From positions 1-63,293 of IMG/VR virus record IMGVR_UViG_3300025875_000021: a DNA stretch of 63,293 nt, one strand, 5' to 3'. Source of the DNA: a virus (Duplodnaviria; Caudoviricetes). Within the stretch, counting starts at the first letter, position 1, and each line of letters begins with the position of its first letter. Both the position numbers and the translations under genes were made by a program. The notes beneath the pieces were generated by a model. It saw nothing but the letters and a program-made list of their open reading frames with translations. It was not told where the DNA came from and made no database searches. Of this stretch, positions 1-63,293 are shown piece by piece.

Positions 1-127
1 ACCGAGCAGGAGTTCGCATCGGCATCGCCGGCGTACAAGCAGGTCGCGTTCAGCTGGAAGATGCAGGGTAAGTAGTTCTCGCGAGATATTCATGCCCTAT
101 AACGAGAACCCACCACTCTGATCGAAA
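1..127. repeat. Terminal overlap, identical to 63167-63293 (circular assembly)
   Basis: accgagcagg...gatcgaaa occurs at both ends; 127 bp equals a common assembler k-mer; it cuts through gene 62627-63241. Confidence 0.95.
79..111 (+). promoter_or_regulatory. Conserved phage promoter-like motif
   Basis: TCGCGAgatattcatgcccTATAACgagaaccc; same motif as 10 other intergenic copies. Confidence 0.85.
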
Positions 128-136
128 GGCATAACC

Positions 137-439
137 ATGACCGAGATCCAGACTGAGAACGCCAACCTCGACCCGAAGACGGTCGTCAAGGGCGTCGCCA
201 CCTTCGTCGCCACCACATCTGTCGGATGGACCATCGGCAACGTGATCGGGAACACCACCAACGCCACAAAGGGTCATCAGAAGATGATGATCCGAGTGAC
301 CGCGATGGTCGCCACCGGTCTCGCCAACGACCCCGTCAAGCAGTTCGTGAGCGTGAAGGTCGACACCCTTTTCGACCACATCGAGAAGATCCGCGTCTTC
401 CACAAGGAGAACGTCAGCAACACCGCCGACTCCGAGTAG
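137..439 (+). CDS. Hypothetical cassette protein
   Basis: ORF with RBS gaaagg, directly after the promoter motif. Confidence 0.85.
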   Translation: MTEIQTENANLDPKTVVKGVATFVATTSVGWTIGNVIGNTTNATKGHQKMMIRVTAMVATGLANDPVKQFVSVKVDTLFDHIEKIRVFHKENVSNTADSE

Positions 440-450
440 TACTTCCACGG

Positions 451-480
451 GACCAGACACCAGCACATGGTGTCTTGGTC
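451..480 (+). terminator. Cassette-end hairpin (AGACACCA type)
   Basis: agacacca-gcaca-tggtgtct stem extended by gacc/ggtc, followed by tctcattttt. Confidence 0.65.
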
Positions 481-505
481 TCTCATTTTTCCGGAAAGAG
501 GACAT

Positions 506-1210
506 ATGACTGAGCAGTTCCCACCCAACCCCGTAGGGGCTCGAGGCGCCGTCTCTCGTCCTGAGGACAAGCAGCCGAAGCGTCACCCCATGCACGCAAG
601 GGAGGAGGCGGCGGCCACCGCGTCACCCTCGGACAAGAACGTCGAGCAGGTCGTGCACAGCAAGGTCGTCCGTCGCAAGAAGCCCTGGGGCCAGAAGGTC
701 GCCGACATGGTCGACGCAGGTGGAGTCGTGGGCTACATGCTCGGCGACGTGCTCATCCCTACGCTGCGAGCTTCGATCGTTGAGGCGTTCGCTGGTGGTC
801 TCGAGCGAGCGATCTACGGTGGTGACGTTCGTCCTGGCAATCGACTGCCTCTCCGTCCCGGTGGCGGCGTCGGACCGGTGCCCTACCACAACCGGTACCA
901 CTCCAGTGCGCCTGTGCGAGGCAACGCTCCGATCCACGAGCCGCGGCGCCTTGTGCGCAGGCACGAGGAGTGGGAGCAGATCATCGTCGCAACGCAGGCT
1001 GAAGCTCGTGAAGTCGTCGACCGTCTGTGGGATCTCGCCAACCGCTACCCCGCCGCAACCGTCGCCGACTACTACGAGATGCTCGGACAAACGCCGTCGT
1101 TCACCGACGAGCGCCGTGGGTGGACAGTGGACACCCTCCAGTACGCGGACATCAAGCGTGTCCGTGAAGGCTGGCTGATCGTCCTGCCCGATCCTGAGTC
1201 CGTCGTCTAA
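506..1210 (+). CDS. Hypothetical phage protein
   Basis: ATG 506 after gagga; C-terminal TVADYYEMLG..RRGW resembles the C-termini of 1410 and 61784. Confidence 0.8.
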   Translation: MTEQFPPNPVGARGAVSRPEDKQPKRHPMHAREEAAATASPSDKNVEQVVHSKVVRRKKPWGQKVADMVDAGGVVGYMLGDVLIPTLRASIVEAFAGGLERAIYGGDVRPGNRLPLRPGGGVGPVPYHNRYHSSAPVRGNAPIHEPRRLVRRHEEWEQIIVATQAEAREVVDRLWDLANRYPAATVADYYEMLGQTPSFTDERRGWTVDTLQYADIKRVREGWLIVLPDPESVV

Positions 1211-1413
1211 TGAGCGACATATTCGTGCATCCCACGTACGGGGGTCCACGAATGGACAGGCAGCCGGTGAACGTATGCCCGTGCTGCACGGGTAGACCGA
1301 TCAAGAGTCATCGCAGGGAGTTATGCAAGGACTGCTGGGACGCCTGCGTCCGCATGGTCTCCTGCAACCACACAACATCCAACACACCAAGCTCTGAAGG
1401 AGCATCCTCATGA
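1210..1413 (+). CDS. Small Cys-rich hypothetical protein
   Basis: CPCC/CKDC motifs; start and stop overlap the neighbouring genes. Confidence 0.55.
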   Translation: MSDIFVHPTYGGPRMDRQPVNVCPCCTGRPIKSHRRELCKDCWDACVRMVSCNHTTSNTPSSEGASS

Positions 1414-2306
1414 ACGTCGGCAACATTCTCAACTCGGCCAAGACGGCCGTCACCAGCAAGGCAGGACGTTCACTCCTGCACGTCCAGAAGCACTCCCCCA
1501 TCCTCCTCTTCGCCGCCGGCGGCGTCGGTGCGGTCACCAGCACCGTCCTGGCCTGCAAGGCTACGCTGCGTCTCGAGGAGACCACGTCCGACCACAACGA
1601 CAAGCTCGCCGACATCGAGTCCGCAGTCGAGAAGGGTGAGACCCCCTCGGGTCGGCCCTACTCGTCCGCTGACGGTCGACGTGATGCTGCCGTCGTCCGC
1701 GTCCGCAAGACGGTCGACGTCTGCAAGCTCTACGGTCCGGCCATCCTCGTGGGTGGTCTGTCCGTCGCGGCCCTGACCGGCTCGCACGTCATCCTGAGCA
1801 AGCGCAACACCGGCCTCATGGCAGCTTACGCGGCGCTCGACGCAGGCTTCCGGGACTACCGGGGCCGTGTCGCCAACCGCGTCGGTGTCGAGGAGGAGCG
1901 TGACCTCTACCTCAACGCCGAGGACCGTGAGGGCGTCGACGACGACGGCACCGCGGTCATCAAGAAGGTGGCCGAGGTGGCTCCCGGTACGTTCTACGCT
2001 CGGGTCTTCGACAAGAGCGTTGCACCCCACCAGGACCGCAACGAGCACAATGAGTTCTTCCTCCGTGGGGTCCAGTCGTACGCGAACGACATGCTGAACT
2101 CCCGAGGTCACCTGTTCCTGAACGAGCTGTACCGCGACCTCGGCCTCAGCCACACCAAGGCCGGCGCGATGGTCGGCTGGGTCAAGGGCAACCGTGAGGG
2201 TCAGGGCTTCATCGACATCGGCATCAACAACGGTCTGGTCTTCAACGGCGACGGTGGAATCGTCCTCGACTTCAACGTCGACGGCGTCATCCTCGACCTG
2301 ATCTGA
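1410..2306 (+). CDS. Conserved phage protein (DUF6353-like), paralog of 61784
   Basis: HSPILLFAAGGVGAVTSTVLACKAT, two hydrophobic segments, LFLNELYRDLG..VGW, LDFNVDG. Confidence 0.8.
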   Translation: MNVGNILNSAKTAVTSKAGRSLLHVQKHSPILLFAAGGVGAVTSTVLACKATLRLEETTSDHNDKLADIESAVEKGETPSGRPYSSADGRRDAAVVRVRKTVDVCKLYGPAILVGGLSVAALTGSHVILSKRNTGLMAAYAALDAGFRDYRGRVANRVGVEEERDLYLNAEDREGVDDDGTAVIKKVAEVAPGTFYARVFDKSVAPHQDRNEHNEFFLRGVQSYANDMLNSRGHLFLNELYRDLGLSHTKAGAMVGWVKGNREGQGFIDIGINNGLVFNGDGGIVLDFNVDGVILDLI

Positions 2307-2347
2307 TCTGTCCTACCCGTAAACACATATCTGAGAGGCAGGACAGC

Positions 2348-3310
2348 ATGGCTAAGAAGGAGATCATCAAGAACGCCGCGCTCACCGTTCGTGTGAACGA
2401 GGAGCCGATCGTCGACGCCCTGGAGTCCGTCAAGGACGCCGTCGTCGAGACGACGGGTGCGACTTACGACGTCGCTGAGGACGCGGTCGAGGCCGTCGTC
2501 TCGGCGTACCGCACCAACCCGTACATCATCGTCGGTGTCGCCGTCGTGGCGGCAAGCACCGGCGCATATCTTGGCTACCGGTACGGTGTCAAGAAGGCCG
2601 GTCTCCGGTTCGACGAGCGACTCGAGGGTGAGCTGGTCGCGATGGAGGACCACTACAAGCGGCTCGCCAAGGTCCCGCCGTACGACACCATCGAGTCAGC
2701 GGCCAAGGAGGTGCTGCCTCCCGAGACGCAGGCTGTCCTGGAGACCTACCAGGGCGGTGACGGCACGGAGATGGTTGTCGAGCTGCAGGGTCCTCTGCAG
2801 ATCTCGGAGCAGCGCCGGCAGGAGCGGGCAGCCGAGGCAGCAGAGCGTCTGCGTAAGGGCGCTCGTCCCGAAGTCGCCGAGGAGGTGCGTACGAACGTGT
2901 TTGCCAACAACAGCAATCTCCCTACGTGGGATGCGGCCTACGAGCTGACTCTTCGTGCGGAGCTCCCTGATGGGTACCCGTACGTCATCACTGCGGAGGA
3001 GTACAACTCCAACGAGAGTGACTACAACCAGGAGCAGCTGACGTACTTCGCCGGCGACGACACCCTCGTCGACTCGAAGGACATCCCTGTTGACAACGCC
3101 GAGCAGCTCGTCGGCGATGACAACCTCGAGCGCTTCGGACACGGGTCGGGCGATAGCAACATCGTCTATATCCGCAACGACAACCTGTCGATCGACATGG
3201 AGGTCGTACGAAGCGACTTCTCCTTCTCGAAGGCCGTGCACGGTTTCGACCCGGAGGTTGGTCGCTCCCTCAGCCGCGCCCCGCGGAGGATGAGGAGCGC
3301 GGATGAGTGA
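2348..3310 (+). CDS. Hypothetical protein with one TM segment
   Basis: 320-aa ORF with RBS; LTYFAGDDTL..VYIRND C-terminal domain. Confidence 0.85.
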   Translation: MAKKEIIKNAALTVRVNEEPIVDALESVKDAVVETTGATYDVAEDAVEAVVSAYRTNPYIIVGVAVVAASTGAYLGYRYGVKKAGLRFDERLEGELVAMEDHYKRLAKVPPYDTIESAAKEVLPPETQAVLETYQGGDGTEMVVELQGPLQISEQRRQERAAEAAERLRKGARPEVAEEVRTNVFANNSNLPTWDAAYELTLRAELPDGYPYVITAEEYNSNESDYNQEQLTYFAGDDTLVDSKDIPVDNAEQLVGDDNLERFGHGSGDSNIVYIRNDNLSIDMEVVRSDFSFSKAVHGFDPEVGRSLSRAPRRMRSADE

Positions 3311-3837
3311 GCGCACATCTCGACGAGCTGTATCTCACCTGGCTGTACGGTCATATCGCTAATCCAGAGATTGCGAATCCATCGCAGTCTTTCTGGAAGC
3401 TGGCGAAGCAGCTGTTCACAACCGAGTTCCTGAGCTTCGTCCCGAACGACGACAACCGCGTCGAAGACGGACGAGCTCTGAGGTACGAGTTCATCGATGA
3501 CCTAGGTCTCGAGGATGTGGACCCACACTGGATGGCAGTGGGTTGCTCATTTCTGGAGATGCTGATTGGGCTTTCCAGGCGGCTGTCCTTCCAAGACGAG
3601 GGGCAGCCGCTTGAGTGGTTCTGGCATCTCCTCGCAAATCTAGGGCTTCGATACAACGACCGTGTCCGAGAAACAACCATGGGTTATGAGATCAAGGAGG
3701 TCACCGATCGAGTCGTATACCGGACGTACGATTCAAGTGGCCGTGGCGGGCTCTTCCCGTTGATCCATCCCGACGCAGACCAGAGACGTGTAGAGCTATG
3801 GTACCAGCTCAACGCATATCTCCAGGAGCGTAACTAG
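3307..3837 (+). CDS. Conserved hypothetical protein upstream of the replicase
   Basis: NDDNRVEDGRALR, CSFLEMLIGL, GGLFPL, ELWYQLNAYL. Confidence 0.85.
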   Translation: MSAHLDELYLTWLYGHIANPEIANPSQSFWKLAKQLFTTEFLSFVPNDDNRVEDGRALRYEFIDDLGLEDVDPHWMAVGCSFLEMLIGLSRRLSFQDEGQPLEWFWHLLANLGLRYNDRVRETTMGYEIKEVTDRVVYRTYDSSGRGGLFPLIHPDADQRRVELWYQLNAYLQERN

Positions 3838-3853
3838 ATCGAGAGGAGGGTGG

Positions 3854-6800
3854 ATGGACTTCTACCGAATCGGCATCAAGGAGACCAAGGAAGGTGTCCT
3901 GGAGATCTACCCAGACTTCCTCGTAGGACGCTCTGAGGACCTGATGGTCCGCGCTCGAGGGTTCTATGCGATCTGGGATGAGAAGACCGCTCTGTGGTCC
4001 ACTGACGAGTATGACGTACAGCGTCTCGTTGACGAGGAGTTGTGGGCGTACGCAGATCAGAAGAAGGCTGAAGGGGTACCGTGCAACGTCAAGAGCATGC
4101 GGTCCTTCGACAGCAACAGCTGGAATCGGTTCCGAAGCTTCGTAGGCCAGGTCAGTGACAACAGCACCCAGTTGGATCAGTCACTGACCTTTGCTTCACA
4201 GAAGGCGGAGCGGAAGCACCACGTGAGTAAGCGTCTCTCGTACGACATCGAACCTGGCGACTGCAGCGCCTGGGACGAGATGATCGGGACGCTATATTCG
4301 GTCGAGGAGCGCACCAAGATCGAGTGGGCCATCGGCTCAGTCCTTACTGGTGACTCAAAGTCCATCGAGAAGTTCCTCGTGTTCTACGGCTCCGCAGGTA
4401 CGGGTAAGTCTACCGTACTTAAGATCATCGAGAAGCTGTTCAGGGGCTACGTGTCGAGCTTCGAGGCGAAGGCTCTGGGGTCCAACAGCAATCAGTTCGC
4501 CACGGAAGCCTTCAAGAGCAATCCTCTTGTCGCAATCCAGCATGACGGCGACTTAAGTCGGATCGAGGACAATACGGTCCTCAACAGCATCATTTCTCAC
4601 GAGCCGATGCGCATCAACGAGAAGTACAAGCCGGGCTATGACGCACAGATCAACGCGTTCCTCTTCATGGGGACAAACCAGCCCGTCAAGATTACCGACT
4701 CCAAGTCGGGCATTATTCGTCGGCTCATCGACGTCCACCCCACGGGCGTACGGATTCCGGCGAACCATTACACAACCCTGGTGTCTCGGATCGACTTCGA
4801 GCTTGGTGCAATCGCGCACCACTGCCGAGAGGTATATTTGAGCCTGGGTAAGAACCACTACAACGGCTACAAGCCGCTCGAGATGATGTTCCAGACGGAC
4901 GTGTTCTTCAACTTCGTTGAGAGCACATACGACATATTCAAGGCGCAGGACGGTACGACCCTCAAGCAGGCGTACCAGCTGTACAAGGAATTCTGCGCCG
5001 ACAGCGGGATCGAAAGACCGCTGCCCATGTACAAGATGCGAAGCGAGCTTCAGAACTACTTCGACGAGTTCAAGGATAGGGCCGAGGTCGACGGTCACAT
5101 GGTGCGGAACTACTACTCAGGTTTCAACGCTCGACCGTTCAAGGCGCCAGCGGAGGAGGCCAACACCTACTCGCTGGTTCTCGACGAGACAGAGTCCCTG
5201 CTCGACGAGATGTTGGGGTCGATGCCGGCCCAGGGTGCAACGACCGCGGGAACCCCTCTGCAACGGTGGGCTTCTGTGGCAACCACCCTGGCCGACATCG
5301 ACACCTCACAGCAGCACTTCGTGAAGGTTCCGGCCAACCATATTGTGATCGACTTCGATCTGAAGGGTGAAGATGGAGAAAAGTCACTCGAGCGAAACCT
5401 CGAAGCCGCAAGCGTCTGGCCTGTCACCTACGCCGAAATCTCGAAAGGCGGGGCAGGCATCCATCTACATTATCTCTGGACCGGTGGAGACGTGGCCGAA
5501 CTCTCGCCTACGTACTCTGATGGAATTGAGATCAAGGTGTACACAGGGGACAGCTCCCTGCGTCGCCGGTTGTCCAAGTGTAACGCGCTGCCTGTTTCAG
5601 AGCTGAGCACAGGTTTGCCTAAGAAGGAGAAGAAGATGCAGAATCCCCAAACGATGCAAAGCGAGCGGGGTCTGCGGAACCTGATCGAGCGGAACCTCCG
5701 CAAGGAGATCCACCCAGGAACCAAGCCTTCGGTCGACTTCATCAAGACGATCCTGGACGAAGCATATTCGACGGGAATGGTCTACGACGTCACAGACATG
5801 AGGTCCCGCATCATGACGTTCGCGACCAACAGCAGCAACAAGGCGATGGAGTGCCTGAAGCTGGTGCAGATCATGAAGTTCCACTCAGAGCGTGCAGAGG
5901 TGCCGGCGCAGGCCGAGCCACCCACGGATGCTCCGATTGTGTTCTTCGACGTGGAGGTATATCCCAACCTCTTCGTCGTCTGCTGGAAGTACCAGGGTGT
6001 GGACGAGGTCGCGCGGATGATCAATCCGAGCGCCCAGGAGATCGAGAAGCTTCTCAGTTTGAAGCTTGTCGGCTTCAACTGTCGGCACTACGACAACCAC
6101 ATCATCTACGCCGCATATCTGGGCTACAGCGTCGAGCAGCTGTATCAGCTTTCCCAGAAGATCATCGTGCAGAAGGATCGCAACGCATCCTTCGGCGAAG
6201 CGTACAGCATCTCCTACTCCGACATCTTCGAGTTCTCTTCGAAGAAGGAGTCGCTCAAGTGGTTCGAGATCCACCTGGGTCTCACACACATGGAGATGGA
6301 CCTGCCCTGGGATCAGCCTGTCCCGGACGAGCTTATTCCGAAGGTCGTCGAGTACTGCGTCAACGACGTCCGTGCTACGGAGGCGGTGTTCGAGGATCGC
6401 AAGGGTGACTTCACAGCTCGGCAGATTCTTGCTGAGCTGAGTGGTCTCACGATCAACGACACAACGCCGAAGCACACCGCTCGGATCATATTCGGGAACG
6501 TGAAGAACCCGCAGCAGCACTTCACCTACACTAACCTGGGTAACGAGTTCCCGGGTTACAAGTACAGCTTCGGTAAGTCGGAGTATGCTGGCGAGGATCC
6601 GGGTGAGGGCGGCTACGTGTATGCCGAGCCGGGGATCTACGAGAACGTCGCTCTGCTGGATGTAGCGTCGATGCACCCGACTTCGCTTGTCCAGCTCGGC
6701 TACTTCGGCGAGTACACCGAGAACTTCCACGATCTGTTGAAGGCTCGTCTGGCCATCAAGGCTGGCGACTACGACTCGGCTCGAGAGATGCTGGACGGTC

Positions 6801-7573
6801 GTCTCGCGCCATATCTGACGGACAAGGAGGGAGCTAAGGAGCTCGCTTATGCCCTGAAGATTGTCATCAACATCGTGTATGGCCTCACGTCAGCCAAGTT
6901 CGACAACCCGTTCAGGGACCCGCGCAACAAGGACAACATTGTTGCGAAGCGCGGCGCCCTGTTCATGATCGACCTCAAGCACGCGGTCCAGGCGGAGGGC
7001 TACACCGTCGTTCACATCAAGACGGACTCCATCAAGATTGCGAATGCTGACGAGTTCATCATCGACTTCGTTTCGAAGTTCGGGGAGAAGTACGGCTACG
7101 ACTTCGAGCACGAGGCCACGTACGAGCGGTTCTGCCTCGTGAACGATGCCGTCTATATTGCTCGGGAGGCCAACTGCCTTGGTGACTGCTGGAAGGCAGT
7201 GGGTGCGCAGTTCCAGCACCCGTTCGTCTACAAGACGCTGTTCACCGGCGAAGAGGTCACGTTCAACGACATGTGCGAGACCAAGCAGGTACAGAAGGGG
7301 TCCATGCACTTGGCGTACGAGGATGGTAAGCGCATATTCGTCGGTAAGAGCGGGCGCTTTGTGCCTGTGACATCCGGCGGAGGAACGCTGCTTCGTGTGA
7401 ATGAGGACAAGGATCACGCGGTATCTGGCACTAAGGGGTTCCTGTGGATGGACGCCGAAATGGCGAAGAAGCAGGATGACCTTGAGATCGATGTTCGATA
7501 CTTCGACGCACTTGCGGAGAAGGCCGTTGCAGCCATCAACAAGTATGGCGACTATGAGGAGTTCATCAGATGA
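3854..7573 (+). CDS. Fused SF3 (D5-like) helicase / primase / family-B-like DNA polymerase
   Basis: Walker A GSAGTGKST and MGTN; primase-like IDFD and SKGGAGIHLHY; 3'-5' exonuclease FDVE, GFNCRHYD, YCVND; polymerase motifs DVASMHPT, KIVINIVYG, IKTDS. Confidence 0.9.
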   Translation: MDFYRIGIKETKEGVLEIYPDFLVGRSEDLMVRARGFYAIWDEKTALWSTDEYDVQRLVDEELWAYADQKKAEGVPCNVKSMRSFDSNSWNRFRSFVGQVSDNSTQLDQSLTFASQKAERKHHVSKRLSYDIEPGDCSAWDEMIGTLYSVEERTKIEWAIGSVLTGDSKSIEKFLVFYGSAGTGKSTVLKIIEKLFRGYVSSFEAKALGSNSNQFATEAFKSNPLVAIQHDGDLSRIEDNTVLNSIISHEPMRINEKYKPGYDAQINAFLFMGTNQPVKITDSKSGIIRRLIDVHPTGVRIPANHYTTLVSRIDFELGAIAHHCREVYLSLGKNHYNGYKPLEMMFQTDVFFNFVESTYDIFKAQDGTTLKQAYQLYKEFCADSGIERPLPMYKMRSELQNYFDEFKDRAEVDGHMVRNYYSGFNARPFKAPAEEANTYSLVLDETESLLDEMLGSMPAQGATTAGTPLQRWASVATTLADIDTSQQHFVKVPANHIVIDFDLKGEDGEKSLERNLEAASVWPVTYAEISKGGAGIHLHYLWTGGDVAELSPTYSDGIEIKVYTGDSSLRRRLSKCNALPVSELSTGLPKKEKKMQNPQTMQSERGLRNLIERNLRKEIHPGTKPSVDFIKTILDEAYSTGMVYDVTDMRSRIMTFATNSSNKAMECLKLVQIMKFHSERAEVPAQAEPPTDAPIVFFDVEVYPNLFVVCWKYQGVDEVARMINPSAQEIEKLLSLKLVGFNCRHYDNHIIYAAYLGYSVEQLYQLSQKIIVQKDRNASFGEAYSISYSDIFEFSSKKESLKWFEIHLGLTHMEMDLPWDQPVPDELIPKVVEYCVNDVRATEAVFEDRKGDFTARQILAELSGLTINDTTPKHTARIIFGNVKNPQQHFTYTNLGNEFPGYKYSFGKSEYAGEDPGEGGYVYAEPGIYENVALLDVASMHPTSLVQLGYFGEYTENFHDLLKARLAIKAGDYDSAREMLDGRLAPYLTDKEGAKELAYALKIVINIVYGLTSAKFDNPFRDPRNKDNIVAKRGALFMIDLKHAVQAEGYTVVHIKTDSIKIANADEFIIDFVSKFGEKYGYDFEHEATYERFCLVNDAVYIAREANCLGDCWKAVGAQFQHPFVYKTLFTGEEVTFNDMCETKQVQKGSMHLAYEDGKRIFVGKSGRFVPVTSGGGTLLRVNEDKDHAVSGTKGFLWMDAEMAKKQDDLEIDVRYFDALAEKAVAAINKYGDYEEFIR

Positions 7574-8367
7574 AGAAGCCGTGGAGAGCAGGACCCCTCG
7601 GGAAGGCCCTCAACCTGCACTCGCCCAGCGCCCACACGTGGGGGCAGTGCTGGTGCCAGGGGCCAAGCCCGCTGATGCTCCGATCCGACTTCGACGTGGA
7701 GCTGGTGCAGCACCTGGGCTCGGACGAGATGATCTGCAAGGCTGCTCGGGTTTCGACCCTGGGCGCTGCGTCGATCGACTCGTCCGAGTCCGCGGGGCTC
7801 ATCAACTACCTCGCTCGGAACCGGCACGGAGTGCCCTTCGAACACGGACTGCTGACCTTCCGTGTCTTCCAGCCGATCGCCATGTGGCGAGAGACTCAGA
7901 CACACCGGGCCGGCGTCAGCATCAGCAACGAGTCCGCTCGTTACCGGGAGCTCCAGCCCGTCATGTACGTGCCGCCCTTCGCCCGGAAGCTCGTCCAGGT
8001 CGGCAAGAACAGCACCTACTCGTTCGATCACGGAACGCCGGAGCTGTACGACATCATGATGGACACGATGGTCGGTTCCTACGACCTGGCGTGGCACAAC
8101 TACCAGCACATGCTCAAGCACGGTGTGGCGAAGGAGATCGCGCGATTCTGCTTGCCGTTCGGGATCTACTCCTCGGGCTACATCACGTACAACCCTCGCA
8201 GTCTCATGCACTTCCTATCGCTGCGCGTCAAGGCTGAGGAGTCGACCTTCCCGTCGAACCCGCAGTGGGAGATCAACCAGGTGGCAGACCAGATGGAGGC
8301 CATCTTCGCACAGCACTTCCCGCTCACGCACACCGCGTTCGTCAACAACGGCCGCGTCTCTCCATAG
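7570..8367 (+). CDS. thyX: Flavin-dependent thymidylate synthase
   Basis: AARVS, HGVPFEH, THR..SISNESARY, KEIARFCLP, NPRSLMHFLSLR, QWEI. Confidence 0.92.
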   Translation: MKKPWRAGPLGKALNLHSPSAHTWGQCWCQGPSPLMLRSDFDVELVQHLGSDEMICKAARVSTLGAASIDSSESAGLINYLARNRHGVPFEHGLLTFRVFQPIAMWRETQTHRAGVSISNESARYRELQPVMYVPPFARKLVQVGKNSTYSFDHGTPELYDIMMDTMVGSYDLAWHNYQHMLKHGVAKEIARFCLPFGIYSSGYITYNPRSLMHFLSLRVKAEESTFPSNPQWEINQVADQMEAIFAQHFPLTHTAFVNNGRVSP

Positions 8368-8393
8368 CACAACATATCTGAAGGAGAACTCTG

Positions 8394-8600
8394 ATGGAGC
8401 TGCTCAAGAACGTGTTCAGCCAGATGGCGCTGTACGGCGAGAAGCTGCACACCAGCGTCAAGCCCACGGCCGAGGTCTCGGGCCGGAAGGTGTCGAAGCA
8501 CGCCGGTGCCACCAAGCGACCGATGCACCTGAAGCGCCGCGAGCGTCGAGCCGCCAACAAGATCGCCAAGGCCAGTCGCAAGCGCAACCGTCGTGGGTAG
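8394..8600 (+). CDS. Small basic hypothetical protein
   Basis: RBS aaggag; Arg/Lys-rich C-terminus. Confidence 0.75.
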   Translation: MELLKNVFSQMALYGEKLHTSVKPTAEVSGRKVSKHAGATKRPMHLKRRERRAANKIAKASRKRNRRG

Positions 8601-8850
8601 CCCGGCGCCGCTCGTGATCTATGTGGCCGCCCAGCGTGTCGTCGTAGGGAAGACCTGGTTCGACCCCGCGGCGGGCGAGATCAAGGCCCTCCTCGACCAG
8701 GACATGCCGGCTGCTGCACGAGCGATCATCTACAACCCCCTGTTCCGACGTGAGTACTCCATCGTGCCGGCACCAGCTGTGCTGAGCACGTTCGAGCGGC
8801 TCATGACCACTCAGACGACACACGTCGTCACCGACATCGAGGAGGGCTAA
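8593..8850 (+). CDS. Hypothetical protein
   Basis: Fills the gap between genes; stop overlaps the next start. Confidence 0.6.
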   Translation: MGSPAPLVIYVAAQRVVVGKTWFDPAAGEIKALLDQDMPAAARAIIYNPLFRREYSIVPAPAVLSTFERLMTTQTTHVVTDIEEG

Positions 8851-9437
8851 TGCCCGAGAAGAAGAGGCTAGACAACCTCACGCTCTACGGGGTGCGGCTG
8901 CTCTACCGCAACTTCGCCGGTCGTGCGCAGCAGTTCAACGAGGAGGGCAACCGCAACTTCAACATCATCCTCGACCCCGAGCTGGCCGACAAGCTGGCGC
9001 AGGACGGCTGGAACGTCAAGACGCAGCGCGTCCGTGAGGAGGGCGATATCCCGGATCGTCTCCTCGCCGTCAAGGTCAACTTCAAGAGTGAGCGACCGCC
9101 GAAGGTCGTCATGATCGCCGGCAAGAACCGCGTCGCTCTCGGCCCCGACGAGGTAGCGGTGCTCGACTTCGCTGACCTCGGCAACGTCGACGTCACGCTG
9201 AACCCATATCCGTGGGAGATGTCGGGTAAGACCGGCATCACAGCGTACCTCAAGACGTGCTACGCCACGCTCAACCAGGACGAGCTGGAGATGAAGTACG
9301 GCGACGACCAGCAGTCGGCTCTGCCGTTTGGACTCGAGGCCACCGATGGCGTCAACGACAACATCGACGAGGCTGATGGCGAGGACGAGGACGACGAACA
9401 CGCTGGGCTGCTGAGCCAGAACGAGGAGGTCGACTGA
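8850..9437 (+). CDS. Putative single-stranded DNA-binding protein
   Basis: YRNFAG..GNRNF, GWNVK, GITAYLK with an acidic C-terminal tail, in the replication module. Confidence 0.65.
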   Translation: MPEKKRLDNLTLYGVRLLYRNFAGRAQQFNEEGNRNFNIILDPELADKLAQDGWNVKTQRVREEGDIPDRLLAVKVNFKSERPPKVVMIAGKNRVALGPDEVAVLDFADLGNVDVTLNPYPWEMSGKTGITAYLKTCYATLNQDELEMKYGDDQQSALPFGLEATDGVNDNIDEADGEDEDDEHAGLLSQNEEVD

Positions 9438-9598
9438 TGGCCAGAGACGTCGATAGAGTAATGGATTACGTCCACCATATGCTGGACGTTCCGCCCGTAC
9501 ATCGTCAAGTCATGCTCAATCGCCTCGATCCTCCGCCAACTCAGGAGGAGCTCGATCGAGCTAGAGAGCAAGTCTATCCCACAAAGGCGGTCGACTGA
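9437..9598 (+). CDS. Small hypothetical protein (53 aa, not in ORF track)
   Basis: TGATG overlaps at both ends; MARDVDRVMDY... Confidence 0.65.
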   Translation: MARDVDRVMDYVHHMLDVPPVHRQVMLNRLDPPPTQEELDRAREQVYPTKAVD

Positions 9599-10173
9599 TG
9601 TCCAAGCTTTCGGTCATTTTCGACATCGACGACGTCCTCATCCCGATCCTCTCGAAGGTCCACGAGGCGATCGGCGCTGCCGGTCTCAACCCGGACAACC
9701 GGAACATGACCCGGTGGGAGATGCATCTCGACTACGGCTGCACCAAGGAGCAGTGGGTCGAGGTCTTCAGTAGTCTGGCCGTTCCCGACGGGATCTACCA
9801 CGCGGCGCCATATCCTGGCGTCAAGCAAGCGATGGACAACCTGCAGGACGCCGGACACGACATCCACCTCGTGACTGCTCGTGGGTTCCATAACCACGCC
9901 GAGCAGATCCGTAAGTGGACACACGAGTGGAAGGAGCTCTGGGATATTCCAGGCACTCTCACTTTCGCCCATCGAAAGGGCGAAGAGGTCAGCCGACTGG
10001 AGGCAGACTACGCGGTGGATGACGGGATCCACAACGTTCGAGACATGACAGCTGCCGGAGCAACGGCATATCTCATGAACCGAGACCACAACCTGAGCGA
10101 CTACTGGCACCCGGACTACCGAGTCAACAGCGTCTCGGAGTTCGTGCTGAAGGTGTTGAACACTGATGGCTGA
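9598..10173 (+). CDS. HAD-family 5'(3')-deoxyribonucleotidase-like phosphatase
   Basis: FDIDDVL, PYPGV, LVTAR, K, AVDD HAD motifs. Confidence 0.85.
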   Translation: MSKLSVIFDIDDVLIPILSKVHEAIGAAGLNPDNRNMTRWEMHLDYGCTKEQWVEVFSSLAVPDGIYHAAPYPGVKQAMDNLQDAGHDIHLVTARGFHNHAEQIRKWTHEWKELWDIPGTLTFAHRKGEEVSRLEADYAVDDGIHNVRDMTAAGATAYLMNRDHNLSDYWHPDYRVNSVSEFVLKVLNTDG

Positions 10174-10612
10174 ACAGAACATTTGCCCATCATGCGAATG
10201 GAATGAATCTTCGGGGACGCTTCATCCTTCTCGATGTCCGGATTCTCCTTTTCACTATCAGGCTTTAGCCGAAGTCCGCTCGGTTAGCAGCACCGGCGGA
10301 GAGAAGGGGGTCAAGGCCCAGCGCCTATCGCTTCTCCCCTCCGCTGCGCTGAACCGCATCAGCGAGGTCTACCACTTCGGTGCCAGCAAGTACTCCGCGC
10401 ACAACTGGCGGAAGGGCTACGAGTGGTCGAAGTCGTACGACGCGCTTCAGCGACACCTCAACGCTTGGTGGGAGCGTGAGGAGACCGATCCCGAGTCCGG
10501 CCTGAGCCACTTGGCACACGCCGGCTTCCACCTGTTCGCCCTGATCACCTGGGACCGTGACCCGCGGTACCAGATCTTCGACGATCGCTACACCCCCGAA
10601 GAGGCGTCATGA
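10166..10612 (+). CDS. dATP/dGTP diphosphohydrolase domain protein (DUF5664-like)
   Basis: RLSLLP, FGASKYSAHNWRKG, ALQRHL, DPESGLSHLAHA. Confidence 0.85.
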   Translation: MAEQNICPSCEWNESSGTLHPSRCPDSPFHYQALAEVRSVSSTGGEKGVKAQRLSLLPSAALNRISEVYHFGASKYSAHNWRKGYEWSKSYDALQRHLNAWWEREETDPESGLSHLAHAGFHLFALITWDRDPRYQIFDDRYTPEEAS

Positions 10613-10944
10613 AGGGCCTACAGCAACTGAAGCAGTTCGGTCTCAACTTGCTGATCGTTCTGATGTTCATGGTTGGTCTGAGTCTCATCACAGACCAAGG
10701 TCCTGGCGATTGGGGTTGGCACGACGGACTGGGTCTTGTCGTTATTCTTCTTGCCATCGACATCATGCTCGATCGTAAGGAGCGAAAGAACCGAGTGGTT
10801 GTCGTCACTCGGTACGCCAACGAGACGGATGTCGAGGTCGAGAAGATGCTTCTCGACTATGACTGGCCTGAGGCAACGGTGGATCTCCTGATGAAGGAGC
10901 TCCGCAGAAGTGGCTACGGCTTCTGGAGAAGGAGGAAGAAATAA
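10609..10944 (+). CDS. Membrane protein, 2 TM
   Basis: Two hydrophobic stretches; overlapping start. Confidence 0.7.
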   Translation: MKGLQQLKQFGLNLLIVLMFMVGLSLITDQGPGDWGWHDGLGLVVILLAIDIMLDRKERKNRVVVVTRYANETDVEVEKMLLDYDWPEATVDLLMKELRRSGYGFWRRRKK

Positions 10945-11219
10945 TGGGCCAGTACCTGCCAAAGCGCAGCAACGTCGAGGCACACCAGCTCAAGCACGAC
11001 AACGCCGATGACCTGGCACGTCTCTGCGGAGGCGTCGTGGTCGAGGAGCGTGATCCTGAAACCAACAAGCGATTCCCCGGAATCAACGTGCCCACCCTCA
11101 AGGGGATGAAGCGCCTTGGCTTCGAGGACTACCTCGTGCAGGATGCCAACAGCGGTGCCTGGAGCGTCGTGCGGAAGCACGGGTTCGAAGCTGCATATTC
11201 GGAGGCCGAGGATGGCTAA
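10944..11219 (+). CDS. Hypothetical protein, similar to the N-terminal domain of 11602
   Basis: VEAHQL..LARLCGG..INVP..DYLV pattern. Confidence 0.75.
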   Translation: MGQYLPKRSNVEAHQLKHDNADDLARLCGGVVVEERDPETNKRFPGINVPTLKGMKRLGFEDYLVQDANSGAWSVVRKHGFEAAYSEAEDG

Positions 11220-11487
11220 CACACCGAAGGCCATCACCGTCAAGGTGGACGTCAAGCCGACCACACCGCTGCAGAGGAAGTTCACGTACGCGTGGGGTGC
11301 CTGGGCTCTCATGTTCTTCGCCTTCGAGGGTTGGGCGATCTTCAACAAAACGTCCGGCGATACCCTCAGCGAGCACACGCGTCACTACTTCCGAGTGAAG
11401 GGTCCCGTCGGTACTGCCGTGTTCCTCGGTATGTTCGGCACCTTCGCTGCGTGGTTCTCCGCACACATCATCCAACGGAAGGTCTGA
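11212..11487 (+). CDS. Membrane protein
   Basis: ATG 11212 after ggagg; two TM segments; GDTLSEH. Confidence 0.75.
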   Translation: MANTPKAITVKVDVKPTTPLQRKFTYAWGAWALMFFAFEGWAIFNKTSGDTLSEHTRHYFRVKGPVGTAVFLGMFGTFAAWFSAHIIQRKV

Positions 11488-11561
11488 TGATCGTAGACCT
11501 TCTTCTCATCATTGCGATCTGTTTGATGGTCGCATATCTAGTCGACACCTGGCTCCCGTAA
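11487..11561 (+). CDS. 24-aa hydrophobic peptide
   Basis: TGATG coupling; MIVDLLLIIAICLMVAYLVDTWLP. Confidence 0.45.
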   Translation: MIVDLLLIIAICLMVAYLVDTWLP

Positions 11562-11601
11562 CACCTCCCGCATCACAACATCTCTCAGAACGGACAATGA
11601 A

Positions 11602-12255
11602 ATGCTCGAGACTCTGAACTACACCCGCAACCCGTCCGACATCGAGGCTGTCCGAGTCACCAGGGCCAACATGGAGGACGTCGCTTCCTGGTGTGGGGCC
11701 GAGGTCCTGACGGCCGGCAAGGCGAAGTTCATCGACGTGCCCGTCTACAAGCCGCAGAACGACCGGCTCAAGAAGGCGTTCATCGGTGACTTCGTCGTGT
11801 TCGACGGTCGAGGCTTCAAGGTCTACATGCCGAAGTCGTTCAACGCCAGCTTCCGCAAGAAGTCGAACACAGTCAACCTGCGACCAACGGCCGGTGACCA
11901 CCCGGACGTGGCCCTCGAGGTCGTTCAGGTTGTAGATCCTTCACGGGCCGATGCTCTGCTGAGGGAGGTCGTGGAGACCTCTCCGACGGTCGTCAAGAAG
12001 CGAACCATTCCCACGGCCAAGGGCGGAGTCAAGCACTCCTACCTTCAGCCGTCGGAGCCCCAGGACGGACCCCAGGAGCTCAGTCCCGAGCAGTTCAGGC
12101 AGATGTACCAGCCGCCGATTGTCCCGGACGTCACGCCGGGCTCCGTCGGGGTCACTGCCCACCCGGGCGACATGCCGGGGGTGTCGGAGGAGGTCCAGAT
12201 CGACGGTGAGACCGGAGTGGCGTACTCAGCTCCGTCTCCGGACCTGGTCGACTAA
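11602..12255 (+). CDS. Hypothetical protein
   Basis: IEAVRVT..VASWCGA..AFIGDFVV domain plus a Pro-rich tail. Confidence 0.8.
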   Translation: MLETLNYTRNPSDIEAVRVTRANMEDVASWCGAEVLTAGKAKFIDVPVYKPQNDRLKKAFIGDFVVFDGRGFKVYMPKSFNASFRKKSNTVNLRPTAGDHPDVALEVVQVVDPSRADALLREVVETSPTVVKKRTIPTAKGGVKHSYLQPSEPQDGPQELSPEQFRQMYQPPIVPDVTPGSVGVTAHPGDMPGVSEEVQIDGETGVAYSAPSPDLVD

Positions 12256-12260
12256 CGGCC

Positions 12261-12467
12261 ATGGCGTACGCCGTGTACAAGACGGAGCTAGCTTTCCTTC
12301 CTGATTCTGTAGTTGAGCTCATTGCACAACTGGAGTGTGCTCTTCGAGAGACAGACTACAAGCAGGTGCAGCTAAGCTACGGACTCGAGCCGAAGCGGCT
12401 CCCAACCGTACACGTGATCGTGGAGGTACCGGACGAGTGCCTTCCAGAGAATCGAAAGGGGGCGTAG
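12261..12467 (+). CDS. Hypothetical protein
   Basis: Short ORF in operon orientation. Confidence 0.5.
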   Translation: MAYAVYKTELAFLPDSVVELIAQLECALRETDYKQVQLSYGLEPKRLPTVHVIVEVPDECLPENRKGA

Positions 12468-12633
12468 AATGGGCAACTCTTGGCGCGGTTCGCGCTGGAG
12501 CTAGTTCCGTCCATAATGGTCCAAAACGAAGAGAAAGGGGCGCATCATGCGTGGCGTCGCCTGGAAGTAGTAAGTAGCTGGTGGCACTGGCCGGGAGGCG
12601 CACTGCACCACACCATATCCGAAAGGAGTACTT

Positions 12634-12816
12634 ATGCCTGACGGATCATGGGGTAAGAAGCCCAAGTACGACGTTCGTAAGGGTTCAGACGGTATGTGGC
12701 GAGCATATTACATGGGCTATCCAATGCACGAAGACGGCGTGTCGAAGGGCGTTGCTCGACTGCGAGCTAAACACTTTGAACAGGGCATCATATCCCAAGA
12801 CAGGAGCCTTAAATGA
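12634..12816 (+). CDS. Hypothetical protein
   Basis: Strong RBS aaaggag. Confidence 0.7.
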   Translation: MPDGSWGKKPKYDVRKGSDGMWRAYYMGYPMHEDGVSKGVARLRAKHFEQGIISQDRSLK

Positions 12817-12977
12817 TCACTCAGAAAGATCTCAAAACTCCGCCTCGCTCTGCCGAAGACATCAACAAGGACCTCGAACGAGCATGGGTTCGTCACAGGC
12901 TCGGTAGCAACCGGGGTGAGAAGCGAAACTTTCGTCAGTTCGACGAGTTGCTCGACGAACGTCTTAGCGTCGGCTGA
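12813..12977 (+). CDS. Small hypothetical protein (54 aa, not in ORF track)
   Basis: Overlaps the preceding gene and has TGATG coupling to the next; MITQKDLK... Confidence 0.55.
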   Translation: MITQKDLKTPPRSAEDINKDLERAWVRHRLGSNRGEKRNFRQFDELLDERLSVG

Positions 12978-13609
12978 TGGCTAAGGACCGCGCGCGATTC
13001 GGTCCTGAAGATGACCTGACCCTCGACCTCCCTATCAAATTCCGCCGTCCTGAAAGGACTTCATCTAAAATGATCACAAATGCCTGTCTAGCTCGAGGCT
13101 GCAAGGTTGTCTTGGACATGGGTTATACCCTCGAAGATCATATCGCCAGTTGCTCGCAGAACCCGCAGCCCAGTGATGGTTTCTGCGCCTACTGTGGAGC
13201 TTGGAAGCCAAACGCCCTCGGTATGTGCGGTTCATGCGGGCGTTACCCCAACAACCCCGTAAGCATGTGGCCTGGTGATGAGGTGCCCCGTGCGACGCCC
13301 AAGGTTGATCACCCTGAGGGTGTTTCCAACGGCTGCGTCGTCTGGCCGGGAACGAACAAGTCGAGGGACTACCACGCATATCCGTGCCCGGAAGCTTCGA
13401 AGTCTCAGACTCAGGTCGTCACGTGGAACGACTTCTCCAACGACGAGGAGCGTACCGCTTACCAGCCTATCGATTTCAACGAAATGTTATACTGGCTTAA
13501 GGACCGCCTGTTTAATGCGATTCAGGAAGATATCAACATGGCACTTTCACACGGAGAAGATTGGCGTGAGAAGTACGACGGCGACACCATCGTTCGCGGA
13601 TACAACTGA
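12977..13609 (+). CDS. Cys-rich (Zn-ribbon) hypothetical protein
   Basis: CAYC..CGSC; coupled stops and starts. Confidence 0.65.
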   Translation: MAKDRARFGPEDDLTLDLPIKFRRPERTSSKMITNACLARGCKVVLDMGYTLEDHIASCSQNPQPSDGFCAYCGAWKPNALGMCGSCGRYPNNPVSMWPGDEVPRATPKVDHPEGVSNGCVVWPGTNKSRDYHAYPCPEASKSQTQVVTWNDFSNDEERTAYQPIDFNEMLYWLKDRLFNAIQEDINMALSHGEDWREKYDGDTIVRGYN

Positions 13610-13794
13610 TGAGGTTCATCTCCAACGCTAACTTCTTCGAAATCAAGGTCGACATGCGACCGTTCCGAGAAGCCATGCTTCAGGTTTTAGAAGGCGCTAC
13701 TCAGATGTCTAAGACCCTGCAGCGAAATGCAGAAGCACGTCGCGCCATCACAACTTCGTCCGCTCCATTCATTCTCGAAGGGATCGACATCTAA
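13609..13794 (+). CDS. Hypothetical protein
   Basis: Translationally coupled at both ends. Confidence 0.6.
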   Translation: MRFISNANFFEIKVDMRPFREAMLQVLEGATQMSKTLQRNAEARRAITTSSAPFILEGIDI

Positions 13795-14048
13795 TGAGCA
13801 CTGGAACGATCGCAGCACCGATCACGCCCACCCAGGACCTCCCGTCCGAGGAGCTGGAGATCAGTCCTCCCGACGGGATGTCCCATTACGCCCGACGCGA
13901 CAAGCTGGTCGAGCCCGGTGGTATCCTCACTGCCCTCTGTGGCAAGAAGTGGATTCCGCAGGAGCGCTTCCTCAGCGACAGCGACAAGCCGATCTGCCCG
14001 AAGTGTAAGGAGCTCATGGAGTTCCTCGAAGCGATGGATGGAGTTTGA
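13794..14048 (+). CDS. DUF3039-like Zn-binding protein
   Basis: SHY..ALCGKKWIP..PICPKCKE, typical of this actinobacterial family. Confidence 0.7.
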   Translation: MSTGTIAAPITPTQDLPSEELEISPPDGMSHYARRDKLVEPGGILTALCGKKWIPQERFLSDSDKPICPKCKELMEFLEAMDGV

Positions 14049-14049
14049 C

Positions 14050-14757
14050 ATGACCACGTACCGCGAAGATCTGCAGCTGGCTCTCGAGGCCATCGAAAAC
14101 GCGATCGAAGAGCGTAAGAGGTGGCAATTCAATAACAACGACGCATTCAACCGAACCAGCAATAACGAATGGCCCATGGCTGACATGCTCCTCAAGAAGG
14201 GCGAGCTCCTCTGCGCCATCGAGGAGCTGGACGAGAAGAAGCCATCGGAGCCAGAGCCTTGGCCGGCTTATTGCCTGTGGTGCGCTTACGAGCGTCCACT
14301 GAACGCCAGTGTGATCTGCCCATCGTGTGCGAAGATGGAGTGGACGATCTGGAAGAGCAATGCTGGAATCAAGCGTAAGGCAGCAAATTGGACTCCCGAC
14401 AACGTCATCGTCGACGAGATCCAGGCTTGGAGTGCGGCGAACCCATCGCTGGGTACAGTGGTGCGGTCATGCATCGAAGAACAGCACCGTATTTGCGAAC
14501 TGCGCCACTGCAAGTTCTGCGAAAAATGGCGTAACTTCATCGAGTACCGTTGTGCTGGGTGTGGTCGGCACAAGGACGATGAGCCCATGACGCTCCTCCC
14601 TCGACTCAACTGGCTCTGGGACCGGCTCGAGCAGGTCAACGCGTTCATCAACGAGAATGTCAAGGAGGACAAGCCGATTGCGTTGAGAATACAGCGCGAG
14701 CGCAACCGTCTCCTCGACGAGATCGAGATCTGCAAGCGGGAAGGACAGACGCTCTGA
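14050..14757 (+). CDS. Cys-rich hypothetical protein
   Basis: ATG 14050 after ggag; several CxxC motifs. Confidence 0.65.
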   Translation: MTTYREDLQLALEAIENAIEERKRWQFNNNDAFNRTSNNEWPMADMLLKKGELLCAIEELDEKKPSEPEPWPAYCLWCAYERPLNASVICPSCAKMEWTIWKSNAGIKRKAANWTPDNVIVDEIQAWSAANPSLGTVVRSCIEEQHRICELRHCKFCEKWRNFIEYRCAGCGRHKDDEPMTLLPRLNWLWDRLEQVNAFINENVKEDKPIALRIQRERNRLLDEIEICKREGQTL

Positions 14758-14918
14758 TGGATACGTCAAAGGTCTACCTGCCGTTCGATGTCCCCAAGCC
14801 TGCTACTACTGGTCGGGTATCGTTGGTCAGTATGGCTTGGACTGATGCTGACGGACAACCTCGAACGGCTCATTACTCGATCGATCCGGTTACCGGTGAG
14901 TATAAGAGGTTGCCGTAG
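14757..14918 (+). CDS. Small hypothetical protein (53 aa, not in ORF track)
   Basis: Stop/start overlaps on both sides. Confidence 0.5.
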   Translation: MDTSKVYLPFDVPKPATTGRVSLVSMAWTDADGQPRTAHYSIDPVTGEYKRLP

Positions 14919-15184
14919 TGGACGACTATATCACTAAGTCGACAGCAATTCTGACGATGGCTCTGACTTTCGTGCTGGTTGCCGAGAAGGCTTTTCAGCA
15001 CGAGAGGTCGGTTAGCTCTCTGTGGCAGGACTTCAAGTCACGCAAGGCTCAATACGAAGCACGAGTGATGGCTGACGCAATCGTTCTCTGCTACGGACCA
15101 CAGTTGGACGACGCGGCCATTGCTAGATCTCTCGATGCGTTTCGTCGTGAGATCAGTGAGGCTGAGCACAGGAACTACTCATGA
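14918..15184 (+). CDS. Hypothetical protein
   Basis: Coupled GTG start; N-terminal hydrophobic segment. Confidence 0.55.
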   Translation: MDDYITKSTAILTMALTFVLVAEKAFQHERSVSSLWQDFKSRKAQYEARVMADAIVLCYGPQLDDAAIARSLDAFRREISEAEHRNYS

Positions 15185-15255
15185 ACGCTTTCGTCTTCGC
15201 GGTCGGTACCGGTCTCGGTATCATCGCCTTATTCAAGAAGTTGGAGATCATCTGA
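15181..15255 (+). CDS. 24-aa hydrophobic peptide
   Basis: ATGA and TGATG overlaps; MNAFVFAVGTGLGIIALFKKLEII. Confidence 0.45.
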   Translation: MNAFVFAVGTGLGIIALFKKLEII

Positions 15256-16232
15256 TGTCTCTCAGTTATATTGGAACGCGCACATCCACAAACAAGGGCG
15301 TGCCCTTCAAGCGCATGAGGGAGGACGTCGAGTCCTTCAGCATGACCGACTTCTCGGCTTCTCACTACGGTGACGGGTTGCTCAGCATCGGTTCGGTGAA
15401 CGTCAAGAACCTCGAGCTGAAGGATGCTGTACTCGACGACTTCTATCGAGTGCTCTACATGCCTTACGCCAACGGTGTGCTGTCTTCGTTCACCGTCAGC
15501 CACATCACAGCAACAAACCTTGAGCGAGGCTTCTCGCACCTCAAGGAGGCTCATGATGGCTACTTCCTCGATGTCGAGGCCGTTGCTCGACTCGGTACAA
15601 CGACCGATATTCCGTGTGGGTTCGCTACCGGCGATTACCCGACCAGCGACATCGTCTACGAGCGCTGCTATGCCGGTGGCTTCCAGCAGCACCGCAAGGA
15701 GGGGTCGTACTGGAACGGTGACGGCTTCTCCGACGAGCGCCAGGCAACAGGCATGGCTTATCTCAACTGCGCTGCCATGGACAACGCTGATGCGGGTCTC
15801 GACACCAAGAGCGTAGGCGTTGTGGTTCGGGGGTTTAGCTCATACGGCAACGGGCGAAACCTGCGTCTCTGGGGTTCCGGAACCATCGAGGACTTCGCGT
15901 CCAAGGACCCGCGCAATGCTCATATCTGGGTGGGCGGAGAGGACCGTCTCGGTACCTACACCATCACTCGTCCGGTCTTCTCGGGTGGTAGCGACAAGCC
16001 GCACATCCAGATCGAAAGCGGGTGGGACGGCGCGAAGATCATCGTCATCGATCCGGTAGTTCCTGCGGGTGAGGAGCTGCGGATCGTTCAAAGTGGAACA
16101 GGCCTCCGCGTCCCGGTGGAGATCAGCTACACCAAGCCGGCTCGAGTTCCGCGAGTCCTGCCTACGACGGTTGTCGTCGACGGCGCAACATATTCCGGTG
16201 AGCTCACTGAGGTCCTTGAGGAGAAGTCATAA
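15255..16232 (+). CDS. Right-handed beta-helix (pectate-lyase-like) protein
   Basis: YWNGDGFSDE..DNADAGLDTK..GNGRNLRLW matches the beta-helix of 48079. Confidence 0.65.
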   Translation: MSLSYIGTRTSTNKGVPFKRMREDVESFSMTDFSASHYGDGLLSIGSVNVKNLELKDAVLDDFYRVLYMPYANGVLSSFTVSHITATNLERGFSHLKEAHDGYFLDVEAVARLGTTTDIPCGFATGDYPTSDIVYERCYAGGFQQHRKEGSYWNGDGFSDERQATGMAYLNCAAMDNADAGLDTKSVGVVVRGFSSYGNGRNLRLWGSGTIEDFASKDPRNAHIWVGGEDRLGTYTITRPVFSGGSDKPHIQIESGWDGAKIIVIDPVVPAGEELRIVQSGTGLRVPVEISYTKPARVPRVLPTTVVVDGATYSGELTEVLEEKS

Positions 16233-16456
16233 TGGAGCGCAACATCATCGCACTACTGCTCGGCTTTATTGGCGGTGTGCTCGCTGTCCTGGGGTACGGA
16301 ACGAAGCTCCAGAGGGAGCGAGACTTCCGGGAGGCCTGTATGCGTGAGGAGCTCCGACGGAAGAACACTGAGGCGTTCGAGCTCTGGGAGTATGGTTCTC
16401 GACCCGTGCCGCTTGTCGAGTACCGTTCCCCGTTCAAGAACCGTGGGTGGCACTGA
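16232..16456 (+). CDS. Small membrane-anchored protein
   Basis: N-terminal TM segment; coupled start. Confidence 0.65.
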   Translation: MERNIIALLLGFIGGVLAVLGYGTKLQRERDFREACMREELRRKNTEAFELWEYGSRPVPLVEYRSPFKNRGWH

Positions 16457-16662
16457 TGGACAAGCCACCGTTTAATCAGAGACATGACCGGGTCTGCCGG
16501 AAGCTGGGGGAAGGAAAGGCATCGGAGCCTGCCGAAACTCTCGAGGAGGCCATCGCATACGGGCACTTCCGTGCGAAGCTTCTCGGGATCCGGCAGATCG
16601 TCCGACCTGCAAGGAGCTTCCCTCCGCAGCGAGTGTGGTACTCCCAAAGTGTGGGGCGCTGA
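16456..16662 (+). CDS. Hypothetical protein
   Basis: TGATG coupling. Confidence 0.5.
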   Translation: MDKPPFNQRHDRVCRKLGEGKASEPAETLEEAIAYGHFRAKLLGIRQIVRPARSFPPQRVWYSQSVGR

Positions 16663-16811
16663 TGGAGCCATATCTCAACCTCATCCAGCGACTCAGTAAG
16701 TGGTGGAGCCGCAAGCAGGGCGAGGCCGAGCTGCGTATGGAGATGGGTGCGCAGCTCCGACAGCAGAGGGAGCTTAAGAAGCACCCGAACTGGGAGGACC
16801 ATCAGGGGTAG
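16662..16811 (+). CDS. Small hypothetical protein (49 aa, not in ORF track)
   Basis: TGATG coupling; MEPYLNLIQR... Confidence 0.5.
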   Translation: MEPYLNLIQRLSKWWSRKQGEAELRMEMGAQLRQQRELKKHPNWEDHQG

Positions 16812-16828
16812 TCGGTGAGGTGGGGTTC

Positions 16829-16862
16829 TCGCGAGAATTACAAGGGCTATAATGAGAACCCC
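16829..16862 (+). promoter_or_regulatory. Conserved phage promoter-like motif
   Basis: TCGCGAgaattacaagggcTATAATgagaacccc. Confidence 0.85.
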
Positions 16863-16881
16863 ACCCCATTTGGAGAATCCC

Positions 16882-17046
16882 ATGAACAAGACCATCAAGA
16901 CCGCCAGCCAGACTGCTGTCGTCTTCGTCGCCACCTCACTCGCCCTCACGGCCTACAACACCGTGAAGAACGAGATGGCCAGCCGCGAAGATGCCCGTAA
17001 GTTCTACGCTGCGCTCCCCGCCACGTCTCGCCGGATCACCAACTAG
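16882..17046 (+). CDS. Small cassette protein with a hydrophobic segment
   Basis: RBS ggag then ATG 16882. Confidence 0.75.
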   Translation: MNKTIKTASQTAVVFVATSLALTAYNTVKNEMASREDARKFYAALPATSRRITN

Positions 17047-17059
17047 CACTCAGTTCCCC

Positions 17060-17091
17060 AGACTCAGAGACCCCACAAGGTCTCTCAGTCT
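17060..17091 (+). terminator. Cassette-end hairpin (CCACAA loop)
   Basis: agactcagagaccccacaaggtctctcagtct, identical to 60591-60622. Confidence 0.75.
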
Positions 17092-17099
17092 CAGCGTCC

Positions 17100-17134
17100 T
17101 CGCGAAATTTTCATGGCCTCTAATGAGAACCCCC
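17100..17134 (+). promoter_or_regulatory. Conserved phage promoter-like motif
   Basis: TCGCGAaattttcatggccTCTAATgagaacccc. Confidence 0.85.
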
Positions 17135-17151
17135 ACTTTGAGGAGTACGCC

Positions 17152-17292
17152 ATGACCACCATCGTCACCGTCCTGCCCCGCACCCGCTTCGCCGTCAACG
17201 CTGCTGGAGTCGCCACCGACCTCCACAACACGACGCACGTCGCCCGCTTCGCAGTCACCACGACCGGTACCACCACCGACCTCCGCAAGTAG
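17152..17292 (+). CDS. 46-aa cassette peptide with an internal repeat (not in ORF track)
   Basis: RBS gaggag; MTTIVTVLPRTRFAVNAAGVATDLHNTTHVARFAVTTTGTTTDLRK. Confidence 0.75.
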   Translation: MTTIVTVLPRTRFAVNAAGVATDLHNTTHVARFAVTTTGTTTDLRK

Positions 17293-17305
17293 TTCCCAAG
17301 ACCTC

Positions 17306-17330
17306 TAGACACCACTAACCCTGGTGTCTA
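17306..17330 (+). terminator. Hairpin (AGACACCA type)
   Basis: tagacacca-ctaaccc-tggtgtcta. Confidence 0.6.
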
Positions 17331-17355
17331 AGTCTCAGCCTCCGAAGGAGTTCTC

Positions 17356-17781
17356 ATGCTCAGCAAGTCCACAGTCGCTCGACTGACCATCGCTGCAGGT
17401 GTCGGAATCCTGGCACACGCTGTCGGATTCATCCACTCGGCGCTCAAGACCGACCTGGCACCCCCGCCTGTAGACCCCGTCGAGACCTTCGCCGGCATCG
17501 TGCTCCTGCCCGAGAACTTCGACGCGATCCTCGGACACACGGCGATGGTCACGCTCGACGAGCTCACGAACATGTACGTCGACATGTACGACAACCTCGC
17601 CGGCGAGTACGGCATCTTCGTGCCCTCCCTGCCCAACGACGAAGGTGAGCTGACCGCCGCATACGGCTGCATGCCGGTGTCGACGTTCAACGACTACTAC
17701 CGCGTCCGCAATATCGACCAGTTCCGCATCGCTCGGGAGTTCGTCGAGATCCAGCAGATCCCCATCACCGACCCGCTCTAA
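17356..17781 (+). CDS. Hypothetical protein, N-terminal TM or signal
   Basis: RBS aaggag. Confidence 0.8.
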   Translation: MLSKSTVARLTIAAGVGILAHAVGFIHSALKTDLAPPPVDPVETFAGIVLLPENFDAILGHTAMVTLDELTNMYVDMYDNLAGEYGIFVPSLPNDEGELTAAYGCMPVSTFNDYYRVRNIDQFRIAREFVEIQQIPITDPL

Positions 17782-17810
17782 CCCATCTCTCTGTCCTGAA
17801 GGGACATACC

Positions 17811-18149
17811 ATGATCGAGATCAACGGAAACCGCTTCGTCAGCAAGTTCTTCCAGATGGACCCGAAGACGGAGGACCTCCTGTCCAACGGGTCCATGCTG
17901 AAGGAGGGGATGGTCGTCATGATCGAGGACGACTTCGGCCGTGTGGACGTCGAGAGGGACACGAAGGTCGAACGGTACGACCTCGCTCGTGCTCTCGAGA
18001 ACAACCGGTGGTGCACCGTCAGCGAGATCGAGACGCACAGCCAGAACTACGACATCATCTCGTTCGTCGCCACCTACGAGGACGGCACCAAGAAGAAGCG
18101 GACCTTCAACAAGAGCTACGCCTGGTACGTCAAGCTCGACAGCATCTGA
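17811..18149 (+). CDS. Hypothetical protein
   Basis: RBS aaggg; GC3-rich codons. Confidence 0.8.
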   Translation: MIEINGNRFVSKFFQMDPKTEDLLSNGSMLKEGMVVMIEDDFGRVDVERDTKVERYDLARALENNRWCTVSEIETHSQNYDIISFVATYEDGTKKKRTFNKSYAWYVKLDSI

Positions 18150-18190
18150 TCCAGCAGATCCCCACCCCCTTCTAGCACCAGGAGACCGTC

Positions 18191-18544
18191 ATGCTCACCA
18201 CTGCCAAGAACAAGGTCAACGAGACCATCGAGCACGTCCGCAACCACAAGAAGGTCTACGTCGTCGCAGGTGTCGCCGGCGTCTACTTGGTCGGCAACTT
18301 GCGCGGCTTCAAGAAGTGCTACGAGGTCACCATGCCGCTCGCCGTCGAGGCAGCCAAGACCACGGCGGTCGACGAGTACCTCATCGGCGTAGCCAAGCAG
18401 GGACTCATCCCGCTCGAGGCCACCGAGACGGAGTTCCACGTCATGATGGGCGCTCTGGTCAACGCCGGCCTCAAGACCCCCGAGGTCGCCAAGGAGGCCA
18501 CGGAGATGGTCAACGAGATGTTCAAGCTGTACCTGGAGAAGTGA
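18191..18544 (+). CDS. Hypothetical protein with a TM segment
   Basis: RBS aggag. Confidence 0.8.
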   Translation: MLTTAKNKVNETIEHVRNHKKVYVVAGVAGVYLVGNLRGFKKCYEVTMPLAVEAAKTTAVDEYLIGVAKQGLIPLEATETEFHVMMGALVNAGLKTPEVAKEATEMVNEMFKLYLEK

Positions 18545-18747
18545 TGATCGAGATCCTGCTCGTCCTCATCCTCCTGGTGTTGATCTGGATCGGAGTCATC
18601 CTGCTCAACCACAGCAAGAACTTCGTGGCGGTTGCGGAAGGCCACTTCAAGGACATGACCGAACTGCGCCACTGCAAGTTCTGCGGGATCAAGTCGATCC
18701 TGGACCAGACACGCGAGATCCACTACCGCAACAGCGTCAAGTCGTAG
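18544..18747 (+). CDS. Small membrane protein
   Basis: TGATG coupling; MIEILLVLILLVLIWIGVILL. Confidence 0.7.
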   Translation: MIEILLVLILLVLIWIGVILLNHSKNFVAVAEGHFKDMTELRHCKFCGIKSILDQTREIHYRNSVKS

Positions 18748-18806
18748 TACCAAGCTCAACAACTTCATATCTCAACCCAACCCATCTAGTCTCTGAAGGA
18801 GACATC

Positions 18807-19094
18807 ATGTCCATCGCGACCATGCTCGAGACCGCCACCAAGATCTCCCCGCTGAACGTCCCCGCCCGTCCGGTCGTCGACGAGTCCTACACCATCCAGG
18901 GTGTCCGCGTCGTCGACATCCAGCCCAACCAGATCCAGCAGGGCGACGTCATCGTCGAGCGCGGCACCCGCAAGGCCAGCCTGACCGAGGTCAAGTCCGT
19001 CGACCTGGCCGGCTGCTCCGCACCGAACAGCACGCACGTGAACGGCAACAACTGCTACGACGGCACGGCGCCGGTCGCGATCGCGATCGGCTAG
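18807..19094 (+). CDS. Hypothetical protein
   Basis: RBS aaggag. Confidence 0.8.
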   Translation: MSIATMLETATKISPLNVPARPVVDESYTIQGVRVVDIQPNQIQQGDVIVERGTRKASLTEVKSVDLAGCSAPNSTHVNGNNCYDGTAPVAIAIG

Positions 19095-19099
19095 CCCCC

Positions 19100-19530
19100 A
19101 AGCACCGACGAGATCCCCGTGGTCGGAAGGGGACAAACAACTCGTCGCGGGTATGACGACCCATATCCGTAGGAGAGTCCCGAGCCTGGCTAAACAGGGA
19201 CCTACACGTGGATGCTAGTACGAGGTCAATTGATGACCGGCGTGTAGTAGGGCCTATAAGTCTCAATCGGCAGAGCGGGCGGACCCGAAAGGTGCGCTGA
19301 GGTCCGGGTTCGAATCCCGGTAGGCCCACGTTATCGTGAAAGCGAAGCTGTGTTACGGATGACCTTGAGGAGAAGCGTATCGCTAAGGCGAGCGTGGATT
19401 AAGGGACTATCAACCGTAGCTAAAACCCAGTCCCACCACCTGCCTTCGGCACCAGAACTCTCGATAGACTGAGAGGGGTGATTAGGGACCGCAAGGGTCA
19501 TGACCCGGATTTGCTGCGGGTCACGCAATA
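19100..19530 (+). ncRNA. Candidate large structured non-coding RNA
   Basis: ~470-nt gap without a credible ORF in a densely packed genome; consecutive helices with GNRA/UUCG loops; embedded tRNA-like fold. Confidence 0.6.
19250..19328 (+). tRNA. tRNA-like element with non-canonical anticodon arm (no assignable isotype)
   Basis: Acceptor GGGCCTA/TAGGCCC+A; T-arm CCGGG-TTCGAAT-CCCGG; D-like CTC-AATCGGCA-GAG; 21-nt anticodon arm; no encoded CCA. Confidence 0.65.
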
Positions 19531-19567
19531 CCCATCATGCACCAACAACCTCTGAAGGAGTCCTATC

Positions 19568-19750
19568 ATGTCCGAGACCACCGTCACCACCACTGTCCCC
19601 GCGCTCAACCAGAACGCCGCCGGTCTGGCCGCCATTCGTGACTTCTTCGGCATGGGCGGAGCGGAGTTCCGCGCGGACTACACCAAGCTGTCCGACACCG
19701 ACAAGATCCAGCTGCGCAACGGGATCGGTGACGGCACGCTGAACTACTAG
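19568..19750 (+). CDS. Small hypothetical protein
   Basis: RBS aaggag; IRDFFG..F..Y.KLS..DK.QL..GI.DGTL.Y. Confidence 0.8.
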   Translation: MSETTVTTTVPALNQNAAGLAAIRDFFGMGGAEFRADYTKLSDTDKIQLRNGIGDGTLNY

Positions 19751-19826
19751 CAGTAGCGTCAGAGCTCCGCGGTGGGTGAAAGATATGTGGCTACACTGCC
19801 TCACATACACTTTCGCCCACCGCGGT

Positions 19827-19850
19827 CTGATACAAGCCCTATCAGTTTTT
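19827..19850 (+). terminator. Intrinsic terminator
   Basis: ctgata-caagccc-tatcag followed by ttttt. Confidence 0.65.
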
Positions 19851-19878
19851 GCCACCCAATACCAGGAAATGGAGCATT

Positions 19879-20070
19879 ATGAACATCGACAAGGGCATTG
19901 AGGACAGCAAGGCCTGGAAGACTCAGCAGGCCAAGGACACTGACACTCCAGCCGTCAGCGTGTGCCGGGCTTGTGGACAGAAGATCTACTACTGGCACTG
20001 CACAGAGGCTGGTTGCCCGTGGTGTAGGCCGTGCGGCCTTATTCTCAAGGAGAAGATGAAGGGGTCCTAA
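19879..20070 (+). CDS. Small Zn-finger-like protein
   Basis: CRAC..HC....CPWCRPC; RBS ggag. Confidence 0.65.
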   Translation: MNIDKGIEDSKAWKTQQAKDTDTPAVSVCRACGQKIYYWHCTEAGCPWCRPCGLILKEKMKGS

Positions 20071-20249
20071 TGGACGAGTATGAGATGCAGGCCTTCGAGC
20101 TTGAGAAACTCTGGCGAGAGAAGAGACGGGCTCGAGGTCGTAAGGAGTTGAAGCGCCCTTTGGGTGTTGGTAGGCTTCGCCGACTCAGTAGAACATATCG
20201 TCCGCCAATTCACAAACTCGACCCTGATGCTTACTACACCCTACCTTAA
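20070..20249 (+). CDS. Small basic hypothetical protein
   Basis: TAATG coupling. Confidence 0.55.
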   Translation: MDEYEMQAFELEKLWREKRRARGRKELKRPLGVGRLRRLSRTYRPPIHKLDPDAYYTLP

Positions 20250-20261
20250 GGAGGTGAGAAA

Positions 20262-21491
20262 GTGGATGCTTCGGACCCGAGGTACCTCAATGAGCAGCAG
20301 CGGAAAGCCGTATCCGAGCTGGACAACGGAAAGATCCTTTTTGGAGATGTTGGGTCTGGGAAGACCCGTACCGCGGTCGCTTATTACCTACAACAGGAGG
20401 CGCCTAGAGACGTCTACGTCATCACCACAGCCAAGAAAAGAGACAGCCTAGACTGGGAGCACGACTTCGTAGTCAACGGCGTTTACAAGTCAACTGAGAC
20501 CACTGCACAGGGTATCCTGACGGTCGACAGTTGGAACAATGTAGACAAGTACCGCAACGTGCACGGAGCATTCTTCATATTCGACGAGCAGAGATTGGTT
20601 GGATCAGGTGCCTGGACAAAAGCCTTCCTCAAGATTGCAAAGCGCAACCACTGGATTCTCCTTACTGCCACTCCCGGGGACACTTGGCTTGAGTACATCC
20701 CGGTATTCGTTGCAAACGGCTTCTATGCGAACCGAACTCAGTTCAAGCGAGAGCACGTCATCTACTCTCCTTACTCCAAGTTCCCCAAAGTCGACCGTTA
20801 CGTGGGTACTGGCAAACTGGTCCGACAACGCAATGCACTTCTCGTTGAAATGCCTGTTGCTCGCCATACGACGCGGATGGCTCACCGAGTCCGAGTGGAG
20901 TATGATGCGGATCTGATGAAGCGGGTGGTGAACGACCTCTGGCATATCTATGAGGACCGCCCCCTGAATGACAGAGCAGAGCTGTACTCGGTGTCCCGCA
21001 GGATTGCCTACTCCGATCCGAGCCGTCTTGCGGAGGTTCGGGCTGTGTTGCGGGAGCGGCCGAGGCTTATTGTGTTCTACAACTTCGACTACGAACTGGA
21101 GATTCTCCGTGGACTCAGTGACGATTCAACACTGGAAGTGGCAGAATGGAACGGTCACAAACACCAAGCACTTCCTACCTCAGGTCGATGGGTGTACCTC
21201 GTGCAGTACACCGCGGGTGCAGAGGGATGGAATTGTACGACGACTGATGCGACTCTTTTCTACTCACTGAACTACTCGTACAAGATCACCCACCAGGCAC
21301 ACGGGCGAATTGACCGACTCAACACGCCGTTTACGGACCTGCACTACTACACCCTGAGGAGTGATGCGTGGATCGACAAGGCCGTTTGGCGAGCCTTGAC
21401 TGGTAAGAAGAGCTTCAACGAGGGTGCTTTTGCCCGAAAAGTGCCTCGAATTGCCTCTCTACCTGTCAAGTCTGCCAAAAACGAGGCCTAA
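20262..21491 (+). CDS. SF2 (SNF2-like) DNA helicase
   Basis: [36 protein letters not shown]. Confidence 0.9.
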
Positions 21492-21597
21492 AACCTTTCC
21501 CAGAATGGTCTATAAAATACCATTAATGGAAACATGGTATTTTGTAGAGCCTCTAGAGAGTTTTTTCCGTCATAAATCTTGGCAAGATCGGAGTCTC

Positions 21598-22098
21598 ATG
21601 AACTGGAGCAAAATCGAGGAGTTCGCCGACTACAGTGTGAGTGATGAGGGACTGATACGAAGCGACCGCTACGAGCGGTTTCGCAACATATCTCGCACAG
21701 CACAGGGTGCTGCTAAGGTCACCCTCTTCAAGGAAGACCAGGCGTTCACCAGGTCGGTCGCACTACTGGTCGCTACTGCCTTCGTCTGGAACGATTACGA
21801 TCCAGCTATATTCAACACCCCAATCCATCTGAACAACGACCTCATGGACAACCGTGCATGCAACCTAGCCTGGCGTCCTCGATGGTTCGCACTCAAGTAC
21901 CAGAAGCAGTACTACTCAGAGCACTACCGTTTCGCTACCACTCGAGTGGTGGACATTGAGACGGGAATCTGCTATCGCAACCTAGTAGAGCCCTGCCAGG
22001 AGTTCGGGGTTCTGTACGTGGACGTACTCAGGGCCTGCACATCAGGAGGGTATGTGTTCCCTACATGGAAGGAATTCGTATACGGTCCAAAAGACTAA
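21598..22098 (+). CDS. NUMOD4/HNH homing-endonuclease-like protein
   Basis: WSKIEEF..YSVSDEG, VALLVATAFV, IHLNNDLMDNRACNLAW. Confidence 0.8.
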   Translation: MNWSKIEEFADYSVSDEGLIRSDRYERFRNISRTAQGAAKVTLFKEDQAFTRSVALLVATAFVWNDYDPAIFNTPIHLNNDLMDNRACNLAWRPRWFALKYQKQYYSEHYRFATTRVVDIETGICYRNLVEPCQEFGVLYVDVLRACTSGGYVFPTWKEFVYGPKD

Positions 22099-22110
22099 AG
22101 TGGTAAGAGT

Positions 22111-22140
22111 ACGTGCTCAATACATGGCCTATAATAGAAG
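22111..22140 (+). promoter_or_regulatory. Divergent copy of the promoter motif, upstream of the nuclease-RNAP operon
   Basis: ACGTGCtcaatacatggccTATAATagaag; same 13-nt spacing and catggcc core. Confidence 0.65.
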
Positions 22141-22182
22141 GGGGAAGATCAAGCCTTCTCATTTTCAGCCTTTGGAGGGGCC

Positions 22183-22485
22183 GTGTCACTCGAAAGTGAT
22201 TACCAACTGGATTTGAAGAAGAGGATCGAGACCGTTATTTTGCCAGGCTCGGTTGTACTAAAGAACGATGCCAACTGGCGACAGGGTATTCCAGATCTGA
22301 CTGTGCTATGGCGCAGGCACTGGGGTATCCTTGAGGTCAAGATCAACGCAAGGGCTCCGTATCGACCAAACCAGGAATGGTATCTGGAGAAGTTCGACGG
22401 TATGTCCTTCTCGGCTACAATCTACCCCGAGAATGAAGAGGAGGTTCTCCGTGCGCTTGAACAGGCATTCCGAGCTCGCAGGTAG
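22183..22485 (+). CDS. VRR-NUC / PD-(D/E)XK nuclease
   Basis: ESDYQ, QGIPDL, LEVK, RPNQEWYL. Confidence 0.8.
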   Translation: MSLESDYQLDLKKRIETVILPGSVVLKNDANWRQGIPDLTVLWRRHWGILEVKINARAPYRPNQEWYLEKFDGMSFSATIYPENEEEVLRALEQAFRARR

Positions 22486-23014
22486 ACACGCCTTCATGAG
22501 CGCTAGTAGTGGCGCTTGGCTGAACTACGATGACGAAAAGCTCGAGCGAGTCTATATTGCTAAGATGGCGGCCCAACGGGGAACCGACCTGCATGCCTGG
22601 GCTGCTGAGACGATTCGTCTTGGCGTGCGTCAGGCTGAGAACGGTACCACCCTGAATCTTTACGTCAACGACTGTATCGGATTCAAGATGAATCCCGAGC
22701 AGCCAGTAGCATATTCACGTAACGCGTTCGGTACTGCAGATGCTCTGGGTTTTAGGCAGAACATCCTTCGGATCTTTGATCTCAAGACTGGGGTCATCGC
22801 AGTTACCAAGCCGCGTCAACTCGAGATCTACGCCGCATATTTCTGCCTCGAATACGAGGTGAGTCCGTTTGATCTCGATGAGATCGATCTCCGGATCTAC
22901 CAGAGCGATGAGTGTAAGTCATGGGCCGCTAACCCCATGGATATTCATCTGATCATGCAGCAGGTAGTACACAAGGACAAGATCATCGAGAAGCAGCGGG
23001 AGGAGTTGGAGTGA
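22451..23014 (+). CDS. RecB/Cas4-like PD-(D/E)XK exonuclease
   Basis: GTG 22451 after gaggagg; GTDLHAWA, FGTADA, IFDLKTG, QLEIYA. Confidence 0.8.
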   Translation: MRLNRHSELAGRHAFMSASSGAWLNYDDEKLERVYIAKMAAQRGTDLHAWAAETIRLGVRQAENGTTLNLYVNDCIGFKMNPEQPVAYSRNAFGTADALGFRQNILRIFDLKTGVIAVTKPRQLEIYAAYFCLEYEVSPFDLDEIDLRIYQSDECKSWAANPMDIHLIMQQVVHKDKIIEKQREELE

Positions 23015-25764
23015 TCCTTACTGAGGACCAGCTCGCGCACTACGGCATTCTTCGGAAGTCAGGACGATATCCTTGGGGATCTGGTGGTCCTGAGGAGGCT
23101 AGCAACGCAGGCTTCTTGGGGCTGATCGACAAGCTCAAGAAGGAAGGTCTCACGGAGCCTGAGATCGCCAAGTACCTGTCCACTGACGAGCACCCAGTTA
23201 CGACCACTTCTCTTCGTGCAGCAAAGTCAATTGCAACCAACGAAGAGCGTGCTTCCCGTATCGCTCAGGTTCAGCGGATGCACGACAAGGGTATGTCTAA
23301 TGGCGCCATCGCAGAGCGACTCGGTATTGCGAACGAGTCCTCAGTTAGGTCCCTCCTGCAGGCAGGAGCCCAGGACAAGGCTGACCAGCTCCAGTCTGTT
23401 GCTTCCATGCTCGAGCGCCAAGTGGCAGACAAGCAGTTTGTCGATATTGGTACTGGTGTAGCCCAGCAGCTCGGTCTTTCAGAGTCTCGTCTCGCTACTG
23501 CGGTTGAGATTCTTAAGCAGAAGGACTACACTGTCCAAAACGTTCAGGTAGATCAGGTTGGCATGGGCCCTGGGAACAAGACCACGGTCAAGGTGCTAGC
23601 CCCTCCTGGTACGACCTATCGCGATATTGTGACTCAGAAGGACAAGATCTCACAGATCAACGAGTTCTCTGATGACGGTGGTCGCACCATGAAGCTTATG
23701 CAGCCTCCTATGAGTATCGACTCAAAGCGGGTTGCAGTCAAGTACGGCGAGGACGGCGGAGACAAGGCTGACGGTGTCATCTACGTTCGCCCAGGCGTTG
23801 ATGATATTTCAATCGGCGCTAACCGCTATGCTCAGGTACGCATTGCGGTTGATGGTACTCACTTCCTGAAGGGTATGGCCGTCTACAAGGACGACCTTCC
23901 TGACGGTGTGGACCTGATGTTCAACACCAACAAGAGCAACAAGGGCGACAAGCTTGCAGCCATGAAGCCTATGAAGGCGGAAGAAGACAATCCGTTCGGT
24001 GCCATGGTTAGACAGCGTCTCGGCCCGGACGGTAAGCCAAACTCCGTGATGAACATCGTCGGCATCAAGGAAGGCTCAGGTGAGGAAGGCGCTTGGGAGA
24101 TGTGGTCTAAGAACCTGTCTACCCAGATGCTTTCTAAGCAGAGCCCCCAGCTGATCAGGGAACAGCTGGATATCACGTATGAGCGAAAGAAGCGAGAGCT
24201 TGATGAAATTCGAGCTCTAACGAACCCGACTGTTCGTACAAAGCTTCTCGATTCCTTCGCTGATGGCGCTGACTCTGCAGCTGTGCACCTCAAGGCTGCA
24301 GCTCTGCCACGTCAGTCGACTCGCGTTATTCTTCCCGGAGCCTCGGTCAAGGACAACGAGATCTACGCTCCTGGTTTCAAGAACGGTGAGCGTGTCGTTC
24401 TGATCCGATATCCTCACGCGGGTGTGTTCGAGGTTCCCGAGCTAACGGTAAATAACCGTAATCGTGAAGGCCTCAACACGATTGGCAAGGATGCCAAGGA
24501 CGCGGTCTTGATTAACCACAAGACGGCTCAGAAGATGTCTGGTGCCGACTTCGATGGCGATACGGTCATTGTTATTCCAAACAACAATGGCAAGATTCGT
24601 ACAGCACCCGCACTCCAGGGACTCAAGGGCTTCGATCCTCAGCGCGCATATCCTGCGTACGATGGAATGAAGACGATGGGTGGCGGAAAGTGGGACGCAG
24701 CCAAGGGACGTGAGGTATATCCTGAAGGCAAGGGTCCCTCTGGTAGGACCAAGGGCATGCAGATGGGCATGGTATCCAACCTTATCACGGATATGACGAT
24801 CCGTGGTGCTAGCATGGAGGAAATGGCACGAGCTGTTCGTCACTCCATGGTGGTCATCGATGCTGAGAAGCACTCGCTGAACTGGAAGGAATCGGCCAAG
24901 GCAAACGGTATATCTGCCCTGACCGCAAAATATCAGCCCCGTGATGACGGTCGTACCACAGGTGGTGCATCAACCCTTATATCTAGGGCTGGTTCTGAGA
25001 CGAGGATTGATAAGCGTCGGCTTCGTCCTGCCCAAGATGGCGGTCCTGTTGACTCAATGACAGGCAAGAAGGTGTACGTCAACACCGGTGAGTCATATCA
25101 GGATAAGCAGGGACGCACGGTCATGCGTAAGGAGTCCATCGAGAAGCTGGCCCTAACGGATGACGCACGCACCTTATCTTCGGGTACTGTGCAGGAGACT
25201 GCTTACGCTACCCACAGCAACCGACTCAAGGCCCTGGCTAACGAGGCACGTAAGGAGACCCTGGGGGTGCCGCGTGTTCCTTACTCCCCCTCTGCTAAGA
25301 AGACGTATGCTGCTGAGGTCGAGGCTCTGAATGCCAAGCTGAATACGGCTATCCGGAACCGCCCCCTCGAACGACAGGCCCAGGTCCTGGCAAGCACCCA
25401 GGTGCAGCTGAAGCGGCAGTCTAATCCAGACATGGATAGGGCTACAGTGAAGAAGGTCGAGACCATGGCCCTCACTGAGGCCCGTCTTCGTACCGGTGCA
25501 CAGCGTCAGCTCATCGACATCACAGAGAACGAATGGAAGGCCATTCAGGCTGGTGCTATTACCAATGCCAAGCTAGAGGCCATCCTACAGAAGGCAGACC
25601 TAGACCAGGTCAAGCAGTATGCCATGCCACGTGAGGCACCTGTGATGTCTAGTTCTATGGCTACTAGGGCACGCAGTATGTCTAAGTCTGGGTATGATCA
25701 GGCTGAGATTGCTGAGGCTCTTGGTGTGTCACTCACTACTCTGAAGACCAGTCTCGCTGACTGA
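23011..25764 (+). CDS. Putative single-chain two-barrel (DPBB) RNA polymerase with HTH domains
   Basis: FLKGM, LIRYPH (RYP at 24406), MSGADFDGD (DFDGD at 24547-24561), GMVSNLITD..HSMVVIDAEK; HTH-like segments at both termini. Confidence 0.75.
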   Translation: MILTEDQLAHYGILRKSGRYPWGSGGPEEASNAGFLGLIDKLKKEGLTEPEIAKYLSTDEHPVTTTSLRAAKSIATNEERASRIAQVQRMHDKGMSNGAIAERLGIANESSVRSLLQAGAQDKADQLQSVASMLERQVADKQFVDIGTGVAQQLGLSESRLATAVEILKQKDYTVQNVQVDQVGMGPGNKTTVKVLAPPGTTYRDIVTQKDKISQINEFSDDGGRTMKLMQPPMSIDSKRVAVKYGEDGGDKADGVIYVRPGVDDISIGANRYAQVRIAVDGTHFLKGMAVYKDDLPDGVDLMFNTNKSNKGDKLAAMKPMKAEEDNPFGAMVRQRLGPDGKPNSVMNIVGIKEGSGEEGAWEMWSKNLSTQMLSKQSPQLIREQLDITYERKKRELDEIRALTNPTVRTKLLDSFADGADSAAVHLKAAALPRQSTRVILPGASVKDNEIYAPGFKNGERVVLIRYPHAGVFEVPELTVNNRNREGLNTIGKDAKDAVLINHKTAQKMSGADFDGDTVIVIPNNNGKIRTAPALQGLKGFDPQRAYPAYDGMKTMGGGKWDAAKGREVYPEGKGPSGRTKGMQMGMVSNLITDMTIRGASMEEMARAVRHSMVVIDAEKHSLNWKESAKANGISALTAKYQPRDDGRTTGGASTLISRAGSETRIDKRRLRPAQDGGPVDSMTGKKVYVNTGESYQDKQGRTVMRKESIEKLALTDDARTLSSGTVQETAYATHSNRLKALANEARKETLGVPRVPYSPSAKKTYAAEVEALNAKLNTAIRNRPLERQAQVLASTQVQLKRQSNPDMDRATVKKVETMALTEARLRTGAQRQLIDITENEWKAIQAGAITNAKLEAILQKADLDQVKQYAMPREAPVMSSSMATRARSMSKSGYDQAEIAEALGVSLTTLKTSLAD

Positions 25765-25783
25765 TAGGAAAGGAAGGAACGTC

Positions 25784-26050
25784 ATGCAAGAACACATGCT
25801 CAGCACTATCGACAATCCTTACAATCCATTCACTCAGTTCGATGAGTGGTTTGCTTTCGATACACGAAGTGGTTACAACACTTGTGGATTGTTAGCACGG
25901 ATTGCCGTCACCTCGGACGATCTGTCTGATGGTGATCAATCCTTGGCCTACGAGCAGGCTGTCAACGAGATTATGGAGTTCAACGTCACTGGCATGTTCA
26001 TCAGGGTGACACCGGACTACGTGCCTCGTGTGAGACTTGCTGCAGTGTGA
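25784..26050 (+). CDS. Conserved hypothetical protein following the RNAP-like gene
   Basis: MLSTIDNPYNPFTQFDEW..GYNTCGLLARIA; strong RBS. Confidence 0.8.
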   Translation: MQEHMLSTIDNPYNPFTQFDEWFAFDTRSGYNTCGLLARIAVTSDDLSDGDQSLAYEQAVNEIMEFNVTGMFIRVTPDYVPRVRLAAV

Positions 26051-26086
26051 GTTCTAGGTAATCCGCTGCAGTCGTAGGTTACAAAC

Positions 26087-26130
26087 ACAGACCAACCGAA
26101 CCCAACTTCCCTGGGGTTCGGTTGGTCTGT
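26087..26130. terminator. Perfect 17-bp inverted repeat ending the early/middle operon
   Basis: acagaccaaccgaaccc / gggttcggttggtctgt. Confidence 0.7.
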
Positions 26131-26200
26131 CATAACAACTAAACATGGACTCTTAATTTTTGCGCGGAAACTTTCAGAGTCTCGAAGTTCAAAGAGGGGG

Positions 26201-26275
26201 GAGGGGGGTCCCCGCGAAACCGGACCCCCCTCTGCATCGCCGCCCCGATCCATATTTCCCCGGGGGTCATATTTG
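26201..26275. other. Candidate cos / packaging-start region
   Basis: Non-coding gap before small terminase and HNH; 11-bp IR 26201-26232; CGCCGCCCC at 26238-26246; CATATTT twice. Confidence 0.55.
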
Positions 26276-26340
26276 AGCAAAAGTTTCATGATCATCGGGC
26301 CGGGAAGGTAGGGGGAAGTCCCTGGAAAGGAGTTAGAACT

Positions 26341-26700
26341 GTGCCAGCCAGGCGAGTAAACGATCAGAACGATGTCGCAACACTTCGGCCTGCGGCCACT
26401 ACTCCTCAGCGTAGAGAGAATCAGCTCACTGAACTAGCCTGGGAGCTAGCAGAGAAGCAGATTCGCGATGGAACGGCCTCCGCACAGGTGATTTCTCACT
26501 TCCTCAAGATGGGCTCGAGTCGAGAGCAGCTTGAGCAGCAGAGATTGCGCCACGAGAACGAGCTAACCCAAGCCAAGATCGCTGGTATGGCCGCTGTCGA
26601 GCGCATCGAGCAGAAGTACGACGCCGCACTGAAGGCTATGCGCCGTTATTCAGGTCAGGACGAACCAGAGGCGGAGCCAGTCACTGAGGAGTACCAGTGA
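26341..26700 (+). CDS. Putative terminase small subunit
   Basis: First gene of the late arm; RENQL..LA..LAEKQIRDGTASAQVI; call is positional. Confidence 0.55.
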   Translation: MPARRVNDQNDVATLRPAATTPQRRENQLTELAWELAEKQIRDGTASAQVISHFLKMGSSREQLEQQRLRHENELTQAKIAGMAAVERIEQKYDAALKAMRRYSGQDEPEAEPVTEEYQ

Positions 26701-27104
26701 TTCGAGTTTACAGAGAGCTACGACGCCGGGAGACCTTTGAGGACCGGTTTGAGTACTTGAAACTAAGCGGCGACGTCGGTAGATCCACATTCGGATTCGA
26801 TCGACACATCAATCAGCGGTTCTATCGGTCAAGGCAGTGGAAGCAGGTCCGACAGTACGTCATTGCAAGAGATCTAGGTCTTGACCTTGGCGTTGACGGC
26901 TATGAGATCCACACTGAGATCTTGATTCACCACATGAATCCGATTTCTGCTCAAGACATCATGCAAGGTGACGAGTCGATCCTCGATCCCGAGTTCCTCA
27001 TCACCACAACGCACAAAACCCACAATGCTATTCACTACGGCGACGCCAGCCTCCTTCCGGGGCTTGTTGTCGAACGCCGACCGGGAGATACCCGGCTCTG
27101 GTGA
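26697..27104 (+). CDS. HNH endonuclease (packaging-associated)
   Basis: FYRSRQWKQVR..RD, IHHMNP, THKTHNAIH. Confidence 0.85.
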   Translation: MIRVYRELRRRETFEDRFEYLKLSGDVGRSTFGFDRHINQRFYRSRQWKQVRQYVIARDLGLDLGVDGYEIHTEILIHHMNPISAQDIMQGDESILDPEFLITTTHKTHNAIHYGDASLLPGLVVERRPGDTRLW

Positions 27105-27118
27105 TCCAAGGAGGAACG

Positions 27119-27316
27119 ATGTACGGAGCATACCGCGCCACCGAGGAGCGACTCCTCACCACGCCCGATCTCGACGACATTCCTGAGGATGAGTCCGCTG
27201 AGCCTCTCGATGCTGACGTTCAGCACCTCGCAACCAACGAGGAGGTCGACGAGCTGCTCGAGCTGGAGGAGGCCACGGCCCCCGATCCAACCACTGACAA
27301 GGAGGATGACGCATGA
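27119..27316 (+). CDS. Small acidic protein
   Basis: RBS ggagg; coupled to the lysin gene. Confidence 0.6.
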   Translation: MYGAYRATEERLLTTPDLDDIPEDESAEPLDADVQHLATNEEVDELLELEEATAPDPTTDKEDDA

Positions 27317-28251
27317 CCGCGCAGATCAAGGGCTTCGTAACCCGAGCCGACGCAGGACTTCGTAGTCCTCGCTCCATCAGTCGAAAGATTACGCCCGGCA
27401 ACGGAGGCTGTGCACCCCACTACGGTGGTCCGCCGCAGCCCGCTGCCAAGTTCGGCTCTTCGCACCAGGTGTGTATCAACACTTGGAAGGCGTGGCAGAA
27501 CTACCACATGGACACGCATGGCTGGTCCGACATCGCCTACACGGCCGGCTTCTGTAACCACGGGTTTGTGTTCGCTGGTCGCGGTCATGGTATCCGTACT
27601 GCTGCCAACGGAACGAACTACGGCAACCAGAACTTCTACGCCTTCGTCTGGATCGGTGGAGAGGGTCAGCAGCCCAGCCAGTTGGCCTACGACGCTTGCG
27701 ACTGGCTCATTGAGGATGCTCGAACCAAGGGCGCCGGCCGTGCAGTCAAGCCGCACCGTTTCTTCAAGTCCACCGGGTGTCCTGGTGACCCGTTCGCCAA
27801 CTACGCTCGTCTCCGTGATGGTCTGAACATCGCCACGGCCTCGCATGTCAGTCCGCCGGCTCCTGCCTCGCCTCGTCCGACCTCGATCGCCGCAACCATC
27901 TCGCACAACCGGGTTGACCGAGAGCGGACCAAGCGATTCCAGGCTCACCTCCGCATCACTGCGGATGGTCTGTGGGGAGACACCACTGATCTGCGAGCTC
28001 GCCGGGCTCGAACTGGAGCTCTCGCTCGTGCGGGCTTCCCGCCCACCAAGGAGATCCACGACGTTCGCGCCCTGCAGGAGCTTGTCGGCACCAAGGTCGA
28101 CGGTGTCTGGGGTCCCGACTCTCAGGCCAAGCTCCACGCTTGGATCGAGGGTGTTCAGACACTCCTCACTGTCACTCGAGACGGAGTGTGGGGTTCGCAC
28201 ACCGACTCGGCATTCCTGCAGTTCCGTCTCGCCAACCTGAACAAGTTCTAA
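27313..28251 (+). CDS. Endolysin: N-acetylmuramoyl-L-alanine amidase plus PG-binding repeats
   Basis: HMDTHGWSDIAY, FAGRG, PHRFFKSTGCPG; three DGxWG repeats. Confidence 0.9.
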   Translation: MTAQIKGFVTRADAGLRSPRSISRKITPGNGGCAPHYGGPPQPAAKFGSSHQVCINTWKAWQNYHMDTHGWSDIAYTAGFCNHGFVFAGRGHGIRTAANGTNYGNQNFYAFVWIGGEGQQPSQLAYDACDWLIEDARTKGAGRAVKPHRFFKSTGCPGDPFANYARLRDGLNIATASHVSPPAPASPRPTSIAATISHNRVDRERTKRFQAHLRITADGLWGDTTDLRARRARTGALARAGFPPTKEIHDVRALQELVGTKVDGVWGPDSQAKLHAWIEGVQTLLTVTRDGVWGSHTDSAFLQFRLANLNKF

Positions 28252-28272
28252 CCACCTGAAGGAGGTGTCTAC

Positions 28273-28656
28273 GTGAGCAGCAGCATCCTTACCACTACAA
28301 AGAAGGCTCTCGGCTTGCCCGAGGACTATACGGCCTTCGATCCTGAGCTGGTGATGCACATCAACAGCGCGCTGGCAACGCTGAACCAGATCGGAGTGGG
28401 TCCACAACAGGGATTCATGATCGAGGATGCTGCTGCCACGTGGGAAGAGTTCATCGGTGTCGACCCAAGGCGCAACAACGTCAAGCAGCTCGTCTACCTC
28501 AAGGTTCGTCTCGTCTTCGATCCCCCGGGAACCTCGTTTCTGCTGACAGCTTTCCAGGAGCAGATTCAACAGCTCGAATGGCGAGTGCTTGTCACTGAAG
28601 AGTCGGGTCCGATCGCAGCTCCGACAGAGATCGTCCTCGACGGTGGACAAAGCTAA
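28273..28656 (+). CDS. Head-to-tail connector-like protein
   Basis: SILTTTKKALG..FD.ELVMHINSA..L.Q.G, VYLKVRLVFDPP, LEWR; ends in VLDGG. Confidence 0.65.
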   Translation: MSSSILTTTKKALGLPEDYTAFDPELVMHINSALATLNQIGVGPQQGFMIEDAAATWEEFIGVDPRRNNVKQLVYLKVRLVFDPPGTSFLLTAFQEQIQQLEWRVLVTEESGPIAAPTEIVLDGGQS

Positions 28657-28667
28657 GGAGGCGGACC

Positions 28668-28946
28668 GTGGAGACGAACTACCGCTTCAAGTTTCGTCGA
28701 GTTATGCCCGGCACCGACCCGGTACTTCTTGAACGAGAGCCCGGTTTCGATCTTGATGCCGGAGTGTTCAAAATCGGAGATGGTTACAGTCGTTGGTCCC
28801 AGTTGAAAACATACATGCCCCAACGGTCTGGCTCACAGGAAGACATTCCTGCAGCGCTAGTAGACCACATCGAGTCGGAACTGCCTCACCCCGTCTATGA
28901 TGACGGACCATCCCTGTCCTTGATCTATCAAAACGCAAAGGTATAG
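28668..28946 (+). CDS. Small protein with an Mtd/hyaluronidase-type N-terminal domain
   Basis: PVLLEREPG.D...FKIGDG...WSQL. Confidence 0.65.
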   Translation: METNYRFKFRRVMPGTDPVLLEREPGFDLDAGVFKIGDGYSRWSQLKTYMPQRSGSQEDIPAALVDHIESELPHPVYDDGPSLSLIYQNAKV

Positions 28947-28949
28947 CCC

Positions 28950-29513
28950 ATGTCACTTCAGACCCGCATTGCCGATCTCGTCACAGCGATCGGTACTGAC
29001 ATCAAGCAGCTCCGCGTCTGGACCACGGGCTCTGCCAGTGGTTCTCTGACCGGTCTGACTACGACCACCAAGACCGACATCGTCTCGGCCATTAACGAGG
29101 TCAACGCCAAGCCCGTCGGTAACACTCCGGGTACAGCGACCGAGACTCAGCAGGGTATCGTCGAGCTTGCAACACTCGCCGAGGTCGCCACAGGTACTGA
29201 CGCTACTCGAGCGGTAACGGCAGCGGGTGTTAGGCAGGAGCGCCTGGCCCTTAAGACGGAGATTCTAGGCGTCAACGTCCCGGCGGCTCTCGACACTCTC
29301 GACGAGCTTGCTCAGTCAATTGGGGACAACGCCGACTTTGCTGGGGCAACGACTGCGGCCCTTGGGAATCGGCTTCGGATCGACGTCAGCAACCAGGCAC
29401 TGACCACAGCACAGCAGGTGAACGGTCAGACCAACCTCAACGTCTACAGCAAGACGGAGATCGGCAATCCTGAGACCGATCTCGTCGCTGTCTACGCCAC
29501 TGCGAAGGCGTGA
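28950..29513 (+). CDS. Virion fibre/adaptor protein
   Basis: LTTTTKTDIVSAINEV, ATETQQGIVELAT, PAALDTLDELA fibre motifs. Confidence 0.7.
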   Translation: MSLQTRIADLVTAIGTDIKQLRVWTTGSASGSLTGLTTTTKTDIVSAINEVNAKPVGNTPGTATETQQGIVELATLAEVATGTDATRAVTAAGVRQERLALKTEILGVNVPAALDTLDELAQSIGDNADFAGATTAALGNRLRIDVSNQALTTAQQVNGQTNLNVYSKTEIGNPETDLVAVYATAKA

Positions 29514-31171
29514 GTCTGGAATCTCGCCTCATAGCTCTGGTTCAGGCTATCGGGGCGGACGTCAAGAGCTTGCGTTCGTCGACGGGTACGGCACCAACTG
29601 TCGCTTGGGTAAATTCAGTTCAAGAGGCTGATGCTCTTCCTCCGGGAACACTCGCCATTATTCTTGGATCTGTTGGTAAGTACCTCCAGACGTGGGCTGA
29701 TGTCACAGCGAAGGCCGCAACCGAGCCAATCTATATCGCACACCGAGGTGGTGGTACTTCACTCGCCAAGGACGGAGCAATCTCCTCTGTTGAGTGGGTC
29801 AAGTCAACCGGGCTTGCTCTCAACAACATGATTGTTGATGGTGGAGATGGCCGAGTGAGTTCGAACGGCATTCTTGTCGTGTCGCATGACGACCTTACGG
29901 GAACACTATTCGATCAGAACCTCTCAGTCACTGCATCAACGGCAGCCGCCTTGACGAATCTTAATTTCCGGGACTTCCCACTCTATCGAGGAACGATCTC
30001 GACAGAGAAGATGCCGACCATGCTTCAGTACTTGACGGCGTGTAAGGCTGCAGGAATTTTCGCTGTTCCGGAGATCAAGACGGATGCCGGGGCCACGCTT
30101 ATTCGAGACATCGTGGTGGAGCTGGGCATGCAGACGCAGACTCAGGTTCAGGCATTCGCGTCCACAGCTGCGCAGGCCAACCTTCGTCTCGGTCCTAGTC
30201 GTGCCGCCGGAATTTCTGTTGGGTTGCTGCAGAACACGGGCACCAACAACATCGGATTCCCGGCAATCAAGACGTGCGTCAACGGCGGAGCGCCGGACGT
30301 TGTGCTCTACGATCCGGCAGCCGATCCGGGTAATGCTTGGATCTCGGCAGCGATTGCTGCCGGCATCAAGCTTCAGGTGGGAACAATTGAACGGCACGTT
30401 ATTCGAGATGCTCAGCGAGCTCGAGTAGAAGGTCTGGGAGGCAAGGTCTCCTTCTTCGTGTCTGATGATCCGTTCTACACGGCCGGGAAGACTCTTAGGA
30501 AAACTGCTAGCAATTTCTCGTCACACGTGCAGCACGGCCTTATTGAGTCGGATACGTCGGCGCCTCTGACAGTCAACACAGTGCTTCAGAGGCTACAGTT
30601 CCATGATGCAGACATCCAGTTCTCTCTGTGGGGCGAGCTTTCCGCTACAACGATCGAGGATCACTGGCGGACGCTTGAGTACGATCTGACGTTCGACGCT
30701 CTTGATACTGAGGGTCAGGGCGACTCAGGCCAACGGTGGTTTGCTGTTTTCTTCGGTGTTCCGGATGACGCATCCTTGCATGACGGTGTTCAAAACCCGT
30801 CTGGAGCGATTTCGTTTCACTTCCGGCAGTCCGGCTACATGGACATGTACAACCGAACTAGTTCCACGGTCTCAACTCGTGTTGCAAGTACAAGCCCCAC
30901 GGCATCGCCCGAGACTATGGGTGCTCGACGGGACACGAACAACGCTCCAGTAGTCACCGGACAAACGGTTCGGATACGAATCGAGAATCTTGTTGATTCC
31001 GCGGGCGTGCTCCTTAACCAGGTGCGAGTCACTCGGCTTGACACGGGTCAGTGGATTCAGTGTCCGGTAGGTAGCGCACCTCTTCGCGGTGGTTATGTGC
31101 ACTTTGGTCGAAACGGAACTTTCGGACTAAAGAATTCCATTTCCAACGTCACCGCTACCTATAGAAGCTAG
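29510..31171 (+). CDS. Virion-associated glycerophosphodiester phosphodiesterase (GDPD)-domain protein 1
   Basis: IAHRG, D.R.SS.G.LVVSHD, MPTM, EIK, FVSDDP. Confidence 0.75.
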   Translation: MSLESRLIALVQAIGADVKSLRSSTGTAPTVAWVNSVQEADALPPGTLAIILGSVGKYLQTWADVTAKAATEPIYIAHRGGGTSLAKDGAISSVEWVKSTGLALNNMIVDGGDGRVSSNGILVVSHDDLTGTLFDQNLSVTASTAAALTNLNFRDFPLYRGTISTEKMPTMLQYLTACKAAGIFAVPEIKTDAGATLIRDIVVELGMQTQTQVQAFASTAAQANLRLGPSRAAGISVGLLQNTGTNNIGFPAIKTCVNGGAPDVVLYDPAADPGNAWISAAIAAGIKLQVGTIERHVIRDAQRARVEGLGGKVSFFVSDDPFYTAGKTLRKTASNFSSHVQHGLIESDTSAPLTVNTVLQRLQFHDADIQFSLWGELSATTIEDHWRTLEYDLTFDALDTEGQGDSGQRWFAVFFGVPDDASLHDGVQNPSGAISFHFRQSGYMDMYNRTSSTVSTRVASTSPTASPETMGARRDTNNAPVVTGQTVRIRIENLVDSAGVLLNQVRVTRLDTGQWIQCPVGSAPLRGGYVHFGRNGTFGLKNSISNVTATYRS

Positions 31172-31180
31172 GAGGGAAGC

Positions 31181-31684
31181 ATGTCAGTCACACATAAGGA
31201 CGTCGTCGGTCTAGACAAGACCGATGAAACAGGCGTTGTTGACGGTCTTGACTGGGCTGCTGATCACAACGCTCCAGCTTCAGAGGTCACGCTTTTTCGT
31301 GAGGGCGCAACGGCCATTGTCATCACGAACCTTCCTGCAGCCCTCGCCGAGCTTTCGACGAACATTGGTAGAACTCGCACCTACTACGACATGTCGTACG
31401 TAACGTCTTGTCGTGTTGTCGTCGGTCAGTCTATCGCGGCTTCGGTAAGCACCGAAATTCGAGTTCAGTACAGCCTAGACAACGGAACTACGTGGGCATA
31501 TCTCGACGGGGTAGCAGGTCCGAGTTCGGGAGCGCTAGGAACAACCGCAAACCAGAACGTTCGAGGCCCTTGGGTTCCGTTGGTCGCAGCTGCTCGAGCC
31601 GACGTGCTCCTGCGTGTCGTTACGATAAACGGAAACGGCACGGCTGACCCCGCCTTTTGGTTTGTAACCCTTCAGGTGCAGTAA
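31181..31684 (+). CDS. Putative minor virion protein
   Basis: Beta-rich; QYSLDNGTTW. Confidence 0.7.
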   Translation: MSVTHKDVVGLDKTDETGVVDGLDWAADHNAPASEVTLFREGATAIVITNLPAALAELSTNIGRTRTYYDMSYVTSCRVVVGQSIAASVSTEIRVQYSLDNGTTWAYLDGVAGPSSGALGTTANQNVRGPWVPLVAAARADVLLRVVTINGNGTADPAFWFVTLQVQ

Positions 31685-31875
31685 TGGGTAGCTTTAGTAG
31701 AAAAGCTTTCTCGTCAAAGGCTTTCGGAACTCTAAAGGTTGTCGAGCAACCGTCTGAAAGCGGACTTGTGGTTCGCGTCAATGGAGTTGATCGAGTGATT
31801 GTTGGTTATCGTCTAAACGGCGTTGATCAGACAGCGGTCAGTGTGCGTTTAAACGGAGTCTTCGTTACCAACTAA
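31684..31875 (+). CDS. Small hypothetical protein
   Basis: TAATG coupling; R[VL]NGV three times. Confidence 0.6.
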   Translation: MGSFSRKAFSSKAFGTLKVVEQPSESGLVVRVNGVDRVIVGYRLNGVDQTAVSVRLNGVFVTN

Positions 31876-31899
31876 CTACAAACACAATAGGGGTGTCGC

Positions 31900-33810
31900 A
31901 TGGTCGTCGAGTATCGTAGGTTCGCGCTTCGACGCGGATCAGCAACCGCTTGGCTTTCTGAAAACGAAATTCTCGCCGACGGCGAGGAGGGTTATGAGAA
32001 GGACACTCGCCGTCGTAAGGTTGGTGACGGAGTTACTGCGTGGCGAGATCTTCCCTATGACGGTCCTGCTTCGGGATCCTCCATCGACGACAACAAGGTA
32101 ACTCCTGCTTCCGTTTGGTCTTCCACCAAGACATCCAACGAGATCGACTCAGGCCTTTCGGACCTCAAGAACGAGTTCGAAGCAATCGTTGCTCCGAGTG
32201 TTCCGACTATTGCATGGGTAAACACAGAGGAGGAGGCTGACGCGCTTCCTCCGGGAACGCTCGCCATCATTCTCACTCCGCTGGGCTCTGTGGGCACATA
32301 CCTCACAACGTGGTCGTCTCTCAAGACCGCGATTGCCAAGGGTGAGCCGGTCATCATTGCGCACCGAGGAGCGGGTACCAACATCGCCAAGGATGGTGCA
32401 CTTTCAACGCTGGACTATGGTGCCGCAATGCCTAACGGGTATAGCGGACTGATCATTCCTGATGGTGGGGATGGCCGCTTGACGTCCGACGGCGTTCTAG
32501 TCGTCTCACACGATGACGCGACAGGGAATCTCTTCAACGCAAACATCACTGTCTCGACAAGCACCCTCGCGCAGTTCAAGGCTCTCCGGTTCAAGGACTT
32601 CCCGCTCTACCGGGGGACGATCAGCACTGAGGCTCCGCCCACCATGGAGGAGTACTTGCAAAAGTGCAAGGAGATGGGTCTCTTCACGGTTCCCGAGATC
32701 AAGCAGGACGAGTCCGCTCAGAAGATCGTAGACATCGTTCTGGCAACGGGCATGAAGGACCAGTGCATGATCCAGGCGTTCGCTTCAACTCCTGCACAGG
32801 CAACGTTGCGGCTCGGAAAGGCTAAGGCTGCAGGCATCGCCGTTGGCCTGCTACAGAGCGGTAGTGCAAACAACATCGGGTTCCCAGCCATTACCACATG
32901 TATCAACGGAGGCCCGCCGGATCTCGTGCTCTATGATCCGGCATCTCCCACCTTCACGGATGCTTGGTTGTCTGCGGCGATTGCTGCGGGAATCACGCTT
33001 CAGGCTGGGACGTTCGAGCGTCGTCACATCGCCGATGAGCAGAAGGCCCGCGTAGAGGGTCTTGGTGGAAAGCTGGGTCTCGTCGTTTCAGACGATCCCT
33101 TCTACACGGGTCGACGACTTCTTCCGATCGACGCTGATCGATGGGACACCGTCTACGCTGAGCACGGCATTCTCCCTTCCCTCGAGACCCCCGCTGCAGC
33201 TTTGCCTCGGGTCATCCAAAATGGGACCAGCGGAAAGCTCTTCTTCCCGGCTTCTACCGCGGCGGGTCGCTACGTTCTCATGGGTGCGTTCTCTGACGAG
33301 GTGAACTTCGAGTCGCTCGAGTTCACGGCAACGCTCGATTCGGCGAACACTAACACTCAGCAGTGGATCGGTGTTTTCTGGGGCATGTCGCACGACAAGA
33401 ACTATCACGATGGTGTGACAACGGTTCCTGGAAGCCTTGCCATGAACGTTCGAATGACTGGCGAGCTGAACATGTACCACCGAGACATGGCCAACGTGTC
33501 TAACCGTGTGGGTACGTCACTAGCTACGGTAACCACAGGTATCGGTCCTCGAAGTGGAGCAGGCAATGAGCCTGACTGGGTAGTCGCCGGGGATCACCGT
33601 ATTCGACTTCAGCGACTTCGAGATGCAGCTACGGGACAGTTCAATGACGCATGGCGTCTTACGGACCTGACCAGCGGTATCTGGATCGAAAGTGTTGCTG
33701 GAGTTATGCCCAGCTATGGTGGATACTTCCACATCGGAACAAACGCAGTCCTTGGGGGCTCGTATAGCATCAAGGACGTCGTCATCACTCGGGTTCCAGT
33801 GGAGGAGTAA
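31900..33810 (+). CDS. Mtd-type N-domain plus GDPD-domain protein 2
   Basis: RRGSATAW..N.IL.DGE.G.E.DT...KVGDG...W..LPY; IAHRG, VVSHD, EIK, VSDDP. Confidence 0.75.
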   Translation: MVVEYRRFALRRGSATAWLSENEILADGEEGYEKDTRRRKVGDGVTAWRDLPYDGPASGSSIDDNKVTPASVWSSTKTSNEIDSGLSDLKNEFEAIVAPSVPTIAWVNTEEEADALPPGTLAIILTPLGSVGTYLTTWSSLKTAIAKGEPVIIAHRGAGTNIAKDGALSTLDYGAAMPNGYSGLIIPDGGDGRLTSDGVLVVSHDDATGNLFNANITVSTSTLAQFKALRFKDFPLYRGTISTEAPPTMEEYLQKCKEMGLFTVPEIKQDESAQKIVDIVLATGMKDQCMIQAFASTPAQATLRLGKAKAAGIAVGLLQSGSANNIGFPAITTCINGGPPDLVLYDPASPTFTDAWLSAAIAAGITLQAGTFERRHIADEQKARVEGLGGKLGLVVSDDPFYTGRRLLPIDADRWDTVYAEHGILPSLETPAAALPRVIQNGTSGKLFFPASTAAGRYVLMGAFSDEVNFESLEFTATLDSANTNTQQWIGVFWGMSHDKNYHDGVTTVPGSLAMNVRMTGELNMYHRDMANVSNRVGTSLATVTTGIGPRSGAGNEPDWVVAGDHRIRLQRLRDAATGQFNDAWRLTDLTSGIWIESVAGVMPSYGGYFHIGTNAVLGGSYSIKDVVITRVPVEE

Positions 33811-33812
33811 TC

Positions 33813-35651
33813 ATGGCAACACCGTCGGATTGGCAGGTGCGGCTCGACAAGGTCAACAGGACGATTCAGTCGTTTCGATTGAATGGTCAAAACTATGGGG
33901 TTGATGCACTTCGTTTGGATCAGGTTAATCGAGCTGTGGGAACACCGCTAACTCCGGTTACGCCTATCCCACCCAAGCCCAAGCCTCCGATCGAGCCGGA
34001 GAACTCTATCTGGACAATTCGAGCGGATCTTCCTTTCGATGTTCCGAAGCCGGAGATTCTGCGAGCGGTGTCAAAGAAGTATTTCGCACACTACTTCTTC
34101 ACCTTCCCTGTTGCACTTACGGCCAACCAGGATTCGCCTACGGCACCTGACGTCGACACGCGGATCGCTGCTGACGACACGCCCAACTCTACGGTTAACC
34201 AGTGGCACCGATGGAACCCGCCGTCCTATGGTTCCTATGTTGCTTATGGCGGCGAGGTTCGAGATCGTCCTGGATACATGCGCAACATTCGACCTACGGT
34301 TGAGTCGCCGACGCTTCCGGGGAAGATGCTCGACTTCCGAGTCCAGGACAAGATCACCGAGATCCGGCAGGCAATGTCGGCCGGGATCGATGGTTTCACG
34401 CCTGACTGGCTTGACGTCCCGGTTAACGACGCTGAGTACAACATGTCAGTGGCCGCTACAAAGGGCGGTGCACCGCTTTTCTGGCGAAGGATTGTCGAGC
34501 TGTACGAGGCGTGCGCTGAGGTCAACAGGCAGGATGGCGCCGGAAGCTTCTACTTGGTTCCGATGCCGGATAGCACCACAAACGCAACGCTTACCGCTGC
34601 AAATCTGGCAAAGGCCATTCTCTACTTGCAGAAGACGTATCCCGGAGTGCATTACTTCCGAAACAACCGTCTCATGCTCGCGCCCTACTACCCTGAGTCC
34701 GCACCGGACAAGACGGGTACTGGGAACGTGCCTCTCGACTTCTGGAAGAACGTTATTGCCACCATCAAGGTCGGCGGCTATGACACATATTTCCTGCCTT
34801 GCTATCAGAGGACTTGGAACACTGCTGGACAGCAGCCCTTGTTCCAGGGAATCACGCATGGTATTTCTCGGTGGGGCGATCGCTCTCCGGCTCAGTGCCG
34901 CGGTGAGACCTCCCAGAACCGTCAGATGCACAAGGCGATCAAGGCCGGTTTCCCCGGCAACGAATTCATGTGCCCAGTCACGGCGCAGGACTTCCGCCCG
35001 AACCAGGGCAACTACTACGAGTGTGATCACTTCGGGACTCTACACGAGTCTTGGCTAACCGCCATTGGCGCGCCAAACGATCCGGATCATATTCCGGCCG
35101 ACCTGGTTCAGGTTCCTACATGGAACGACTATGCCGAGGGAGCGTACATTGCTCCGACGCTTAATCATGGTTGGATCTTCCTCGACATGTCGCTCTTCTA
35201 TGCGATCAAGTGGAAGATGGGCGCCTTTCCCAAGATCAACAAGGACGCTCTATATCTGACGCACCGAGTTCAGCCTACGGATAACGCCGCGGCAATGACG
35301 TACACCGGTGGTCAGACTAGTTTCATGACAAAGCGAGCTGATGGAATGACCGACCAGAACACGGTCGGTGTGGTCTGCTTCTTCAAGGAAGCAAACAACA
35401 CCGTCATATTCAACGTCGGTGGACGTACGGAGACTCGTACCAACGTTGGTTCAGGCCAGCAGTTCGTTAAGGTTCCTCTTCTTCCGTTGGGGACCGGTCT
35501 CATTAGCGTTTCGGCAACTCGAGGCGGCTCGGAGATCGCACGAGTGAACTCTACTGAGCGTCGTAGGGTTAAGACGACGAAGGTTGCACAGGACCGCGCA
35601 TACTACGGGGCAAAGTCGCTGCCGGACGTTGTCTATAAGACCAGTGTCTAA
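33813..35651 (+). CDS. Glycoside hydrolase (GH71/GH99-like)
   Basis: KKYFAHY, EIRQAMSAGIDGF, VQVPTWNDYAEG, ALYLTHR. Confidence 0.7.
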   Translation: MATPSDWQVRLDKVNRTIQSFRLNGQNYGVDALRLDQVNRAVGTPLTPVTPIPPKPKPPIEPENSIWTIRADLPFDVPKPEILRAVSKKYFAHYFFTFPVALTANQDSPTAPDVDTRIAADDTPNSTVNQWHRWNPPSYGSYVAYGGEVRDRPGYMRNIRPTVESPTLPGKMLDFRVQDKITEIRQAMSAGIDGFTPDWLDVPVNDAEYNMSVAATKGGAPLFWRRIVELYEACAEVNRQDGAGSFYLVPMPDSTTNATLTAANLAKAILYLQKTYPGVHYFRNNRLMLAPYYPESAPDKTGTGNVPLDFWKNVIATIKVGGYDTYFLPCYQRTWNTAGQQPLFQGITHGISRWGDRSPAQCRGETSQNRQMHKAIKAGFPGNEFMCPVTAQDFRPNQGNYYECDHFGTLHESWLTAIGAPNDPDHIPADLVQVPTWNDYAEGAYIAPTLNHGWIFLDMSLFYAIKWKMGAFPKINKDALYLTHRVQPTDNAAAMTYTGGQTSFMTKRADGMTDQNTVGVVCFFKEANNTVIFNVGGRTETRTNVGSGQQFVKVPLLPLGTGLISVSATRGGSEIARVNSTERRRVKTTKVAQDRAYYGAKSLPDVVYKTSV

Positions 35652-35682
35652 CACATACAACTAACAGAAGGGAGGTGACTTC

Positions 35683-36219
35683 ATGGACGATAATCTGAAG
35701 GACACCATGGACGCCGGCGAGGACTTCCTCGAGCACTTCGGCGTCAAGGGCATGAAGTGGGGTGTTCGTCGGGACCTGGATCGAATTCGATCTGTTGCCA
35801 CGAAGAGCCACGAGATGGGTTTGGTTGGTAAGCGTCAAAAGGTCAAGGCTGAAGGCGTGCCCTCCAAGCGTCAGCAGAAGAAGATCGACAAGGCAGAGTA
35901 CAAGGACTGGCGAAAGGACGCCATGGGCACTGAGAAGGCCAACAAGGCTTTCCAGGACGCCGCCAAGTCCTTTGACAAGCCGCTCAAGGCGATTAACAAT
36001 GACCCGGCGTTCAAGGGGAAGGATCTCGATGCTCCCGAAAACCGTCGGCTCAGAAAGACGTATGACGAGGTTGTTTCTGAGGTGTTCAATGAGCACCTCG
36101 CTCAGGCTTCGATCAATCTGACGTACAACCCCAAGACCGAGCGGGCGGTCATCTATCGGTTCGACAGTAATGTCGGCATGATGAAGGCAACGGAGGTGAA
36201 GGCACAGTGGGAGGACTAG
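35683..36219 (+). CDS. Basic protein with HFGxKGMKWGVRR motif (1)
   Basis: TMDAGEDFLEHFGVKGMKWGVRR; RBS ggaggtg. Confidence 0.8.
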   Translation: MDDNLKDTMDAGEDFLEHFGVKGMKWGVRRDLDRIRSVATKSHEMGLVGKRQKVKAEGVPSKRQQKKIDKAEYKDWRKDAMGTEKANKAFQDAAKSFDKPLKAINNDPAFKGKDLDAPENRRLRKTYDEVVSEVFNEHLAQASINLTYNPKTERAVIYRFDSNVGMMKATEVKAQWED

Positions 36220-36776
36220 GGATCGCAACGCAGTACCCCGACTTCAAGGTCAGTACGAACAACCTCGGCCATGTCATCTCTATCACGCCCGAGAAGCTGA
36301 AGGAGGACACCACTCTTCAGCAGACGATGGACAGCGGTGAGGACTTCCTCGAACACTTCGGTACCAAGGGGATGAAGTGGGGTGTTCGTCGAAGTCGAGC
36401 AGAGCGTCGTGCTTCCAGAGAGGCTCCGTCGGAGGTCAAGGTCAAGACCAAGGCCTCTCTTCGAGGTGCCGAGGCCATCAGCGTCAAGAACAAGGCCGGA
36501 CAGGGCGTCACTAAGACCGCGGGTGGTCGCCGCAATGTAGCGACCACTGATGCCGTCAAGACAAAGGCGGCCCGGCAGAAGGCGAAGGCTAGCACTACCG
36601 ACGCTCTTACCAATGCCGAACTCAAGGCCGCTGTTGAGCGGATGAATCTTGAGCAGCAGTACGCGAAGCTTGAGAAGGCTCAGCCTCGTCGAAAGCGCGG
36701 CGCCGAGTTCATCAAGGGACTCATGGATGAGTACGGCGAGCAGGCCCTTCTCGGGGTTCTAGCTAAGAAGAAGTAA
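36207..36776 (+). CDS. Basic protein with HFGxKGMKWGVRR motif (2)
   Basis: TMDSGEDFLEHFGTKGMKWGVRR; LTNAELKAAVERMNLEQQY; start uncertain. Confidence 0.75.
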   Translation: MGGLGIATQYPDFKVSTNNLGHVISITPEKLKEDTTLQQTMDSGEDFLEHFGTKGMKWGVRRSRAERRASREAPSEVKVKTKASLRGAEAISVKNKAGQGVTKTAGGRRNVATTDAVKTKAARQKAKASTTDALTNAELKAAVERMNLEQQYAKLEKAQPRRKRGAEFIKGLMDEYGEQALLGVLAKKK

Positions 36777-36786
36777 GGAGGAGCTC

Positions 36787-38535
36787 ATGGGACTGTCCAA
36801 CAAAGCTGTACCTATCTACTACGGCCAGTTCCGTGACGCTGTAATCCGAGGCGATGTCCCCGTGAACCGGGAGATCGCTATGGAGATGAACCGAATCGAT
36901 GCACTCATCGACGATCCTCGGTACTTCTACGACGACAAGGCGGTGGAAGGGTTCATTCTCTACTGCGAGAATGAGCTAACTCTGACTGACGGAGGTGATC
37001 TGAATCTGCTCCCCTCATTCAAGCTGTGGGCGGAGCAAATCTTCGGGTGGTACTACTTCGTAGAGCGCAGTGTCTATGAGCCCAATCCCGATGGGCGCGG
37101 TGGGCAGTTCGTTACAAAGGTCATCAAGAAGCGACTGACAGTCAAGCAGTACTTGATCGTCGCTCGAGGTGCAGCGAAGTCGATGTATGCTTCCTGCATT
37201 CAAAACTACTTCCTCAATGTCGATACGGCAACCACGCATCAGATCGCGTGTGCGCCGACGATGAAGCAGGCCGAGGAAGTCATGTCGCCGATCCGCACAT
37301 CAATCACGCGAGCCCGTGGTCCTCTGTTTCAGTTCCTCACCGAGGGATCGATGCAGAACACCACGGGCTCACGTGCTATGCGGGTCAAATTGGCAGCAAC
37401 GAAGAAGGGCGTCGAGAACTTTCTGACAGGGTCTCTTCTCGAGATTCGGCCCATGACCATTAACAAGCTCCAGGGACTTCGAACAAAGGTTTCTACTGTT
37501 GATGAGTGGCTCTCCGGTGATCTCCGTGAGGACGTTATCGGCGCGATCGAGCAGGGAGCATCCAAACTGGATGACTACCTGATTGTTGCTATCAGTTCGG
37601 AGGGAACCGTTCGTAACGGTTCTGGCGACACGATCAAGATGGAGCTAGCAGACATCCTTAAGGGCGAGTACATCGCTCCGCATATCTCTATCTGGCACTA
37701 CAAGCTTGATGACATCGAAGAGGTCAATGATCCTTCAACTTGGGTAAAGGCTAACCCAAACCTGGGCAAGACGGTCACCTATGACGTCTACCAGCTCGAC
37801 GTTGAGCGAGCCGAAAAGCAGCCGGCAACGAGGAATGACATCCTAGCCAAGCGCTTCGGCATTCCGAGGGAAGGCTACAGCTACTTCTTCACCTATGAGG
37901 AGACGCTTCCTCAGCTTCGTAAGCGAAACTATTGGAACATGGGTTGCGCTATGGGCGCAGACCTCTCTCAGGGTGACGACTTCTGTGCCTTCACATTCCT
38001 CTTCCCGTTACCTAACGGCATGTACGGAATCAAGGTGCGAAGCTACATCACAACCTTGACGTTGCACAAGCTGCCTGCAGCAATGCGCTTTAAGTATCAG
38101 GAATTCATTGACGAGCGGAGCCTTCAAGTTCTTGAAGGCACGGTTCTCGACATGATGCAAGTCTACGATGACCTTGAGAAGTACATTGAGAAGGAACATT
38201 ACGATGTTCGAGCTTTTGGGTTCGACCCATACAACGCCAAGGAGTTTGTGACTCGCTGGGAAGCGGAGAACGGACCCTTTGGTCTTGAGAAGGTCATCCA
38301 GGGAGCTAGAACTGAGTCTGTTCCGCTTGGTGAGCTCAAGATTCTGAGTAGTCAGCGGTATTTGCTCTTCGATGAGAATCTGATGCAATTCGCTATGGGT
38401 AATGCGATTACTCTCGAAGACACCAACGGGAACCGCAAGCTCATGAAGAAGCGTCAGGATGAAAAGATCGACAACGTAGCGGCCCTCATGGACGCCTACG
38501 TCGCCTACAAGGCAAACAAGGAGGCGTTCGAGTGA
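36787..38535 (+). CDS. terL: Terminase large subunit
   Basis: VARGAAKS, VDEW, ISSEG, WVKANPNLG, GADLSQGDDF, FDPYNA, KIDNVAALMDA. Confidence 0.92.
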   Translation: MGLSNKAVPIYYGQFRDAVIRGDVPVNREIAMEMNRIDALIDDPRYFYDDKAVEGFILYCENELTLTDGGDLNLLPSFKLWAEQIFGWYYFVERSVYEPNPDGRGGQFVTKVIKKRLTVKQYLIVARGAAKSMYASCIQNYFLNVDTATTHQIACAPTMKQAEEVMSPIRTSITRARGPLFQFLTEGSMQNTTGSRAMRVKLAATKKGVENFLTGSLLEIRPMTINKLQGLRTKVSTVDEWLSGDLREDVIGAIEQGASKLDDYLIVAISSEGTVRNGSGDTIKMELADILKGEYIAPHISIWHYKLDDIEEVNDPSTWVKANPNLGKTVTYDVYQLDVERAEKQPATRNDILAKRFGIPREGYSYFFTYEETLPQLRKRNYWNMGCAMGADLSQGDDFCAFTFLFPLPNGMYGIKVRSYITTLTLHKLPAAMRFKYQEFIDERSLQVLEGTVLDMMQVYDDLEKYIEKEHYDVRAFGFDPYNAKEFVTRWEAENGPFGLEKVIQGARTESVPLGELKILSSQRYLLFDENLMQFAMGNAITLEDTNGNRKLMKKRQDEKIDNVAALMDAYVAYKANKEAFE

Positions 38536-39698
38536 GTTCTACGTCAGAGAGCATTCCCAAGGGTTGGGAGCCTTTCGCTGAGCAGGTCGGAAACATCGGT
38601 TCGGCCATCACAAGGCTTCCAACCCCGGGCGCAACGGAGCGAGACTTACTTATTTCTTCGGGTTTCGATCCGAAGGAGTGGCAGATCGTCGGCGACATTC
38701 AAACACGTCGTTGGATGCGTTATGATCAGGAATGGCTCTACTACTACAAGTTCAACGTCAAGGCTGGAGAGGCCCCCGAGGTTGTCCAGGAGCACATTCA
38801 CGAGCTCGTCAAGCGCATTCGCGCAAGGAAGAGGCGAACTGTTCGTCCTTCTATGAGCGCCAGCGATGCTTTCGTGTTTGCTGCATCGGATTGGCAGATC
38901 GGTAAGCGTGAAGGCGCCGACGGTACTCCTCAAACGGTCCAGAGAGTGCTTGACTCCTTCGAGCAGGCTTCAGATCAGATTAAGGCGCTGCGTCGTCGAG
39001 GAAGAATGATGCCCGAGCTGCTTTTTTCCGGCACCGGAGATCTCGGCGAGGGAACGTGCGGCTTCTATCCAGGACAGCAGTTCCTCATTGATCGTAACCG
39101 TCGTGAACAGGGTCGGATCAACCGTGAGCTGATCACGACGGGGCTCGATATTCTCACGCCCCTCTTCGACAAGACCATCGTGGCCGCCGTTGGAGGTAAC
39201 CACGGAGAGAATCGCAGTCCGGAAGGAAAGCGAATCACCAGCGACGGTGACAACGACGATTGCGCATATTTCGAGGCGGTTAGGGAGGCCTTCGATCGCG
39301 CCGGTCAGACAAACATCGAGTGGAACATCATGGATGACGAGCTCAGTATGGCTGTACTGGCCGGCGGTGTTTCGATCGGGTTGACCCACGGGCACCTCTT
39401 TGAGCGTAGTTCAGGTAGCACGCCTCAGGCCAAGGCGCTTAGCTGGTGGAAGGGCCAGGACTTCGGCTTTAATGCTGTACGCGGCACGAGAATTCTCTTG
39501 AGTTCTCACTTCCACCATTTTTCAGCGACTGTGTCTGGGTCTAGAACTCACTTGCAGACGCCAGCAATGGATCCCGGATCCAAGTGGTACCGAGAGACCC
39601 GAGGCGAAGACTCTCCGCCCGGAACCCTGACTTTCCGCCTGGACGCCGACACGGCTCTTGGGTGGGACGATCTGTCCATCCTTCACCCATCTGTCTGA
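38532..39698 (+). CDS. Calcineurin-like metallophosphoesterase
   Basis: SDWQIG, GDLGEG, GNHGE, THGH, SHFHH. Confidence 0.85.
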   Translation: MSSTSESIPKGWEPFAEQVGNIGSAITRLPTPGATERDLLISSGFDPKEWQIVGDIQTRRWMRYDQEWLYYYKFNVKAGEAPEVVQEHIHELVKRIRARKRRTVRPSMSASDAFVFAASDWQIGKREGADGTPQTVQRVLDSFEQASDQIKALRRRGRMMPELLFSGTGDLGEGTCGFYPGQQFLIDRNRREQGRINRELITTGLDILTPLFDKTIVAAVGGNHGENRSPEGKRITSDGDNDDCAYFEAVREAFDRAGQTNIEWNIMDDELSMAVLAGGVSIGLTHGHLFERSSGSTPQAKALSWWKGQDFGFNAVRGTRILLSSHFHHFSATVSGSRTHLQTPAMDPGSKWYRETRGEDSPPGTLTFRLDADTALGWDDLSILHPSV

Positions 39699-39711
39699 AA
39701 GGAGGTGAGTA

Positions 39712-40956
39712 ATGGCAGTACGTGACAGGCTATCACATGCCTGGAACGCCTTCTTGGACGGCCGAGTTGAGTCTCGTCCTATGCACTCCTGGGAAGGCTA
39801 CGGCGCCACATATTCGGGACGTCCGGATCAGCGCCGGCTCAACATGTCAAACGAGCGATCAATCATCGCCTCCATCTATACCAGAATCGCGATCGACGTC
39901 GCTTCTACGCAGATTCGACACGTAGTTCTGGACGACAATGACCGCTACCTCTCGGACAAGCCGAGTGGATTGAACGAGTGCCTTAAGGTTGAGGCAAACC
40001 TCGATCAGGGTCCTCGAGCCTTTGTCCAGGACATCGTTATGACTTTGTTCGACAAGGGCCATGCTTGCATTGTACCTGTTGAGACATCGCTCGATCCCGC
40101 AGTGTCTTCCGGATACGATATTCGAGACATTCGTGTCGGTGAGATTGTTCAGTGGATGCCGCGTCACGTACGAGTCAGTTTGTACAACGACGAGCGTGGT
40201 CGGTACGAGGAAGTCGTGCTTGAAAAGCGATTCTGCGCTATCATCTATAATCCGCTGCATGCGGTGATGAACGAGCCGAACTCGACACTGCAGCGACTGA
40301 TTCGTAAGATCAACCTTCTCGACATGACTGATGAGAAGAACAGTTCTGGAAAGCTAGACCTCCTTATTCAGCTTCCGTACACAATCAAGACTGAAACCAG
40401 GCGCCAGCAAGCAGAACTCCGGCGCAAGGACATCGAGATGCAGCTGACGGGAAGCAAGTACGGTATCGCCTACACGGATGGTACCGAGAAGGTTACGCAG
40501 CTTAATCGTCCGGTTGAAAACAACCTCTTCGCACAGGTCAAGGAGCTCAAGGAGCAGCTATATTCCGAGTTGGGAATCACCGCTTCGGTCATGGATGGTA
40601 CCGCTGATGAAGCGGCCATGCTGAACTACTACAACCGAACTGTCGAGCCCATCCTTGGTTCCATTGTTGAGGCTATGCGCCGAGCGTTCCTCACTAAGAC
40701 TGCTCGTTCACAGAAGCAGTCAATCGTTTATTTCCGAGATCCATTTAAGCTCGTTCCACTGATGAACATTGCCGAGATCGCGGACAAGTTCACTCGAAAC
40801 GAGATCATGAGTTCAAATGAGTTGCGATCCGTCATCAGCCTTAAGCCGTCGTCGGATCCCAAGGCGGACGAACTCCGTAATAGCAACATGCCTGCTCCGT
40901 CGGAGCCTGAGGCACCCCCCGAGAACAACAAGAACACGGAAGGAGACAGTCCATGA
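39712..40956 (+). CDS. Portal protein
   Basis: 414 aa between terminase and capsid; IYTRIAIDVA, YYNRTVEP, SNELR. Confidence 0.85.
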   Translation: MAVRDRLSHAWNAFLDGRVESRPMHSWEGYGATYSGRPDQRRLNMSNERSIIASIYTRIAIDVASTQIRHVVLDDNDRYLSDKPSGLNECLKVEANLDQGPRAFVQDIVMTLFDKGHACIVPVETSLDPAVSSGYDIRDIRVGEIVQWMPRHVRVSLYNDERGRYEEVVLEKRFCAIIYNPLHAVMNEPNSTLQRLIRKINLLDMTDEKNSSGKLDLLIQLPYTIKTETRRQQAELRRKDIEMQLTGSKYGIAYTDGTEKVTQLNRPVENNLFAQVKELKEQLYSELGITASVMDGTADEAAMLNYYNRTVEPILGSIVEAMRRAFLTKTARSQKQSIVYFRDPFKLVPLMNIAEIADKFTRNEIMSSNELRSVISLKPSSDPKADELRNSNMPAPSEPEAPPENNKNTEGDSP

Positions 40957-43052
40957 CCGAAGCTGATTTCAGTGGCTACGTCACCAAGGCTGGCCTCAGG
41001 TGCTCCGATGGTCGGACCATCACCCCCGAGGCCTTCAAGCACCAGGACAAGATCCGTGTCCCGCTGGTTTACCAGCACGGACACAACAGCATCGATAACG
41101 TCCTGGGGCACGTCGATCTGGAGGCCCGTGAGGACGGCGTCTACGGGTACGGCTACTTCAACGACACCAAGCAGGGTGAGACTGCGAAGGAGCTCGTTAA
41201 GCACGAGGACATCACCATGATGTCCATCTTTGCGAACCAGCTGGTGGAGCGCAGCAAGCAGGTGCTCCACGGGTTTATTCGTGAGGTGAGCCTCGTCCTC
41301 TCGGGTGCCAATCCCGGCGCCAAGATCGATTACGTTCGTGTCGCACACAGTGACGGTTCGTTCGATGACGCAGAGGATGTGGCGGTCATCTACACCGGGC
41401 TCGCACTCGAGCACGGCACGAAGACCTACCAGACCAAGACGACCACCACGACGACGAACCTCGTCGATGGGGTTGTCAAGGGCACTCGTAGTGAGACCAA
41501 CGAGTCGACTCGTACTCACGAGGAGGACGAGACCGCCCCCGGTCTCGCCTATAGCGATCTCGAGCACGCAGAGGGAGAGTCCCTCGACGCCATCTTCAAG
41601 TCGATGACGCCGAAGCAGCAGGACTACGTCAAGTTCGTGGTGGGCGCCGCCCTCGAGGACAACGACGACGCTGATGGTGCGGGCTCTAAGGGCGGATCCG
41701 CCGCCCAGTCCGGTATCGACAGCAGCATCACCACCAACGAGGGCAACCTCACTCACCAGGAAGGATCCACCATCGTGTCCCGAGTCTTCGACCAGAGCGC
41801 CATTGGCGCGACCAGCAAGTCCCTGTCGCACAGCGACTGCATGGACCTGCTCTCCAAGGCGAAGGAGACTGGCTCCTTCAAGGAGGCCTTCGCTTCCTTC
41901 GCTTCCGAGAAGGAGCTCAGCCACAGTGAGCTCGCTCACTCCATCACTAACCTTGAGATCCTCTTCCCCGAGGCCAAGAACCCTGATGGCGAGACCCCTC
42001 AGTGGGTTTCCCGCCGGATGGAGTGGGTTGCTGGTGTTCTAAACGGTACCCGCAAGGCGCCGTTCGCTAACATCAAGACGGTGCTCGCGGACATCACGGC
42101 TGACGAGGCTCGCGCGCGCGGCTATGTCAAGGGTAACCAGAAGGTCGACGAGGTGCTGACGCTTCTGCGCCGATCCACCAAGCCGACTACCATCTATAAG
42201 AAGCAGTCGCTGGACCGGGACGACCTGGTTGACATCACCGACTTCAACGTCGTGCTGTGGCTCAAGGCCGAGATGCGGATGATGATCGAGGAGGAGCTCG
42301 CTCGATGCATCCTCGTCGGTGACGGCCGCTCTGCGGTCAGCCCGGACAAGGTCAAGGACCCGATGGGTTCGATCGACGGTACCGGTATTCGCTCGGTCCT
42401 GCACGACAGCGACCTGTACTCGATTAAGGTCGACATGGACGCCAACGTGTCCATCAAGGACACCGTCAAGGGGCTCGTGCGTGCGCGCTCGAAGTTCCGC
42501 GGTTCCGGCAAGCCGACGCTGTTCATCAGCGACGCGCTGCTGACCGAGATCATGCTCGACGAGGACAAGTTCGGTCGCTCGCTCTACGAGACGGAGCAGG
42601 TCCTCCGGGACAAGCTTCGTGTCAGCAACATCGTGACGGTCGAGATCATGGACGACCACCAGGACCTGTTCGCCATCATGGTGAGCCTGTCCGACTACAC
42701 GATCGGTGCTACTCGGGGTGGTGAGCTGACCTCGTTCGAGGACTTCGACATCGACTTCAACAAGCACAAGTACCTGCAGGAGACCCGCCTGTCCGGTGCG
42801 CTCACGAAGCCGTTCTCTGCCGTCGTCGTCCGTCGTCTGCTCGGTCTGCTGGCTGAGGCCCAGGCTCCGAGCTACAACGGTGCCACTGACACGGTGACCG
42901 TCCCCAACAAGGCGGGCGTGTTCTACACGGTCAACGACGAGGTCGTCACTGGTGACGTCGTTGTCACCGGCCCGACGGAGTTCACGGCTCACGCGGCCGA
43001 GGGCCACTACCTGGAGTTCAACACGACTCGTACCTGGACGTACGCGCCGTAA
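40953..43052 (+). CDS. Prohead protease-major capsid fusion
   Basis: FSGY..CSDGRTI, VPLVYQH, MSI, EVSLVLSGANPGA (HK97-type protease); C-terminal capsid-like domain EEELARCILVGDG..FDIDFN. Confidence 0.88.
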   Translation: MTEADFSGYVTKAGLRCSDGRTITPEAFKHQDKIRVPLVYQHGHNSIDNVLGHVDLEAREDGVYGYGYFNDTKQGETAKELVKHEDITMMSIFANQLVERSKQVLHGFIREVSLVLSGANPGAKIDYVRVAHSDGSFDDAEDVAVIYTGLALEHGTKTYQTKTTTTTTNLVDGVVKGTRSETNESTRTHEEDETAPGLAYSDLEHAEGESLDAIFKSMTPKQQDYVKFVVGAALEDNDDADGAGSKGGSAAQSGIDSSITTNEGNLTHQEGSTIVSRVFDQSAIGATSKSLSHSDCMDLLSKAKETGSFKEAFASFASEKELSHSELAHSITNLEILFPEAKNPDGETPQWVSRRMEWVAGVLNGTRKAPFANIKTVLADITADEARARGYVKGNQKVDEVLTLLRRSTKPTTIYKKQSLDRDDLVDITDFNVVLWLKAEMRMMIEEELARCILVGDGRSAVSPDKVKDPMGSIDGTGIRSVLHDSDLYSIKVDMDANVSIKDTVKGLVRARSKFRGSGKPTLFISDALLTEIMLDEDKFGRSLYETEQVLRDKLRVSNIVTVEIMDDHQDLFAIMVSLSDYTIGATRGGELTSFEDFDIDFNKHKYLQETRLSGALTKPFSAVVVRRLLGLLAEAQAPSYNGATDTVTVPNKAGVFYTVNDEVVTGDVVVTGPTEFTAHAAEGHYLEFNTTRTWTYAP

Positions 43053-43066
43053 CCTACGGAGGCAGC

Positions 43067-43393
43067 ATGGCAAGGTTCTATGGCGAGGTAGGATACGCGT
43101 TGGGCACGGTCGAAATCGAACCGGGCATTTGGGACGATTTAATCACAGAGCGCATGCACTACGGCGATGTGGTAAAGGATTCCCGAAGGTTCGTCAATGG
43201 TGAGAGTGTCAACGACAATCTTACTGTTGGTAACTCGATTGAGATCATGGCCGATGACTTTGTCGGTGAACACATGTCTGCCATCAAGTACGTGAAGCTG
43301 GCGGGGGTGCGTTGGGAAGTGACTGAGATCACGGACAAGCGCCCCCGCCTGCTTCTTCGTCTAGGAGGTGTCTACAATGGCCCGACGGGTTGA
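43067..43393 (+). CDS. Head-tail joining protein
   Basis: Position after capsid; RFYGEVGY..PGIW, RPRLLL.LGGVYNG. Confidence 0.65.
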   Translation: MARFYGEVGYALGTVEIEPGIWDDLITERMHYGDVVKDSRRFVNGESVNDNLTVGNSIEIMADDFVGEHMSAIKYVKLAGVRWEVTEITDKRPRLLLRLGGVYNGPTG

Positions 43394-43682
43394 GCTTCAG
43401 GCCCTTCTTGAGGTGCTGCTGGAAGATGACAGTGTCTACTTCCAGCCCCCTGGAAGTCAATCAATGACTTATCCAGCGATCACATACAAACTCGACGACA
43501 TCATTCCCGAGTTTGCCGACAACGTCCCCTATCTTCACGCAAAGCGTTACCAAGTGACGCTTATCACGAGAACACCCAACGAGAACTTCGTTGATGCGCT
43601 CGCAGCTCTACCGATGTGTGTCTTCCAGAGACATTACGTCATGAACAACCTCAACCACTACGTGTACAATCTCTACTTCTGA
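43377..43682 (+). CDS. Tail terminator-like protein
   Basis: VYFQPP..MTYPAI.Y, ADN.PY. Confidence 0.65.
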   Translation: MARRVELQALLEVLLEDDSVYFQPPGSQSMTYPAITYKLDDIIPEFADNVPYLHAKRYQVTLITRTPNENFVDALAALPMCVFQRHYVMNNLNHYVYNLYF

Positions 43683-43696
43683 AGGGAAGTAACAAC

Positions 43697-44404
43697 ATGC
43701 GTCAGATTAAGTGGGACCAGGTCGGTGAGCGCCGGTTCGAGACCGGTGTCGACCACGGTGTCCTCTACCTGCCCAACACCGAGGGCGTCTATGCCTCCGG
43801 TTTCGCCTGGAACGGCCTCACCGCAGTCACCGAGTCGCCGTCTGGTGCGGAGTCCAACCCGCAGTACGCGGACAACATCAAGTACCTGAACCTCACGTCG
43901 GCGGAGGAGTTCGGCGCCACTGTCGAGGCCTTCACGTACCCCGACGAGTTTGCCGAGTGCGACGGCACCGCGGTGCCCGAGGCTGGCGTCTACATCGGTC
44001 AGCAGCGTCGTCGGCAGTTCGGTATCTCGTACCGAACGCAGCTCGGCAACGATCTCGAGGGCACGGGGTTCGGCTACAAGCTGCACCTCGTCTACGGTGC
44101 TCTTGCGGCTCCGTCGGAGAAGGGCTACACGACCGTCAACGACTCGCCCGAGGCGCTGACGTTCAGCTGGGAGCTCACCACGACTCCGGTCGAGGTCGGC
44201 GTCGTCGATGACAAGGAGTACGGCCCCACGGCTTCGCTCGTTGTCGACAGCACCAAGGTCTCGCCGGCCGCTCTGGCGGACCTGGAGGAGATTCTCTACG
44301 GTGTCGAGGCATCGACTGACCCGGTTGTGGCTGCTGTCGCTCCGCGTCTTCCGCTGCCGCTGGAGGTCATTGCCCTCTTCGCTGCCGCTCCGGTGGCTCC
44401 GTAG
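43697..44404 (+). CDS. Major tail protein
   Basis: WDQVGERRFETGVDHGVLY, AWNGLTAV, YADNIKY, GYKLHLVY, FSWE; GC3-rich codons. Confidence 0.85.
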   Translation: MRQIKWDQVGERRFETGVDHGVLYLPNTEGVYASGFAWNGLTAVTESPSGAESNPQYADNIKYLNLTSAEEFGATVEAFTYPDEFAECDGTAVPEAGVYIGQQRRRQFGISYRTQLGNDLEGTGFGYKLHLVYGALAAPSEKGYTTVNDSPEALTFSWELTTTPVEVGVVDDKEYGPTASLVVDSTKVSPAALADLEEILYGVEASTDPVVAAVAPRLPLPLEVIALFAAAPVAP

Positions 44405-44433
44405 TACCAGTCCTGACATGAGGAGGCCAGAGA

Positions 44434-44973
44434 GTGCTCAAGATTAACGTGATTTTGTCCGAGGATTACAACGAGGCGACGAACGAGTTTGTCGTCAAGG
44501 CGTTCCCCTTGGAGCTTGAGCACTCTCTGGTTTCCCTGTCAAAATGGGAGTCTCACTGGGAGAAGCCCTTTCTAGCAACGGCGGAAAAGTCAGCGGAAGA
44601 GCTGCTTTGGTACATCAAGGCAATGGTATTGACTCCGGACGTTCCTGCTGAGGTCTTTGATCTACTGTCGCAGGAGAACATCAAGGGCATTAACGACTAC
44701 ATCAACTCAAAGCAAACCGCGACCTGGTTTGCTGAAGAGAAGAACCGCCCAACAAGTCGAGAGATCATCACAGCAGAGGTAATCTACTACTGGATGGTCG
44801 CTCTTCAGATTAACTGGGAAGCTCAGTATTGGCACCTAGGTAAGCTGTTGACGTTGGTGCAGGTCATCAACGAGAAGCAGAAGCCTGAAAAGAAGATGAG
44901 CCCTCGAGAACTTGCTCAGAAGCGTCGAGACATCAATGCTCAGCGAAAGCAGCAACACAAGACTACAGGATAG
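44434..44973 (+). CDS. Tail assembly chaperone
   Basis: Follows the major tail gene; LEHSLVSLSKWES, ITAEVIYYWM, WHL.KLLTL. Confidence 0.65.
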   Translation: MLKINVILSEDYNEATNEFVVKAFPLELEHSLVSLSKWESHWEKPFLATAEKSAEELLWYIKAMVLTPDVPAEVFDLLSQENIKGINDYINSKQTATWFAEEKNRPTSREIITAEVIYYWMVALQINWEAQYWHLGKLLTLVQVINEKQKPEKKMSPRELAQKRRDINAQRKQQHKTTG

Positions 44974-44984
44974 GGAGGCCCCGC

Positions 44985-45767
44985 ATGTCCAGACTCGTTT
45001 GGAACAACACGCCGAACAAGCGATACGAGGACGGCTGCGATCGAGGCGTTCTGTATCCGAAGGACCGGTCAGGCGTTGCATGGAACGGGCTTGTGGCCGT
45101 TGAGGAAAGCTACGTGGGTGGCGAGGTCACTGCGCATCACTACGATGGTGTGAAGTACGTTGATTTGGCCACGCCTCGAAATTTTCAGGCGAAGCTTACT
45201 GCTTTTTCTGCTCCGCGGGAATTTTCGGCATGTGTTGGTGAAAAGCCGGTCGTTCCGGGATTCATTCTGACACGCCAGTCTCGTGTTTTGTTCGACTTCT
45301 CATACAGAACTCGCATCGGTGACGGCCTCGGATACAAGATCCATTTGGTCTATAACGCTTTGGCAAGTAACGATAGTCGAAGTTACGGAACTCTCAGCAA
45401 CGATGCGTCGCCATCAGTTATGAGTTGGAAGATTGATGCGACGCCCCCCCAAAGCGAGCTCTATCGTCCTTCGGCTCACTACATGCTCGATTCAACCAAG
45501 CTAAACCGAGACCTGCTTAGTGGACTCGAGGATATTCTGTATGGGACAAACGAAGTAAACCCAAGAATTCCCTCTGTTGAGGAACTCGTGGGGCTGGTCA
45601 CTTTCTGGGGACCCGTCGTCATCACACCTAACACAGCAACGGGTCTTTCTGCTCTGGTATCCGGGGTAGGAGACCTGTTCACGTCAGGAGTGCCAGGCAT
45701 ATTCCGCGGTCTTCCAAAGTCGCGTCTAACCAAGTCCGCCACCAACGGTTTCTACAGATTGGAGTGA
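44985..45767 (+). CDS. Major-tail-protein paralog 2
   Basis: YEDGCDRGVLY, AWNGLVAV, GYKIHLVYN. Confidence 0.8.
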   Translation: MSRLVWNNTPNKRYEDGCDRGVLYPKDRSGVAWNGLVAVEESYVGGEVTAHHYDGVKYVDLATPRNFQAKLTAFSAPREFSACVGEKPVVPGFILTRQSRVLFDFSYRTRIGDGLGYKIHLVYNALASNDSRSYGTLSNDASPSVMSWKIDATPPQSELYRPSAHYMLDSTKLNRDLLSGLEDILYGTNEVNPRIPSVEELVGLVTFWGPVVITPNTATGLSALVSGVGDLFTSGVPGIFRGLPKSRLTKSATNGFYRLE

Positions 45768-45770
45768 TCC

Positions 45771-46685
45771 GTGCCTACATACGATCTTTACCCAGCAGTT
45801 GATGAGAACTACCGGTTCGCACCGGAGGTTCGCGCTGCTCTTGCTACTTCACCCGAACTTCGCAACACGGTAGTTCCTATGACCACAACCGAGAGGAACA
45901 ACCTTCTCGGGGAGCGTCTGTGGAACGGACGCCTGATCTATAACACCACGACCCGCCGGATCGACAAGTACGATCTCGTTCGAGGCGGATGGGTGGCTCT
46001 GGCTGATCAGGGTGACACGATTGTTCCGATGTCGAATGCAGCACGGGATAATCTCTCCGGGGGAGAACTCTGGCACAACAGGATGATCTTGAACCTCGAT
46101 CAGGAGAGGATCAACCGATACGACGAAGACACAAAGTCCTGGAAGATCGTCGTTGAGAGAGACGATCTGACGCTGCTTCTTGCTACGTCAGGAACGCCCG
46201 CTAGCGTTGGTGGCATTCAGGGAAGTCGAGGAACGTCGGCTTCTGCGGCGCGCGCTGACCACGTCCACGCGAGCCCGCTTTCTGGTGGATACATTCGTGG
46301 AAACGCGTATATTCCCCCGGAGTCACTGGGGAAGCTTCAGGTTTCAACGATCCTTAGGGCTGTCAGTGTTGCTGGGTGGGCGCAAGCCAAGCGCGTTAAG
46401 TTCTATCAGCAGTACTATGTTAACTTCGATTGGTATACGCCAAATACTGCTGAGTCTGAAATCCTAATGACGGAAAATGCTGGGAGTTTTGGCTCCACCT
46501 ACAGGCAGTTATTTCCTCGTCCGGATAATCGAGTTTCGCTTCCTGTAAACTCGAACAACACGAGTCTTGAGCAGTTCTACTACGATTCGTCTTCGCAGAC
46601 ACTATACTTCTACCTCAAGGGCTCACAGGTTGAGGGAACCACAACTGTTGGTGGATTTACCATTCGCTGGATTGCTGAGATCTGA
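45771..46685 (+). CDS. Minor tail/fibre protein with an internal duplication
   Basis: TVVPM..ERNNL.G..LW and TIVPM..ARDNL.G..LW; ARADHVH. Confidence 0.7.
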   Translation: MPTYDLYPAVDENYRFAPEVRAALATSPELRNTVVPMTTTERNNLLGERLWNGRLIYNTTTRRIDKYDLVRGGWVALADQGDTIVPMSNAARDNLSGGELWHNRMILNLDQERINRYDEDTKSWKIVVERDDLTLLLATSGTPASVGGIQGSRGTSASAARADHVHASPLSGGYIRGNAYIPPESLGKLQVSTILRAVSVAGWAQAKRVKFYQQYYVNFDWYTPNTAESEILMTENAGSFGSTYRQLFPRPDNRVSLPVNSNNTSLEQFYYDSSSQTLYFYLKGSQVEGTTTVGGFTIRWIAEI

Positions 46686-46687
46686 TC

Positions 46688-47026
46688 GTGCGGATCATTC
46701 ACAAGAACGACGTTGTGCTTGCAACTATCGACGGTGAAAACGTTAAGGCAGTCCTGGATGCACTTGGTATGACTTCAAATCAAGTCAGCACCATCTCGCT
46801 GGACGCAAATCAGTCTCGAAGTTTGGAGGGTCGAGCTTGGTCAGTGCAAAACGGCAAGTTGGTAATTGGCGACGTTCTAAACTTTGCACAACCGGTCCCC
46901 GTACTGGAAGAGCCTTCAACTCCGAGTGGTGACTTTCAGATCGAGACCCGCCGCCTAATTACACAGCTTCAGGCAGCACTCGAAGCTGTTCAAACGGAGC
47001 TGGCAGCACTCAAGTCACAAGCTTAA
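46688..47026 (+). CDS. Hypothetical tail-region protein
   Basis: C-terminal coiled coil. Confidence 0.65.
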   Translation: MRIIHKNDVVLATIDGENVKAVLDALGMTSNQVSTISLDANQSRSLEGRAWSVQNGKLVIGDVLNFAQPVPVLEEPSTPSGDFQIETRRLITQLQAALEAVQTELAALKSQA

Positions 47027-47035
47027 GGAGGTGAC

Positions 47036-48082
47036 ATGACCACTCTCCAATGGGACGAGGTTAGTAAGCGTTACTACGAAGCGGGAATCGATCGCGGCGT
47101 GCTATATCTGGGGAGTGGTCGTGGAGTACCCTGGAATGGGCTGACCGGTGTTGAAGAATCATTCGATGGAGATGCTTCAGAGTCTAGCTATTTCGATGGC
47201 GTCAAGAATCGGGATAGCGCATCTTTCGGCGACTACGCTGGAACTTTGAGGGCGTTTACCTATCCTGATGAGTTCTTAGAGTTCGAAGGAGTTGTAGATC
47301 TGGGTGGGGGTCTATACGTTGATGATCAGGCGCCTAAGCCGTTCAATCTAACGTACAGAACCCGCGTTGGTAATGACGTTGACGGGCCAACGCACGGATA
47401 CAAGATCCATATCTTGTACAACCTGACCGTTGTTCCGGATCCGAAGAACTACGAGACGCATAGTGATTCCAGAGCCCCCCTCGAGTTTTCCTGGAGTCTA
47501 ACCAGCGTCCCTCAAGACGTCACTCAGAACCGACCGACCGCTCACGTTATTCTAGACTCGAGACTATTGAATACCTCTATGCTCAGGGGTCTAGAGTCGG
47601 TTTTGTATGGAACGAATACTACAGAGGCAAGACTTCCCGACATTAATGAGCTAATAGACTTCATTACTGCTTGGGACCCAAAGGTCATAGATCCAAGATC
47701 AAACGGCATAGCGATCTTGACGAATGCCATCGGAGATTTGACAGCCAGTGTCATTTCCGGTCTATACTATGCTCTACCTACAACGCGTTTGGTTGAGACT
47801 GAGGTAAAGGGCCTTTTCCGATGGACTGGTCAACTGACGCCCGATCCTGAGCCTGTTGATTTCATTGATGGTGGATCTCCTGGATCTCCCATGGATGTGC
47901 TTTATGACGGCGGATCACCGAACACGGAGCATGAGAATCTGTTCGACGGTGGTAACTACGAGGATCTCGAGGCTCTAACCGGGGTCGTCGCTGGTGGACC
48001 GTCAAAGATCAACAAGGACGTGTACAAGGCTGGCTCACCGAGTCAGTCGAACACAACAACCATTACCGGAGGTGCACCTTGA
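47036..48082 (+). CDS. Major-tail-protein paralog 3 with C-terminal DGG repeats
   Basis: YEAGIDRGVLY, PWNGLTGV, AFTYPDEF, GYKIHILYN; IDGGSP, YDGGSP, FDGG, ITGGAP. Confidence 0.8.
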   Translation: MTTLQWDEVSKRYYEAGIDRGVLYLGSGRGVPWNGLTGVEESFDGDASESSYFDGVKNRDSASFGDYAGTLRAFTYPDEFLEFEGVVDLGGGLYVDDQAPKPFNLTYRTRVGNDVDGPTHGYKIHILYNLTVVPDPKNYETHSDSRAPLEFSWSLTSVPQDVTQNRPTAHVILDSRLLNTSMLRGLESVLYGTNTTEARLPDINELIDFITAWDPKVIDPRSNGIAILTNAIGDLTASVISGLYYALPTTRLVETEVKGLFRWTGQLTPDPEPVDFIDGGSPGSPMDVLYDGGSPNTEHENLFDGGNYEDLEALTGVVAGGPSKINKDVYKAGSPSQSNTTTITGGAP

Positions 48083-50310
48083 TTGTAGATGCGCATATGC
48101 AGCAAAAGTTCGGAACGGCAGCGGAGTGGGCAAGTGAGAACCCCGTCTTGCTTGAGGGCGAGCTGGGTATTGAGACTGACACGGGCATTATCAAGTCTGG
48201 TGACGGAAAGAGTCCGTGGAATAGTCTTTCTCATCCCTTCGACGGTACATACGTCGACATTGATCAGTTTACGGACCTAGTTAATCGCGTTATTGCGTTG
48301 GAGAACAAGGTAAGTAGCACTCCAACTACTCCGGTTGAGTCGACCAGCTACAAGGTAGCTTATGTCGCCCCGACCGCTCGTGGCACGGGCGATGGCTCTA
48401 CGACGGCGAATGCTTCCGGAGGTCTGACTTCTATCGTCCCGCTTCTTGATGCAGGATTCAACGACATTCGTTTGCTCTCGAACTCAGGCGCGTTTGCCGA
48501 AGCGGCAGTCGACATCAAGAGAAAGGGATCAGCAACTTTCCCGATCCTTATTCGTGGTGTTGGAGCCGACGGTGTAACACTTGCTCGAGCTCTGATCTCG
48601 GGCGCTCGAGTGAGTCCTTATGATTCGGCAGAGGCCACCAGTGGTGGTCCGGTGTTCCGATTTTATGAGGGCTGGGGGCAGATTAAGTTTTCCCACGTCG
48701 ATTTCGAGAAGGTGGAGGAGTGCTTCACATTCCGAGCACCGGGATCGGCATTCACTCTTGAGAAGAGTGACGCGACCAACGTTCGCTGGGGCGTTTCTCA
48801 GCCAAGCGGACTAGTTCCTGCCGCAACGGTAAGCGGTATGACACTTCGCGATGTGAAGGTCAATGGTTATTCGCGAAGCGCCTTCCGCATGCGCTACGAC
48901 ACCAATAACATTCTGTGTGAGCGAGTCTATGCAGACAGCCAGCGCAATGATGGCGACAGCTTCACTATGGCCTTCGTTTGTGACGACACGGTTCATGATG
49001 CAAAGTTCATTGACTGTGATGCCCACAACAACATCCAGACTCGTAAGGGTACCGTGCTGCTTACGGGCGCTGATTACTGGAATGGCGACGGTTTCGTTTC
49101 AGAGGCCGGAGCATACAACCTGGAGTACACGCGCTGTAAGTCTTCCGGAAGCACCGATGGTGGTTTCGACCTCAAGCACAACAACGTTCTTGGAACTCTT
49201 GTTCTGACGGATTGCGAGTCCTGGAACAACAAGCGAAACTACCGCATCTGGCGTTCGGATGCGAAGCTTGTTCGTTGCGTTGCCCGAAACCCCATCAAGG
49301 AGGGTGGTTCGGGTACGGGCCTTAACATTTGGATTGGCGAGGGTTCTATGAACGTTCTTGCTACCAACTGTATTCTCGAGGAGCAGCTGAACAACTACGC
49401 CATGTTCGGAATCAATGCGAACAGCTCTCTCACAATCGACGGCGGAAGCATGACACTGTTCCCGAATGGTGTTATCACCGACAGTGAGGGCACTCCGCAC
49501 ACCATCACGATCAACCCGAATGTCGCTGTTGTTCGAAAGACACCGGGCACGACTACCCCGACCACACCGACAGCGCCTGTTTCTAAGTCGCTTCACGATG
49601 AGGTTCTTGCCGACGGGCCTGTCGCTTTCTGGGAGATGAACGAGACGACAGGCACTTCGCTTGCTGACAGCGGACCGAATGATTTCGATGCGACACTGGT
49701 TGGTGCAACCTTGGGCGTCGCAGGTCCAGTCGGAAAGGCTATTTCCTATGACGGCGTTGACGATCGTTCACTTCACACAACTCTGGGTACTCTCGGTTCG
49801 ACCATCGGCACCAAGGGTCTGACCATCGAGTTCTGGATTAAGACGTCAACCACGGCGACAAACAAGCCGGTTATTCTGGGCAGTACGAATCTGGACTTCA
49901 ACACCATGGTTCAGATTGTGGCAAACACCAATGCTGACAACGTCGCCATGGCGGGCCGCACGATGTTCCATATTCGCCAGAACGGAGCCGCTCAGTCTCA
50001 GATTTCCATTGATGCACCGATCTACGATGATCAGTGGCACCACGTCGTACTTGTCCGTCCCGCGGGCAATGCTCCTGTGCACTCCATCTATGTAGATGGA
50101 GTAAAGGTTCCCTCACCGTATGTGTACCGAAACGAGACGGGTACCTCGTTCAGCAACTTCGCATACCCAATGGCTGTGGGTGCTGTAAACAGCCGTGGTA
50201 CGATTGGATCCTTCTTTAAGGGTTCAATTGATGGAGTTGCATTCTATGACAAGCCTCTCACCGATGCTCAAGTTGCGGCGCACTACAACGCCAAGGCTTT
50301 CGTCGGGTAA
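48079..50310 (+). CDS. Tailspike-like protein: Mtd-type N-domain, beta-helix, LamG/ConA lectin
   Basis: NPVLLEGELGIETDT..KSGDG; YVAP..GTGDGST; YWNGDGF..STDGGFDLK; TIEFWIK, WHHVV, FKGSIDGVAFY. Confidence 0.8.
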   Translation: MIVDAHMQQKFGTAAEWASENPVLLEGELGIETDTGIIKSGDGKSPWNSLSHPFDGTYVDIDQFTDLVNRVIALENKVSSTPTTPVESTSYKVAYVAPTARGTGDGSTTANASGGLTSIVPLLDAGFNDIRLLSNSGAFAEAAVDIKRKGSATFPILIRGVGADGVTLARALISGARVSPYDSAEATSGGPVFRFYEGWGQIKFSHVDFEKVEECFTFRAPGSAFTLEKSDATNVRWGVSQPSGLVPAATVSGMTLRDVKVNGYSRSAFRMRYDTNNILCERVYADSQRNDGDSFTMAFVCDDTVHDAKFIDCDAHNNIQTRKGTVLLTGADYWNGDGFVSEAGAYNLEYTRCKSSGSTDGGFDLKHNNVLGTLVLTDCESWNNKRNYRIWRSDAKLVRCVARNPIKEGGSGTGLNIWIGEGSMNVLATNCILEEQLNNYAMFGINANSSLTIDGGSMTLFPNGVITDSEGTPHTITINPNVAVVRKTPGTTTPTTPTAPVSKSLHDEVLADGPVAFWEMNETTGTSLADSGPNDFDATLVGATLGVAGPVGKAISYDGVDDRSLHTTLGTLGSTIGTKGLTIEFWIKTSTTATNKPVILGSTNLDFNTMVQIVANTNADNVAMAGRTMFHIRQNGAAQSQISIDAPIYDDQWHHVVLVRPAGNAPVHSIYVDGVKVPSPYVYRNETGTSFSNFAYPMAVGAVNSRGTIGSFFKGSIDGVAFYDKPLTDAQVAAHYNAKAFVG

Positions 50311-50332
50311 CCACTTCCCGGAAGGATCCGTA

Positions 50333-50713
50333 ATGTCATTTACGCTAACCGACAGCGGCTCCTGGCCAGGACTGGAGCAGATGCTCAAGAAGATGGATCC
50401 TTCGGCGGTTCGTGCAGAGCTGGAGTCGGCCGGGGCAGAAGGAGTTGCCGCACTGGCAGCCGCTACCCCGGCCGACTCCGGTCTGACCGCTAGCTCATGG
50501 TCATATCGAATCAAGAGTACACGTGGAACGTCTACTATTGAGTGGTACAACACCAATGTCAATGGCGGATTCGAAGTCGCTCTCGCACTTCAGTACGGGC
50601 ACGGCACAGGAACTGGTGGATGGGTTCCGGGTCGTGATTATATCAATCCGGCCATGAGGCCCGTATTTGACAGGATCGCAGACAGGGTGTGGAAGGCGGT
50701 GACCGGTAAATGA
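50333..50713 (+). CDS. HK97 gp10-like neck/tail protein
   Basis: GVAALAAATPADSGLTASSW, LQYGHGT, DYINPA. Confidence 0.7.
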   Translation: MSFTLTDSGSWPGLEQMLKKMDPSAVRAELESAGAEGVAALAAATPADSGLTASSWSYRIKSTRGTSTIEWYNTNVNGGFEVALALQYGHGTGTGGWVPGRDYINPAMRPVFDRIADRVWKAVTGK

Positions 50714-53700
50714 GCGTCGACAGCAGGGTCGTAGATCTCAAGTTCAACTACAGCTCGTTTGCAGACGGTGTTTCTGCCGTCCTGAGGGGCGTTTCTCAGC
50801 TAGCCAAGGGCTTGCAGCTTACGGGCGCGACCAAGGGCATCGCTGATGTTCAGGCTTCCGTCGGCAAGACGAACTTCAACCCCATGCTCTCCGGCCTGAG
50901 TCAGGTCACAAACGGCTTCAGCGTTATGCAGGTTGCGGGTGTTACTGCTCTGGCGACCATCGTCAATAAGGCGGTCAGTGCCGGCGCGGAGATGGTTAAG
51001 TCACTCAGTGTGACACCCATCATGGACGGTTTCCGCGAGTACGAGCTGAAGATGGGTTCTATCCAGACTATTCTGGCGAACACATCTCGACACGGTACAA
51101 CGCTCGAGACCGTCAACAGCGAGCTTGACCAGCTCAACAAGTACGCCGACAAGACCATCTACAACTTCGCCGAGATGACGAAGAACGCTTCGCTCTTCAC
51201 CAACTCGGGTATGAAGATCGAGGACGCAACGCAGGTCATCAAGGGGTTCTCGAACGCGGCAGCTGCTTCGGGTACTGACGCCAATGGTGCAGCTCGTGCG
51301 GCCTACCAGCTGTCGCAGGCCTTCAACACCGGCACGATCCGCCTGATGGACTGGCGGTCACTCACCAATGCCGGCATGGGCAGCAAGAACATGCAGGACA
51401 GCCTGATCAAGATCGCTGACGGCATGGGCATGTTCAACGGAGAGACGACCACCGCTACAGCCGCCACAAAGGACTTCAACGGTTCGCTTGAGAAGAACTG
51501 GCTCAGCGCGGACGTCATGTCCAGCTACCTTCGCATCATGGCCGGCGACATGACGGACGCTGAGATGGCGTCTCTCGGTCTCGACAAGGCGGCTCAGACC
51601 GCACTTAAGGCCGAGGCCAAGATGGCTGAAGAGGCGGCCACAAAGGTCCGAACTCTGAGTCAGCTGATGGGCACGATCAAGGAGGCCGTGGCTTCCGGAT
51701 GGACCGACACCTTCGAGCTTCTCTTCGGTGACTTCACCGAGGCCACGGACATGTTCACCAAGGTGAACGACGTCGTCTCCAAGTTCGTCGGAGGAATGAC
51801 CGATGCCCGTAACAAGGTGCTCGGTGACTGGAAGGCTCTCGGTGGTCGAACGGTTCTGATTGAGGGCATCAAGAACGCCTTCCAGGCACTGGTGGGCATT
51901 CTTAAGCCCGTCAAGGATGCGTTCCGACAGATCTTCCCCGCCAAGACTGGCGCTGATCTGTTCGCAATGACGCAGAAGTTCACAGAGTTCACCGAGAAAC
52001 TCAAAATGGGAGCAGAGACGACCGAGAAGGTCAAGCGGATCTTCGCAGGTCTGTTCGCTGCCTTCTCGATTGTTGGCCAAATCCTCGGTGGAGCGATTGG
52101 TCTGATCGGTCGGTTCTTCAACGCCCTTTCGGGGGGTAGTGGTGGCCTGCTGAATCTTGGTGCGGGCATCGGCATGTTCCTGGTCAACCTCGATCTCATG
52201 ATGAAGAAGACGGGGATCGTCAAGACCGTCTTCTCGAAGATCGGTGATGTGCTGGCCATCCCGCTCAAGGCGCTTGGTGCTTTGGGTAAGGCCTTCGCTA
52301 GCCTGTTCGACAACTTCGATCTCGGTGGGGTAAGCAAGATCGGTGCAGCATTCGGTGCTGTTGGTGATCGATTGAGTCCCCTTCAGGCAATCGGAGAAAG
52401 GCTCCGGGGGATGTTTTCCGCACTTGGCGGCATTGTCAAGAGCGCTATGGGCAAGATCGGTGAGGCTCTTTCAGGTATTGGCGATGTAATTGCTAACGCC
52501 TTCCAGAGTGCGGACTACGGCAAGGTCCTTGACACGCTCAACGTCGGACTGTTTGCTGCAATTGTCTTTGCCCTTAAGAAGTTCATGGCCGGCGGAATCA
52601 ATGTCAACGTTGGCGAGGGTCTGTTCGGGGGCATCACAGAAACCCTCGGAGGCGTGACTAAGGCCCTTGGCACCATGCAGGCCACTCTCAAGTCCGACAT
52701 GCTGCTCAAGATCGCAGGCGCAATTGCGCTTCTTGCCGGATCGCTCGTCGTACTTTCCATGGTCGACAGCGGGGACCTGACTAAGGCTCTCGTTGCTATG
52801 TCTGCCGGGTTTGTTACGATGGCTGCAGCGTTGGCATATTTGTCGACAAACACCACGCTTCTCGGTGCAATAAAGATGGGACCCATCGCTGCTTCACTGG
52901 TGGTCCTGTCGGCGGCGCTTATGGGAATCGCCCTTGCGATGAAGATCATGGCGACGATGAGCTGGGAGGACATCACTCAGGCGCTCGTCGGAATCGGTGG
53001 TTCACTGACTGTTATCGCTCTGGCGATGCGGTTGATGCCGAAGAACATGATGGCTCAGTCGGTGTCTATCGGACTCCTGGCTGTCTCACTTATGGCTCTT
53101 GCCGGTGCAGTGAAGATATTCGCAGCCATTGAGACCAGTGCGGTTGCTTCCGGTCTTGTAAAGATTGGCGCAGCACTTGTTGTTCTTGCGGCGGGAATGC
53201 GATTGATGCCGAAGAACATGCTTGTTCAGGCTGTAAGTCTGACTGTGCTCGGAGGAGCACTTCTTGTCATTGCAGCAGCCGTCAAGGTGTTCGCAACAAT
53301 GAGTCTTGGCGATATTGGGCAGGGCCTTCTTGCTATTGGTGGAGCTTTGGTGATCATCGCAGCTGCGATGTCGATCATGCCGCCGACGATGATTCTTCTT
53401 GGTCCGGCGCTTCTTGTAGTAGCGGCAGCTCTTGTCGTTATTTCGGGAGCACTGGCTATCATGGGCGGTCAAAGTATTGGTGAGATGGCTATTGGCCTGA
53501 CGACGCTTGCCGGGGCGCTCACAATTCTGGCAGTGGGCCTGACAGCTATGTCTTTGGCTCTTCCTGGAGCTGCTGCTCTCGTCGTCGCAGCAGGAGCTCT
53601 CATGCTCCTTACACCCGTCCTCATCACATTGGGGACGCTTGACATAATGACCATTGTCACCGGTCTTGGTGCTCTTGCTGCTATATTCGCGGTGTTCGGC

Positions 53701-55908
53701 ATTGCTGGAATGCTTCTGGCACCTGTGGTGCCTGTGATCCTTGCCCTTGCGGCAGCGATTGTCCTCGTGGGCGCAGGTATGGCTCTCGCAGGTGTGGGTG
53801 TGCTAGCCTTCGCCAGTGCGTTCTCCATCGCAGTCGCTCTAGGTGCTGCAGGCGTTAAGGTTCTCGGCGATATTCTGGGAACGTTCATCTCCGCCATTCC
53901 GGCCGCTCTGGCTGCGTTCGGTAAGGGGATCGTAGCATTCGCAAAGGTGATCGCAAGCGCCGGAAAGGCGTTCTTCGATGCCTTCACGACGATTCTGTCG
54001 TCGATCATCAAGGCCATCATGGCCAACCTTCCGAAGATCGGCGCTCTGTTCCAGCAGCTCGTGTCTACGGCGCTTCGTATCCTCACCACGTCCATCCCAC
54101 AGATGGTCAGTGCGGGTATGCGAATCATCCTGGGGGTTCTCCAGGGGATCAACCAGAACATCGACAAGATCATTCCGGTTGCCGTAAGCATTACCGTCAA
54201 GTTCATCAATGGTGTAGCTAAGGGACTCCCGGCAATCATTGATGCGGGCGTTAAGCTGGTTATTGCCTTTGTCAACGGAGTGTCTCGAGCAATCGAGGCT
54301 AACTCCGCAGCTATGGGTGCTGCCGGCGGACGACTCGGTGTCGCCATCGTACAGGGTATGGCTCGGGGTATCGCTGGTGGTCTTAGCGTTGTGACACAGG
54401 CTGCCGGACAGCTTGCGTTGTCGGCCCTGAACAAGGCAAAGAGCGTCCTTGGAATCAAGTCTCCGTCCAAGGAGTTCGAGAAGATTGGTAAGTTCTCGGG
54501 CGAGGGCTTCGTCAAGGGGTTGACTGGAAGTCAGGACGACGTTAAGAAGTCGTTCAACACAATGAACGATCTTCTGAAGGAAGCCATGAAGGCGGCCGAG
54601 AAGGACGTTGGCGAGCATACCAAGAAGCTCAAGGATCTCAACGAGCAGAAGATGAAGATCCAGCGTGACTACAGCGCTAGGGTCCGTGCGATCACGTCGA
54701 AGGACAAGCGCGATGCTCAGGATGCCCGGAAGCTCAAGGATATTCAGGAAGAGCTGACGGTTGTCCGGAACAAGAACCGTGAGGCAATTCGGCTTGAGAC
54801 TCTGGCGTTGATTCAGTCAACGAAGGAGCGGCACCTCGCAGGGGTGGCTCACCGTGAGCTCACCACTAAGATGAACGATGAAGAGAAGCAGCTTGAATCG
54901 CTTGCTATTCGTTACGATCGATACACGGATCAAATCAAGGAGGCCGACAAGGCCCTCGAGGATTCGATCAAGACTCGTGACGACTACAATGCCAGCGTTA
55001 CCAAGCAGTACAGTGACATGCCTGATGTCTCTAAGGAGACAAAGCTCGTCGACTATATTGACGGCCTTGAGGCTAAGATTGCGGACACGCAGGCGTTCGC
55101 GACTGCTATCCAGCAGCTTCGAACTCTGGGTCTTGGTGATGAGCTCTACAAGGAGCTCCTGGCCAAGGGTCTTGACGCGCTTCCGTTCGTCACTGAGCTT
55201 CTTGCAGGCGGAAAGTCTGCCGTTGATGAGGTGAGCACTCTCAGTGCAACTCTCGGTAAGGCTGCGCAGGGTCTCGGTACTGAGGCGTCTAAGCAGCTGT
55301 ACCAGGCTGGTGTTGATGCTGCTCAGGGTCTGGTCAACGGACTCAAGAGTCAGCAGGCGGCCATCGACAAGCAGATGCAGACCATTGCAAACGCTATGGT
55401 TGTCACGCTCAAGAAGAAGCTCCAGATCAAGTCACCCTCACGCGAGTTCGCCAAGATCGGCGTATTCTCGGTGAAGGGTCTTGCTAAGGGTCTTGCTGAC
55501 ACTCGGATCATCGACCGAGCTTCAGCTGATCTGGGTAATGCTGCACTGAGTGGCCTGGGCAAGTCTCTGGCTCAGCTTGGTGCTGCTTTGGACGGGGAGA
55601 TCGACATGAACCCGACCATTACGCCAGTTCTGGATCTCTCTACGCTTCAGAGAGATGCTTCCCGCATGAACACGCTATTCGCCGCACAAGCAATTGCGGC
55701 TGACGTGTCCTTCGGTCAGGCGTCGTCCATATCTGCTGCTCAGGCAGCTGCTCAGAGTGCTACTCCGGCCCCAGCTCCGGCTCCGGTCGTGCACAAGGAG
55801 ATCAAGCTCGAGCAGAACAACTACTCGCCGGTGGCCCTGTCCCCGGTGAAGATCTATCGTCAGACGAAGAACCTGACCGCACTGGCAAAGGAGGCGTTGA
55901 ACGCATGA
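50710..55908 (+). CDS. Tape measure protein
   Basis: 1732 aa, Ala/Gly-rich helical; YADKTIYNF, IKSPS twice; hydrophobic central repeats. Confidence 0.92.
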   Translation: MSVDSRVVDLKFNYSSFADGVSAVLRGVSQLAKGLQLTGATKGIADVQASVGKTNFNPMLSGLSQVTNGFSVMQVAGVTALATIVNKAVSAGAEMVKSLSVTPIMDGFREYELKMGSIQTILANTSRHGTTLETVNSELDQLNKYADKTIYNFAEMTKNASLFTNSGMKIEDATQVIKGFSNAAAASGTDANGAARAAYQLSQAFNTGTIRLMDWRSLTNAGMGSKNMQDSLIKIADGMGMFNGETTTATAATKDFNGSLEKNWLSADVMSSYLRIMAGDMTDAEMASLGLDKAAQTALKAEAKMAEEAATKVRTLSQLMGTIKEAVASGWTDTFELLFGDFTEATDMFTKVNDVVSKFVGGMTDARNKVLGDWKALGGRTVLIEGIKNAFQALVGILKPVKDAFRQIFPAKTGADLFAMTQKFTEFTEKLKMGAETTEKVKRIFAGLFAAFSIVGQILGGAIGLIGRFFNALSGGSGGLLNLGAGIGMFLVNLDLMMKKTGIVKTVFSKIGDVLAIPLKALGALGKAFASLFDNFDLGGVSKIGAAFGAVGDRLSPLQAIGERLRGMFSALGGIVKSAMGKIGEALSGIGDVIANAFQSADYGKVLDTLNVGLFAAIVFALKKFMAGGINVNVGEGLFGGITETLGGVTKALGTMQATLKSDMLLKIAGAIALLAGSLVVLSMVDSGDLTKALVAMSAGFVTMAAALAYLSTNTTLLGAIKMGPIAASLVVLSAALMGIALAMKIMATMSWEDITQALVGIGGSLTVIALAMRLMPKNMMAQSVSIGLLAVSLMALAGAVKIFAAIETSAVASGLVKIGAALVVLAAGMRLMPKNMLVQAVSLTVLGGALLVIAAAVKVFATMSLGDIGQGLLAIGGALVIIAAAMSIMPPTMILLGPALLVVAAALVVISGALAIMGGQSIGEMAIGLTTLAGALTILAVGLTAMSLALPGAAALVVAAGALMLLTPVLITLGTLDIMTIVTGLGALAAIFAVFGIAGMLLAPVVPVILALAAAIVLVGAGMALAGVGVLAFASAFSIAVALGAAGVKVLGDILGTFISAIPAALAAFGKGIVAFAKVIASAGKAFFDAFTTILSSIIKAIMANLPKIGALFQQLVSTALRILTTSIPQMVSAGMRIILGVLQGINQNIDKIIPVAVSITVKFINGVAKGLPAIIDAGVKLVIAFVNGVSRAIEANSAAMGAAGGRLGVAIVQGMARGIAGGLSVVTQAAGQLALSALNKAKSVLGIKSPSKEFEKIGKFSGEGFVKGLTGSQDDVKKSFNTMNDLLKEAMKAAEKDVGEHTKKLKDLNEQKMKIQRDYSARVRAITSKDKRDAQDARKLKDIQEELTVVRNKNREAIRLETLALIQSTKERHLAGVAHRELTTKMNDEEKQLESLAIRYDRYTDQIKEADKALEDSIKTRDDYNASVTKQYSDMPDVSKETKLVDYIDGLEAKIADTQAFATAIQQLRTLGLGDELYKELLAKGLDALPFVTELLAGGKSAVDEVSTLSATLGKAAQGLGTEASKQLYQAGVDAAQGLVNGLKSQQAAIDKQMQTIANAMVVTLKKKLQIKSPSREFAKIGVFSVKGLAKGLADTRIIDRASADLGNAALSGLGKSLAQLGAALDGEIDMNPTITPVLDLSTLQRDASRMNTLFAAQAIAADVSFGQASSISAAQAAAQSATPAPAPAPVVHKEIKLEQNNYSPVALSPVKIYRQTKNLTALAKEALNA

Positions 55909-56717
55909 TCAAGATGACAAAGGTACGCCTCCACGGGCTCTCGACCATCGATCTTCCGGTGGTCGGGGCCCGTCCGTCGGACAGGTATATTCTGAAGACG
56001 GCCGAAGGTCTCGGTCCGCCTGAGGTCGACGTCTCGCAGTCACGCACCCTTCACGCTGGGGATGTGTATCAGAGACGTCGACCTCAGTCCCGAGAAGTCG
56101 TTCTAACAGTTCGTCTGAATCCGGACCACCAAATGAGTGAGACGGCCGCCGACCTGCGCGCGGAGCTCTACGGGCTTTTGACACCCGGCTACCTCGACGA
56201 GGTTAAGATTGATATCCTCGATGGTGACGACCTTCAGGCTTCAACGGCTGGAAACGTCAGCAAGCTGGAGATCAACCCGTTCAGCGCAGAGCCGGAAGTG
56301 CAGATCACGATTCCGTGTCTTCAGGCATATCTTCACGCGCCCAACATCCTGTATGTCTTCCCGGGTAGCGCTGCTGATCCAAGCATCATGAATGTCGGAA
56401 CTGCACCCACGGGGTTTCGTGCTGAGATCTTATTCACCGCCCCTACAAACTGGTGGGGCCTGTTTAACGGTCGCGGACAAAGTATGACATTCTATCACGC
56501 CTTTCACGCAGGCGACAAGCTGACGTTCGACACGAACCCGGGGAGTCGAGGCATCTGGCTGACTCGAGACGGTGCGACATATTCGATCCTTCAGTCGCTT
56601 GCTTCCGATTCCGTCTGGCACATGCTGTATGGCGGTAACAATACCTTTGAGGCCACTTCCAACACGGGCTACACCTGGGGTAACGTGTACTACACGCCAC
56701 AGTACTGGGGGATCTGA
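55905..56717 (+). CDS. Distal tail protein-like
   Basis: Follows the tape measure gene; GLGPP, INPFS, N.G.APTG. Confidence 0.7.
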   Translation: MIKMTKVRLHGLSTIDLPVVGARPSDRYILKTAEGLGPPEVDVSQSRTLHAGDVYQRRRPQSREVVLTVRLNPDHQMSETAADLRAELYGLLTPGYLDEVKIDILDGDDLQASTAGNVSKLEINPFSAEPEVQITIPCLQAYLHAPNILYVFPGSAADPSIMNVGTAPTGFRAEILFTAPTNWWGLFNGRGQSMTFYHAFHAGDKLTFDTNPGSRGIWLTRDGATYSILQSLASDSVWHMLYGGNNTFEATSNTGYTWGNVYYTPQYWGI

Positions 56718-57937
56718 TGGACGTACTTCGATTGAATGACACGTCATATCTTCCCGATGAGCTTGTTGAGGGGTACAGCTCCATGATTTGGACTGAGCGG
56801 CATACGGGTCATGGTGAGTTTCAGCTTCACACCCCTCTCATTCAAAAGACCAAGGAACTCATTCCTGAGGGCTCTCTCCTAACGCTTCTGGACAGTCCTG
56901 AAATCATGGAGGTCGAGACACACTCGATCTCGGTCAATGATGATGGCGAGCAGGAGCTGAAGATCACCGGCAGGACGTTCGACAAGCTATTTCTGGATCG
57001 AATCATTCTTGGTGGGAACCACACCCAAGAGTGGCCGACGTCGCAGATGTATCGGTCGAACGAGCTCGTATCGGCTCTTATTTGGAATGCCGTCTCTAAC
57101 CCAACGGGTAAGAATCCGCTGAGTAAGGGCATGGGCGCAGAGCTTCTAGATCGGATCGCAAACATCGTGATTACCGATAGCTCGGCACTTTCCGAAGATC
57201 CCACTATGTGGTGGGTTAAGCCCGGTCCTCTTCAGGAGTTCCTGGATGACGTTCTTGCCATCAGCGGTCTCGGCATCCGAACTATTCGCCCAACCAATGT
57301 CGGAGGCGCCGTTGTCTCATTCGATGTTTCAGACACGACGAACTATGGCAAGTACTCCAAGACGTCTCACAGTCCGGTAACCGAGGTTCAGTTCAACGTG
57401 TATCAGGGAGCAGATCGAACGCGCTACAGCTCTACGAATGAGCCAGTCGTGTTCCACTACGCTTCGGGTCATATTGACTCACCGGAGTACCTGTTCTCGA
57501 GCAAGGACATCAAGAACATCGCCTACGTAACTTCTTCGATTGGTGGCGTGTTTGTTCACAAGATGGATGGCGATTTCTGGTGGACTCCAGGAACACAGGC
57601 TCCTCCGGTTAATCCGTCAGGCCGAGCTCGCAAGATGCTGTGGGTTGATGGGGGATCGATCGGATCCGATGAGGACTTTGCGACCTTCATCAACGCCCTA
57701 GCACAGAAGGGCATGGCTGAGCTAGCTAAGCACAACCGTCAGATTCTCTTTGACGGAGCCATATCCCCGCTTTCCCCCCACAAGTACGGGGTGCACTACT
57801 TCCTCGGAGACACTGTCACTCTCTCAGCAGAGTATGGCTTCGAGCAGGACATGATGGTGGCCGAGTACGTACGCACTGACGACGAGACAGGCGATCAGGG
57901 ATTCCCGACGCTTATTCTCGCAAACCCGGAGGTCTAA
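56717..57937 (+). CDS. Minor tail protein (ReqiPepy6 Gp37-like hub)
   Basis: YSSMIWTER..GEFQL; YGVHYFLGD.V. Confidence 0.75.
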   Translation: MDVLRLNDTSYLPDELVEGYSSMIWTERHTGHGEFQLHTPLIQKTKELIPEGSLLTLLDSPEIMEVETHSISVNDDGEQELKITGRTFDKLFLDRIILGGNHTQEWPTSQMYRSNELVSALIWNAVSNPTGKNPLSKGMGAELLDRIANIVITDSSALSEDPTMWWVKPGPLQEFLDDVLAISGLGIRTIRPTNVGGAVVSFDVSDTTNYGKYSKTSHSPVTEVQFNVYQGADRTRYSSTNEPVVFHYASGHIDSPEYLFSSKDIKNIAYVTSSIGGVFVHKMDGDFWWTPGTQAPPVNPSGRARKMLWVDGGSIGSDEDFATFINALAQKGMAELAKHNRQILFDGAISPLSPHKYGVHYFLGDTVTLSAEYGFEQDMMVAEYVRTDDETGDQGFPTLILANPEV

Positions 57938-58416
57938 TGACACAAGTAGAGCAAGGAGATGTCAACACAAAGAATCGACGATGGTTTGGGCTGAGGCCTT
58001 GGGGTCGTCACAGTCTTGTCCTGCTGGTCGCGGGACTAGCCTATGTGTTCATCGGACTAACATATCTGATCACACCGAACAATCTTGCCCGGGCCGAAAG
58101 TCTGGTCATCGCAGAAAGGTGGTGGGAGCTCGAGTACTGGTACGCCGTCTTTGTGCTTGTTGGGGTTCTCACAGTCATTTCCTCGAGATGGCCGCCTACC
58201 GCCGATAAGTGGGGCTACATGACCCTTACCGGATTCACTGCCGGGTGGGGTGCGTTCTACATGACGGGGGTGATATTTAAGGACACAGGTATCGCCAACC
58301 TTGGAGGAGCGCTCATCTGGTGGTTGGTCGCATTCATGTGGTGGGCTATCAGTGGGCTGAACAATCCGCCCAAGGTGATTGTGAAGGTCGTGGAGGTGAT
58401 TCGCAATGCTAGATAG
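57937..58416 (+). CDS. 4-TM membrane protein (lysis region)
   Basis: Four hydrophobic segments. Confidence 0.75.
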   Translation: MTQVEQGDVNTKNRRWFGLRPWGRHSLVLLVAGLAYVFIGLTYLITPNNLARAESLVIAERWWELEYWYAVFVLVGVLTVISSRWPPTADKWGYMTLTGFTAGWGAFYMTGVIFKDTGIANLGGALIWWLVAFMWWAISGLNNPPKVIVKVVEVIRNAR

Positions 58417-58804
58417 CGGCGATATTGCCAGCATGATCGTTGCGCTCATTGCGGCGTATGGTGCATACGCAGCACACAGAGCTTCGGGTAAGGCTACGGC
58501 TGCACAAGCCAGCACAACGGCGGATGCCAACACGGCTATAGCCCGAACAAATGCGGAGGAGCAGGCTTACGTGCGTGCTCGTAAGTTCGACAGCGACACC
58601 ATTGAGCGACAGGATCGAGAACTGGACGAGCTTAGAGAGTCAAACCGCCTCAAGGAGGAGGAGCTTAAGTTGCTTCGGCCTCTGGTCGAGGAAGTTCGAA
58701 TCCTTCGTGCACGAGTTCAAAGACTTGAGCGAAACCTCACATCTCACGAAAAGGAGCCCAATGACGACCAACACGACCGCCACGTCCCCCTTCCTTCCGA
58801 GTAG
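58406..58804 (+). CDS. TM plus coiled-coil protein (lysis region)
   Basis: N-terminal TM, heptad-rich C-terminus. Confidence 0.7.
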   Translation: MLDSGDIASMIVALIAAYGAYAAHRASGKATAAQASTTADANTAIARTNAEEQAYVRARKFDSDTIERQDRELDELRESNRLKEEELKLLRPLVEEVRILRARVQRLERNLTSHEKEPNDDQHDRHVPLPSE

Positions 58805-59138
58805 GGTGTACGATGCACTGGTGTGGATTGCGCAGATCTTCCTGCCCGCTGTAGGCGCGCTGTACTACGGTCTCGCCGACCTCTGGAATCTGCCTCTGGC
58901 TATTCAGGTCGTCGGAACCATCACCCTGGTAGACCTCTTCTTGGGCACTCTGCTGAAGGTTAGCAAGAGCAACTACAACAAGGCAGAGGCTTGGGCGGAC
59001 GGGAAGATGATCGTCCATCATGAGGACGGCGTTCCCGTCGGCATCAATGCGGATCTGGAGAACATCCGGAGCCCTCTCGGTATTTCTGATCAGGATCGAG
59101 TGACATTCAAGGTTGTGCACAACGATCTTGAGGTGTAA
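58761..59138 (+). CDS. Holin (Dp-1-like)
   Basis: RBS aaggag; VYDAL.WIAQI.LPA.GALY..LA..W.LP..VVGTI..VD.FLG.LL..S..Y. Confidence 0.8.
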   Translation: MTTNTTATSPFLPSRVYDALVWIAQIFLPAVGALYYGLADLWNLPLAIQVVGTITLVDLFLGTLLKVSKSNYNKAEAWADGKMIVHHEDGVPVGINADLENIRSPLGISDQDRVTFKVVHNDLEV

Positions 59139-59142
59139 CACC

Positions 59143-59175
59143 TCGCGAAGGATACACGGGCTATAATGAGACCCC
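59143..59175 (+). promoter_or_regulatory. Conserved phage promoter-like motif
   Basis: TCGCGAaggatacacgggcTATAATgagacccc. Confidence 0.85.
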
Positions 59176-59195
59176 TAACCCTTGAGGAGAACGCC

Positions 59196-59489
59196 ATGTT
59201 CAAGCACAAGACCCACACCGAGACCCCTCGTGTCGAGACGGTCATCGACCTCCTGCTCTACAAGATGGAGACCCACACAGACCCCAGCTCCGCTGAGTAC
59301 GCCAAGATGGTGGACCAGTACGTCAAGCTCCAGGGCGCGAAGGTGCACACCGCACACAAGCCCCTGGACCGCAACGCACTGCTCGCCATCGCCGGCAACC
59401 TCATCGGCATCGGGATCATCGTGGGTCACGAACGAGCACACGTCGTGACCTCCAAGGCACTCGGTTTCATCGGTAAGGTCACCACCTGA
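59196..59489 (+). CDS. Cassette protein
   Basis: RBS gaggag; GNLIGIGIIVGHERAHVVTSKALGF. Confidence 0.8.
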   Translation: MFKHKTHTETPRVETVIDLLLYKMETHTDPSSAEYAKMVDQYVKLQGAKVHTAHKPLDRNALLAIAGNLIGIGIIVGHERAHVVTSKALGFIGKVTT

Positions 59490-59519
59490 TCCGCACAACC
59501 TCCAGCTAGGACCACCAAG

Positions 59520-59568
59520 CGCAGAGGGCGTGTACGAGAGATATTCCAACTCGTACACGCCCTCTGCG
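59520..59568. terminator. Perfect 19-bp inverted repeat
   Basis: cgcagagggcgtgtacgag / ctcgtacacgccctctgcg followed by ttt. Confidence 0.75.
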
Positions 59569-59598
59569 TTTGTCCTACATGGGCTATCAATTTTTGCC

Positions 59599-59632
59599 TC
59601 GCGAGAAGTACAAGGCCTCTAATGAGAACCCC
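59599..59632 (+). promoter_or_regulatory. Conserved phage promoter-like motif
   Basis: TCGCGAgaagtacaaggccTCTAATgagaacccc. Confidence 0.85.
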
Positions 59633-59654
59633 ACCCTCTATTGAAGGAGTCCCC

Positions 59655-59921
59655 ATGAAGAAGATCATCGCAGCCGCAGCGGTCACTGGCTTCGTCATCT
59701 GGGCCGTCCCAGCCGCCGTTGCTGGCTTCGTGGACGGACTCTCAGAGCAGCTTGCTCCCCGCTTCCCGGACGTCGACCTCGACACCATCCGGATCGTGTA
59801 CCGCAAGTTCCTCTGGAAGTCCTTCACGGGCCAGCTGCCCGACCTGGACGACCTGGACGACGACGCCATGGACACGCTGTTCCGCGTCGAACTCTTCAAC
59901 TACCTCGCCAACAAGAAGTAA
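59655..59921 (+). CDS. Cassette protein, N-terminal hydrophobic
   Basis: RBS aaggag. Confidence 0.8.
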   Translation: MKKIIAAAAVTGFVIWAVPAAVAGFVDGLSEQLAPRFPDVDLDTIRIVYRKFLWKSFTGQLPDLDDLDDDAMDTLFRVELFNYLANKK

Positions 59922-59928
59922 GTTCCAG

Positions 59929-59957
59929 CACTCAGAGCCCCACAAGGGCTCTAAGTG
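59929..59957 (+). terminator. Cassette-end hairpin (CCACAA-type loop)
   Basis: cactcagagccc-cacaa-gggctctaagtg. Confidence 0.7.
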
Positions 59958-59963
59958 TCACTC

Positions 59964-59996
59964 TCGCGTGATATTCATGGCCTCTAATGAGAACCC
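59964..59996 (+). promoter_or_regulatory. Conserved phage promoter-like motif
   Basis: TCGCGTgatattcatggccTCTAATgagaaccc. Confidence 0.85.
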
Positions 59997-60013
59997 AACA
60001 TCGAGGAGTAGCT

Positions 60014-60247
60014 ATGAAGCTGTTTCAGAACAAGGCACTCTCGCTGACTGTCACCAACAACCCCCAGCCCCCCACCGACTCTTCTGAGCCGGCAACGTCC
60101 AAACGCGTGGATGCAGACGCGATCGCCCAGATCGCCATGTACCACGCGAACCACGCTGCCGCGCTCATATCTGCGGTGTACGTGGGCCGGAAGGTCGTCA
60201 ACACTGCCTGCGAGATCGCCATCATCGCCGCCAACAAGCGCCTCTAG
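60014..60247 (+). CDS. Cassette protein
   Basis: RBS gaggag. Confidence 0.8.
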   Translation: MKLFQNKALSLTVTNNPQPPTDSSEPATSKRVDADAIAQIAMYHANHAAALISAVYVGRKVVNTACEIAIIAANKRL

Positions 60248-60256
60248 TAGTTCCAC

Positions 60257-60285
60257 GACCGAGAGCCCCACAAGGGCTCTTAGTC
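60257..60285 (+). terminator. Cassette-end hairpin (CCACAA-type loop)
   Basis: gaccgagagccc-cacaa-gggctcttagtc. Confidence 0.7.
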
Positions 60286-60286
60286 T

Positions 60287-60320
60287 TCGCGATATATTCA
60301 TGGCCTATAATGAGAACCCC
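60287..60320 (+). promoter_or_regulatory. Conserved phage promoter-like motif
   Basis: TCGCGAtatattcatggccTATAATgagaacccc. Confidence 0.85.
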
Positions 60321-60343
60321 ACCCAGAATTCAAGGAGATCCCC

Positions 60344-60580
60344 ATGAACAGCAGCCTCAAGACTGAGATCGTTGCCATGGCCATCCGCCAGCTTTCGCCC
60401 ACCTCCAAGACCCACAACTCCAGCGCCTCGTTCGACTCGTTCTTCTCCGTCCTCGTGACGGGCAAGACCGTCGAGCAGGCGCAGGCCGAGCAGATCGTCG
60501 AGGTGATCGAGAACGGCGTGAAGGCCGTGAAGACCCTCATCACTCGCCGCCACTTCAACAAGATCGTCAAGAACATCTGA
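60344..60580 (+). CDS. Cassette protein
   Basis: RBS aaggag. Confidence 0.8.
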   Translation: MNSSLKTEIVAMAIRQLSPTSKTHNSSASFDSFFSVLVTGKTVEQAQAEQIVEVIENGVKAVKTLITRRHFNKIVKNI

Positions 60581-60590
60581 CCCATCTCAC

Positions 60591-60622
60591 AGACTCAGAG
60601 ACCCCACAAGGTCTCTCAGTCT
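60591..60622 (+). terminator. Cassette-end hairpin (CCACAA loop)
   Basis: Identical to 17060-17091. Confidence 0.75.
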
Positions 60623-60628
60623 AAGCGT

Positions 60629-60660
60629 TCGCGAAAAATTCATGGTCTCTAATGAGAACC
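60629..60660 (+). promoter_or_regulatory. Conserved phage promoter-like motif
   Basis: TCGCGAaaaattcatggtcTCTAATgagaacc. Confidence 0.85.
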
Positions 60661-60685
60661 ATCAACCCTCTATGAAGGAGACCCC

Positions 60686-60880
60686 ATGAACACTGCCGTC
60701 GTCAAGACCGCTGCTGTCACCGTCAAGAACTTCGCCACCGCACACCCCACCGCCACCGCAGCAGCCGCCAACGCCGCTTCCGCTGTCGCCGGGTACACCG
60801 CGGCCGGCATCGTCCTGAAGGTCCAGCGCCGTCGCGCCGTCAAGAACGTCATGAAGTCCGCCACCTCGCAGAAGATCTAG
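60686..60880 (+). CDS. Ala-rich cassette protein
   Basis: RBS aaggag. Confidence 0.8.
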   Translation: MNTAVVKTAAVTVKNFATAHPTATAAAANAASAVAGYTAAGIVLKVQRRRAVKNVMKSATSQKI

Positions 60881-60885
60881 TTCCG

Positions 60886-60924
60886 AGCTGAGAGCCCCCG
60901 TCACCAAGACATGGGCTTTCAGTT
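60886..60924 (+). terminator. Cassette-end hairpin
   Basis: agctgagagccc...gggctttcagtt. Confidence 0.6.
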
Positions 60925-60930
60925 TGTCTC

Positions 60931-60964
60931 TCGCGACATATTCATGGCCTCTAATGAGAACCCC
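60931..60964 (+). promoter_or_regulatory. Conserved phage promoter-like motif
   Basis: TCGCGAcatattcatggccTCTAATgagaacccc. Confidence 0.85.
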
Positions 60965-60981
60965 AACCTGAGGAGTACCCC

Positions 60982-61161
60982 ATGAACAACCGCCCCGTCA
61001 CCATCGAGGACGTCAAGGCCATGGACGCCCAGGACCTCACCGCGCTCCAGCGTCAGGCGGCTCGCAACCTCGTCAACTTCGTGTTGATCAAGGTCGCGAT
61101 CGCCGTGACGTGCAGGTACGCGGTCAAGGCCCTAGTCCGACACCTGGACAGCCTCGACTAG
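60982..61161 (+). CDS. 59-aa cassette protein (not in ORF track)
   Basis: RBS gaggag; MNNRPVTIEDVKAMDAQDL...HLDSLD. Confidence 0.75.
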   Translation: MNNRPVTIEDVKAMDAQDLTALQRQAARNLVNFVLIKVAIAVTCRYAVKALVRHLDSLD

Positions 61162-61199
61162 TTCGAGCCGTTCGCTCATATCCCAGCTACCGTTCCAAG

Positions 61200-61223
61200 C
61201 TAAACACCGAACTTGGTGTTTAG
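61200..61223 (+). terminator. Cassette-end hairpin
   Basis: ctaaacacc-gaactt-ggtgtttag. Confidence 0.65.
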
Positions 61224-61231
61224 TCTTTGCC

Positions 61232-61261
61232 TCGCGAATTTTTCATGGCCTGTAATGAGAA
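61232..61261 (+). promoter_or_regulatory. Conserved phage promoter-like motif with no gene directly downstream
   Basis: TCGCGAatttttcatggccTGTAATgagaa. Confidence 0.8.
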
Positions 61262-61387
61262 GAGATCCGCAATGGATTCCGAGACACGACTGAGCAGGTG
61301 AAAACCCTGCCCGGAGTGCCAGTCACAAAAGATAAGACTGGTTAACGAATTGTTATCATTGGACAATTACCTCTTCTCTTGTTTTTT
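61257..61387 (+). ncRNA. Candidate small multibranched RNA
   Basis: 5' gagaagag pairs with 3' ctcttctc; four internal hairpins; T-tract; no RBS or ORF. Confidence 0.6.
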
Positions 61388-61441
61388 CTGAGACACCTAC
61401 CTGGTGTCTAAGCTTTGCCCATATCCCGAGAGGAAGTCGCC

Positions 61442-61621
61442 ATGTACGTCTTCAGAACGCGCAACAAGCCGACCCACATCATCGTCGCAGGAGAGCGCTT
61501 CATGGTCAAGCCGCGCTACAAGCTCACCACGTTCATCCTCGACCTCATCCTCGCCTGTGTCACGGGTGGTCTGTGGTTGCTGTGGCCGCTGTTCAAGTTC
61601 CTCCGGAACGGGCGCCGCTGA
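61442..61621 (+). CDS. Small membrane protein
   Basis: RBS gagg; FILDLILACVTGGLWLLW. Confidence 0.75.
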   Translation: MYVFRTRNKPTHIIVAGERFMVKPRYKLTTFILDLILACVTGGLWLLWPLFKFLRNGRR

Positions 61622-61622
61622 C

Positions 61623-61787
61623 ATGCTCGAGTTCCTGATGGGTGTCGCCGGTACAGGCCTTGCAATCCTGATCGTCGTTTCCCTGGCCGCTTTCCTGTGG
61701 GGGATGGGTAGCTTGATCAGCTACCTGATCCGCCAGTCCAACGCCAACCCGGCCTTCGCGGCCCAGCTGAAGAGGAGCAACCTGTGA
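61623..61787 (+). CDS. Small membrane protein
   Basis: MLEFLMGVAG.. hydrophobic. Confidence 0.6.
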   Translation: MLEFLMGVAGTGLAILIVVSLAAFLWGMGSLISYLIRQSNANPAFAAQLKRSNL

Positions 61788-62569
61788 GAAGTCTCACCGA
61801 GATCGTCAAGGTCACCGAGAAGCTGGCGATCGACAACTCGCCGGCGCTCCTGACGGCAGTCGGAGTCGTGGGTACCATTTCCACGGCGGTCTTTGCTGCA
61901 CGAGGAGCATTGCGATACGACGAGGCGGTGAACATCGAAATCGAGTACCGTCGGCAAAACGACCCCTCGTTTGTGAGCGTCCTCGATCCGCGCACTCGAG
62001 TCATGCTCATGGGTCATCACTTCGGCCCCGCGATCATCGTCGGCAGCCTCACCGTCACCGCGATCATCGGAGCCAACCGGATCGGTACTCGTCGGGCAGC
62101 TGCTATGGCTGCGGCGTACACCATCGCGCAGGAGGGCTTCGACGAGTACAAGTACAAGGTGCGTGAGAAGATCGGCGAGAACAAGGAGCGTGCGCTGCGT
62201 GACGACATCGCACAGGATCGCGTGAATCGTAACCCGGCCGGTGAGAGCAACGTCATCATTGTCGGCTCAGGAGATGTTCTCTGCTACGAGATGATGAATG
62301 ATCGCTACTTCCAGAGCTCCGTCGAGGAGATCAAGAAGGCGATGAACGACACGAACTACCAGGTCAACAACGACTCGTACGCATCGCTGTCGGACTTCTA
62401 CGACCGCGTTGGGCTTCCCCACACGTCCGTCTCCGACTCGATCGGGTGGCGGAGCGACGAGAAGCTTCTCGAGATCGAGTTCAGCACGGTGCTGGCTCCG
62501 GATGGTCGACCTTGTGTCGCCTTCGACTTTCGGGTCGATCCCGTTCGCAACTACCACAAGCTCCACTAG
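61784..62569 (+). CDS. Conserved phage protein (DUF6353-like), paralog of 1410
   Basis: NSPALLTAVGVVGTISTAV, AAAMAAAY, YASLSDFYDRVG..IGW. Confidence 0.8.
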   Translation: MRSLTEIVKVTEKLAIDNSPALLTAVGVVGTISTAVFAARGALRYDEAVNIEIEYRRQNDPSFVSVLDPRTRVMLMGHHFGPAIIVGSLTVTAIIGANRIGTRRAAAMAAAYTIAQEGFDEYKYKVREKIGENKERALRDDIAQDRVNRNPAGESNVIIVGSGDVLCYEMMNDRYFQSSVEEIKKAMNDTNYQVNNDSYASLSDFYDRVGLPHTSVSDSIGWRSDEKLLEIEFSTVLAPDGRPCVAFDFRVDPVRNYHKLH

Positions 62570-62626
62570 GGACTACTGCTCGTAGTACCCGTACATCCCA
62601 CATCCGTCATATCCGAAAGGCACAAC

Positions 62627-63241
62627 ATGATCAAGATGCCCGTCACCTTCCCCGACCTCGACAACAACACGCGCACGGTGGACTTCTGGTTCCACATGAG
62701 CAAGACCGACATCGCCGACTGGGTCGTCAGTCACAAGATGTCGCTCGAGGACCAGATCCGCGACATCGTCAAGCGCGAGGACAACGAGGCCCTGTTCGCC
62801 CTGTTCCGTGAGCTCATCGAGGTCTCGTACGGTGAGCGCCACGCGAACGGCATCACCTTCAACAAGTCGAAGGAGCTGTCTCGGAACTTCGTGCAGTCCA
62901 ACGCGTACTCCGAGCTGTTCGTCCTGCTCATGAAGGACGAGGCAGTGGCTTCGAAGTTCGTGCGAGGCATCATGCCCAGCGACATCGCTTCGCAGATGCC
63001 GGAGGACCTCCCGTCCCTCGAGGAGATCGCCGACGGCATCAAGACCGAGGGTGTCAAGAGCCTCATCGGAGACGGTGCGTTCGACGGCGACGTCATCATC
63101 ACCGACACGCCGGCGCCCGAGTACCCGGACGACGCGCCGCAGTGGTTCAAGGAGGAGCGACCGCCGACCGAGCAGGAGTTCGCATCGGCATCGCCGGCGT
63201 ACAAGCAGGTCGCGTTCAGCTGGAAGATGCAGGGTAAGTAG
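62627..63241 (+). CDS. Conserved hypothetical protein
   Basis: TF.DLD..DFWFHMSK, SYGER..G..F.K, F.QS.AY..LF..L. Confidence 0.8.
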   Translation: MIKMPVTFPDLDNNTRTVDFWFHMSKTDIADWVVSHKMSLEDQIRDIVKREDNEALFALFRELIEVSYGERHANGITFNKSKELSRNFVQSNAYSELFVLLMKDEAVASKFVRGIMPSDIASQMPEDLPSLEEIADGIKTEGVKSLIGDGAFDGDVIITDTPAPEYPDDAPQWFKEERPPTEQEFASASPAYKQVAFSWKMQGK

Positions 63242-63293
63242 TTCTCGCGAGATATTCATGCCCTATAACGAGAACCCACCACTCTGATCGAAA
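63167..63293. repeat. Terminal overlap copy of 1-127
   Basis: Exact duplicate; includes the promoter motif starting at 63245. Confidence 0.95.

Follow-up and report, generated by a model that had tools for sequence, protein, structure and literature searches.

We show by comparative analysis that positions 61257-61387 of the window (the whole stretch of phage DNA that was analysed, 63,293 nucleotides) form a predicted RNA gene whose product, structured, non-coding and about 125 nt long, belongs to a phage-specific family not described before. The first-pass annotation had proposed that a promoter cassette carries here a multibranched RNA of this size rather than a protein, and it had named the helices. 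Read directly from the sequence, each of these helices was found where it had been placed (Table 1). In addition, six helices covary among 58 distinct homologues, which share neither a reading frame nor a coding strand. The search with a covariance model, one of the checks that had been called for, returned 79 copies (58 of them distinct) in 75 sources, phage and metagenome contigs, with compensatory changes in all six helices.

Table 1 Features of the RNA gene and its flanks (positions in the window; all on the + strand)
Feature	Position	Basis or remark
Terminator-like hairpin AAACACC ... GGTGTTT	61202-61221	sequence; closes the preceding cassette
Promoter-motif copy CTCGCGA-N-TTCATGGCC-TGTAAT	61231-61256	family D1; activity predicted from sequence
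TGTAAT, TATAAT-like hexamer	61251-61256	within the promoter-motif copy
P1, 5' strand GAGAAGAG	61257-61264	begins at the G directly after the hexamer; pairs with 61371-61378
P2 hairpin ATCC GCAAT GGAT	61265-61277	ATCC 61265-68 / GGAT 61274-77; 4/4 pairs compensatory
P3 module	61278-61315	best-conserved part; alignment of 30 and model R2
P3a TCCG/CGGA	61278-81 / 61312-15	encloses the T-arm-like hairpin
P3 interior: bulged A, pair G61283-C61311, 10-nt bulge ACACGACTGA	61284-93 (bulge)	sequence
P3 5-bp stem GCAGG/CCTGC, 7-nt loop TGAAAAC	61294-98 / 61306-10; loop 61299-61305	sequence
Conserved GUG after P3a	61316-61318	by eye
P4 hairpin CCAGTC ... GACTGG	61319-61341	61319-24 / 61336-41; 5/5 pairs compensatory
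Linker TTAACG, conserved	61342-61347	consensus uuaA
P5 hairpin AATTGT TATCATTGG ACAATT	61348-61368	61348-53 / 61363-68; 6/6 stem pairs compensatory
P1, 3' strand CTCTTCTC	61371-61378	pairs with 61257-61264
U tract TTGTTTTTT	61379-61387	abuts P1; presumed 3' end or partial terminator
Second hairpin AGACACC TACCT GGTGTCT, cassette-end type	61391-61409	sequence; followed by TTTGCC, no promoter motif
RBS GAGGAAG (61430-36) and gene of a 59-aa small membrane protein, ATG 61442	61430-61621	C-terminal GGLWLLW; no promoter copy of its own

Helices, fold and conservation of the RNA

Among the 58 distinct sequences, 96.7% of the pair cells are paired and 29 of the 33 pairs show compensatory changes, a result that none of 500 shuffles matched; because it was fitted to the model, this alignment leans to the structure. 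A structure-blind MAFFT alignment of 12 sequences gave 95.4% of cells paired versus 83.2% in shuffles, with 24 of 34 pairs changed on both sides; when the partners were slid, 36-48% of cells were paired. P1 shows compensatory change in 7 of its 8 pairs among the 58 distinct sequences, and in P4 the letters vary freely with the pairing preserved. P2 is optional, being missing from the shorter "type B" members (L233, L235, L236, L239, L245, L247). The GU of 61316-61318 probably pairs with AC at 61369-70, type B members having GGU/ACC or GGC/GCC as the equivalent.

The fold of the window RNA also departs from that of shuffles, in keeping with the initial proposal. The span 61257-61390 has a minimum free energy of -40.2 kcal/mol, compared with -27.8 +/- 3.4 for its shuffles (z -3.62), and the span 61257-61378 has a z of -4.37; for neither span was any of 200 shuffles as stable. 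The minimum-free-energy structure places CAC/GUG and CUG/CGG pairings where the first-pass annotation had tccg/cgga (P3a). We dropped the CAC/GUG pairing because it crosses P3a, and P3a covaries: its 4-nt strand occurs in 11 versions among the 30 homologues of alignment A5, in which 97.6% of the P3 cells are paired. The tccg/cgga pairing is thus retained. The P3 module is also the sole strong match of model R2 in the window (60.5 bits).

About 25 unpaired positions are invariant or near-invariant, and phages of three host genera share them. These unpaired segments hold the family's best-conserved letters, as they might if the RNA were a base-pairing sRNA with ACACGAAUGC, UUAACG and UUUUCGUUGG as seeds for host or phage mRNAs. 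We consider this improbable. Two of the segments are complementary to each other and covary, which fits an internal tertiary structure better than a seed, and the hosts belong to at least three genera, which makes a single common mRNA target unlikely. An internal contact is the reading that we prefer: the P5 loop, which is UUUUCGUUGG in most members and ends in a conserved UGG, is complementary to the CGAA of the P3 bulge and probably pairs with it (CGAA with UUCG). The four core pairs are preserved in 44-51 cells each, and two pairs show compensatory change; in Gordonia phages, CG:CG is replaced by CU:AG and UU:AA. The covariation score was attained by 1 of 500 shuffles. In the window, only three of the five proposed pairs form. 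Across the alignment, the outer A-U pair cannot form in 19 of 49 cells. The pairing is weakly tested because it is mostly invariant.

A small protein encoded at the locus, on either strand, can hardly explain these patterns. Frames that could encode one do exist, namely a minus-strand ORF of 48 aa at 61220-61366 and, on the plus strand, frames of 24-26 aa that begin inside the promoter. However, in line with the lack of an RBS or ORF pointed out at the start, neither an RBS nor a start codon follows the motif copy until ATG 61442. From one homologue to another the longest frame switches strand and frame, the substitutions are pairwise-compensatory, and the differences in hairpin-loop length are by eye not multiples of three. 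In the cultured relatives examined, moreover, all called genes lie on the plus strand.

The family is absent from Rfam 15, of which no model, YrlA and tRNA included, matched the window at its gathering score. The sole Rfam match near the element at E <= 10, snoZ182 (18.5 bits), was taken as chance. Nothing in Rfam matched at the position of the RNA in 20 other loci of the family, nor in the corresponding gap of Arthrobacter phage Tatanka. The full-text articles searched yielded no description of this RNA; what appears there is the promoter motif, in the announcement of Gordonia phage Vardy, whose text reports a 50-bp motif containing a TATAAT -10 sequence (PMC9671010).

Distribution, promoter and transcription unit

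By blastn, the RNA was found in 27 cultured-phage records (23 of Gordonia phages and 4 of Rhodococcus equi phage), and in all 27 it lies under no annotated feature. A search with 901 nt around the element had no match in the phage collection, and the DUF6353 protein used as query in viral contigs led to no confirmed related locus. The core pattern of the RNA occurs at 45 loci in metagenomes; among 185,579 species genomes it has a single locus, which lies on a MAG contig of 53.6 kb. Other patterns were less specific: promoter plus start gave 70 loci, 6 of them with a family member or a related short RNA, and P2 to bulge gave at least 117, mostly unrelated repeated phage sequence with at least 4 true members, L173 among them. 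A 17-nt hairpin pattern was rejected, its 34 loci all being chance according to blastn of their flanks.

Tatanka has a reduced form of the RNA, with three consecutive RNA cassettes, one of which has an 11-bp stem that carries a canonical T arm. The RNA is missing from Gordonia phage Burley, the relative G001, the tested Streptomyces phages and Arthrobacter phage Cheesy. Within 7 kb on either side of the DUF6353 gene, model R1 found nothing convincing in Shiba and Cheesy (Arthrobacter), HotFries and HazuAndZazu (Streptomyces) or Burley, and in these DUF6353 flanks model R2 scored in Tatanka only, itself a member of the R2 training set. By eye, Shiba carries a diverged copy that neither model scored. 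Wherever it occurs, the RNA lies in the block of genes for small membrane proteins that precedes a DUF6353 gene. The stretches of 200-400 nt left unannotated in these genomes would thus be RNA genes, two or three in a row in some phages, beside tRNA look-alikes unable to decode. Since the carriers include cultured SEA-PHAGES Gordonia and Arthrobacter phages that are easy to handle and grow on non-pathogenic hosts, the function of the RNA is directly testable.

The motif copy in front of the RNA belongs to family D1 (11 copies), whose repeat spans 61231-61268 here. With up to 3 mismatches, the promoter motif has 10 matches where 0 are expected, and relatives carry the same type of motif upstream of the RNA. 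Hairpins of the AAACACC/GGTGTTT kind, such as the one that closes the preceding cassette, also precede other motif copies (families D11 and D15). P1 starts directly after the hexamer, a poor fit to the ordinary distance between -10 and +1: sigma-70-type promoters have -35 and -10 hexamers 16-18 nt apart and a start about 7 nt past the -10, so that an ordinary -10 box here would imply a start near 61263 and the loss of most of P1. No TTGACA-like -35 site was found by a scan of 59000-62000. A T7-type RNA polymerase domain had no match in the window, in a search whose control likewise matched nowhere. How P1 and the promoter fit together poses a concrete question, that of the start site of these highly conserved phage promoters. 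The sequencing runs listed for the region were three DNA runs labelled groundwater metagenome, one of them possibly the source, with no RNA run among them.

At the other end, most of the homologues displayed have a T run after P1. An intrinsic terminator consists of a G+C-rich stem with a U run immediately after it; as a candidate for such a stem, P1 has 8 bp with 3 G-C pairs, abuts TTGTTTTTT and encloses a "loop" of 106 nt. A consensus terminator scan misses P1 and its U tract because this loop is the whole RNA. The purine-rich 5' end of the RNA is capable of G-U pairing with the U tract. The AGACACC-type hairpin that had been placed after the RNA is indeed there; it folds at -11.4 kcal/mol (z -3.5) and has no conservation among the RNA homologues. 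As for the proteins around the RNA, no small neighbouring protein has a Pfam match, and the sole PHROGs match is that of 60982-61161 to phrog_15974, of unknown function. Relatives of the 59-aa protein lie directly 3' of the RNA in 11 of the 58 distinct rows.

The following arrangements support the view that the RNA would act as its own unit and not merely as a leader, with room left for a possible double role as 5' leader of gene 61442. In the Gordonia DJ phages and some contigs, the next promoter copy comes right after the U tract, as a regular-expression test found in 14 of the 58 distinct rows. In Gordonia phage Fazel the RNA, with an intact P1 and no promoter in front, directly follows a tRNA look-alike, and in phage ReqiPepy6 P1 is shifted away from the hexamer, by 22 nt in the downstream direction. 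Alternatively, P1 and the U tract could be a regulated terminator, the RNA being a cis-acting leader or attenuator, riboswitch-like or sensing a protein or a tRNA, for the downstream membrane-protein genes (61442, 61623 and the DUF6353 gene at 61784). The 3' strand of P1 abuts the U tract, so that P1 formation could decide termination. As no promoter lies between the RNA and gene 61442 in the window, this gene would be read through from the promoter of the RNA; no promoter was detected before the next ORF, usually 25-40 nt past the U tract, in 44 of the 58 rows. The constant setting, a small membrane-protein block upstream of the DUF6353 gene, also fits a leader. However, the downstream gene varies by eye between a small GGLWLIW protein (11 rows), a DUF6353-like protein (4), a TM protein of about 150 aa (15, three of them cut short) and others, and in the Gordonia DJ phages and L155 a separate promoter precedes the next gene. 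In Fazel, the layout predicts that the RNA is co-transcribed behind the tRNA look-alike. Neither a conserved alternative anti-terminator pairing was noticed nor a riboswitch family matched in Rfam. We regard a leader as possible but rather unlikely, and favour a stand-alone RNA.

A probable tRNA-like module and its possible function

T-loops follow the consensus U, U/G, N, R, A, and in three dimensions they have a reverse-Hoogsteen pair of positions 1 and 5 and a base intercalated between positions 4 and 5. The P3 loop carries the sequence signature, with U1 and A5 invariant in 30 of 30 sequences and, by eye, A or G at position 4, and seven members have a canonical UUCAAAY loop. Most members have G and A at positions 2 and 3 instead of the U and C of canonical elbow contacts. 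The 3' strand of the short covarying helix of P3 continues straight into the 5-bp stem, which would stack on this helix. We infer from these features that the P3 loop is a T-loop, P3 as a whole being a mimic of the acceptor/T-arm half ("minihelix") of tRNA. In ReqiPepy6, the segment from the bulge through the T arm aligns by eye with the variable loop and T arm of a tRNA-like gene one cassette upstream. Matches of the tRNA model adjoin the RNA in 4 of the 20 loci scanned, two of them with a loop of 4 or 6 nt in place of the anticodon loop.

The likeness to tRNA is confined to parts of the molecule. P3 shares with tRNA the 5-bp stem and the 7-nt loop with U1, a purine at position 4 (by eye) and A5, and the second loop of the RNA, that of P5, has a conserved GG like the D loop. 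Unlike a tRNA, the RNA lacks a D or anticodon arm in tRNA order, a free acceptor end and CCA, and its P3 is one part of a five-helix RNA whose two ends pair to close it. Moreover, the helix below the T stem of P3 has 4-5 bp plus one G-C pair, not 7. With this length and without a free 3' end, P3a would not permit charging or CCA-tailing as it stands. The tRNA model RF00005 (gathering threshold 29 bits) had no match on 61150-61480 even at E <= 10, and ARAGORN called no tRNA at the element.

T-loop modules also dock on the tRNA elbow, as in the distal region of T-box stem I, RNase P and the ribosomal L1 stalk. The RNA resembles these modules in its purine-rich bulge, which starts with AGA and lies immediately 5' of a short stem with a T-loop-type loop, but the fourth letter of the bulge is C, where the pentanucleotide T-loop motif has a purine. 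The T-box and RNase P models had no match.

Our preferred reading, held tentatively and at a little less than even confidence, is that of a stand-alone, trans-acting RNA that mimics tRNA. Transcription from the cassette's own promoter would start at or very near G61257 and end in the U tract that follows P1, with some polymerases reading on into the downstream membrane-protein genes. If the bulge pairs with the P5 loop, the conserved GG in this loop would come to lie close to the T-loop, an arrangement like that of the tRNA elbow. As a guess, this stable tRNA look-alike could act in trans: it would bind a factor, of the host or of the phage, with specificity for the tRNA elbow or minihelix, and occupy or redirect it. 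Candidate targets are defence or toxin enzymes that act on tRNA, processing or modifying enzymes, and Ro-type RNPs. The RNA may work beside the anticodon-less tRNA look-alikes that neighbouring cassettes of related phages encode. If the tRNA-mimic reading is true, the RNA would be an answer at the RNA level to tRNA-targeting immunity or toxin systems.

A broader proposal is speculative, and we think it rather unlikely. Actinophages of the Deejayvirinae, Pepy6 and Gordonvirus kinds, and many uncultured relatives from soil and groundwater, might carry non-decoding tRNA mimics arranged in arrays under strong promoters, of which the T-loop RNA would be the most conserved. This RNA would be a new class of RNA-based counter-defence: as an imitation of the tRNA elbow and minihelix, it would jam host enzymes that cut, tag or sense tRNA in the course of infection, with the neighbouring anticodon-less tRNA look-alikes covering the acceptor end.

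Comparison with known RNAs and cassettes

Compared by description only, the RNA is like RNA C and RNA D of phage T4 in being phage-encoded, about 100-140 nt long, structured and linked to tRNAs or tRNA-like genes. RNA C and RNA D are processed from the tRNA operon of an E. coli myovirus, and their function is unknown. The present family, in contrast, belongs to siphovirus-type actinophages, and most of its members come with a predicted promoter and terminator of their own.

Another possible relative is YrlA, in which case the RNA would be a Y-RNA-like scaffold docking on the host Ro (Rsr)/PNPase machinery. The layout resembles that described for YrlA: the ends are paired, an optional stem-loop and a T-like arm come first, and a variable stem-loop and a loop-bearing arm follow. 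Where YrlA has a conserved GNCGAAN0-1G motif upstream of its T arm (PMC4201824), the RNA has CGAAUG. According to the same paper, YrlA-related sequences lie near Ro60 in 22 bacteriophages, Ro60-encoding mycobacteriophages among them, and its Figure 1 legend includes Gordonia polyisoprenivorans and Mycobacterium smegmatis among the aligned sequences. However, the RNA lacks the G that opens the YrlA motif, its conserved letters differ from those of YrlA, and P3a around the T arm does not figure in the part of Chen et al. (2014, PMC4201824) that describes YrlA. The YrlA model RF02553 (gathering score 69 bits) had no match at E <= 10 in the window or in 20 other loci of the family. YrlA genes lie near a Ro60/Rsr (TROVE) gene, on the same strand and nearly always within 4 kb (PMC4201824). 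The window has no TROVE/Ro gene: the TROVE domain PF05731 was not detected in the 63-kb phage genome at E <= 1, while the control matched in 2 genomes. We give a YrlA analogue little credence.

In the PeSL (promoter-early stem-loop) cassettes of T4-type phages, small non-essential genes are bordered by arrays of strong, nearly identical promoters and of terminator stem-loops (Arbiol et al. 2010, PMC2839356). The RNA sits in a comparable array, and this resemblance of terminator-promoter cassettes could suggest that the RNA has no function of its own and is punctuation only, be it a terminator or insulator of elaborate form or a spacer for recombination that separates the cassettes. This seems very improbable, since ordinary cassettes in the same genome end in simple hairpins of about 20 nt, and since conserved unpaired positions and a T-loop-type loop would be superfluous for termination alone. 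Unlike the PeSLs, which as described in PMC2839356 are intergenic punctuation, the element reported here is a conserved RNA that forms the cargo of one cassette.

Probable RNA cargo of a phage promoter cassette

Strong comparative evidence supports the proposal of the first-pass annotation that the promoter cassette at 61257-61390 carries an RNA as its cargo. Every helix named there is found at its coordinates in the sequence, and the fold of 61257-61390 is better than those of all 200 dinucleotide shuffles (z -3.62), as is that of 61257-61378 (z -4.37). The minimum-energy fold departs from the drawn structure at one place, where CAC/GUG and CUG/CGG replace the TCCG/CGGA pairing of P3a, the outer helix of arm P3; nevertheless, TCCG/CGGA is the conserved version according to the comparative data. 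The hairpin described at 61391-61409 is also present, and is followed by TTTGCC as at other cassette ends.

A protein product is very unlikely: neither an RBS nor a start codon lies behind the motif copy at 61231, and among the homologues the longest frame shifts strand and frame, substitutions are pairwise-compensatory, and hairpin loops, judged by eye, differ in length by steps other than whole codons.

At 63,293 bp, the window is a complete phage record. Besides two DUF6353 membrane proteins, its gene content includes a large terminase, a prohead protease, a primase/helicase-type ORF and a long ORF of tape-measure size, which together mark it as a tailed phage of the actinophage kind. An identical 127-bp repeat occupies both ends (1-127 and 63167-63293) and is classed by IMG/VR as direct terminal repeats; alternatively, it could have arisen where the assembly of a circular or permuted genome overlaps itself. 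The two DUF6353 / phrog_2152 paralogues (1410-2306 and 61784-62569) lie on either side of the record junction. The second shares 36-46% identity with proteins of Gordonia, Arthrobacter, Streptomyces and Rhodococcus phages, and its upstream neighbours are the RNA element and small membrane-protein genes.

The window contains 11 copies of a 38-nt motif that has a TATAAT-like hexamer at its end, and a 20-nt version of the motif gives 10 matches with 0 expected. Seven copies follow one another at 59142-61268, each preceded by a short terminator-like hairpin; behind each of the first six (59142-60930) stand the RBS and ATG of a small gene. A motif of the same kind, a 50-bp intergenic motif containing a TATAAT -10 sequence, is described for Gordonia phage Vardy in passages of PMC9671010. 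In their arrangement the cassettes are reminiscent of the PeSL cassettes known from T4-type phages (PMC2839356).

Homologues, covariation and distribution

Direct blastn of the region around the element against the phage collection gave no match, and a protein-guided search of viral contigs with the DUF6353 protein gave no homologue. Scanning viral contigs for the promoter motif revealed two distant relatives, G002 and G001. G001 has protein cassettes only, and the model search found no RNA copy in it either. In G002 (locus L041, minus strand, ~1520-1410), the cassette position, promoter, first letters and helices P1, which joins the RNA ends, and P2, an optional hairpin, are those of the window RNA; the remainder is a different, shorter RNA without a T arm, followed by a 52-aa extra ORF and a GGLWLIW-type gene. 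A pattern combining the promoter end with the first RNA letters yielded the first true homologues, in 6 of 70 loci. The conserved-core pattern gave 29 loci (25 true, 4 by chance), and a more specific version 45 metagenome loci, against a single locus, on a 53.6-kb MAG contig, among 185,579 prokaryote species with one genome each. Hence, the element belongs to phages, not to bacterial chromosomes.

Covariance-model searches recover homologues whose helices show compensatory change. When 12 full-length members are aligned by MAFFT with no input on structure, all six helices are supported, with 95.4% of cells paired as compared to 83.2% in shuffles and 36-48% with slid partners; both sides change in 24 of 34 pairs. 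The full-length covariance model built from this alignment, R1, finds 79 copies (58 distinct) spread over 75 sources. In the alignment of these 58, which was fitted to R1 and is hence biased towards the structure, 96.7% of cells are paired and 29/33 pairs are compensatory, values reached by none of 500 shuffles.

P3 is the best-conserved part: of 30 diverse members, 29 can be aligned there with no gap, and P3a occurs in 11 different 4-nt versions with 97.6% of cells paired. P2 is absent from the shorter type B members and from the Gordonia and Rhodococcus forms, and hairpin P4 from Arthrobacter phage Tatanka. Since P2 and P4 are absent from some members, the family core consists of P1, P3 and hairpin P5. 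An extra 3-bp helix (GGU/ACC changing to GGC/GCC, by eye) closes P4 and P5 in type B and in the Gordonia/Rhodococcus forms.

A blastn search of the deposited phage genomes, with a copy from Gordonia as query, matched 27 records: 23 of Gordonia phages (Deejayvirinae, cluster DJ) and four of the Rhodococcus equi phages ReqiPepy6 and ReqiPoco6. None of the 27 has an annotated feature at the match; in the six of them whose annotation was examined, the matches occupy gaps of ~220-360 nt that separate small genes, and the DUF6353 gene lies a few kb further downstream. A reduced copy is present in Tatanka (19.6 bits, E 0.0016 with R1; 32.2 bits with the core model R2, whose training set includes it), and a diverged one, seen by eye, in Arthrobacter phage Shiba. 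For Gordonia phage Burley, Arthrobacter phage Cheesy and Streptomyces phages HotFries and HazuAndZazu, neither model found a copy in the 7 kb on each side of the DUF6353 gene. The distribution is patchy, like that of accessory genes. Cultured phages of Gordonia, Rhodococcus and Arthrobacter carry the RNA with no annotation for it. Overall, the predicted element is a new, widespread, phage-specific family of structured RNA, with a core that looks tRNA-derived.

Some phages carry two copies, with a larger paralogue of ~195 nt one cassette upstream of the type B copy (L235 6880-7076; also L271, L291 and L292), and one locus has a tandem pair (L286 1-87 and 112-239).

Transcription start and relation to downstream genes

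In the window (61251-61264) and many relatives, the 5' strand of P1 starts at the G directly past the hexamer; in ReqiPepy6, the first 16 nt past the hexamer form a hairpin of their own. An ordinary -10 box places the transcription start ~7 nt further down. If the hexamer is such a box, most of P1 would be removed from the transcript, and the window RNA lacking its first six letters has a far less distinct fold (z -2.2, 5 of 200 shuffles as good). No TTGACA-like -35 box passes the scan between 59000 and 62000, and a T7-type RNA polymerase gene was not found in the window phage by a search whose positive control was also silent. Either transcription would start unusually near the hexamer, or P1 would form mainly in read-through transcripts.

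A role as a cis-acting leader of the next gene appears less likely than that of a separate gene. In 14 of the 58 distinct rows (including all Gordonia DJ copies examined, Gordonia phage Fazel excepted), a regular-expression test places the next promoter copy directly after the U tract. In addition, the P1 letters lie outside any promoter in Fazel and ReqiPepy6, and the downstream gene varies by eye: 11 rows have one for a small GGLWLIW membrane protein, 15 one for a ~150-aa membrane protein (three cut short) and four one for a DUF6353-like protein, besides others. On the other hand, a leader would fit the 44 other rows, window included, where no promoter was detected ahead of the next ORF, which usually starts 25-40 nt past the U tract. 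The hairpin at 61391-61409 of the window is not conserved, and no promoter motif comes after it, so that genes 61442, 61623 and 61784 would depend on read-through. From the promoters after the U tract, the non-promoter P1 letters and the varied downstream gene, we conclude that the RNA is probably a unit of its own, whose terminator in the window genome would additionally meter downstream membrane-protein gene expression.

The T-arm-like core and known RNA families

In P3, P3a (4-5 bp), a bulged A and an invariant G-C pair are followed by a 10-nt bulge, a 5-bp stem and a 7-nt loop. The bulge, on the 5' side only, reads ACACGAAUGC in most members and ACACGACUGA in the window. The loop has U at position 1 and A at position 5 in 30/30 sequences and, by eye, a purine at position 4, the remaining positions being variable; seven members have the canonical tRNA form UUCAAAY. 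These letters fit the sequence signature of a T-loop. Because the 3' strand runs unbroken from the stem into P3a, both helices could stack as a T stem does on the acceptor stem in tRNA. By eye, the stretch from bulge through stem in ReqiPepy6 can be aligned with the variable loop plus T arm of a tRNA-like gene, which occupies the adjacent upstream cassette.

The P5 loop reads UUUUCGUUGG in most members, with a conserved GG at its end, and the UUCG within it is the complement of CGAA in the P3 bulge. The two segments change together in Gordonia phages (CG:CG to CU:AG and UU:AA), and in Pepy6-type sequences a C in the loop accompanies a change from A to G in the bulge. On the model alignment, four core pairs are kept (44-51 cells each) and two pairs show compensatory change; of 500 shuffles, 1 attains the covariation score. 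Despite these co-changes, we regard the tertiary pairing as likely but not established, since a fifth pair lacks support (19 of 49 cells unpaired) and the window copy forms three of five pairs.

Several relatives have tRNA look-alikes beside the RNA. These are termed 'tRNA-OTHER' in ReqiPepy6 and ReqiPoco6, where they occupy the cassette directly upstream. In Fazel, a tRNA-model match of 42.8 bits lies directly upstream, with no promoter between it and the RNA; in Gordonia phage Hydrus, a similar match lies just downstream. Those of Fazel and Hydrus were missed by ARAGORN and are absent from the annotated features of the stretches examined. Locus L300 has a regular tRNA ~420 nt upstream of the RNA.

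tRNA look-alikes next to the RNA
Phage	Locus	Position	Feature
Gordonia phage Fazel	L255	515-581	4-nt loop replacing the anticodon loop
ReqiPepy6	L251	3369-3443	6-nt anticodon loop
ReqiPoco6	L252	155-227	6-nt anticodon loop
Hydrus	L253	755-821	tRNA-model match

The window itself contains a degenerate tRNA-like element at 19250-19329 (+), inside an ORF-poor gap (~19095-19500). ARAGORN calls it an 80-nt tRNA-Phe, and the Rfam tRNA model gives 19.1 bits, under the threshold of 29; the T arm is canonical and the acceptor stem has 7 bp, the middle part being odd. It may be another non-decoding look-alike. In Tatanka (L303 6640-6990), an unannotated gap of ~390 nt before the DUF6353 gene (360-390 nt with Shiba) holds three promoter-driven small RNA cassettes, the first with a canonical T arm on an 11-bp stem; the corresponding gap of Shiba (L304 6680-6930) holds two. 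At L083 (~630-1000, +), two further RNAs are driven by this promoter type; each is made of three hairpins with one shared loop sequence, pointing to repeated sites at which some factor binds.

We tentatively propose, at slightly less than even chances, that the RNA would act in trans as a stable tRNA mimic, engaging a factor that recognises the tRNA elbow or minihelix. The main rivals of this reading are the cis-acting leader role and a Y-RNA-like role. The latter is far less probable: the YrlA model has no match in the window, and the phage lacks a Ro/TROVE gene. More generally, no Rfam 15 model reaches threshold in the window, the sole match on the element at E <= 10 is a snoRNA, taken as chance, and no Rfam model matches the element position in 20 other family loci. 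Nevertheless, YrlA, as presented in sections of PMC4201824, has a similar order of paired ends, optional stem-loop, T-like arm, variable stem-loop and second conserved arm, and both RNAs have a CGAA-containing motif ahead of the T arm. The resemblance to YrlA is one of layout, not of membership.
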